Positions 1-19,238 of a DNA stretch of 19,238 nucleotides are shown one piece after another (the stretch's first letter is position 1; each line of letters begins with the position of its first letter). The translations under genes and the position numbers were made by a program. The notes under the pieces were generated by a model, which was given only the letters and a program-made list of their open reading frames with translations, made no database searches and was not told where the DNA came from. The stretch is from UHGV virus genome UHGV-1568686; one strand, given 5' to 3'. The stretch comes from a virus.

Positions 1-154
1 TGTTTTAGATAATGTCTGTCATTTAATTTGCTCCAGATACAAGGAATCGCCGCAGCATGGCTACGGTTGGTGTTTATTGCATACCGAAATGGTACGATTG
101 TTGATTTGTACAGTAGGTTTTACGATGCCATTCCACCCATTTGGTGAGGCATTG

Positions 155-412
155 ATGATGTACAGCAAATACGATGAGGCGCAGTTCCACTTGAGGCTTA
201 CGCACGAGTTGCACGCTAAGATTAAGCAGCGTGCAAGAATGAATAACAGGTCTATCAATTCCGAAATTGTGGCTACGATGGAAGAATCACTCTCCAAACC
301 ATCACCTGTAAGCGGTTATCGTGATGAAGAAGAGAGACTGGCCTCATTAATCTCGGAACGAGTAAAAGAAGTTGCGGCTGAAATTCTAAGGAAAGAAAAA
401 ACCCGCGATTAA
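155..412 (+). CDS. mnt: Mnt-like ribbon-helix-helix repressor (85 aa from ATG 155; the track ORF 77..412 begins at an upstream TTG)
   Basis: Translation contains RMNNRSINSEIV followed by SKPSPVSGYRDEEERLA, closely matching my recollection of P22 Mnt (NGRSMNSE ... SKPSPVTGYRNDAERLA). GGTGAGG Shine-Dalgarno 5 nt before ATG 155. Convergent with the antirepressor genes. Confidence 0.7.
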   Translation: MMYSKYDEAQFHLRLTHELHAKIKQRARMNNRSINSEIVATMEESLSKPSPVSGYRDEEERLASLISERVKEVAAEILRKEKTRD

Positions 413-426
413 GCGGGTTTAGTTTT
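398..426. terminator. Bidirectional intrinsic terminator hairpin between convergent genes
   Basis: AAACCCGC (398-405), loop GATTAA, GCGGGTTT (412-419). On the minus strand the stem is followed by TTTTTCTTT; on the plus strand by AGTTTTC. The mnt stop codon lies in the loop. Confidence 0.6.
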
Positions 427-438
427 CATTATAAAATG

Positions 439-1167
439 TTACGCCACATTTGAGCCATGTAGCAGGTGTTGTAGTGCTTTAACGCCTTCAGAATTGTAAC
501 GGAACGCCTCTACCTGTTTGCTGGAATGCGCCGATTTATCCAGGAAGAACTTACCGTACTGCTCAGTTTTGAGGTTGTTTGCGTTAGCAATGCGACCAAT
601 CTTGTTGGCCGTTACTCCAAGCTGCTCTGCAACCTCCCCTGCTGAGTAGTAATGCTCTTCTATTGCTGGAAGAGGTATTGCATTAAAACCAACGATCGGG
701 TTGATTATGCTTGCTGCCGCAGTCTGCTTTGCTTCCGGCGCAAGATTTGGCATCAAATCGAACAGATTGGTAACAGCTTCAACCGTCATTTTCAATGTTC
801 GCGCCTGGCGATACTCAACAAGTCCACTCGACGATTTACCGCTTTTAATGTGCGCTTCTTGCATACTTTCAAGTTGGTCTACAAGTGAGCGGCGAACAGC
901 TTTAGATTCACGAGCAGCCACTCGAAGGGCTTGCTTAATTGACATAACAACTTTTTCAGAAGTTGTCTTGTTTGATTTTTGAACTACGAAAATTTCGTAG
1001 TGCTCACCTTCAAGTTCATCCTTAATGCGTGCAATAAAGTCGTTATTGCGGACTTCTTTTTCCCCGCACTGTCTACGAGCATGATTGACCATCTCTAACA
1101 GGTACTGGCTATCAATGGTTTTATCCGTGACAACGGATCCGATGTTTGCTACATTCTTAAAAGTCAT
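439..1167 (-). CDS. Phage antirepressor/regulatory protein with KilAC/ORF6C-like C-terminal region (242 aa from ATG at 1167; the track ORF extends to a TTG at 1254)
   Basis: AAGGAA Shine-Dalgarno 6 nt upstream of the internal ATG. The C-terminal segment YSAGEVAEQLGVTANKIGRIANANNLKTEQYGKFFLDKSAH resembles KilAC-type antirepressor C-terminal domains. Located in the immI-like cassette downstream of the Bro-N gene. Family assignment is from memory only. Confidence 0.55.
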   Translation of the reverse strand: MTFKNVANIGSVVTDKTIDSQYLLEMVNHARRQCGEKEVRNNDFIARIKDELEGEHYEIFVVQKSNKTTSEKVVMSIKQALRVAARESKAVRRSLVDQLESMQEAHIKSGKSSSGLVEYRQARTLKMTVEAVTNLFDLMPNLAPEAKQTAAASIINPIVGFNAIPLPAIEEHYYSAGEVAEQLGVTANKIGRIANANNLKTEQYGKFFLDKSAHSSKQVEAFRYNSEGVKALQHLLHGSNVA

Positions 1168-1254
1168 TAGGCATTCCTTATGTGGTAGTAAGGGTGTGAC
1201 ATAGGCCGCCAGCAGCACACTGGCGGTTTTCTTTTGCGCCGTCCTGTGCACCAA

Positions 1255-1881
1255 TCAATGAATCCATTCCTCGCCGCGCAGTTTTGCCAGCATTGGCTGA
1301 GCGTTCTTTACGACAAAATTGTTGGTATCAAGATTCTTCATTTCACGAAGAAGTGATTTCTTGGTTTCTTCTGACATGTAGCGAGTCTCATATGCAATAT
1401 CGTAAATCCTTCCTGAAAGCTCAGAACCAATTTGCTTCATTCCTGGGTAGATGTGTTTGCACATTTGTTGACTCTTCTCCATCCACAATTGTAAGTAGCA
1501 GAGATTAACCAGTTCTTCGTCAGTAAACTGTTTTGCAATCGGTGAGCATTCTGCCTGCCGATCCAAAATATCCAGCACCCAGCGGCGGAACTCTTTGGCT
1601 ACCTGAGTGCGAGCAAACATCGCGATTAGGTGGGCACCGCGTAGTGAGAAAACACGCACTTTTTTGCGATAATTTCCTGAGGTACTCACTTCGAGTACCT
1701 GAGTCATTCCGGCGCTAAACTCATCGCTATACTTGTTATAAATCATTGTTACTGCACGACTATTTGCGTATTTAAGTGCAGATGCAATATTAGATGATGT
1801 AAACCAAACACCATGCATATCACGGGTGGGCACCAACTCAACTCCGTGGAAGTTGTAATCTGATTTTGCTACAATATTCAT
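1255..1881 (-). CDS. ant: Antirepressor with Bro-N/AntA N-terminal domain (208 aa from ATG at 1881)
   Basis: FHGVELVPTRDMHGVWFTSSNIASALKYANSRAVTMIYNKYSDEF...VRVFSLRGAHLIAMFARTQVAKEFRRWVLDIL matches the Bro-N/AntA signature. AAGGAAA Shine-Dalgarno 5 nt upstream. Directly downstream of the arc-like gene as in P22 immI. Confidence 0.75.
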   Translation of the reverse strand: MNIVAKSDYNFHGVELVPTRDMHGVWFTSSNIASALKYANSRAVTMIYNKYSDEFSAGMTQVLEVSTSGNYRKKVRVFSLRGAHLIAMFARTQVAKEFRRWVLDILDRQAECSPIAKQFTDEELVNLCYLQLWMEKSQQMCKHIYPGMKQIGSELSGRIYDIAYETRYMSEETKKSLLREMKNLDTNNFVVKNAQPMLAKLRGEEWIH

Positions 1882-1954
1882 GTTAGTTTCCTTGCATACG
1901 GTTACTGACATAGAGGCCCGGTTTGTGTTCACGCACTGCCGGGCTTCACTATTT

Positions 1955-2128
1955 TTACTGGGCATTAGCTCTTTCCTCTCTCAGGCTTTTAGCCAGTCGC
2001 TGCACAATCGCAGAGTTGATAGAAATTCCATCCATTTCAGCAACACGTCTAATCTCCTCCTTCATTCGCGCTGGCAAACGAAGCTGGAAACTTTGACTTT
2101 TACGACCTGTGTAAAGCACATCTTTCAT
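1955..2128 (-). CDS. arc: Arc-like ribbon-helix-helix repressor (57 aa from ATG at 2128)
   Basis: FQLRLPARMKEEIRRVAEMDGISINSAIVQRLAKSL resembles P22 Arc (FNLRWPREVLDLVRKVAEENGRSVNSEIYQRV). GGAGG Shine-Dalgarno about 7 nt upstream. Divergent from a Mnt-like gene. Confidence 0.75.
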   Translation of the reverse strand: MKDVLYTGRKSQSFQLRLPARMKEEIRRVAEMDGISINSAIVQRLAKSLREERANAQ

Positions 2129-2239
2129 AAGTAATCCTCCCACAATGATACCAACTTGGTTCTAGAACCAATTTAACACCATTTATTTTGATGTCAAGTT
2201 GGTGCTATTGTTTAGCGAACATCTTTACGTTGAGGTCAT
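2129..2239. promoter_or_regulatory. Divergent promoter/operator region between the arc-like and Mnt-like genes (Pant/Pmnt analogue)
   Basis: 110-bp gap between divergent start codons. Consensus TTGACA on the minus strand at 2192-2197 with a weak -10 (TAAATT/AAATTG) about 16-17 bp downstream. Repeated ACCAA/TTGGT half-sites: ACCAAcTTGGT at 2150-2160 and CAAGTTGGT at 2195-2203. Confidence 0.55.
2156..2171. promoter_or_regulatory. Perfect 16-bp palindrome TTGGTTCTAGAACCAA, candidate RHH (Arc/Mnt-type) operator
   Basis: Exact dyad symmetry verified base by base. It sits just downstream of the putative -10 of the minus-strand promoter, about 28 bp upstream of the arc start. Confidence 0.6.
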
Positions 2240-2560
2240 ATGAGCAAGTTCCCTAGTCATGAAATGGATAGGTTCAATATCAGGCTTCCTGCAGGAATGC
2301 GGGATGCTATAGCTGAACGAGCCAAACGTAACGGCAGATCAATGAACTCAGAGATTGTTCAGATACTGGAAGATGCCTTGAATGCAGAAAATACACTCGG
2401 GGAAATAGCAGATAAAATCAACAGCGTCTCGGTTCCGCTAAATGTTGATGCGCTAGTTCAACTTCAAGCCCAGGTTATCGCCATGCAAAAAGAAATACAG
2501 GAAAAGTTCAGAGAGCAGAACGAAAAGTTGAGAGAACTGCTAAACAAAAAACCCACCTGA
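2240..2560 (+). CDS. Second Mnt-like RHH repressor with an extended coiled-coil-like C-terminus (106 aa)
   Basis: RFNIRLPAGMRDAIAERAKRNGRSMNSEIVQILEDAL is nearly identical in pattern to the P22 Mnt N-terminal RHH (HFNFRMP...ANGRSMNSELLQIVQDAL). Occupies the P22 mnt position, divergent from arc. GAGG 4 nt before the ATG. Confidence 0.75.
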   Translation: MSKFPSHEMDRFNIRLPAGMRDAIAERAKRNGRSMNSEIVQILEDALNAENTLGEIADKINSVSVPLNVDALVQLQAQVIAMQKEIQEKFREQNEKLRELLNKKPT

Positions 2561-2587
2561 CGGTGGGTTAATTTTTGCCTTTTTTGG
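2550..2587 (+). terminator. Intrinsic terminator after the Mnt-like gene
   Basis: AACCCACC (2550-2557), loop TGAC, GGTGGGTT (2562-2569), followed by AATTTTTGCCTTTTTT. The stop codon lies in the loop. Confidence 0.65.
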
Positions 2588-2658
2588 ACCATATTGACTA
2601 CTCATAAAATGAGATCAATATTTAATCGCCCAATAACGGGTGTATGTTGAGGTATATC

Positions 2659-2838
2659 ATGGCGAAAAAACCAGGTGAAAACACAGGAAAAAACGGCGGA
2701 ATATACCAAGAAGTTGGCCCACGCGGCGGTAAGAAAGACAATTTTGCCACCGTCAAGGACAACGAAAGGCTTCCACCAACAACAAAGCCAGGTCATGGCT
2801 GGGTATTGGATAAGCGAACTCCAGACAGCAAAAAGTAA
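2659..2838 (+). CDS. YjzC-like small protein of unknown function (59 aa)
   Basis: MAKKPGENTGKNGGIYQEVGPRGGKK...ERLPPTTKPGHGWVL fits the G-x-Y ... ERxPP ... W pattern I associate with the YjzC-like family. GAGG Shine-Dalgarno 7 nt upstream of ATG 2659. Possible promoter TTGACT at 2594-2599. Confidence 0.6.
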   Translation: MAKKPGENTGKNGGIYQEVGPRGGKKDNFATVKDNERLPPTTKPGHGWVLDKRTPDSKK

Positions 2839-2844
2839 TAATCA

Positions 2845-2867
2845 AGCCGGTTCACTCCGGCTTTTTG
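2845..2867. terminator. Bidirectional terminator hairpin between convergent genes
   Basis: AGCCGG (2845-2850), loop TTCACT, CCGGCT (2857-2862), followed by TTTTTG on the plus strand. The stop codon of the minus-strand gene lies in the loop. Confidence 0.6.
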
Positions 2868-3217
2868 ATATGTCGCTCGCAGAACTCAACAAGCCTGCTC
2901 ATTAAGTAGCAGTAAGTCTCGTTGGCTCTTCCTGGTTCAACATCAACACCTACCCTTGAGCAGATATCGAATGCCATGTGAGCACACTCATGGGCAATAG
3001 TAGATAGTTTGCCATTGAACACGCCTATCACATGCAAAACACCATTTTCGCTGCTCATTGTATGAGACGCTCCGTTGGCATCCGAGTCCTGCACGTCCAC
3101 GCCAAGTTTTTGATGCAGGCGTTGCCATTCTGGAAAGTCTCTGCAAAACACAATCGTACCGCTCTCAAAGAGCGGGACTAGCATCTTTGGTACTTTTCCA
3201 ATGTTAACTTTTTTCAT
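2852..3217 (-). CDS. Minimal ImmA/IrrE-like (peptidase M78/DUF955-type) HExxH zinc metallopeptidase candidate (121 aa from ATG at 3217)
   Basis: Translation contains LSTIAHECAHMAFD, matching the (F)TIAHE(L)GH signature of ImmA/IrrE proteases, with a downstream acidic residue (NETYCY). AGGA Shine-Dalgarno upstream of ATG 3217. Family assignment is by motif only. Confidence 0.55.
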   Translation of the reverse strand: MKKVNIGKVPKMLVPLFESGTIVFCRDFPEWQRLHQKLGVDVQDSDANGASHTMSSENGVLHVIGVFNGKLSTIAHECAHMAFDICSRVGVDVEPGRANETYCYLMSRLVEFCERHIKKPE

Positions 3218-3247
3218 GGTATCCTGCTCAAAACTAAGGAGGTTGGT

Positions 3248-3637
3248 GTGAAGCAATTTCTTACTGCTATGTTCTTATTCATATCTTTTGGGGCTACAGC
3301 AGAGTGCTGGGTCGTTGGAGATATGCGCGGAATAAGCTATTCAGAACGAAATAATTTCCATCCGGAAGAAGATGGTTTTAGTGGAACATTCATCATTAAG
3401 ACAAACGGTGAAGATGCCAGCATCACATATTCTGGGACAGATGCGGGCGGCATGGCTTACAAAGCATTGTCTAAAAACTCCATCATAGGAATCGGCGCGA
3501 ATGGCGAAACTCAACGCGTTATCGACTCATGGGTAATACATCCTACTGGAACAGTTTTAATGTCAAAAACCATTTCCGGTTATGGAAATATGGATTCAAC
3601 CAAAGCTTTTGTTGGAAAAGTAAAAAGAAAATGTTAG
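3248..3637 (+). CDS. Small secreted/periplasmic protein of unknown function (129 aa, GTG start)
   Basis: AAGGAGG Shine-Dalgarno 5 nt before GTG 3248. N-terminus MKQFLTAMFLFISFGATA-ECW is a classical Sec signal peptide with an AxA cleavage site. The mature protein has one Cys near each end (ECW...KRKC). Appears AT-rich relative to the structural genes (by eye, not computed). Confidence 0.7.
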   Translation: MKQFLTAMFLFISFGATAECWVVGDMRGISYSERNNFHPEEDGFSGTFIIKTNGEDASITYSGTDAGGMAYKALSKNSIIGIGANGETQRVIDSWVIHPTGTVLMSKTISGYGNMDSTKAFVGKVKRKC

Positions 3638-3661
3638 CGATTGAATCCAATTTCCCATACG

Positions 3662-5503
3662 TTACTGCTGTGTTGCCTCAGTAGCAAGCAGCGGCCTGAT
3701 GGCATTTGCAGCGTTACTCAACGCTCTTTCATAGGCTGGCGTTCCAGCTTTAGTGTTTGCCAGACGTAAGAGAGCATTCCTTGCTGCTTTGGACTCATAC
3801 AAGCGCATCATTGCACCAAAACCAGCCTCAAGCCCCATTGATACGCCAAGGGTCGCAGTTGCGCCAATCGTCCTTATCCTGTTGGCTTGCGATTGCCCCG
3901 TCTGAGTTACTACATTTGCGGTGTCTGACCTTGCTGTTTGCTGTAGAACTTCATGAAGAGCATCAAGCTCTTTCATGTGCTTTCCAGAAAAAATAGTGTT
4001 GTAAATTTCACCGCCTGACTGAGATTTCAGCTTATTAACTTCAGTGATGAACTTGGCTGGAGAGTCACCGGCCTTTTCCGCTATTTTGCTGACGTAAGCT
4101 GCACGCATAGCATCTTTCCCTTTATCATCCAATGCGCTCCAGATTCGTTTCACGTCAGATGGTTTTCTGCTTAATACAACAGTATTTATAAGTTCAGGAC
4201 TGGCTTCACTGCTTGCCTTGTTGAGCTTGTTAGCAATGTTTTTATTAAGCACCTTATTATAAACGTTTGCATAATCGGAATTTGCTTTAAGGTATTTTGC
4301 TGCGTCTGACGCACCGAGGTTTTTTGCAACTGCGTTACGAAGGTCTTTTGACATTGCATTCTCTACCATATTGGTAGCTGCTTTTGCCTGGTTGGGGAAG
4401 ACCATAGCATCTCCCTGAACATTAGATCTAAATGCTGTTCTGTGCTGACGCAAGAGATCAAACGTAACATCCAAATCAGTTGCAGGGTTTGCTAATTCTT
4501 CACGCAGGTTACGCAAGGATGTAAGCAGGCTTTGATTGGCAGACGTCCCAAGCCGTTCCTGTCTTGCGATCGCTGTATTCAGAGCATTCATGGTATTTGT
4601 GGTATCAACTGCGGCATTACCCATTTTATTGGTGACGTCATTGATAACAGCGCCAGCGGCATCCTTCCGCCCCCTTAACGTGGTGGTAAGAGATTTCACC
4701 ACATCATCAGGGTTGTACTCACCAAAACGGTCAAAATAATTGCTTACCAGCTTACTACGCGTTGCATATTGCTCAGCTCGCTTTGAGCCTGTCCCGAGCA
4801 AAGCCCCCTCAGCATCCTGAGTAAGTCCGCGAGTGAAAGCATTTTTCGGCGGGATAACATCAGATGTCATTGGTGTCACGCCCATCGATTCTGATGTGGC
4901 AATTTTCTTCGCCACTTCTGGCGCAATATCACCTTTTATAGCCGTTATTCCACGCCCTATTCCCTTTGCTGCTGCGGAAAGAACACCCTGAGCGGCAAGG
5001 TTAACTCCGGCATTTTTAGCTGCATTTTGTGCGAAATCGCCTTTCTGATTTGCGGCCTCTGCCAGTGATCCAATAGCCATGCTTCCTGCCGTTCCAACTC
5101 CTGGAACTAAATACCCACCAATTGTTTCACCGGCTTGTGCGTATGGGTCTGTCGGTCTGTCTACTGGACGATAAACATCATCCAAAACCTTGGGTCCACC
5201 AAGCCCCTGACTGATTGCATTAATCAGACTTGCGCCGCCCTGCAATACGTCAAATGGTATGTTTACCAGACCACGACCAGCCTGCTCTGCAATTTGCCCT
5301 GCACTTTGACCACCTGTGAGCCAATCGCCAGCTTGTTGCATCAATGATGGTTCTTCACGTGCTGGTTCATTATTGGCCTGATTAACTGTTTGTTGCTGAA
5401 CAGCCTGACCAGCAAAATACTCATCAATGGCGGTGCCAATATCTTCCGTGCTCGTACCATCAGGGAAGGTAAATGTCTTACCGTTTGCAGTTACTTTCAT
5501 CAT
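3662..5503 (-). CDS. Ejection (injection) protein, P22 gp16 homologue (613 aa)
   Basis: N-terminus [29 protein letters not shown] matches my recollection of P22 gp16. Last gene of the gp7-gp20-gp16 ejection triad. Confidence 0.85.
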
Positions 5504-6975
5504 TCCACCGTAAATTGAATGCCTGATTTTGAGGTATATGATCCGGATTGACTCTGCTGCTGTTGGGTATTTGTCGGTTGTTGGCTATTGCTCTGTTGTT
5601 GACTATTTGCAGCACTTGAAACCACCAAAGCATCATAAACGCGACCAGACTGACCACGTAATGAGTTATATTGGCCCTGCATTTTTCGCATTTTTGTTTC
5701 AGTAGCAGCCTTGGAATCACCAGGCTGAGGCAGGTACATTTTGGAATACTCCTGCATCTCTGGCAGAGTAATTGCTGCACCTGTTTCTGGGCGCAAAATT
5801 GCATACAAGGCGTCTCTCGCATTTACCATATATTGCTGCTCCGCTGGTGATAGGCTTAAATTTGCAATAGTCCCATCACCAAGAGAGCGATTTATTAATG
5901 CAACTCGCTTAGGGTCAATGCTTTTACTAAGCTGATTCATTGAGTCCATTGAATCTTTTAATCGCAAAGCAAATCCTGCCGCCTTCTTGGAACCCTCATT
6001 AGCCTTATCTATGATGCTTTGCGCTTGTGGCAAACTAATTGGTTTAATGCCATCACCAGATATAGGTTGGTTTAGTTTTCCGGCTTCCTCGCTGCCATCG
6101 GTGTAATACTTAGTTACCGAGCCATCAGGATTGGTTTCAACCTTAAGTAATTTCTTAGCATTGGGATTAATTCCCGCCGCTGCCGCAAATGCCGCTGCAC
6201 CATCTGGATCCGCCTTTAACATTTGCGCGTACTGATTGTAATTCTGCATTGCGGCTGTTGGTGCATATGCTGACGTTAACGCATTTGCTCGGCTAATATC
6301 CTGCCCTCTCGCCTGAAGTGCTTCGCTGGCCTGATTGCTGCGGATTGTCTCTGCCAGTTTGCCTCGGTCAATTTCACGACCAGCCATCTTGTCCTGAACA
6401 GCAAACGCCTTTTCTGGTCCAAGCGCACCGAGAGACATAGTAGTCAGCATGTGTGATAGCTGCTCTGGATTCTGGATACCTGTCTGAATCATCCAGTCAG
6501 CATTCGCCCCCACGCGATTTAACCTGTCCTTGTTGTCAGTAATGAATTTACTGTAGGCTTCCGGTCCCTGGGAAAGAGCGACGTTAGCCCTCATGGCTAA
6601 ATCGCCCATATCGTTGCGTTGCTGCTCATTAAGACCGGAAAACGCCTGTTGTGCCTGTGCAACAAACGCTGGATTTTCCTGGGCAAACTTAAATAGTCCA
6701 GATGGATCACCAGAAGCCCATGCATCAGCGTGAACCTTATTGAACGCACTAATAGCTTTCTGTTGCTGTTCCTGATTGTAAATATCAGCAACTCCAGCCA
6801 GACCACGTAACGCGGTCAGACCAATGTTATTTGCACCTGAGCGAGCCAGTTCATTGTTTTCGCGGATCAGACCAAGCGTTGCGTTAATGTCGCTTGCCTT
6901 TGGCGCATTCTCATTTTGCGTACCGATGCCAGCCAGAAAACCACCAGAATTAATACCCTGTTGCCACGTAGCCAT
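5500..6975 (-). CDS. Ejection protein, P22 gp20 homologue (491 aa)
   Basis: Position between the gp7 and gp16 homologues. Ala/Gln-rich composition typical of P22-like ejection proteins. 4-bp overlap with the gene-16 start. Confidence 0.8.
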
Positions 6976-6985
6976 TGATTACCCC

Positions 6986-7687
6986 TTAAAACAACGAGCC
7001 AAGCAGACCAAGACCGCCGCCGATCGCAGCCCCCCACGGAGTTGATGAACCAATTAATTTCGCAAGTCCGGCCCCAGCAATAGCACCAGACGCACCTCCG
7101 CCAATAGCAGATTGCATTGCTGATGGTCTGTTGGCATTTGCCGCTGCAAGAGCCGCACTTTGCTGCGAAATCTGACTCATATTGTTGGCATATGTTTGCC
7201 CGGCGTTTGCCTGACCTTGCAGTGCGCCAAGACCAATATTTGCCAGATTCTGGTAGTTGTTCATCTGACCAGATAGCCATTGCTGACCAAGCGTTGGTGC
7301 GATTGTTGCTAACTGATTACCGGTTGCAGTGGAACCCAATCCACCTGTTGCTTCCGCTGCCGCCAGACTCTGATAGCGAGCCTGACCAGCAAGATCTTTG
7401 TACTGCTGAGAGTTGTAATACTGGTTAAGTGCCTGACCTTGCCCTTCCAGAGACGATAAGTTCTCGAGGCTGCCGACATACTTATCAGCCAGAGGAGTAA
7501 ACGGCTTCAGGTTGTTCATGATGGTGTTGAACTGCTGATTTTGCAGGTCTGCGGCATACTTCTGGGCTTCTGCGGCATACTTTGCGCTTTTATCAGAGCT
7601 GCCACTTTTCCCGCCTTTCCCGCCTTTTTCAGGGCACCAAGGTTCCTCGCCGAGCAGTTTTCTGCCCAGCTTAAATGCATATAACAT
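6986..7687 (-). CDS. Ejection protein, P22 gp7 homologue (233 aa)
   Basis: MLYAFKLGRKLLGEEPWCPEKGGKGG ... QQYKDLAGQARYQSLAAAEATGGLGSTATGNQL ... GLLGSLF is near-identical to P22 gp7 as I recall it. Confidence 0.9.
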   Translation of the reverse strand: MLYAFKLGRKLLGEEPWCPEKGGKGGKSGSSDKSAKYAAEAQKYAADLQNQQFNTIMNNLKPFTPLADKYVGSLENLSSLEGQGQALNQYYNSQQYKDLAGQARYQSLAAAEATGGLGSTATGNQLATIAPTLGQQWLSGQMNNYQNLANIGLGALQGQANAGQTYANNMSQISQQSAALAAANANRPSAMQSAIGGGASGAIAGAGLAKLIGSSTPWGAAIGGGLGLLGSLF

Positions 7688-7689
7688 GG

Positions 7690-8145
7690 CTATCTCCCGT
7701 GATTCAGGAAGTCGATTAGTTCTTCGCGTGTGGCGCTGTAAAAAGTCACGTCATCCACGCCTTTGAAGTATTTCTTGATGGTTCCTACACGCTTAAGGCC
7801 AATCATTGCGCAGTACATCTGACCGTGGCGGAATTTGCGCGCAGCGAACGATGTGACGCACTGAACGGTGGTGTTAGTCAGAATGTATCGCCAGAACGCC
7901 AGCCCGATTTCCTTGCTGAAGCCGCGAATCTCTGGCAGGTACATGGCGTGGCAATCGAATGTAAGAGGCTGAATTTCCTGATAGTAAACAATGCCGCCGA
8001 ACTGCCCGTGCACGTTCACCTCAAAGTAACGGCAATCAGGTTTGTAGTCGTATCCATCACCGTTGTTGCTCCCGGCGATAATGTCGGGGTGATTTCCCAC
8101 GGCTTCTATCAGGTCGATGTTTCGCGTTGGTTTGAATGTAATCAT
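7690..8145 (-). CDS. P22 gp14-like protein (151 aa)
   Basis: Synteny: lies between the tail-needle (gp26) and gp7 homologues, as gene 14 does in P22. Tightly coupled to its neighbours. Confidence 0.75.
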   Translation of the reverse strand: MITFKPTRNIDLIEAVGNHPDIIAGSNNGDGYDYKPDCRYFEVNVHGQFGGIVYYQEIQPLTFDCHAMYLPEIRGFSKEIGLAFWRYILTNTTVQCVTSFAARKFRHGQMYCAMIGLKRVGTIKKYFKGVDDVTFYSATREELIDFLNHGR

Positions 8146-8846
8146 CAGTCAATCAGCCCATGTAATCTAAGTGCTGTTTCAAGCGCCAGAATACGCTGCC
8201 GCGCCTGCTCCAAACCTGTAGCGATAGCTGCGACTTCGGATTGTGTGTACGTAGTGCCGACCGTGTATGACTGGTTAGCGTTGAATGAGCCAAGAAGTGG
8301 CGTACCTGTGGCTGCAGTCCATCCGGTATTTCTTGCTCCAACAACCTGAATTCCATCAACTGAATATGATGTTTTTACATCCAGCGGTGACTCAAGAGAC
8401 TGCAATTCGGTTACGGTTTTCGATACGTAATCACTCTTAATGCCAGAGACATCGTTTTCTACGTCATCCAGTCTTTGGTCAACAGTGACCAGATGCGCCT
8501 GAATATCGATAACCTCATCCAGCAAGTAATCAACATCGCTACGCAGTACGACTATCTTCCCTTCGGCAGTTGTTAACCTGACCTCAAGTAGATTTATCGC
8601 TTTTGTGTTTGCGGTGATTCTTGCGTCGTGATCAGCCAGTTCGACGTCCTGTTCATCGTTTTTTACCTGAGCATCGTAAGCGCCCTGACCAGCCTGATTT
8701 GCCTTCCCGGCAATTGCGCCGACATCAGCCCCCTGATTAATGACATACAGCAGGTAAGACTGGCTGAATATATTGCGTGGAAGGATTGATGTATCGAGTC
8801 GTGTAGCCTGAATTGTTACCGGCTCATTGAGATTCGAATCAGCCAT
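8145..8846 (-). CDS. Tail needle / cell-envelope-penetrating protein, P22 gp26 homologue (233 aa)
   Basis: [36 protein letters not shown]...[15 protein letters not shown] and the C-terminal ALRLHGLID match the P22 gp26 termini. The variable central coiled-coil is typical of tail needles. Confidence 0.9.
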
Positions 8847-10264
8847 TACTCAATCCTTATCTGGCAACCAGACAGAGTGACAGGTGACTTCGTGATAACG
8901 CGCAATTTGAAGCCAATGTTTTTCCTGATGCGCCCTACTCGCTTCCACAAAACGCGTTTGTCGTAAACGAACGGTTCATTCTGCTCAATCATCTGCTCAC
9001 GCCCGTAATTTATGCCGTCAGTGGTTGCAGAGAGGAACAGGCGGTCAGCGTACTGAGCTACGCCAGTGGATGATTCCACCTCCAGATCGAAGCATCTGGC
9101 GTTATCCGCTTTGAACAGTGGAGTAAACAGCAGGTGTTCCTGTTGCTTGTCGTACTGGCTGCTGATATCGAACTGCAATTTCCCGGTCACGGATTCCAGC
9201 TTATCGCCGCACGTTATCTGATTGCCTTCGTAAATGAAGTCGATAGCGCGGTACACATCGTCATACAGGCCTGTTTTCAGTACACACCATTGCGGACCAT
9301 TGGCGCTTGAAGATGCGTCGTACACGAGAACATGGCGCGGAAGGTGGATAATCAGCAACTCATGAGCATCAAACCGCAGCGATTCCATCACACCATCAGC
9401 CAGTTCATCAGCAGTGTAGGAGCGGAGGATTTTCTCAATGCTCGCGCTGGCGATTGGTGACACCTGACCGGAGCCGATGATATACACAGACGGCGCACCT
9501 GTTGCCGGATTGCTGATGAACGCATAGGAATCAGCAAACGGCGTTTTGCAGTAAGTTCCGGCAATACCTTTCTGCACCATCAGCGATGGCTGTGCGACAT
9601 ACAAAGCCGCACCAACGGTGGTTGCACCAGTCAGGGAGAAATATTCAATCGTTGATGAACCAAAGCAGACGATGAAGTCTCGCCATGTGCCGATACCGAT
9701 GATGCCGTCCGGCTGCGATTCTGCGCGATATTGTGCGCTGTAACGGTCAGGATGCGATTCGTCTTCAAGGTCAGTGATAAACCATGAATCAGTACCGTCT
9801 TTTGACCACGCATAACGCCCACGTAAGCGTGTAATGTCGCGGACTGAACCTAACTCATACTGCGTGAATCCGCTGTCTGTAGGCCAGTTTGAGACGGTTT
9901 TAACCGTGCCATCATAGCGGTATTCGACCAGTTGACCATTAACGCCTACCGCCTGTGATGTTCTACCATGCGCCATTGATACGCGACCACTTCCGGCAAC
10001 ATCACCGACTTCACTTTCTCCTTTGTACAGCTTGCCGCCACACACGCGATAAACAGCACTCTGCGCCATGTTGTACTCAACTCCGCGCGATACGCCGTTT
10101 ACATCAGAGCGTTTGGCAATGCCCGGGAATGAGCGAAGATATCCGCTGCTGTTCAGGATTTCTTTGGGTGTAGCCAACATATTCACTGGCAGATAGTCGA
10201 TATAGTCGGCGTTTCTAAAGTCTTTGCCGACACCTTTCATAAGCGGAAGTTGCTGAATAGGCAT
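8846..10264 (-). CDS. Tail accessory / head-completion protein, P22 gp10 homologue (472 aa)
   Basis: Position between the gp4 and gp26 homologues, and the same length as P22 gp10 as I recall it. Confidence 0.85.
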
Positions 10265-10272
10265 TTATTCAC

Positions 10273-10755
10273 CTATGCGTTTGGGATATCGCCATCAATC
10301 AGAGGGAGATCGCCTGGATAATATCGGTCAGATGTGAACACGTCATATTTATTACCCTGCCCTACAGGAAAATCTCCACGTCGTCGCATTGAAGGAACAA
10401 CCAGAGTGTCGGTCATCAAGGCATCATATGAGCGTTGGGCGTTACTGAGAACTTGCGGAGTTGGTTCAAGGCTGTAATCAGATAGCATTCTCAGCAATAA
10501 CTGATAGCCTACTGCGTGTTTGTATTTTCTTGGAAGACCTGACTCATCATCTGGTAATGGCTGCTCATCTCCAGTTGCGAAAGCGTAACCAATGTCGCCG
10601 GGGTTAATCATCCACTCGGACATCATATCTTCCAGATCATTTACACCATCTTCAATTGATTGCGGCTCAACATCAGTAAGCGATGCATTAGAAGCAATAG
10701 CAAACTTACGAAGCGCAAAAAGGACGATCTCACCCTTTGTCAGTACTGTTGCCAT
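10273..10755 (-). CDS. Head-completion/tail adaptor protein, P22 gp4 homologue (160 aa)
   Basis: [35 protein letters not shown] matches P22 gp4 ([35 protein letters not shown]). Confidence 0.9.
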   Translation of the reverse strand: [160 protein letters not shown]

Positions 10756-10915
10756 TGTCCGCCGCCTTACGACCTCGCTTACTGGTCGGTTTCAATTCAT
10801 CAACTGAGGCAACAAAGCCCAACCTTTCGAAAAACTGGAAGTCTTTTTCTGCGATAACGGCCTGTACATGCCCGGATTCGTTATCTGCGGCAAGGAATAC
10901 ACTCATCCGATCCAT
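10730..10915 (-). CDS. Small hypothetical protein between coat and gp4 genes (61 aa), possibly equivalent to Sf6 gene 6
   Basis: ATG at 10915 preceded by AAGGAAA at 5-nt spacing, immediately after the coat terminator hairpin. Overlaps the gp4 start by 26 bp in another frame. No family recognised. Confidence 0.45.
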   Translation of the reverse strand: MDRMSVFLAADNESGHVQAVIAEKDFQFFERLGFVASVDELKPTSKRGRKAADNGNSTDKG

Positions 10916-10926
10916 ATTGTTTCCTT

Positions 10927-10953
10927 AAAACATAAAAGGGGCGTAAGCCCCTT
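10927..10953 (-). terminator. Intrinsic terminator/attenuator hairpin immediately downstream of the coat gene
   Basis: On the minus strand: AAGGGGC, loop TTAC, GCCCCTT, followed by TTATGTTTTAAGG. Plus-strand coordinates of the stem are 10936-10953. Confidence 0.6.
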
Positions 10954-10957
10954 GTTA

Positions 10958-12229
10958 TTACGGATTACCGAAGAACTGACCGCCCATGTGAGGGTTAAAG
11001 CACACATATGCAGGCAGTAAGTCGAAGCGCATTTTTTGCACGTTGGCATCGCCATCTGCGTATTTATGTACGCGGATGGAGAAACCTTCATATGTTGCAA
11101 CAGCAGAATCAATACTGTGCAGTTTCGGCAGTGGGATAGAGCCAAGTCCACAGAAGAACTTGTTATAGAACAGGTTTGGCTTCATTGTCTGGCTAGCAGT
11201 GCCTACTACAGATACGGCATCGCCTGCCTCTACCTGACGACTTACAGAGTTGTACTGCGGGTTTGTAGTGTCATAAATCGGAACACCAGAAAGCGTAACC
11301 GTCACATCGCCACTGCTGTCTGAATTAGCATCAGAAGTAACCGTTGCAGTGAAGCTAATTGGTGTGGCTCCGTTATACAACGCCTGTTTGGTCTGCTGTT
11401 GCAGCCAGTAGGTATTGGTGAATTTAACCTGATCACCAGCTTTCAGAAAACCTGTAACGCTGGCTGTCGCTCCGGTCAATGTTACAGTGAACTGGTATGA
11501 GTCTTTAACTGCGTTATAGGTAACAGTTGGCTGTGTTTTGACTGTCAGTGTTCCGCCAAATGCCCCCTGCGTACGAGAGGCAAGCCCATTAGACATCAGT
11601 GCGCGAATGCCGCCAAAATTGGTTGGGATCTGTGCGTTCTCCCATGCAGTACGAACCAATTGATCTGAAGCATGCAAACCAGTCTGCGCATCAGCAAGTC
11701 GCTGTGCAGACCATGGATCCATTACAGCATAGTTTTCACCTTCATTAACGCCGAGGTCTTTCAGGAAAGATGCCGTCTGCGCAACATCAGACCATTTGGT
11801 GATTGGAGTATTGGGGCTACCAAGTGACAACGCACCGTTATTCATCATGAAGTGAGCAAGCTCTGTTTCAAGGTCGGTAACGATTCGCTGGCGAATCGGC
11901 GCGAGAATTTCTTCCAGTTGGTTAAGCTTGATCGCTTCCTCCAGTTGCTGATATTCAACAGCAACAGTGATGTAGTTACCTACACGCCCCGTAGCTTTAC
12001 CTGAGATCAGGTTGTTTTTATTTTGCCCTGAGATATCACCAGTGGGAGTACGGAGGGATGAGAATTGATGCGGACGTTTAAAGCTAACGCTATCGCCAGT
12101 GCTGGAGTTGATTTCACCTGCCAGCAACTGACGGTCTACGGTTTTCGCCAGAACTAAATCTGACATAAAACCCGGAAGGAATTTTTTCAGAACGATTTGA
12201 CTGACGTTACTGTCGAGATTGTTAGGCAT
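10958..12229 (-). CDS. Major capsid (coat) protein, Sf6 gp5/P22 gp5-type (423 aa)
   Basis: Position after the scaffold gene. Length equals Sf6 coat as I recall it. AAGGAAAAG Shine-Dalgarno upstream. Confidence 0.9.
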   Translation of the reverse strand: MPNNLDSNVSQIVLKKFLPGFMSDLVLAKTVDRQLLAGEINSSTGDSVSFKRPHQFSSLRTPTGDISGQNKNNLISGKATGRVGNYITVAVEYQQLEEAIKLNQLEEILAPIRQRIVTDLETELAHFMMNNGALSLGSPNTPITKWSDVAQTASFLKDLGVNEGENYAVMDPWSAQRLADAQTGLHASDQLVRTAWENAQIPTNFGGIRALMSNGLASRTQGAFGGTLTVKTQPTVTYNAVKDSYQFTVTLTGATASVTGFLKAGDQVKFTNTYWLQQQTKQALYNGATPISFTATVTSDANSDSSGDVTVTLSGVPIYDTTNPQYNSVSRQVEAGDAVSVVGTASQTMKPNLFYNKFFCGLGSIPLPKLHSIDSAVATYEGFSIRVHKYADGDANVQKMRFDLLPAYVCFNPHMGGQFFGNP

Positions 12230-12240
12230 TTATCTTTTCC

Positions 12241-13125
12241 TTATTCGATTTTTGCGCCGGGGCATAATTTGTTGAATTCGTCTTGTTTCGCATCAGCACC
12301 GCCACCACGCACTTCCGGCTCTGGCTTGATGGCTTTCTTTGGTTTTGGAGCAAGGCTTACCTGTTTGCTAATCTGCCCCAAGAGGAATGCTGCGCGGATT
12401 GGATCTGTCTCAGCGGCTACACGCTGGCGTAATTGCTGGCTCTTACCTAAGCCATAGGCGAGTAGTTCAGAGCCTTCGTCTGCACAGTGAATGATGATTT
12501 CCTGCTGAATTGGTGGTAGCTCACTAAGAACAATGGCCTCCATTTCCTGATAATCTTTCACAGGAAGTTTTGCTGCCCGTTGTTTATGCGCTTCTACCCT
12601 TTGCTGGAAACGCTGTTGGTATTCCTGTTGCTGACGTAGTTTTTGTTGCTGCTGCTGTTCGACACGGCCTTTTTTCTCATGCCAATCAGTCAATGCCTGT
12701 TCAAACGCCTGTTCGTCATAATCACACGACTCAAGAGTCGGTTTTGGTGGAATAGCGTCTGGTTGTGGTTGCTGATGTTCCGCAGGCTTGGCTAATGCTT
12801 CCTCAAGCTGGCGGCGCAACTCACGGTTTTCTTTCTGTGTTTCTTTGAAGCCTTTGCGAAGATCTTTCACCCATTGCGGTGCAGGTTGCCCGTCAATGTG
12901 ATCATCATCGTCAGCGTTAAGCTGAATTTCTTCATCACCAATACGCAAGGCGTAATCTTCTGGTGTCTCTTCGGTTTTTTCAGGCTCAGTTGCCACCTCT
13001 TTACCGTTGTCATCCTGGCTTTCATTCTCAGGCTGTGACTCTGTTTGGATGATGGTTTCTTCTGCATTTTCCTGTGTTTCAGACAGGCCAATAACCTGAC
13101 CGTCGATGATCAGTTCGTTTTCCAT
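12241..13125 (-). CDS. Scaffolding protein (294 aa)
   Basis: Position between portal and coat. Highly acidic N-terminal half, Gln/Arg-rich central helix (VEQQQQQKLRQQQEYQQRFQQR) and a basic C-terminal coat-binding tail, as in P22 gp8-type scaffolds. Confidence 0.85.
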   Translation of the reverse strand: MENELIIDGQVIGLSETQENAEETIIQTESQPENESQDDNGKEVATEPEKTEETPEDYALRIGDEEIQLNADDDDHIDGQPAPQWVKDLRKGFKETQKENRELRRQLEEALAKPAEHQQPQPDAIPPKPTLESCDYDEQAFEQALTDWHEKKGRVEQQQQQKLRQQQEYQQRFQQRVEAHKQRAAKLPVKDYQEMEAIVLSELPPIQQEIIIHCADEGSELLAYGLGKSQQLRQRVAAETDPIRAAFLLGQISKQVSLAPKPKKAIKPEPEVRGGGADAKQDEFNKLCPGAKIE

Positions 13126-13138
13126 TGATTACTCCTGG

Positions 13139-15265
13139 TTAACTCGGCATTAAGTCTGCCGGAGACTGTGGTGGTGACTGGAATTGCTGTTGTTGTGACT
13201 CGGCGACATCTTTCAGAAGGCGTATTGCCTCCATCACTGCTTTGTCATCGATGTTTCTGGCTTGGGCCAGTTTATAGACAGTGTTTGCCTGACTCTCCAT
13301 CGCATCCTGCTGGGCAGTAAATGCTTTGATTTGAGTTTGAGCAGTTTCGTTAGTTGCTTTTTGCGCTTCTGCCTGCGCTGCTACCATTTGCGCCTGAGCG
13401 AGAACCATTTCAGGATTTGGCTGGCTTTGTGCTGCCATTTGCGCCTGTTGAACAATCTGCTGCTCTTTCTCATTGCGTGGTTTTGCAATACCAGATATCA
13501 GCAGTTGGTTTCGGTTGTACTCTTTGAAGTCATCAAGGCCTTCGCCATCGATATTGTCCAGAATAATACCCTGAATTGCCGGGCGCATTGGGTCTGTTGG
13601 GAGCATAGAGCTAAGGACATTTGTCAGTACAGAAACCGTTGCATCACGTCGTGCTGTGTAGCTTGGTCCAACATCAACCGTCACATCGTATCGACCGACA
13701 GAAAGGTCATTTAACGCAACAACAGCCCCTGTTTGCCTGTCAACAACCTGTGCGCTCAGGACAGCGATATCATCACTTCCATCTTCGTTAACGATGCGCA
13801 CTTCACGTTCTGAACCGTACACTTCACGCGCCATTGACAGCCATACTTCACCAGCGCGTTTAAGACTTTTCGCCATATTGTCCAGATAGATAAACGAAGC
13901 CATATCTGCTCTGTTCATCAAGTTGTTAACCGTTTCCTGAGCAATATTACTTGGCATCTGCTGCATGGCCTGACTGCCGCCTGTAACCTCCTGAATATCA
14001 GCACTGGTTTGCTGTAGTAATGCAGCCAATGCCTGATTCATAACCGCAGGCTGTGTATATCCTGCCGGGGTAGCTCCAGCGATGATGTTGCCAGATTTAT
14101 CTCTCACTTCGCGCAACGGCAAGAACGCTGGTCGTTTCTTGTTGCGAGCCTCCCAGTGCTTCTCAAGTCCACGAATTTGCTCCATGCCAACTATAGGGAT
14201 CTGACCTGGGTCTTGCGCTGCAGTATCAGCCAGCATTGATACCTGAAGGTTATACAAACGCTGTGGATCCATTGCTTTTGCAATATGTCCTTCGACACGC
14301 TCAATGTCATCAATGAACCAGCGTTTTCCATAAACCGGGATGAGGGGGATATGCTCACCAGGAATACGTCGAGGTTTCTCAAGGAAACCATCACCATCCA
14401 CTACGGATACATACACACGACGGCGCTTCACTGAGCGCCTTGCCACTTCCTGAAATCCAGCTATTGCCAGTTCATCTTCAATATCTTCGACCTGATCACT
14501 GTCGTATGTTGCAATCTCTCCAGTGATTGGATGTCGATAACTGATGACGTCAACAGACTCTTTACGAACTTCGTAATACTTCGCTATGTAAATAACATCT
14601 GCATCAAACCAGCCATATTCCCAACTGGTCATAGACGTTACATCCAGAGAAGCAGGAGGTTTCTTTCCGTATTCAGCCTCATATTTTTCAGGTGACAACG
14701 AATACATGCAGAACGCCCACAACGCGTCAGATTTGTCGTACTTCTTAGCGTCAGGGTCAAACCACACAGAGCGCGACGGGTCGTATATTGGTTCAATAGC
14801 AATGCGCTGACGATCGTCCATGGGGTCGTATTCATTGACCAGCATAGACGTCAAACGGAAGCAACCGAAACCACCAGTAGCAGCGTCGTCAAATGCATTA
14901 TCGCAAGCCTCACCGCCATCAGTTTCTTCGTAGTCAGCACGGAACAGACCATTTAATTTATTGGCTAACTCTTCGCTTGCCTCTCTGTCACCAGGACGAA
15001 ACTTAACGGTGATTCTGTTATTGCGGTATTCTGCAATGATGCGGTTAAGTTCAGTTGCTACCTTATTGATTTCAAACTTAGGATACTTCTCGAACTGCTC
15101 ATCAAGCTTAGTTCCAGCCGCCGTTGCTCCTTCCCATTGACCTCCGGGGACACGAGCAAACCTCGTAGCTTCAATGCACTTTTCGCGCACTTCCTGCTGT
15201 GGAGAATAGGCGCGGTCAAACCTGAGCATGATCCGCTCATGTTTTTTCTCTAATGTCTCTGCCAT
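13139..15265 (-). CDS. Portal protein, Sf6 gp3/P22 gp1-type (708 aa from ATG at 15265; the track ORF extends to 15337)
   Basis: Starts MAETLEKKHERIMLRFD, analogous to the P22 portal N-terminus (...LESILSRFD). Conserved AGFQEVARRSVKRRRVYVSVV and GEHIPLIPVYG segments. Start lies 2 nt after the terminase large-subunit stop. Confidence 0.9.
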   Translation of the reverse strand: MAETLEKKHERIMLRFDRAYSPQQEVREKCIEATRFARVPGGQWEGATAAGTKLDEQFEKYPKFEINKVATELNRIIAEYRNNRITVKFRPGDREASEELANKLNGLFRADYEETDGGEACDNAFDDAATGGFGCFRLTSMLVNEYDPMDDRQRIAIEPIYDPSRSVWFDPDAKKYDKSDALWAFCMYSLSPEKYEAEYGKKPPASLDVTSMTSWEYGWFDADVIYIAKYYEVRKESVDVISYRHPITGEIATYDSDQVEDIEDELAIAGFQEVARRSVKRRRVYVSVVDGDGFLEKPRRIPGEHIPLIPVYGKRWFIDDIERVEGHIAKAMDPQRLYNLQVSMLADTAAQDPGQIPIVGMEQIRGLEKHWEARNKKRPAFLPLREVRDKSGNIIAGATPAGYTQPAVMNQALAALLQQTSADIQEVTGGSQAMQQMPSNIAQETVNNLMNRADMASFIYLDNMAKSLKRAGEVWLSMAREVYGSEREVRIVNEDGSDDIAVLSAQVVDRQTGAVVALNDLSVGRYDVTVDVGPSYTARRDATVSVLTNVLSSMLPTDPMRPAIQGIILDNIDGEGLDDFKEYNRNQLLISGIAKPRNEKEQQIVQQAQMAAQSQPNPEMVLAQAQMVAAQAEAQKATNETAQTQIKAFTAQQDAMESQANTVYKLAQARNIDDKAVMEAIRLLKDVAESQQQQFQSPPQSPADLMPS

Positions 15266-15267
15266 GT

Positions 15268-16680
15268 TTACCAACCGGAGGATGAGGGAACGTATATTTC
15301 TGTTTCTTCGCGGACCAATGCCGGGCAATGCATACACATCATCAGCGCATCAGCCAGGTTAGGAGATGGAATACCGAGCTTCTGCTTCATTTCGACCTTA
15401 GTCATAAGCTCCAGCTTCCCGTTGTTATTGAATTTGCGCTGAATCTGCGTCAGTTCTGCAAACAGCTTCTCCAGCATCTTCTCGCCTATCGCTTCTTTGT
15501 CGAAACTCAGCATGTCGTCGGGGTCTGCATACTCACCGTGAACAACCGCCCGATATGTCAGATACAGCCTGTCAGCCAGCGCGTAATAGAATTGCGCTCG
15601 CTTATTGCGGAATACATCGCCAATAGTGCGAACGTTGTCGCCCTGTACGACTTCATCAGCCCATGCTCCTGCCTGATAAGGCGTATCTTCATCGAATGGC
15701 GATTCGCTACCCTTGAACATCGTGGCGGTGATTTTCTTGCCGGAGAACGCTTCCGTTGTCTGTCTGCGTAGCCCGGCACCAACACCATCACCATCCCACA
15801 GGTAATGGTCAGCGCCGTCTTCAATCGCCAGCGAAGTAGCCCAGTCAGCACCCTCGTTGATGTCCATCAGCAGACCTTCGGCAATGCGCTTAACTACCGA
15901 ACCGTGACGCGATGCATAACCTTTAGCATCCGGCCCTGTATCTGATGGGTCATGCGCAGAGACAACAGCGCCTTTCGCTTTCCATCCGAGTTTCTTGTGC
16001 GCATCGGTTGCGGCTTCAAGCCATTCACGTTTGATGATTGCCATATCACTTGCGCTTACTGGCTCGCCAAGCCAGATGTGACGATACAGCGTCGGATTTC
16101 TGCGTTTGCACTCTTCCATCTCCAGACGGAGGACTTCAGGAAAGTGCGGATTGTCGGTGTAGTTCACCGTCAGCAGACAAATATCATCAGGAGGGTTTAC
16201 GACGAATCGCTGATAGGTATCGTCGAGGATGTTTTTCGGGTTGAAACTTACCCATATTTCAGAGAACGGCTTACGGATGGTCGGTATCAGAATATCCCAT
16301 GATTCCTTCGTTACCGCTTCCGCTTCCTCCACCCAGCAGATATCAATGCCTTCGAGCGATTTAATCTTCGTCGGGTTGTTTTTGATGCCGTAGAACATGA
16401 ATTCAGCATTCGTTCCGAGATGACGAATCATGGAACGCTGAATTTCAAACTCGGCCGAATACCCTTCCCGCTCGATGGTATCTTCAAGTAACCTGATTAC
16501 CGAATCGCTGATACTGTTTTGCAGTTCACGAGCGCAGAGAATACGCACAGGCTGCCGACGCGCCGCTTCAACAAGAAGCCTCGCAATTGTCCATGACTTA
16601 CTGCTACCTCGACCGCCTTTGGCGACTTTGTAGCGATGCGCCTCAATGAACGGTTCAAAGATAGGATTAATCGAGGTCAT
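15268..16680 (-). CDS. terL: Terminase large subunit, Sf6 gp2-type (470 aa)
   Basis: Walker A-like KVAKGGRGSSKSWTIA near the N-terminus, ATPase followed by a nuclease domain, and the same length as Sf6 TerL as I recall it. Its ATG overlaps the TerS stop (ATGA). Confidence 0.95.
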   Translation of the reverse strand: MTSINPIFEPFIEAHRYKVAKGGRGSSKSWTIARLLVEAARRQPVRILCARELQNSISDSVIRLLEDTIEREGYSAEFEIQRSMIRHLGTNAEFMFYGIKNNPTKIKSLEGIDICWVEEAEAVTKESWDILIPTIRKPFSEIWVSFNPKNILDDTYQRFVVNPPDDICLLTVNYTDNPHFPEVLRLEMEECKRRNPTLYRHIWLGEPVSASDMAIIKREWLEAATDAHKKLGWKAKGAVVSAHDPSDTGPDAKGYASRHGSVVKRIAEGLLMDINEGADWATSLAIEDGADHYLWDGDGVGAGLRRQTTEAFSGKKITATMFKGSESPFDEDTPYQAGAWADEVVQGDNVRTIGDVFRNKRAQFYYALADRLYLTYRAVVHGEYADPDDMLSFDKEAIGEKMLEKLFAELTQIQRKFNNNGKLELMTKVEMKQKLGIPSPNLADALMMCMHCPALVREETEIYVPSSSGW

Positions 16681-17102
16681 TTTCCGAATAGAGTGCTCAT
16701 CGGTGATGTTTCAATCTGGATTGCGCCGCCGTCCTTACCGACAAGCTCGTTAGTTACCTTGTCGCCATACTTACGGGGATTCATTCGGGCCAACGCCCAT
16801 TTGCGTGTATCAACGCGAAGTCTTGCCTTTGCCACCTCAGCAGCATCTGGAATCGCATTGTCAGCAATTTCGAATATCTCTTCGAAAATAGAATCAGCTC
16901 GCGCCTCAGTTGCCTTCGCGTACTTGTCTCTAAATTCGTCATGCTCTGACAGCCAGCGAAATACAGTAGCCTTTGCTGGCATGCCGGGGCGCTTGCAAAC
17001 CTTAACCAGACTTTCCCCGGAGGCAAGCAGCGCACAGATATCATCAGCCACCTCCGGCAGGTAATCCGAAGGGCGACCGACATTCTTTTTCTCAGTCGCC
17101 AT
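16677..17102 (-). CDS. terS: Terminase small subunit, Sf6 gp1-type (141 aa)
   Basis: MATEKKNVGRPSDYLPEVADDICALLASGESLVKVCKRPGMPAKATVFRWL is the HTH-containing N-terminus typical of Sf6-type TerS. Immediately upstream of TerL. Confidence 0.9.
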   Translation of the reverse strand: MATEKKNVGRPSDYLPEVADDICALLASGESLVKVCKRPGMPAKATVFRWLSEHDEFRDKYAKATEARADSIFEEIFEIADNAIPDAAEVAKARLRVDTRKWALARMNPRKYGDKVTNELVGKDGGAIQIETSPMSTLFGK

Positions 17103-17107
17103 ATTGA

Positions 17108-17179
17108 TTATTTCCCTTCTGCTTGCTTATCCCATTCATCGCGGAATTTGAATGGGTTGTCGAAACCTTGAGTTGCCAT
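17108..17179 (-). CDS. Hypothetical 23-aa micro-ORF (MATQGFDNPFKFRDEWDKQAEGK)
   Basis: Below the ORF-track threshold; found by manual translation. GGAG Shine-Dalgarno 8 nt upstream. The ATG is 2 nt after the stop of the 80-aa gene and the TAA is 5 nt before the TerS ATG. Confidence 0.35.
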   Translation of the reverse strand: MATQGFDNPFKFRDEWDKQAEGK

Positions 17180-17181
17180 GT

Positions 17182-17424
17182 TTATGCTCCGGTGGTGAAC
17201 AGGTCTAACGCTTCCTTCGATTTACGCACCGCTTCGATAGTTCGGGTCGTGATATCTGAATTAGCGCCACCTGACTGGAAGTGAATTTTGAATAGCTCAA
17301 GCTTCAGTTCGTCAGTGCCAATGAATTGAAATGCTTCTTCTGCTGCTGCGTTCTGGTTCATGACCAGTTTGTAAATCTCTAACTGGAATTTCTGTTCTTC
17401 AGTCATGGGAATAATCTCTGCCAT
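17182..17424 (-). CDS. Hypothetical small protein (80 aa)
   Basis: ORF with GGAG upstream, in the accessory cluster upstream of TerS. No family recognised. Confidence 0.6.
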   Translation of the reverse strand: MAEIIPMTEEQKFQLEIYKLVMNQNAAAEEAFQFIGTDELKLELFKIHFQSGGANSDITTRTIEAVRKSKEALDLFTTGA

Positions 17425-17527
17425 TGTTGGCTCCGTTTATCCGTTAAAAGGGATATCAGTTAAGTTATCCCGTGTAGGGTATAAGCCATTATCAAAGCCA
17501 CTCTGTAGGGAATGGCTTTTGTAATAA

Positions 17528-17908
17528 CTACTGTTCGCTTAGCTTCTGCTTCAGCAAGTAACCTTCGAGCATCCAGATTTTGTTTACAGCATTCTGCCGG
17601 GCAATCTTCCGACCAATTTCTGCATCAAAGTTTTCCGGGCTTGCACAGGCACTCTCTCCGGTGACGGTGAAGCCATTCTTCAGCACCAGTACGCAGAAAG
17701 TGAGCAACTTCAATGGTGATAAATCACGATCGCCTTCTTCTGGTTTTTCTCTGCCACAATATTCGTTACTGGAAATGGCACCATTACGTCCATCATAAGC
17801 AGTAAAGTAATGCTCGCTTTTAATCACGTCTTCGATGTGCTGCGGGGTGATTCGCGGTGCCGTTTTGCCTTTCTCAACGATTTCTTTTTCGATTTGCTGG
17901 TCGTTCAT
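17528..17908 (-). CDS. Phage protein of the Sf6 gene 66 / N4 gp49-like family (126 aa)
   Basis: SEHYFTAYDG...LKLLTFCVLVLKNGFTVTGESACASPENFDAEIGRKIARQNA matches my recollection of the Phage_gp49_66 family signature. Lies between the lysis genes and the terminase, as in Sf6. Confidence 0.65.
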   Translation of the reverse strand: MNDQQIEKEIVEKGKTAPRITPQHIEDVIKSEHYFTAYDGRNGAISSNEYCGREKPEEGDRDLSPLKLLTFCVLVLKNGFTVTGESACASPENFDAEIGRKIARQNAVNKIWMLEGYLLKQKLSEQ

Positions 17909-18086
17909 AATTATGACCCTGTGGAGTGGTTGCTTGATTACGATGTCTTTCCATCAGTCCGCCACCACAAAGAATCTTTTTTGCCATAAGGCAGGAGGTT
18001 CATCTTTCAGTGGCTGCCAGTGTTATTTCCCCACTTACTGGCTTGGGTTGTTTCGCTGTACTGCCGTTAATTAGTGAGTCCGGGGA

Positions 18087-18572
18087 TTATTTCAGTTCGT
18101 TACCAGGCATTTCTTTTAGCTCTTTCAAATGACAACGATTGAGGCTAAACCACTCCCCGTGCGACCTATAGTTGTAATATTTTTGGTGCAATTTGGTTTC
18201 AAGCTCTCTATCGGCAGGAATCTTTGCAATTAGATTTAGCTTCCCACCACTCATGCGAGATATCTCTGAAATTCGTTTATTAACCCTGCGACTAAACCCT
18301 ATTTTTGTTAGCCCACTATCTTCAGCATGCAGAACGTACACATATGATTTTTGCGAAGCACTGGGTGCGACTTTGTTGTAATTAATCATGTCAAACATAA
18401 AGCCTTGCTTTAGCAAAGTTTCAAAAAAGATAGAATTAACACACCCATTCCTTCTCAGCTCTGCACTTAGCTTGTCAATTTCCTCTATGATGTCGCCAGA
18501 CCCCTTTCCACTTATAAGAAAATCTTGGTACATGCGACCAATTCTTGAGGTAATTTCAACAAAGTTATTCAT
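18087..18572 (-). CDS. T5orf172 (GIY-YIG-like) domain protein with an uncharacterised N-terminal region (161 aa)
   Basis: C-terminal half YVYVLHAEDSGLTKIGFSRRVNKRISEIS...ELETKLHQKYYNYRSHGEWFSL follows the T5orf172/GIY-YIG-like pattern (YVYVL...KIG.S...R...E..LH...GEWF). The gene appears AT-rich (by eye). AAGG Shine-Dalgarno upstream. Confidence 0.7.
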   Translation of the reverse strand: MNNFVEITSRIGRMYQDFLISGKGSGDIIEEIDKLSAELRRNGCVNSIFFETLLKQGFMFDMINYNKVAPSASQKSYVYVLHAEDSGLTKIGFSRRVNKRISEISRMSGGKLNLIAKIPADRELETKLHQKYYNYRSHGEWFSLNRCHLKELKEMPGNELK

Positions 18573-18718
18573 AGCGTTTACCTTTTAGAAAGATGAGCCT
18601 GTTCGCACAGAAAAGCCGCCCCCGAGATGGTCGCCACCATATACGGCAGTTCTCAGGCTCAGCTTTCTGAAAGACTCGGGATTGTTACGCGCTGCGATGC
18701 GCGGTTTACTGCAGATGT

Positions 18719-18742
18719 AAAAAAGCCCCGCAAATGCGAGGC
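18719..18742 (-). terminator. Intrinsic terminator downstream of Rz/Rz1
   Basis: On the minus strand: GCCUCGC, loop AUUU, GCGGGGC (one G-U wobble) followed by UUUUUU. Plus-strand stem 18725-18742, A-run 18719-18724. Confidence 0.55.
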
Positions 18743-18916
18743 TAAATCCTGGTATTTGTAATGACTGGCTCTTATCTCAACGCAGCCCCTTACCGCGCGC
18801 CAGATGCTCAATATCAAGCATCAGCAATGAGATGTTTAATCTGGATTCACTCCAGAAGTGATCACCACCCTGTCTACAGAGCCAGATGTGAAGGATGATG
18901 AGTAAAATTATCGCTA

Positions 18917-19238
18917 TCATCGAAGGCATTGCGTCCTGATGTATTCCTGCAAGTAGTTAACCTGCGCGGTTATCCTGTCGATTCCACTTCGGAGACGGTA
19001 ATAATTGAGTTCAGCATCTGCTGTAAGTCCTGGGCTTTCTCCATCGCCCATGCTGCTGGCTCCGGTCGTTGACTTTGCACAGGTGGCGGCGACTTGCAGG
19101 CGCTTACGACCAGCAGAAACATCAGCACGGAGACTTTCGATAGTCGCGTTAGCATCAGCAAGTTCCTTTGTATATCTTGCGTCGAGTTCTGCTACATCAC
19201 GTTGACGCTTCTGCATATCAGCGATGATGGATGTGGCT
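18917..19238 (-). CDS. rz: Rz i-spanin, 5'-truncated by the window edge
   Basis: MQKRQRDVAELDARYTKELADA...GRKRLQV...YIRTQC aligns with lambda Rz (MQMRQRDVAALDAKYTKELADA...GRRRLHI...INEQCR). The N-terminal membrane anchor lies beyond the window. Confidence 0.85.
   Translation of the reverse strand, partial: ATSIIADMQKRQRDVAELDARYTKELADANATIESLRADVSAGRKRLQVAATCAKSTTGASSMGDGESPGLTADAELNYYRLRSGIDRITAQVNYLQEYIRTQCLR
18970..19161 (-). CDS. rz1: Rz1 o-spanin lipoprotein, embedded in Rz in the +1 frame (63 aa)
   Basis: Signal sequence with a lipobox-like VVSAC followed by a Pro-rich segment (KSPPPVQSQRPEPAAW), resembling lambda Rz1 (VVVGC...PPPPPAW). Embedded architecture typical of lambdoid spanins. 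Confidence 0.75.
   Translation of the reverse strand: MLMLTRLSKVSVLMFLLVVSACKSPPPVQSQRPEPAAWAMEKAQDLQQMLNSIITVSEVESTG

Follow-up and report, generated by a model that had tools for sequence, protein, structure and literature searches.

Two Immunity Cassettes Apparently Joined in the ant Moron of an E. coli-Type P22-Like Prophage

Introduction

Why should a P22-like prophage carry two Mnt-like repressor genes, one on each side of its antirepressor operon? The question is raised by the virus genome UHGV-1568686, of which a stretch of 19,238 nucleotides (in the following called the window) was analysed. In P22 the repressors bind operators overlapping the antirepressor promoter Pant; Mnt serves to keep the lysogenic state, and Arc works during lytic growth. 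The P22 immunity I genes are mnt, arc, sar and ant (Sauer et al., 1983; Susskind, 1980; both via PMC2629481). The ant moron region is in rapid flux, with 10 types found in 16 genomes (PMC2629481). An earlier note had described the region in the window as an immI-like cassette that looked duplicated or recombined.

The Locus and Its Boundaries

Positions 23-2569 constitute an ant moron, or immunity I region, in a P22-like (Lederbergvirus) prophage of the E. coli type. Three RHH genes and two antirepressor-type genes lie between gene 9, encoding the tailspike, and the P22-like orf59a; all five ORFs listed in the earlier note exist, at or near the positions it assigned to them. The slot matches the P22-like late operon, as gene 9 starts at 22 and the gene 16 homologue is found at 3662-5503, both on the minus strand. 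The borders are formed by the following features:

1-22, minus strand: 5' end of the tailspike gene (gene 9), with the ATG at 22-20; the gene exits the left end of the window
12-67, no strand: gene 9 leader, conserved in P22 and HK620, with the terminal junction GGCTACGG at 60-67, where the P22 homology stops
2550-2569, no strand: two-way terminator equivalent to P22/HK620 tMNT, a terminator-like hairpin called on both strands

The reverse complement of the gene 9 start reads ATG ACA GAC ATT and aligns to the annotated starts of tailspike/head-binding genes in E. coli 55989, JEP4, P22, and ST64T. The leader is 96% identical to P22 (L003, 1822-1877) and HK620 (L002, 2501-2554). Both 12-67 and 2544-3250 are about 96% identical to these two phages, while the interior between them is not. 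The P22 homology restarts at 2544, within the last codons of the 106-aa RHH protein (RHH106) and the tmnt terminator, the 5' arm of which encodes the final residues KKPT of this protein; the HK620 annotation places tMNT at the matching position. RHH106 thus occupies exactly the position of P22 mnt, as had been proposed, and the 96% identical flanks together with an RHH gene divergent from an arc-ant operon bear out the description as an immI-like cassette. The junction GGCTACGG is also present in ST64T and JEP4, and P22 carries it as a direct repeat (two copies). Judged from these alignments, recombination probably took place at two recurrent junctions, GGCTACGG (60-67) and the tmnt terminator (2544-2569), and the region appears to join two cassettes that travel independently rather than to be the product of a duplication.

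The Orphan mnt Cassette

The cassette next to gene 9 (cassette A, about 68-420) is best described as a putative 'orphan mnt' unit, containing an operator, a promoter, mnt85, and a terminator, and being divergent from the tailspike gene:

81-95, no strand: candidate Mnt85 operator ATACCGAAATGGTAC, with the core dyad TACC-N5-GGTA at 82-94
98-126, plus strand: candidate mnt85 promoter, inferred by alignment; -35 TTGTTG (98-103), 17-nt spacer, -10 TACGAT (121-126)
158-412, plus strand: mnt85, a full-length Mnt-family repressor of 84 aa (85 aa if the ATG at 155 is used)
399-420, no strand: two-way intrinsic terminator of mnt85 and the convergent 243-aa gene, called on both strands

The relatives of mnt85 initiate at the second ATG (158), giving 84 aa. 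The protein matches Pfam Arc (E=1.5e-15) and, end to end, PHROG 795. The earlier note held the 85-aa protein to be Mnt-like, and the alignment to P22 Mnt agrees: the identity is 45% across 73 aa (residues 7-79 of 85), including the C-terminal region and the shared SKPSPV(S/T)GYR segment. Mnt85 shows the traits that characterize the Mnt family, an N-terminal RHH domain and behind it a tetramerisation region of Mnt type, with an alignment to Mnt that extends along the whole protein. The true Mnt homologue is therefore, as suggested, encoded downstream of the ant genes and convergent with them, the two-way terminator being an 8-bp stem (AAACCCGC/GCGGGTTT) with T runs on either strand. Mnt85 is 94-96% identical to the JEP4 and VSe13 proteins, and 61-67% identical to the Sf101/IME10 type.

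The candidate operator ATACCGAAATGGTAC shares alignment columns with P22 Omnt GGTCCACCGTGGACC and the perfect ST64T palindrome AGACCACGGTGGTCT. It has five of eight symmetric pairs, and the JEP4 version six of eight; in JEP4 and VSe13 one inner base is changed in each. The mnt85 promoter hexamers align column by column with TTGAGA/TATCAT, read as P22 Pmnt, and with TTGTGG/TATGAT of ST64T; a consensus promoter scan called none for mnt85 and none for RHH106. Facing gene 9 is a decayed Pant relic, with ATGGCA/ACAAAT as compared to TTGACA/TATATT in P22.

In ST64T, Sf101, IME10, and E. coli W13-16, cassette A stands alone in the interval bounded by genes 9 and 16. Among 120 IMG/VR loci carrying the exact 15-mer ATACCGAAATGGTAC, 71 show the tailspike gene in divergent orientation and, about 60 bp downstream of the 15-mer, a gene of the mnt85 family; in most of these 71 the cassette is alone, and in none is an arc-ant operon divergent from the mnt85-family gene. 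A phage whose ant gene is under the control of the Mnt85 operator was not found. The mnt85 cassette is present in 105 of 5426 complete E. coli genomes, and in JEP4 and E. coli HS mnt85 coexists with an HTH+S24 protein in the Mnt position. Given this distribution, a self-contained orphan cassette linked to the tailspike gene, as in ST64T and Sf101, seems a better reading of mnt85 than a gene displaced from the ant operon.

The Antirepressor Cassette

The second cassette (cassette B, about 421-2569) looks like a complete immI-type switch, containing RHH106, a divergent promoter region, arc, a sar-like RNA, a Bro-N/P22AR_C Ant, and the 243-aa protein:

2240-2560, plus strand: RHH106, the repressor in the Mnt position, an RHH domain followed by a long C-terminal helix; 106 aa, Pfam Arc E=1.6e-20
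2142-2211, no strand: candidate operator region, dyads over and around the Pant-like promoter
2170-2197, minus strand: Pant-like promoter; -35 TTGACA (2197-2192), 16-nt spacer, TG, -10 TAAATT (2175-2170)
1955-2128, minus strand: Arc-like RHH protein, first gene of the ant operon; 57 aa, Pfam Arc E=8e-12
1867-1953, plus strand: sar-like antisense RNA; extended -10 TGCTACAAT (1867-1875), RNA about 1882-1953
1255-1881, minus strand: antirepressor of 208 aa, N-terminal Bro-N and C-terminal P22AR_C
1127-1236, plus strand: candidate antisense RNA 'sar2'; promoter GTGACA-17-TACATT with TG (1127-1155), RNA about 1162-1236
439-1170, minus strand: closing gene of the ant operon, encoding a protein of 243 aa; assigned to PHROG 1726 'anti-repressor'

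RHH106 is 54% identical to P22 Mnt over residues 12-48 only, and the alignment stops at 48, so that it does not align over the full length as Mnt-family members do. It is not a Mnt orthologue, though it may work like Mnt. The Mnt-like N-terminus that had been ascribed to it is thus real (residues 12-48), while its tail is not novel, since PHROG 1287 covers the protein over its full length and the tail also occurs in Stx phages. An AlphaFold2 prediction gives helices at 20-30, 35-62, and 69-101, the tail being one long helix. The identity to Stx-phage genes is 89%; from residue 20 to residue 106 it is 100% in Stx phages, and in the Stx phage compared with the window only residues 1-19 differ. 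Between the window and this phage the beta-strand region of RHH106, the operators, and arc have all changed in concert. In another locus (L114) the N-terminus and the operators are kept and the tail is different. Both comparisons speak for RHH106 as the working repressor. The KKPT ending is common to many RHH proteins whose tails are unrelated.

The Arc-like protein is 42% identical to P22 Arc. Its gene (2128-1955, minus strand) and RHH106 (2240-2560, plus strand) diverge over 111 bp. The Pant-like promoter is the top sigma-70-type match within 1-3700 (10/12 in the consensus scan), and its -35 and flanks are kept in Klebsiella KP12. The dyads reported for this spacer are real (2142-2211). They include a perfect 16-bp palindrome, TTGGTTCTAGAACCAA at 2156-2171, covering the Pant -10/+1; by our own arithmetic about 111/4^8 = 0.002 such palindromes are expected in the spacer. 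ACCAACTTGGT at 2150-2160 overlaps this palindrome, and inverted 17-mers (2142-2158 and 2195-2211) lie on either side of the promoter. The block 2142-2211 is conserved in KP12, and its counterpart in the Stx phage is entirely different. The dyads are assigned, as a guess, to RHH106 rather than to Arc; EN-1077 has a nearly identical Arc and a completely different spacer, a misfit to simple Arc/operator co-variation. The three proteins differ in their beta-strand contact residues (Q-H-R in Mnt85, R-N-R in RHH106, S-Q-R in Arc), in line with the suggestion that two systems of different specificity are combined.

The antirepressor matches Bro-N (E=9.5e-10) and P22AR_C (E=2.7e-14) in Pfam, and PHROG 245 (E=7e-53). 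The Bro-N match (PF02498) covers residues 23-105 of the 208 with 39.4 bits, the Pfam gathering score being 25.6. P22AR_N is absent from this protein in the Pfam search, Bro-N taking its place, while the Ant proteins of P22, Stx phages, and CUS-3 carry both P22AR_N and P22AR_C. With residues 205-273 of P22 Ant the C-terminal domain shares 29% identity, and PGAP annotates the same 208-aa ORF in E. coli 55989. The sar-like RNA is complementary to the Ant ribosome-binding site, and its hairpin and T run end just ahead of the arc stop codon. Its position and promoter motif agree with P22 sar. In an alignment of the region with P22 Psar/sar, 59 of 113 columns are invariant, the RNA is predicted to form a P22-type two-hairpin fold (-33.3 kcal/mol, z = -6.3), and four compensatory pairs are seen across the window, KP12, and P22. 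Rfam RF00262 gives no match to it even at E<=10; P22 sar scores 97.8 bits.

The 243-aa protein is without any Pfam match. A structure model displays an N-terminal alpha/beta domain and a C-terminal MerR/Xis-type winged helix. The KilAC/ANT profile (PF03374) does not match it at E<=10, nor any of 26 members of its family at E<=1, and the label 'KilAC-like' given to this ORF is not supported. As for the idea that the antirepressor function is spread over two ORFs, the first ORF is indeed of Bro-N type, but a split function is not supported, this ORF already encoding a complete two-domain Ant. The 243-aa gene has its start codon and ribosome-binding site within the span of candidate sar2. This candidate RNA has a predicted two-hairpin fold (z = -2.1), a promoter-like call, and a terminator-like call at 1203-1229 on the plus strand only. 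KP12 keeps the promoter, 5' hairpin, and terminator stem with an altered loop; no covariation is seen between the window and KP12, and the candidate is missing from the Stx2a_F451 context.

Comparison with Known Systems

The window resembles P22 in the position of the region, between genes 16 and 9, in an RHH repressor gene that points away from an ant operon starting with arc, in a predicted strong promoter whose start is overlaid by dyads, in the terminator behind the repressor gene, which is the same in both, in a putative antisense RNA of sar type opposite the ribosome-binding site of ant, and in an Ant with P22AR_C. The two differ in that Mnt and the repressor at the mnt position have nothing but the RHH domain in common, Bro-N stands where P22 has P22AR_N, and a winged-helix gene of 243 aa follows ant, of which P22 retains only an 80-bp relic. 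The window in addition has a true Mnt homologue with its own candidate operator between the operon end and gene 9.

The gene order recurs exactly in E. coli 55989 and at least eight other complete genomes, with close variants in JEP4 and HS-1, which in part counts against the earlier proposal. The full combination is found in about nine E. coli genomes at 94-99% identity; each cassette is found without the other more often than together with it. The 55989 prophage is 98.4% identical at the nucleotide level, but has 223 bp more between mnt85 and the gene for the 243-aa protein, a segment with an additional 73-aa ORF. Phage JEP4 and the HS-1 prophage, the latter catalogued in 2008 (PMC2629481), agree with the window in mnt85, the 243-aa gene, and the Bro-N Ant; in place of arc and RHH106 they have another small first gene and an HTH+Peptidase_S24 repressor, and in HS-1 an IS3 element additionally interrupts the region. 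A natural deletion product (L137/P0126), in which an mnt85-type N-terminus is fused to the RHH106 tail and all between is lost, is evidence that the arrangement exists and is unstable.

In ST64T/ST104, Sf101, IME10, and the LF82 prophage Gally, mnt and the tailspike gene diverge directly from a spacer of about 135 bp, with the operator and promoter positioned as in the window. These phages have no arc/ant attached, while the window has an antirepressor module just past the mnt terminator. The ST64T operator is a GACCAC-G-GTGGTC palindrome and the window core TACC-N5-GGTA. The ant moron of CUS-3 also has two Mnt-like RHH genes, one of new specificity beside the control region and one of P22 type, 82.5% identical to Mnt. 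However, both are in tandem on the same side of ant, Ant is of the P22AR_N + P22AR_C type, and neither the Bro-N Ant nor the 243-aa gene is present.

Cassette B without mnt85 is found in Stx phages (for example Stx2a_WGPS8, 2851, YYZ-2008), which carry RHH106, arc, and Ant among tail genes, and in KP12, which carries an RHH gene, arc, a Bro-N Ant, and the 243-aa gene. Both share with the window the RHH106 body and tail, the divergent layout, and an arc-like first gene; KP12 further has the Bro-N Ant + 243-aa pair and near-identical operators. Unlike in the window, these modules lie among siphovirus tail genes and not in a P22-like late operon, and none has mnt85. The Stx version has another beta-strand, other operators, another arc, and a P22-type Ant, which overlaps arc and thus leaves no spacer for sar.

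Proposed Mechanism and Alternative Explanations

The explanation we favour, and think probable as a whole, is that two independently mobile cassettes stand side by side. What is observed are the homologies, the order of the genes, the junctions, the occurrence of each cassette independently of the other, and the equivalent positions of the operators, and every binding and regulatory step, repressor-operator pairing included, is what we infer to take place. Cassette A would be the remnant of an older P22/ST64T-style immI after loss of arc and ant, in which Mnt85 would bind its own operator at 81-95, setting its own expression and shutting the Pant relic facing gene 9. In the lysogen RHH106 would oligomerise via its long C-terminal helix, as Mnt does, and bind the dyads overlapping Pant, keeping the operon off. 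Upon infection or lost repression Pant would transcribe arc, the Bro-N/P22AR_C Ant, and the 243-aa winged-helix gene. Arc would then exert negative feedback on Pant, the sar-like RNA would limit Ant translation, the second antisense RNA may do likewise for the 243-aa gene, and Ant would inactivate C2-type prophage repressors. Cassette B should work without Mnt85.

That both repressor genes lie on the same strand and match Pfam Arc might point to a local tandem duplication of the immI repressor gene followed by divergence. This is very improbable and already contradicted by relatives and flanks: the two proteins are only 36% identical over 45 aa with unrelated C-terminal halves, each has much closer relatives elsewhere (94-96% in JEP4/VSe13 for mnt85, 89% in Stx phages for RHH106), and the flanking non-coding regions are from different lineages. 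The region is consequently recombined, as one half of the earlier proposal had it, and not duplicated. It is unlikely, too, that mnt85 is a non-functional relic hitchhiking beside the tailspike gene with only cassette B active. A cognate arc-ant partner for its operator type was not found, the hexamers of the Pant relic are decayed, Kapi1 mnt expression is not detectable in lysogens (PMC12922286), and deletion of the Gally orphan mnt gives no macrophage survival phenotype (PMC9928086). On the other hand, the ORF is intact in the 105 E. coli genomes and in dozens of IMG/VR contigs, and the N-terminal DNA-binding half and the operator are conserved where the C-terminal half and the flanks diverge. 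The Gally orphan mnt is moreover transcribed, and up 40-fold in macrophages (PMC9928086), and CUS-3 likewise keeps a second, intact P22-type mnt.

The two cassettes may also interact. The sequence TACC-N5-GGTT at 2149-2161 resembles the Mnt85 operator core, and KP12, which is without mnt85, has TGTC there, so cross-talk between the cassettes is possible. Mnt85 and RHH106 could then both control the resident Pant as a 'two-key' lock, with Mnt85 at TACCAACTTGGTT (2149-2161), adjoining or overlapping the RHH106 site, and the bracketing layout being functional rather than historical. By eye the site agrees at 11 of 17 positions with the Mnt85 operator, whose TACC-N5-GGT core it has, and it lies over the transcribed leader of Pant; TACC is found in 55989, which has mnt85, as in the window, and about nine E. 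coli genomes retain the full combination. However, the motif with at most one mismatch is not rare (seven matches in the window versus 2.9 expected), JEP4 and HS have mnt85 and ant promoter spacers without such a site, and the cassettes are more often apart than joined. We regard such dual control as distinctly improbable. Side-by-side cassettes remain the preferred reading.

Implications

The identical layout in sequenced E. coli prophages makes the region an instructive but ordinary case of phage mosaicism. The retention of an old Mnt beside a newly acquired RHH/arc/ant module, as seen in both the window and CUS-3, may be selected and no accident, although we hold this joint reading, which includes both antirepressor-operon genes having their own sar-type antisense RNA, to be quite unlikely. 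If true, the orphan Mnt would act in trans as a standing immunity factor, an 'anti-antirepressor', by silencing the ant promoter that superinfecting phages of the old specificity bring in, or alternatively by adding a second lock on the resident Pant via the TACC-N5-GGTT site.

Gene Layout and Protein Identities

The ORF list, Pfam searches and pairwise alignments to the P22 proteins (from AF217253) agree with the ORF order and coordinates of the earlier note. The adjoining tailspike start and the genes and other features of cassette A (about 68-420) and cassette B (about 421-2569) are as follows:

ATG at 22, - strand: first codons of the tailspike gene (ORF list and sequence)
155/158-412, + strand: mnt85, encoding an 84/85-aa RHH protein (Pfam Arc-type RHH)
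399-420, both strands: hairpin flanked by a T run on each strand, separating mnt85 from the 243-aa gene
1170-439, - strand: 243-aa gene (ORF list)
1127-1236, + strand: candidate second sar-like unit facing the start of the 243-aa gene (extended -10 box, two hairpins, terminator)
1881-1255, - strand: 208-aa gene, Bro-N plus P22AR_C (Pfam)
2128-1955, - strand: 57-aa Arc-type RHH gene (Pfam)
111 bp: spacer between the 57-aa and 106-aa genes (arc/RHH106)
2240-2560, + strand: RHH106 (Pfam Arc-type RHH), with a second two-way hairpin at its end (2550-2569)

The 85-aa protein is Mnt-like, as had been proposed, being 45% identical to P22 Mnt over 73 residues that include SKPSPV(S/T)GYR and the C-terminal region. 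The Mnt-like N-terminus ascribed to the 106-aa protein is also borne out, with 54% identity to P22 Mnt confined to the RHH domain. The 57-aa protein is 42% identical to P22 Arc. The two RHH proteins encoded on the + strand are just 36% identical to each other, and on identity levels a duplication is rejected as the origin of the two genes, contrary to the suggestion that the immunity module is duplicated. Two further proteins are encoded in the slot occupied by sieA in P22, both without a Pfam family. One is an hkcC-like protein of 120 aa (2852-3214, - strand; PHROG 1365), and the other a protein of 129 aa (3248-3637, + strand; PHROG 2651) with a hydrophobic, signal-like N-terminus.

The 243-aa protein was earlier described as KilAC-like. 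This identity found no support in Pfam (E≤10), in NCBIfam, in PDB sequence searches using both the single sequence and a profile, or in Pfam searches of 26 homologues. The protein has no Pfam family, neither ANT nor KilAC was matched in it or in 25 homologues, and BLASTP gave no match between it and P22 Ant. It belongs to PHROG 1726, labelled "anti-repressor," and is 62-67% identical to the products of Stx2a-phage genes labelled antirepressor or Roi. A role as DNA-binding partner is more likely for it than one as a second Ant. In P22, 80 bp of the ant-gene 9 spacer are a relic of the 243-aa gene (window 940-1019 against 1888-1967 of the P22 locus, 77.5% identity) flanked by the direct repeat GGCTACGGTGAATTTT, so the pairing of ant with this gene is old.

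The Putative ant Promoter and Antisense RNAs

The best promoter-like site in 1-3700, TTGACA-16-TG-TAAATT, is found at 2197-2170 on the - strand. Promoter-like sites are not enriched in this region (four against 6.3 in shuffled sequences), so that the promoter calls depend on where the sites lie and on homology. The -10/+1 region of Pant is spanned by a perfect 16-bp palindrome (2156-2171), and Omnt occupies the equivalent place in P22. Inverted 17-mers are found on both sides of Pant, at 2142-2158 and 2195-2211.

Opposite the Ant start lies an extended -10 box, TGCTACAAT (1867-1875), and after it a predicted two-hairpin RNA, some 72 nt long, that ends in a T run (z = -6.3). When aligned to P22 Psar/sar, 59 of 113 columns are invariant, and four compensatory pairs are seen among the window, Klebsiella phage KP12 and P22. 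In Rfam scans covering 1-4000 and 1800-2050 sar was not matched, and the hits obtained (RyhB, isrK, SymR) were chance ones below threshold. The sar-like RNA supports ATG 1881 as the start of Ant, which is also the start chosen by PGAP.

In the candidate second sar-like unit, the extended -10 box TGCTACATT lies at 1147-1155 and the terminator, called on the + strand alone, at 1203-1229. The unit is conserved in KP12, a comparison in which no covariation was found, and is not present in the corresponding context of the distant homologue Stx2a_F451. A second antisense RNA facing the 243-aa gene is thus a candidate only. The similarity of the window and phage JEP4 across the 1171-1254 spacer was considered as a sign of constraint and rejected, as the spacer lies within a longer mosaic block of near-identity (1119-1580).

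The Orphan mnt Cassette

In ST64T, Sf101, IME10, VSe13, and E. coli W13-16 mnt is found directly divergent from the tailspike gene, without arc-ant. A scan of IMG/VR for the operator 15-mer ATACCGAAATGGTAC gave at least 120 loci. Of the 120 loci listed, 71 carry a gene of the mnt85 family some 60 bp downstream of the 15-mer, with gene 9 on the other side, and most of the 71 consist of a bare gene 9/mnt/gene 16 arrangement. The other 49 were discarded as unrelated chance matches, without arc or ant. No complete immI of Mnt85 specificity was found among the matches listed. The mnt85 cassette is also present in 105 of 5426 complete E. coli genomes.

When the spacers are aligned, the 15-mer falls in the same columns as GGTCCACCGTGGACC of P22, which we take to be Omnt, and the perfect ST64T palindrome AGACCACGGTGGTCT. 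On the 3' side of the 15-mer, the hexamers TTGnnn and TAnnAT align, as read, with P22 hexamers that are presumably those of Pmnt. The hexamers matching P22 Pant, which face gene 9, have decayed to ATGGCA and ACAAAT in the window. The DNA-contact positions of the β-strand are H-N-R in P22, Q-N-R in ST64T and Q-H-R in mnt85, and these changes are in step with altered inner bases of the operator. Taken from the sequence, 81-95 is a candidate operator for Mnt85.

Junctions and Recurrence of the Arrangement

Likeness to P22 and HK620 is restricted to the edges of the region, 12-67 and 2544-3250, where identity is about 96%. The left edge is the gene 9 leader, while the right takes in the 3' end of the repressor reading frame, the tMNT terminator, orf59a and hkcC. 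By this comparison the interior (68-2543) is a replaceable insert in the slot named the "ant moron" by Villafane et al. (2008; PMC2629481), who described its content as changing rapidly and counted ten types among sixteen genomes. On the left, the junction is GGCTACGG (60-67), common to ST64T and JEP4, and the same motif occurs twice in P22 as a direct repeat. At the right-hand module junction the 5' arm of the tmnt terminator hairpin (2546-2569) coincides with the KKPT codons; KKPT is the C-terminal end of many RHH proteins with unrelated, hypervariable tails.

A prophage of E. coli 55989 has the identical gene order at 98.4% identity, the sole difference being an extra 223-bp segment between mnt85 and the 243-aa gene (2916-3138 of that locus), which contains a 73-aa ORF without a Pfam hit. 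The segment is present in 55989 and most close relatives, while the window, EN-1077 and phiKp_30 have the shorter form. The whole cassette (query 68-2543) is found in about nine complete E. coli genomes and, among the matches listed, in at least five IMG/VR contigs. The order that the earlier note presented as a rearrangement thus recurs exactly in 55989 and these E. coli genomes, while JEP4 and prophage HS-1 of E. coli HS have a related type only. The latter two share mnt85, the 243-aa gene and the Bro-N Ant with the window, but they have another small first gene and, in the Mnt position, an HTH_3 plus Peptidase_S24 repressor. This assignment was tested with Pfam on the JEP4 protein (5510-6079 of L001, the JEP4 locus), whereas the HS gene (7877-8518 of L011, the HS locus) is annotated just as an HTH protein. 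With such a LexA/CI-like repressor, the Bro-N Ant operon would be expected to be SOS-inducible in these two. HS-1 was one of the genomes in the 2008 survey, and a literature search for this specific arrangement gave nothing beyond that survey.

Between window 439-1965 and JEP4 (L001 3640-5175), blocks of about 100% and about 50% identity alternate. The diverged blocks are the N-terminal domains of the 243-aa protein (919-1118) and the Bro-N Ant (1600-1860), while the C-terminal domains of both are near-identical. In CUS-3 (CP000711; 4506-5035 of its locus), two tandem genes next to ant are annotated as mnt, one encoding an 85-aa RHH protein of a new type and the other a protein 82.5% identical to P22 Mnt. 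A putative unannotated small RHH-like ORF was read by eye in the CUS-3 "boundary sequence" bsq2.

Exchange of Modules and a Deletion Chimera

Cassette B is likewise found on its own. RHH106, arc and Ant are located among tail genes in Stx-converting phages, and in KP12 the RHH gene, arc, the Bro-N Ant and the 243-aa gene occur together, the spacer being nearly that of the window. The Stx RHH protein equals RHH106 from residue 20 onward, while residues 1-19, the spacer and the Arc β-strand all differ. Contig L114 has kept the N-terminus and spacer of the window and has a different tail. These swaps indicate that arc, the operators and the first 20-25 repressor codons are exchanged as one specificity unit. 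Judged from the same alignments, the RHH106 tail is a separate, interchangeable part. AlphaFold2 predicts it to be one long helix (residues 69-101), compatible with a role in oligomerisation like that of the Mnt C-terminus, though the two are not homologous. An attempt to find the Arc operator using EN-1077, which has the same Arc and another spacer, gave just a short common AATGGTGT/ACACCATT motif and was unconvincing.

In contig L137 (4858-5700, to be compared with window 13-270 and 2335-2945; GCA_967842765.1) the order is tailspike, a chimeric RHH gene (P0126) and orf59a. P0126 has an RHH N-terminus of the Sf101/mnt85 type joined to the RHH106 tail, and the crossover lies within a 24-nt stretch coding for RS(L/M)NSEIV. 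It looks like the product of an ant-module deletion by recombination between two directly oriented RHH genes, which would imply that the bracketing arrangement once existed in the L137 lineage and is unstable.

Proposed Regulation of the Two Cassettes

The locus probably comprises two regulatory cassettes. The maintenance repressor at work on Pant would be RHH106; Arc and sar would function as in P22, and the Bro-N/P22AR_C protein would be the antirepressor, while Mnt85 would bind and work at its own operator and be dispensable for cassette B. The main rival explanation is that Mnt85 cross-regulates Pant via TACCAACTTGGTT (2149-2161) in the Pant leader. This sequence resembles the Mnt85 operator core TACCGAAATGGTA (82-94), and at 2149-2161 KP12, which lacks mnt85, has TGTC where the window has TACC. 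The motif type is, however, not rare, and it is missing from the control regions of JEP4 and HS; such cross-regulation is possible but unlikely.

It is also unlikely that mnt85 is a dead relic. The mnt of Kapi1 was not detected in lysogens (PMC12922286) and deleting mnt from Gally had no effect on survival in macrophages (PMC9928086), as would be expected of a relic, but the mnt85 gene and operator are well conserved, and in macrophages expression of the orphan mnt of Gally rises 40-fold, the tailspike gene being induced with it (PMC9928086).

Implications

The locus adds one more member to the known ant-moron/immI group, with near-identical copies in long-sequenced genomes and a closely related type surveyed in 2008, and the known working of immI is unchanged by these findings. 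What may be new is incremental: the separate exchange of β-strand with operator and of tail, the deletion chimera, the candidate second antisense RNA and the winged-helix partner gene. If the reading with two cassettes is right, the locus would be a clear case of phage immunity circuits reassembled from parts, where arc, the operator and the first 20-25 repressor codons are swapped separately from the oligomerisation tail, and entire ant modules come and go between fixed junctions. Directly oriented RHH genes would then be able to recombine and delete the module, a process of which one natural product has been found. The locus would also draw attention to three components of prophage induction, common in pathogenic E. 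coli and so far uncharacterised: the PHROG 1287 repressor, the 243-aa winged-helix Ant partner and the orphan Mnt.

Follow-up and report, generated by a model that had tools for sequence, protein, structure and literature searches.

A head-to-head gene pair at a probable joint between two exchangeable modules in the ant moron of a P22-like phage

The UHGV virus genome UHGV-1568686, a 19,238-nt stretch called the window here, is that of a P22-like phage (Lederbergvirus), with its best full-length megablast match to Salmonella phage ST-35 (97.3%). Its ant-type genes (439-1965) and arc (1955-2143), all on the minus strand, are followed by mnt (2308-2559), by orf59a, also called hkcD (2659..2838, plus strand), by the minus-strand gene hkcC (2852..3217) and by a plus-strand gene in what we refer to as the sieA slot (3248..3637). 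Beyond the slot lies the minus-strand gene for a homologue of the DNA-injection protein gp16 (gene 16, 3662..5503), which is the last gene of the late operon before the slot; the late operon continues on the other side. Gene 16 and the slot gene are convergent, with a gap of 24 nt (3638-3661), and the slot gene, located between the homologues of genes 16 and 9 and oriented against the late operon, shares its linker, ribosome-binding site and GTG with sieA. Rfam and tRNA scans of the window found nothing. Villafane et al. (2008) named the stretch from gene 16 to gene 9 the ‘ant moron’, listed sieA, hkcC and 59a among its genes in P22, with the functions of hkcC and 59a given as unknown, and described transcription from P_late as continuing through it into the tailspike gene (PMC2629481).

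The two divergent start codons can be read directly from the DNA: on the minus strand, an ORF of 121 codons (3217..2852) starts with the ATG seen as CAT at 3215-3217, and on the plus strand, GTG at 3248 opens one of 129 codons (3248..3637). The distance of about 30 bp given in the original prediction is borne out, since a linker of 30 nt (3218..3247) lies between them, a conserved module junction that holds the ribosome-binding sites of both genes. These are the Shine-Dalgarno sequence AAGGAGGT of the slot gene (3236..3243, plus strand), which lies four nt before the GTG and is identical in P22 and Emek, and AGGA of hkcC (complement of 3222..3225), four nt before the ATG. Both had been predicted, along with the stronger claim that they take up the whole linker; this part does not hold, because a candidate extended −10 element, TGgTATCCT (3217-3225), falls within it as well. 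The spacing is no product of chance, because the same 33-nt string (3218-3250, GGTATCCTGnnCAAAACTAAGGAGGTTGGTGTG) is found in at least 120 viral contigs and in P22 and Emek, and the hkcB-hkcC gap of HK620 is also 30 nt.

We observed that this short string joins otherwise unrelated sequences. Among the matches listed, an ORF is open from the linker GTG at 124 of 124 sites, and at least 13 unrelated ORF families (62-164 aa) begin there, including SieA, HkcB-like proteins, the beta-barrel protein of the window and small proteins with one to three transmembrane segments. Sequence inspection revealed an N-terminal hydrophobic segment in most of these families, and a strict 19-residue hydropathy window was positive in 9 of the 13. 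To the left of the linker, the 124 listed sites carry a full hkcC (36), an hkcC remnant of 2-13 codons (22) or unrelated DNA (66), and the slot families combine freely with these states, 10 of the 13 occurring both with and without hkcC. The string TGGTATCCTG is retained irrespective of hkcC presence, at 147 of 153 sites in a set anchored on the right half of the linker only, and variation within the linker is concentrated at the triplet 3227-3229. The linker has the look of a module boundary or of a docking sequence for cassettes of the exclusion type; more speculatively, the 33-nt string could be a universal docking site for them with an embedded extended −10 promoter. A sigma-E reading of the linker TCAAA was rejected because those positions vary.

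Several further features of the linker surroundings were seen. Phages that share the 33 nt can have unrelated flanks on both sides. In phages without hkcC (TCT-class loci such as Emek, L014 and L021), ACTCC(A/C) lies exactly 19 nt before TATCCT; it is common to otherwise unrelated upstream sequences and is poor as a sigma-70 −35 element, and the hkcC class has TTTCCA at the same 19-nt distance. A metagenomic P22-like contig (L144, 1964-2885) has a slot with two opposite-strand genes, one HkcB-like and one for a ClpP-family protease (PF00574), and its hkcC homologue lies 115 nt away rather than 30.

The mosaic structure is equally evident in the window itself. Positions 2600-3250, which cover mnt-distal DNA, orf59a, the counterpart of t_mnt and the sequence that leads up to the start of sieA, are 97.5% identical to P22, positions 3217-3898, with orf129 and the gene 16 homologue, are 96.9% identical to phage Emek, and the two stretches of similarity overlap in the linker only. 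The exact combination of this slot gene with hkcC is found in phage ST-35 and in 19 complete E. coli genomes. The junction as such has already been described in P22-like phages, and what is new here is the combination of cassettes.

The 30-nt figure depends on where the plus-strand gene starts, and NCBI PGAP places the start of the CDS in NZ_CP115343 at ATG 3269, which would widen the gap to 51 nt and make the shorter distance an annotation artefact. We regard this as quite improbable, given the strong Shine-Dalgarno sequence four nt before GTG 3248, the need for the GTG start to supply the Lys-containing n-region of the signal peptide, and a break in homology immediately 3′ of the GTG, directly after which the slot gene departs from sieA. 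The GTG start is also favored because 13 unrelated cassettes, at all 124 listed linker sites, open in frame from that codon.

The slot gene encodes a 129-aa protein of the Emek orf129 family that matches phrog_2651 (E 2.9e-61) and has homologues down to 46% identity. A signal peptide covers roughly residues 1-18 (MKQFLTAMFLFISFGATA|EC), in line with the earlier ‘periplasmic’ label for a secreted product; this N-terminal segment is the only signal-like one, the remainder is all-beta, and within the family Cys20 is invariant and Cys129 nearly so. The gene thus encodes a secreted small beta-barrel that is unrelated to SieA, although its ribosome-binding site and GTG are those of sieA. SieA proteins of types A-C have 3-4 TM helices and an FxRYPxEAxxFNK motif (PMC10883804), a description that the slot protein does not fit. 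PADLOC returned no match for the three proteins tested, the slot protein among them. The annotation of the Emek gene as ‘Similar to Sf6 gene 38’ was not reproduced by tblastn with the slot protein, which, searched against 50,697 phage records, matched Emek and ST-35 only. On the DNA, the 24 nt between the slot gene and gene 16 (3638-3661) contain no terminator, so a slot transcript would be complementary to the 3′ end of the gene 16 message; along the plus strand, a terminator-like hairpin is first met some 100 nt into gene 16 (3733-3750).

On the other side of the linker, the 121-aa HkcC is 99% identical to the annotated hkcC product of HK620 and to a P22 ORF that is unannotated in two deposited records (AF527608 and AB426868). 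Its entire length aligns with phrog_1365 (E 1.7e-39), homologues are found at identities as low as 44%, and its family profile gathers 555 clusters (at 50% identity) with E<=1e-3, most members being about 120 aa long. Pairwise dN is 0.15-0.37 with dS saturated, which leaves a dN/dS ratio computable for a minority of pairs but indicates that hkcC is under strong purifying selection. Both ORFs of the head-to-head pair are thus real genes.

Only four columns are invariant in an alignment of 84 HkcC sequences with 23-74% identity to the window protein, namely H76, E77, H80 and E100. Specifically, H76-E77-C-A-H80 forms an HExxH motif, and the invariant Glu follows 20 residues downstream. In an AF2 model (pLDDT 88) with the secondary-structure order b-b-a-b-b-a-a, the motif is predicted to lie on helix 71-88, after a small sheet, and E100 on helix 100-116, an arrangement of an HExxH helix with a Glu ligand on the next helix that characterizes zincins of the gluzincin type (clan MA). 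HkcC had no match in Pfam at E<=1 and none in NCBIfam. Weak matches to SprT-like (PF10263) were found for 14 of the 84 relatives (best E 1e-4) and not for the window protein, and the matches of HkcC to zincins among PDB sequences were all sub-threshold. The original prediction had called this protein an ImmA-like protease, an assignment we do not retain. The HExxH motif is present but is common to all zincins and therefore not diagnostic of ImmA/IrrE, and Peptidase_M78 (PF06114, ImmA/IrrE) matches neither the window protein nor any of the 84 relatives at E<=0.1, so that membership is rejected at the family level by both Pfam and NCBIfam. Nor does hkcC adjoin a gene for an ImmR/Xre-type HTH repressor; its conserved neighbor is orf59a, whose product has no HTH, and its relatives sit within tail or terminase gene clusters. 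HkcC is predicted to have no signal peptide or TM segment, and the supportable label is ‘zincin-like small putative metallopeptidase’.

The neighbor, orf59a, encodes a 59-aa basic Gly/Pro-rich protein (phrog_3202) with only a weak YjzC-like match and is the conserved convergent partner of hkcC, at a distance of 13 nt. A hairpin between the two genes (2844..2863), corresponding to t_mnt of P22 and the bidirectional tORF59A of HK620, has the hkcC stop codon (2852-2854) in its loop and a T-run on the orf59a strand only, and its pairing is preserved with differing sequences in distant hkcC/orf59a loci. Upstream of orf59a, a promoter-like TTGACT-17-AATATT (2594-2622, plus strand) is directly followed by a leader hairpin, CGCCCAATAACGGGTG (2627-2642), and both recur upstream of orf59a homologues at six other loci. 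Compensatory changes in the hairpin are found among distant homologues, and its role may be that of a leader stem or of an operator. A strong bidirectional terminator-like hairpin at the mnt end (2550-2569, 8 bp, T-runs on both strands) isolates orf59a as its own transcription unit.

The two convergent genes also travel together. Among the 120 linker-bearing contigs listed, 29 carry the two genes together and 4 carry hkcC alone, orf59a alone is found in none, and the remaining 87 lack both. Prophages of a different morphotype, from Klebsiella, Rosenbergiella, Xenorhabdus, Proteus and Pasteurellaceae, also harbor the pair (loci L003, L004, L006, L131-L133, L145 and L146, together with window positions 2594-3217). 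Judged by this distribution, hkcC and orf59a appear to be a strictly co-occurring convergent cassette that passes between podoviruses of the P22 type and siphovirus prophages, the latter in several Enterobacterales and one Pasteurellaceae genome. The orf129 subfamily (phage L, ST64T and epsilon34) is without an orf59a partner. The HK620 hkcD (L009, 2880-3059) has an in-frame stop (IYQ*VGP) next to an intact hkcC, which can therefore persist after loss of its partner. In one metagenomic contig (L006, 1330-1968) the cassette adjoins a 212-aa gene matching PF18894 (PhageMetallopep), a second predicted phage metallopeptidase.

We then considered how the head-to-head genes might be transcribed. The original prediction held that, for want of room upstream, promoters would have to lie inside the opposing gene, and for the slot gene this agrees with what we found. 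By alignment to the AF527608 feature at 13861..13891, the putative equivalent of P22 P_sieA is TTGGTA-19 nt-TTTCAT at 3187..3217 on the plus strand (TTGGTACTTTTCCAATGTTAACTTTTTTCAT), within the first ten codons of hkcC, with the complement of the hkcC start codon as the end of its −10. Its resemblance to a sigma-70 site is poor, with 4/6 and 4/6 positions, a 19-nt spacer and no A at position 2 of the −10, and P_sieA itself was termed ‘putative’ by Leavitt et al. (PMC10883804). The same study reports that sieA is expressed from the prophage and that exclusion is given by sieA together with the 85 bp (P22) or 106 bp (HS1) that precede it; the P22 test fragment was inserted co-directionally with the gal operon, where read-through is possible (PMC10883804). 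As TGgTATCCT (3217..3225, plus strand), recovered in a relaxed scan, is a reasonable extended −10 within the linker, the core of the slot promoter may instead lie in the linker itself. Either candidate overlaps the translation start of hkcC on the DNA.

For hkcC, the prediction offered a choice between a promoter inside the slot gene and read-through from the late operon. A standard scan gave no sigma-70-like minus-strand site in 2200-3900, and no sigma-70-like site of at least 9/12 adjoins the pair on either strand. A relaxed scan gave a single minus-strand candidate inside the slot cassette, TTGACA-15-TAGGAT at 3566..3540, from which hkcC could be driven independently, with both genes on at the same time. 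Its hexamers match at 10 of 12 positions, but its 15-nt spacer is poor, it lies 323 nt upstream, it was absent from the standard scan, and it belongs to one cassette type only, yet hkcC is found beside at least 10 different cassettes; we consider it an unlikely source of hkcC expression. As hkcC has exchangeable cassettes upstream of it, the gene has no conserved promoter, which fits the prediction. Relatives of hkcC point the same way as the structural or late genes around them at 13 of 13 genome loci (11 in a search with a narrower alignment). The same holds between the tail-tube and tape-measure genes in Klebsiella and Rosenbergiella prophages, between Rz and dec in phage L, and in P22-like phages. 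Since the family is always on the late or structural-gene strand where examined, we infer that read-through of the antiterminated late transcript, the second of the predicted routes, is the most likely source of hkcC expression. To reach hkcC, a late transcript has to pass the slot gene in antisense direction and then the slot-gene promoter, and gene order and orientation fit a noncontiguous operon in which an opposite-strand gene is embedded in the late operon. Reciprocal expression of the slot gene and hkcC is plausible. In P22, RNA-seq reads from sieA are reported to increase after induction, with the strand not stated (PMC10883804), and if these reads are sense they argue against reciprocity.

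Taken together, we think the pair is likely to be the joint of two independently exchangeable modules in a P22-type ant moron, inside the late operon. The first module, on the plus strand, would be a cassette in the P22 sieA slot, whose promoter region, ribosome-binding site and GTG stay constant as the coding sequence is swapped. By analogy with sieA, it would be transcribed in the prophage from a weak promoter overlapping the linker and the hkcC start, either the annotated TTGGTA-19-TTTCAT or the extended −10 TGgTATCCT. The second module, on the minus strand, would be hkcC, with no promoter of its own and translated from the gp23-antiterminated late transcript, which would run out of gene 16, antisense through the slot gene, and then on across the hairpin and immI in the direction of the tailspike gene. 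Such a layout would amount to a ‘noncontiguous operon’, a concept said to go back to Saenz-Lahoya and colleagues in 2019, in which expression of both genes follows the prophage or lytic state. Expression of slot gene and hkcC would probably be partly reciprocal through transcriptional interference, with the state itself not decided by the pair.

The original prediction went further and likened the arrangement to a built-in lysogeny/lysis toggle. Such a bistable or antisense switch, with an ImmA-type protease acting on the repressor, would draw on the overlapping divergent initiation regions, the antisense course of late transcription, the HExxH motif in HkcC and an Arc/Mnt repressor gene about 300 bp away. 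We find it very unlikely. Among the matches listed, hkcC is missing or truncated in about 70% of the phages with the same linker and slot, so it is dispensable in most relatives, and the slot gene and hkcC are not evolutionarily linked; the toggle is unsupported because the two reassort freely, the slot cassettes being interchangeable, and neither product is regulator-like. The Peptidase_M78/ImmA match it calls for is absent from the window protein and its 84 relatives, hkcC relatives occur in siphovirus tail clusters with no repressor nearby, and P22 immunity genetics (c2, mnt, arc and ant) require neither gene, as judged from PMC2629481 and established knowledge.

Could HkcC instead be a lytic counter-measure that removes the exclusion protein of the slot, as in a Tai/Ati-like immune/anti-immune pair? 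The architecture is that of phi80 taiEcA/atiEcA (PMC11364771), and a putative protease is indeed encoded on the late strand. However, HkcC has no signal peptide or TM segment and the slot protein is secreted, and the free reassortment includes a gp38-like cassette that has hkcC beside it in 7 cases, a remnant in 3 and no hkcC in 14; this makes a dedicated pair most improbable.

The preferred reading, two modules meeting at the linker, leaves the constant partner of hkcC to be accounted for, and here the linkage suggests, as a hypothesis only, a prophage-expressed small protein paired with a late-expressed protease. In a doubtful but definite form of this idea, hkcC and orf59a would be a mobile unit in which the late mini-metalloprotease HkcC neutralizes the prophage-expressed Orf59a, or the state it imposes, when the phage turns lytic. 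It would build on orf59a being self-contained, with its own conserved sigma-70 promoter, leader hairpin and terminator. If true, a noncontiguous operon would here hold an immune/anti-immune pair that shuttles between the late regions of podoviruses and siphoviruses, and reciprocal expression would apply to hkcC and orf59a, not to hkcC and the slot gene.

As an instance of a layout already described for the ant moron of P22 and HK620, the junction adds little alone. Its wider interest lies in the sieA position as a constant promoter/RBS/GTG socket for at least 13 unrelated small, mostly envelope-targeted proteins, whose catalogue would supply ready candidates for superinfection exclusion directed at the neighboring ejection proteins. 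It lies also in hkcC, unannotated in two P22 records, as a large family whose sole invariant residues are those of a putative metalloprotease active site, and in the strict hkcC-orf59a linkage across phage types, from which a testable defense/counter-defense hypothesis follows.

The closest known systems are the sieA/hkcC junction of P22 and the hkcB/hkcC junction of HK620 (AF527608, NC_002730), which lie at the same position between genes 16 and 9 and share the 30-nt linker, the ribosome-binding sites and the GTG. Their hkcC is 99% identical to that of the window, orf59a and the hairpin likewise follow downstream, and the P22-pbi record has sieA at the place, strand and start of the plus-strand ORF; the slot content differs, being a secreted beta-barrel of the Emek orf129 family in the window and the inner-membrane SieA or HkcB, with three TM segments, in P22 and HK620. 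HkcC resembles the gluzincins (SprT-like, minigluzincins and ImmA/IrrE M78) in the invariant HExxH and the Glu 20 residues downstream on the next predicted helix, but matches none of them significantly by HMM or fold, and unlike ImmA genes, hkcC has no neighboring HTH repressor gene. In lambda bor and other late-region morons, a prophage-expressed gene for an envelope protein lies antisense in the late region. The window slot is like bor in that its envelope-protein gene is embedded in this way, and unlike it in offering many cassettes a constant promoter/RBS/start docking site, which overlaps a late-gene start. In BTP1, the prophage-expressed RNA STnc6030 is antisense to the 3′ end of a gene 16 homologue and causes exclusion (Owen et al. 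2020, PMC7067206). A slot transcript would similarly enter gene 16 antisense, a likeness that is positional only; STnc6030 was rejected as a homologue of the slot, as BTP1 has neither the linker nor an ant moron, its gene 16 and tailspike gene being only 155 nt apart. In phi80, taiEcA/atiEcA form a noncontiguous operon in which Q expression lowered the antisense immune protein (PMC11364771). The window differs from it in that slot gene and hkcC reassort freely; what the two would have in common is an opposite-strand, prophage-expressed gene that interrupts a Q/gp23-dependent late operon beside a gene carried on the late transcript only.

What the first reader, a model, noticed from the sequence alone, without database searches (positions are those of the whole stretch)
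3248..3637. Periplasmic small protein encoded right after ejection gene 16, at the sieA-equivalent position
This is a 129-aa protein with a clear Sec signal peptide (MKQFLTAMFLFISFGATA|EC...) and two cysteines at the ends of the mature chain, suggesting a disulfide-closed periplasmic domain. It is translated from a GTG with a strong AAGGAGG site, is on the strand opposite to the late operon, and appears AT-rich. In P22 the locus between gene 16 and immI holds the superinfection-exclusion gene sieA. A periplasmic protein here is a good candidate for a superinfection-exclusion, receptor- or envelope-targeting factor, or a lysogenic-conversion factor. I recognise no known family.
Basis: partly seen in the sequence, partly recalled or inferred. 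Interest (0 to 1): 0.6.

Follow-up and report, generated by a model that had tools for sequence, protein, structure and literature searches.

The report
Secreted Hex-family protein replacing sieA
A P22-like prophage carries, exactly where phage P22 keeps its superinfection-exclusion gene sieA, a small secreted beta-barrel protein that is a distant relative of phage 434 Hex ("heterologous exclusion"), so it is most likely a periplasmic factor that keeps rival P22-like phages out.

Summary
The ORF is real: window 3248-3637 (+), 129 aa, GTG start 5 nt after AAGGAGG. It has a Sec-type signal peptide (cleavage ATA|EC) and cysteines at both ends of the mature chain.

The protein belongs to phrog_2651 (E 3e-61), which also holds phage 434 Hex / Sf6 gp38 (27% identity, full length). 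It has no Pfam, NCBIfam or PADLOC model. About 89 clusters at 50% identity exist, all about 125-135 aa, and every mature chain has 2 or 4 cysteines.

AlphaFold (pLDDT 94) gives a small up-and-down beta-barrel with no specific solved relative.

The DNA upstream is 97% identical to P22 through the annotated PsieA, the ribosome site and the sieA GTG, then diverges. This is a precise swap of the sieA coding sequence.

At least five divergent family lineages lie next to gene 16 in P22-like phages. The Hex clade lies after cI. Others lie beside RexAB or in an integron cassette.

A paper cites older genetics showing that 434 hex excludes P22.

Best reading: a lysogen-expressed periplasmic exclusion factor against P22-like phages. 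The function is inferred, not shown. The published cytoplasmic RecA role of Hex fits a secreted protein poorly.

The parts
3187..3217 (+). Region equivalent to the annotated P22 sieA promoter (PsieA)
   Evidence: P22-pbi record AF527608 annotates PsieA at L002 3586-3616. The window aligns to it without gaps at an offset of 399, with one substitution, which lies in the spacer. The simple sigma-70 consensus scan did not call it.
3236..3242 (+). Shine-Dalgarno sequence AAGGAGG, 5 nt before the start codon
   Evidence: Sequence read directly. It is identical in P22, Emek and the window.
3248..3637 (+). Hex-family gene: 129-aa precursor, GTG start, TAG stop
   Evidence: ORF list. Matches phrog_2651 at E 2.9e-61. 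27% identical over its full length to 434 Hex. 96-97% identical to the proteins encoded in Salmonella phages Emek (orf129) and ST-35. Present in 147 of 5426 complete E. coli genomes.
3248..3301 (+). Signal peptide, residues 1-18 (MKQFLTAMFLFISFGATA); predicted signal peptidase I cut after ATA
   Evidence: n/h/c layout and the -3/-1 rule hold across the family. AlphaFold models helix 2-15 outside the barrel. The PHROG profile starts matching at residue 14.
3302..3634 (+). Mature 111-aa chain (about 12 kDa, pI about 7): nine modelled strands forming a small up-and-down beta-barrel. Cys20 (3305-3307) and Cys129 (3632-3634) lie on the first and last strands.
3662..5503 (-). Gene 16 homologue (ejection / DNA transfer protein), the convergent neighbour that defines the slot
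   Evidence: phrog_770 at E 3e-280. Gene 16 homologues (Pfam Phage_P22_gp16) also neighbour family members P0023, P0028, P0052 and P0083.
2852..3217 (-). Divergent neighbour: 121-aa ORF from ATG 3217, with an HExxH motif. Shared with P22. The PsieA-equivalent region overlaps its 5' end.
   Evidence: ORF list. phrog_1365 of unknown function. Intact in the 97%-identical P22 DNA.

Best explanation
The gene encodes a Hex-family (phrog_2651) protein. It is made as a 129-aa precursor, exported by Sec and cut after ATA. It folds in the periplasm into a 12-kDa beta-barrel closed by a Cys20-Cys129 disulfide. In this prophage it has precisely replaced the sieA coding sequence behind the P22-type PsieA promoter and ribosome site, so it should be made in the lysogen. 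Its most likely role is superinfection exclusion of P22-like phages from the periplasm. It would act as a binding protein that interferes with DNA delivery, either with the ejection-protein conduit (gp7/gp20/gp16) or with another virion component that works in the periplasm. This is the job that the unrelated inner-membrane protein SieA does in P22.

Shown: the ORF, the family membership, the signal-peptide and disulfide signatures, the fold, and the cassette swap.

Inferred: expression in the lysogen, periplasmic location, the exclusion function, and the step that is blocked.
For: (1) Homology to Hex. tblastn finds 434, lambda imm434, Sf6, HK446, HK633, Sf101, Huey and Chlobot over the full length. 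Pairwise BLASTP gives E 3e-12. Both proteins hit phrog_2651, at 2.9e-61 and 1.4e-58. Bridging members hit both clades.

(2) Hex genetics. PMC3564112, citing Susskind and Botstein 1980, reports that lambda imm434 lysogens of Salmonella exclude P22 and that hex- lysogens do not. It also shows that hex is on the PRM transcript in lysogens.

(3) Slot. The DNA is 96.8% identical to P22 up to the sieA GTG and then diverges. PsieA is annotated there in P22. No sieA is present in the window.

(4) Recurrent synteny. Family members 27-49% identical to the window protein lie convergent with gene 16 in other P22-like phages. These are P0023 plus a tandem paralogue, P0028, P0052 and P0083. P0033 lies next to RexA/RexB. 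P0031 is an integron cassette, so the gene works as a single unit.

(5) Export signatures across the family and a confident soluble-barrel model.

(6) The published sHex fragment begins at E43 of the 158-aa ORF. That is the first residue after the predicted cut site ANS|EC. The same paper found that full-length Hex over-expression stopped growth and lowered optical density. The authors did not draw the export conclusion; this reading is mine.

(7) SieA, the usual occupant of the slot, blocks DNA injection through gp16/gp20. Only 22 of 66 P22-like phages carry it, which leaves room for alternatives.
Against: - No experiment exists on this gene.
- The Hex exclusion phenotype is known to me only through a secondary citation. 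The step at which Hex blocks P22 is not stated there.
- The only published biochemistry on Hex assigns it a cytoplasmic role, blocking RecA-stimulated repressor cleavage.
- The region between gene 16 and gene 9 is a general hot spot for accessory genes. Position alone is therefore weak evidence.
- In Emek and in many E. coli prophages, homology to the window starts only 30-47 bp before the GTG. PsieA is thus not always the promoter.
- Two family members are in ordinary chromosomal settings with no phage genes nearby.
- The fold gives no functional clue.
- The sigma-70 scan did not call the PsieA-equivalent site.
Confidence: 0.5

Rival explanations
1. Periplasmic protection factor unrelated to phage entry. 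It could be an orphan immunity or inhibitor protein against envelope-acting toxins (type VI effectors, bacteriocins, lysozymes), or a lysogenic-conversion factor that changes host fitness.
Against: No toxin or effector gene lies next to any sampled member. No member has a convincing match to a known immunity or lysozyme-inhibitor Pfam family; the best is PliI at E 0.14 in one of 67 members. Most informative contexts are prophage slots used for exclusion genes. The one genetic phenotype reported for the family is phage exclusion.
Confidence: 0.2
2. An exclusion factor that works as a murein-hydrolase inhibitor. Like T4 Sp, it would block the virion-borne cell-wall hydrolase of the incoming phage rather than the ejection-protein conduit.
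For: It is predicted to be periplasmic. Its barrel fold class is shared with the PliC and PhiA lysozyme inhibitors. That T4 Sp prevents peptidoglycan degradation by modulating lysozyme is stated in the review PMC11436027.
Confidence: 0.1
3. A cytoplasmic 'repressor protection protein', as published for 434 Hex. It would bind the prophage repressor, block RecA-stimulated autocleavage and so stabilise lysogeny.
For: PMC3564112 reports a 30-fold higher spontaneous induction for hex- lysogens, dependent on recA. It also reports partial complementation by the sHex fragment and in vitro inhibition of 434 and P22 repressor cleavage. The 434 GenBank record uses this name.
Against: The signal peptide and the even cysteine counts are conserved across the whole family. 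sHex covers E19-N79 of the 134-aa precursor, which by its residue range is only the first half of the barrel, and it was purified through guanidine. The window gene is not linked to a repressor gene. Relatives occur in integron cassettes and in chromosomal sites with no repressor.
Confidence: 0.07
4. An outer-membrane beta-barrel protein of the OmpX / PagP / Lom type. Phage Huey's record labels its Hex homologue 'PagP'.
Against: The mature chain is only 111 aa, and several strands are 6-7 residues long, too short to cross a membrane. The terminal disulfide and the C-terminal ...KRKC, in place of an aromatic end, are atypical of outer-membrane barrels; this rests on general knowledge. No member matches Pfam PagP or OMP families at E up to 1.
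Confidence: 0.03

Closest known systems
Phage 434 Hex (and the near-identical Sf6 gp38, with homologues in HK446, HK633, Sf101, Huey and Chlobot)
   Same: Same family: both hit phrog_2651. The two proteins are colinear over their full length at 27% identity. They share a signal peptide, xCW at the mature N-terminus, an ETW-type motif, and FVGxVxGxC at the C-terminus. Both are single genes in a prophage region expressed in lysogens.
   Different: Hex follows cI on the PRM transcript, whereas this gene sits in the sieA slot beside gene 16. The sequences are highly diverged. Hex is annotated and published as a cytoplasmic repressor-protection protein, which the sequence features argue against.
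P22 SieA (types A-C)
   Same: Same locus, same start codon and ribosome site, and the same annotated promoter region in a P22-like prophage. The expected job is the same: keeping out P22-like phages.
   Different: There is no sequence similarity. SieA is a multi-pass inner-membrane protein (PMC10883804). This protein is a secreted soluble barrel with no membrane segment beyond its signal peptide.
Phage P1 Sim and phage T4 Sp (envelope-acting exclusion proteins)
   Same: They are functional analogues: phage proteins that block entry after adsorption. T4 Sp is described in PMC11436027. That P1 Sim is a processed periplasmic protein rests on my own knowledge.
   Different: No homology was tested or is expected. 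Their targets and folds are unknown or different.
MliC / PliC periplasmic lysozyme inhibitors
   Different: No Pfam match, and the structural score is no better than for generic barrels.

Membership tests
Hex family (phrog_2651) | Significant full-length match to the family profile | tested here: met
   phrog_2651 at E 2.9e-61, residues 14-129 on profile positions 1-116 of 117. 434 Hex hits the same profile at 1.4e-58.
Hex family (phrog_2651) | Direct colinear homology to 434 Hex | tested here: met
   27% identity over 129 aa; tblastn E 9e-5 against 2.3 Gb. Pairwise BLASTP E 3e-12. Bridging members link the two clades.
Hex family (phrog_2651) | Signal peptide plus conserved terminal cysteine pair and the W95 / G123 motifs | tested here: met
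   C20, G28 and G123 are invariant; D42, W95 and C129 are conserved in at least 90% of 67 sequences. Cysteine counts are always even. Signal-peptide rules hold.
Hex family (phrog_2651) | Gene directly downstream of cI on the PRM transcript | tested here: not met
   Here the gene lies between an Mnt/Arc-type region and gene 16. This is a feature of the Hex clade's locus, not of the protein.
Hex family (phrog_2651) | Excludes P22 from lysogens (the phenotype that named Hex) | not testable with these tools
   Needs phage challenge. Known for 434 only through PMC3564112, which cites Susskind and Botstein 1980.
SieA | Sequence similarity to SieA | tested here: not met
   tblastn of P22 SieA (type A only) against the window gives nothing below E 2.7.
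SieA | Multi-pass inner-membrane protein | tested here: not met
   The model is an all-beta barrel after one N-terminal signal helix.
SieA | Located between gene 16 and gene 9 of a P22-like prophage, behind PsieA | tested here: met
MliC/PliC lysozyme inhibitors | Match to the family profile | tested here: not met
   No Pfam hit for the window protein at E up to 0.1, or for 67 members at E up to 1.
MliC/PliC lysozyme inhibitors | Specific structural similarity | tested here: inconclusive
Sec / signal peptidase I secreted proteins | Positive n-region, hydrophobic core and small residues at -3/-1 | tested here: met
   MK / FLTAMFLFISF / ATA|E. This is rule-based only, because no SignalP-type predictor was available.
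Outer-membrane 8-strand barrels (OmpX / PagP / Lom) | Match to the family profile, and strands long enough to span the membrane | tested here: not met
   No Pfam match. The mature chain is 111 aa with strands of 6-9 residues.

The most novel reading that the evidence does not exclude
Hex-family proteins are a second, previously unrecognised class of DNA-entry blockers. They would be soluble periplasmic barrels that intercept the ejection-protein conduit of P22-like phages. They would be interchangeable with the membrane protein SieA at the same locus, and also carried next to cI, next to RexAB and in integron cassettes. The published cytoplasmic RecA mechanism of 434 Hex would then be an artefact of working with a half-barrel fragment in the wrong compartment.
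Probability: 0.3. Interest if true: 0.7.

Novelty: new variant of a known kind. Interest (0 to 1): 0.5.

Why it matters
Only about a third of P22-like phages carry sieA (PMC10883804), and what fills that slot in the others has not been described. This gene offers one answer. A soluble periplasmic blocker would also give a tractable probe of how the gp7/gp20/gp16 conduit assembles across the periplasm.

The work links an unannotated protein family to a named gene, hex. That family is labelled 'hypothetical protein' in 147 complete E. coli genomes and 'unknown function' in PHROGs.

It also shows that Hex itself carries all the marks of an exported protein, which calls for a re-test of its published mechanism.

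The family is small, and the function remains an inference, so the finding is of moderate rather than high interest.

Tried and rejected
- Pfam, NCBIfam and PADLOC scans of the protein gave nothing usable, and a Pfam scan of 67 family members gave nothing either.
- A profile search of PDB sequences gave only noise.
- Foldseek against the PDB and against BFVD gave no hit at E <= 1e-3.
- The AlphaFold database library was unavailable.
- The search for related loci with the family alignment failed because no stretch was conserved enough. I sampled contexts one protein at a time instead.
- The original Susskind and Botstein 1980 paper is not held.
- Literature searches found no paper that describes a periplasmic Hex or a Hex-like gene at the sieA locus.
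- I considered and rejected membership of SieA, MliC/PliC and PagP/OMP families.
- I considered the PGAP start at ATG 3269 (122 aa) and rejected it. It removes the charged n-region. Other alleles keep a full-length MK... N-terminus. The GTG with its strong ribosome site is the annotated P22 sieA start.
- Model coordinates could not be read, so the Cys20-Cys129 distance was not measured.

Full report
**1. The observation**

- AAGGAGG lies at 3236-3242, 5 nt before the GTG.
- The gene converges on the gene 16 homologue (3662-5503, minus strand; phrog_770 'DNA transfer protein', E 3e-280). The gap between them is 24 bp.
- The rest of the window is a P22-type late operon on the minus strand.
- Left of the gene is an immI-like region with Arc/Mnt-type and antirepressor genes.
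- GC is 41.5% over the gene against 44-50% nearby, so 'AT-rich' is only mildly true.

**2. Export signals**

The N-terminus is MK, then FLTAMFLFISF, then GATA|EC. This gives a positive n-region, an 11-residue hydrophobic core, and Ala at -3 and -1.

I had no SignalP-type tool, so I tested the rule on the family. In 67 aligned members, the residue two positions before the invariant Cys is Ala in 51 and Ser in 8. The -3 position is A, S, V or T in 55. Nearly all members have K or R near the start.

The signal region diverges freely while the mature part is conserved. Close alleles read MKLIIAMAFFVFSFSVSA|EC..., for example. The PHROG profile begins to match only at residue 14.

C20 is invariant and C129 is present in 66 of 67 members. 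A second, internal Cys pair is present in 37 members and absent in 30, never half present. Every mature chain therefore has 2 or 4 cysteines. That is the signature of a protein that folds in an oxidising compartment.

**3. Family**

Pfam, NCBIfam and PADLOC have no model for the protein. PHROGs places it in phrog_2651, 'unknown function', at E 2.9e-61.

Distribution:
- A word-indexed search found only close relatives in E. coli and Salmonella.
- The exhaustive HMMER search found 89 cluster representatives at 50% identity. Nearly all are 120-150 aa and match over their full length.
- The gene is in 147 of 5426 complete E. coli genomes. It is always chromosomal and always annotated 'hypothetical protein'.
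- Among 50,697 phage records, 16 carry a family member. Three records, for Salmonella phages Emek and ST-35, encode proteins 96-97% identical in the same slot. Thirteen records hold a 27%-identical, full-length relative: phages 434, lambda imm434, HK446, HK633, Sf6 (gene 38), Sf101, Huey and Chlobot.

In 434 that relative is the gene immediately after cI, annotated 'repressor protection protein'. That gene is hex.

The link to Hex is solid:
- Pairwise BLASTP gives E 3e-12.
- 434 Hex hits the same phrog_2651 at 1.4e-58.
- Intermediate members P0028, P0033 and P0083 hit both clades, at E 1e-17 to 5e-10.

The Emek GenBank record already noted similarity to Sf6 gene 38.

**4. Structure**

I ran AlphaFold2 with a 71-sequence alignment. 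The model has mean pLDDT 94.2 and pTM 0.82. It shows a signal helix at residues 2-15, followed by nine strands that form a small up-and-down beta-barrel. The Cys-bearing first and last strands lie next to each other in sequence order.

- Foldseek against the PDB and BFVD gives nothing at E <= 1e-3.
- A profile search of PDB sequences gives nothing.

The fold therefore supports 'soluble binding barrel' but names no function. An outer-membrane barrel is unlikely, for three reasons:
- The mature chain is only 111 aa, and several strands are 6-7 residues long.
- The C-terminus ends in KRKC.
- No member matches an OMP or PagP family.

**5. The locus is a precise swap of sieA**

Window 2544-3250 is 96.8% identical to P22. 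The shared stretch covers:
- orf59a;
- an unannotated minus-strand ORF;
- the annotated PsieA (equivalent to window 3187-3217);
- the ribosome site;
- the sieA GTG.

Similarity ends at the first base after the GTG. There is no sieA anywhere in the window.

In Emek and in E. coli SD134209, similarity to the window begins only 30-47 bp before the GTG. The mobile unit is therefore the ribosome site plus the ORF, and the promoter differs between phages.

**6. Context of relatives**

- Five further lineages lie convergent with a gene 16 homologue in P22-like phage contigs. These are P0023 (49% identical to the window protein), a divergent paralogue in tandem with it, P0028 (36%), P0052 (29%) and P0083 (27%, and 40% identical to Hex).
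- P0033 (34%) is an opposite-strand insert in a siphophage tail module. In one contig it lies next to RexA/RexB.
- P0031 (34%) is one cassette in an integron-like array with 18 attC-like repeats.
- P0027 and P0064 are lone chromosomal genes.
- No sampled member lies next to a toxin or effector gene.

**7. What the literature says**

*Hex.* PMC3564112 states that Susskind and Botstein showed that lambda imm434 lysogens of S. typhimurium exclude P22, and that hex- lysogens do not. The name stands for 'heterologous exclusion'. The paper also shows that the PRM transcript runs through hex in lysogens.

It then proposes that Hex blocks RecA-stimulated repressor cleavage. That proposal rests on a 6-kDa fragment, sHex, spanning E43-N103 of a 158-aa ORF.

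I translated that ORF. E43 is the first residue after ANS, the predicted signal-peptidase site of the 134-aa precursor. N103 falls in the middle of the barrel, so sHex is a half-barrel that begins at the mature N-terminus. Full-length Hex over-expression stopped growth and lowered optical density. Neither 'signal', 'periplasm' nor 'membrane' occurs in that paper. The inference that Hex is exported is mine.

[quoted passage not shown] Only 22 of 66 P22-like phages carry it. The paper does not discuss what else occupies the slot.

**8. Explanation**

The best reading is a lysogen-expressed, Sec-exported, disulfide-closed periplasmic barrel of the Hex family that excludes P22-like phages. It probably binds a component of the DNA-delivery apparatus in the periplasm.

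| Statement | My estimate |
|---|---|
| Anatomy: exported barrel, Hex family, sieA swap | about 0.95 |
| Exclusion function | about 0.5 |
| Block acts at DNA delivery | about 0.35 |

Rivals:
- A periplasmic immunity or conversion factor unrelated to phage entry: 0.2.
- A murein-hydrolase inhibitor, as a variant of exclusion: 0.1.
- The published cytoplasmic repressor-protection role: 0.07.
- An outer-membrane barrel: 0.03.

**9. Novelty**

The gene belongs to a family with one named member, so it is not categorically new. Three points are new, as far as the held literature shows:
- a Hex-type gene occupies the sieA slot;
- that association recurs across divergent lineages;
- the whole family, Hex included, looks exported.

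I rate this a new variant of a known kind (prophage exclusion genes), with moderate interest.

Noticed in passing
window 2852-3217 (-): 121-aa ORF from ATG 3217 with an HExxH motif (IAHECAHMAF). It matches phrog_1365 (unknown function) and no Pfam family. The 97%-identical DNA in P22 keeps it intact, but record AF527608 does not annotate it. The PsieA-equivalent region lies inside its 5' end, so the two divergent genes may interfere with each other.
   Followed up: partly
L003 2429-2905 (phage 434 hex): The published sHex fragment (E43-N103 of the 158-aa ORF) starts exactly at the predicted signal-peptidase site ANS|EC. By its residue range it covers only the first half of the barrel. The paper never considers export. 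The 'repressor protection protein' label may therefore rest on a non-native fragment.
   Followed up: partly
L011 1-10010: An integron-like cassette array: 18 copies of a 75-nt attC-like repeat at 364-719 bp spacing. Family member P0031 (3028-3411) is one of the cassettes.
   Followed up: partly
L017 7001-8822: Family member P0033 is an opposite-strand insert in a siphophage tail-gene module, directly beside RexB and RexA genes. A sister contig, L016, has the same insert without RexAB.
   Followed up: no
L008 3359-4164: Two divergent family genes in tandem, both 128 aa, next to gene 16 of a P22-like phage.
   Followed up: partly
window 77-2560: The immI-like region holds two antirepressor-type genes (439-1254, phrog_1726; 1255-1965, Bro-N plus P22_AR_C). 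It also holds three small Arc/ribbon-helix-helix-type ORFs (77-412, 1955-2143, 2240-2560). That is more than P22 has. Only 2240-2560 was scanned against Pfam; the other two were judged from their sequence alone.
   Followed up: no
protein P0012 (E. coli, 642 member sequences): A common E. coli allele has its last 23 or so residues replaced by unrelated sequence and lacks the C-terminal Cys. It is probably a disrupted copy.
   Followed up: no
L007 4601-5341 (E. coli FDN-9): In this prophage a Rap1a/Tai family immunity gene sits directly upstream of the Hex-family gene. The Hex-family gene here has a different 5' end: similarity to the window starts at base 50 of the ORF.
   Followed up: no
L006 6022-6390 (E. 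coli SD134209), equivalent to window 3269-3637: RefSeq/PGAP starts the gene at the internal ATG, giving 122 aa. That start removes the charged start of the signal peptide and would hinder signal-peptide prediction from database entries.
   Followed up: yes
L005 2501-2905 (phage Huey): The Hex homologue is labelled 'antimicrobial peptide resistance and lipid A acylation protein PagP'. No family member matches PagP in Pfam, so the label looks wrong.
   Followed up: partly
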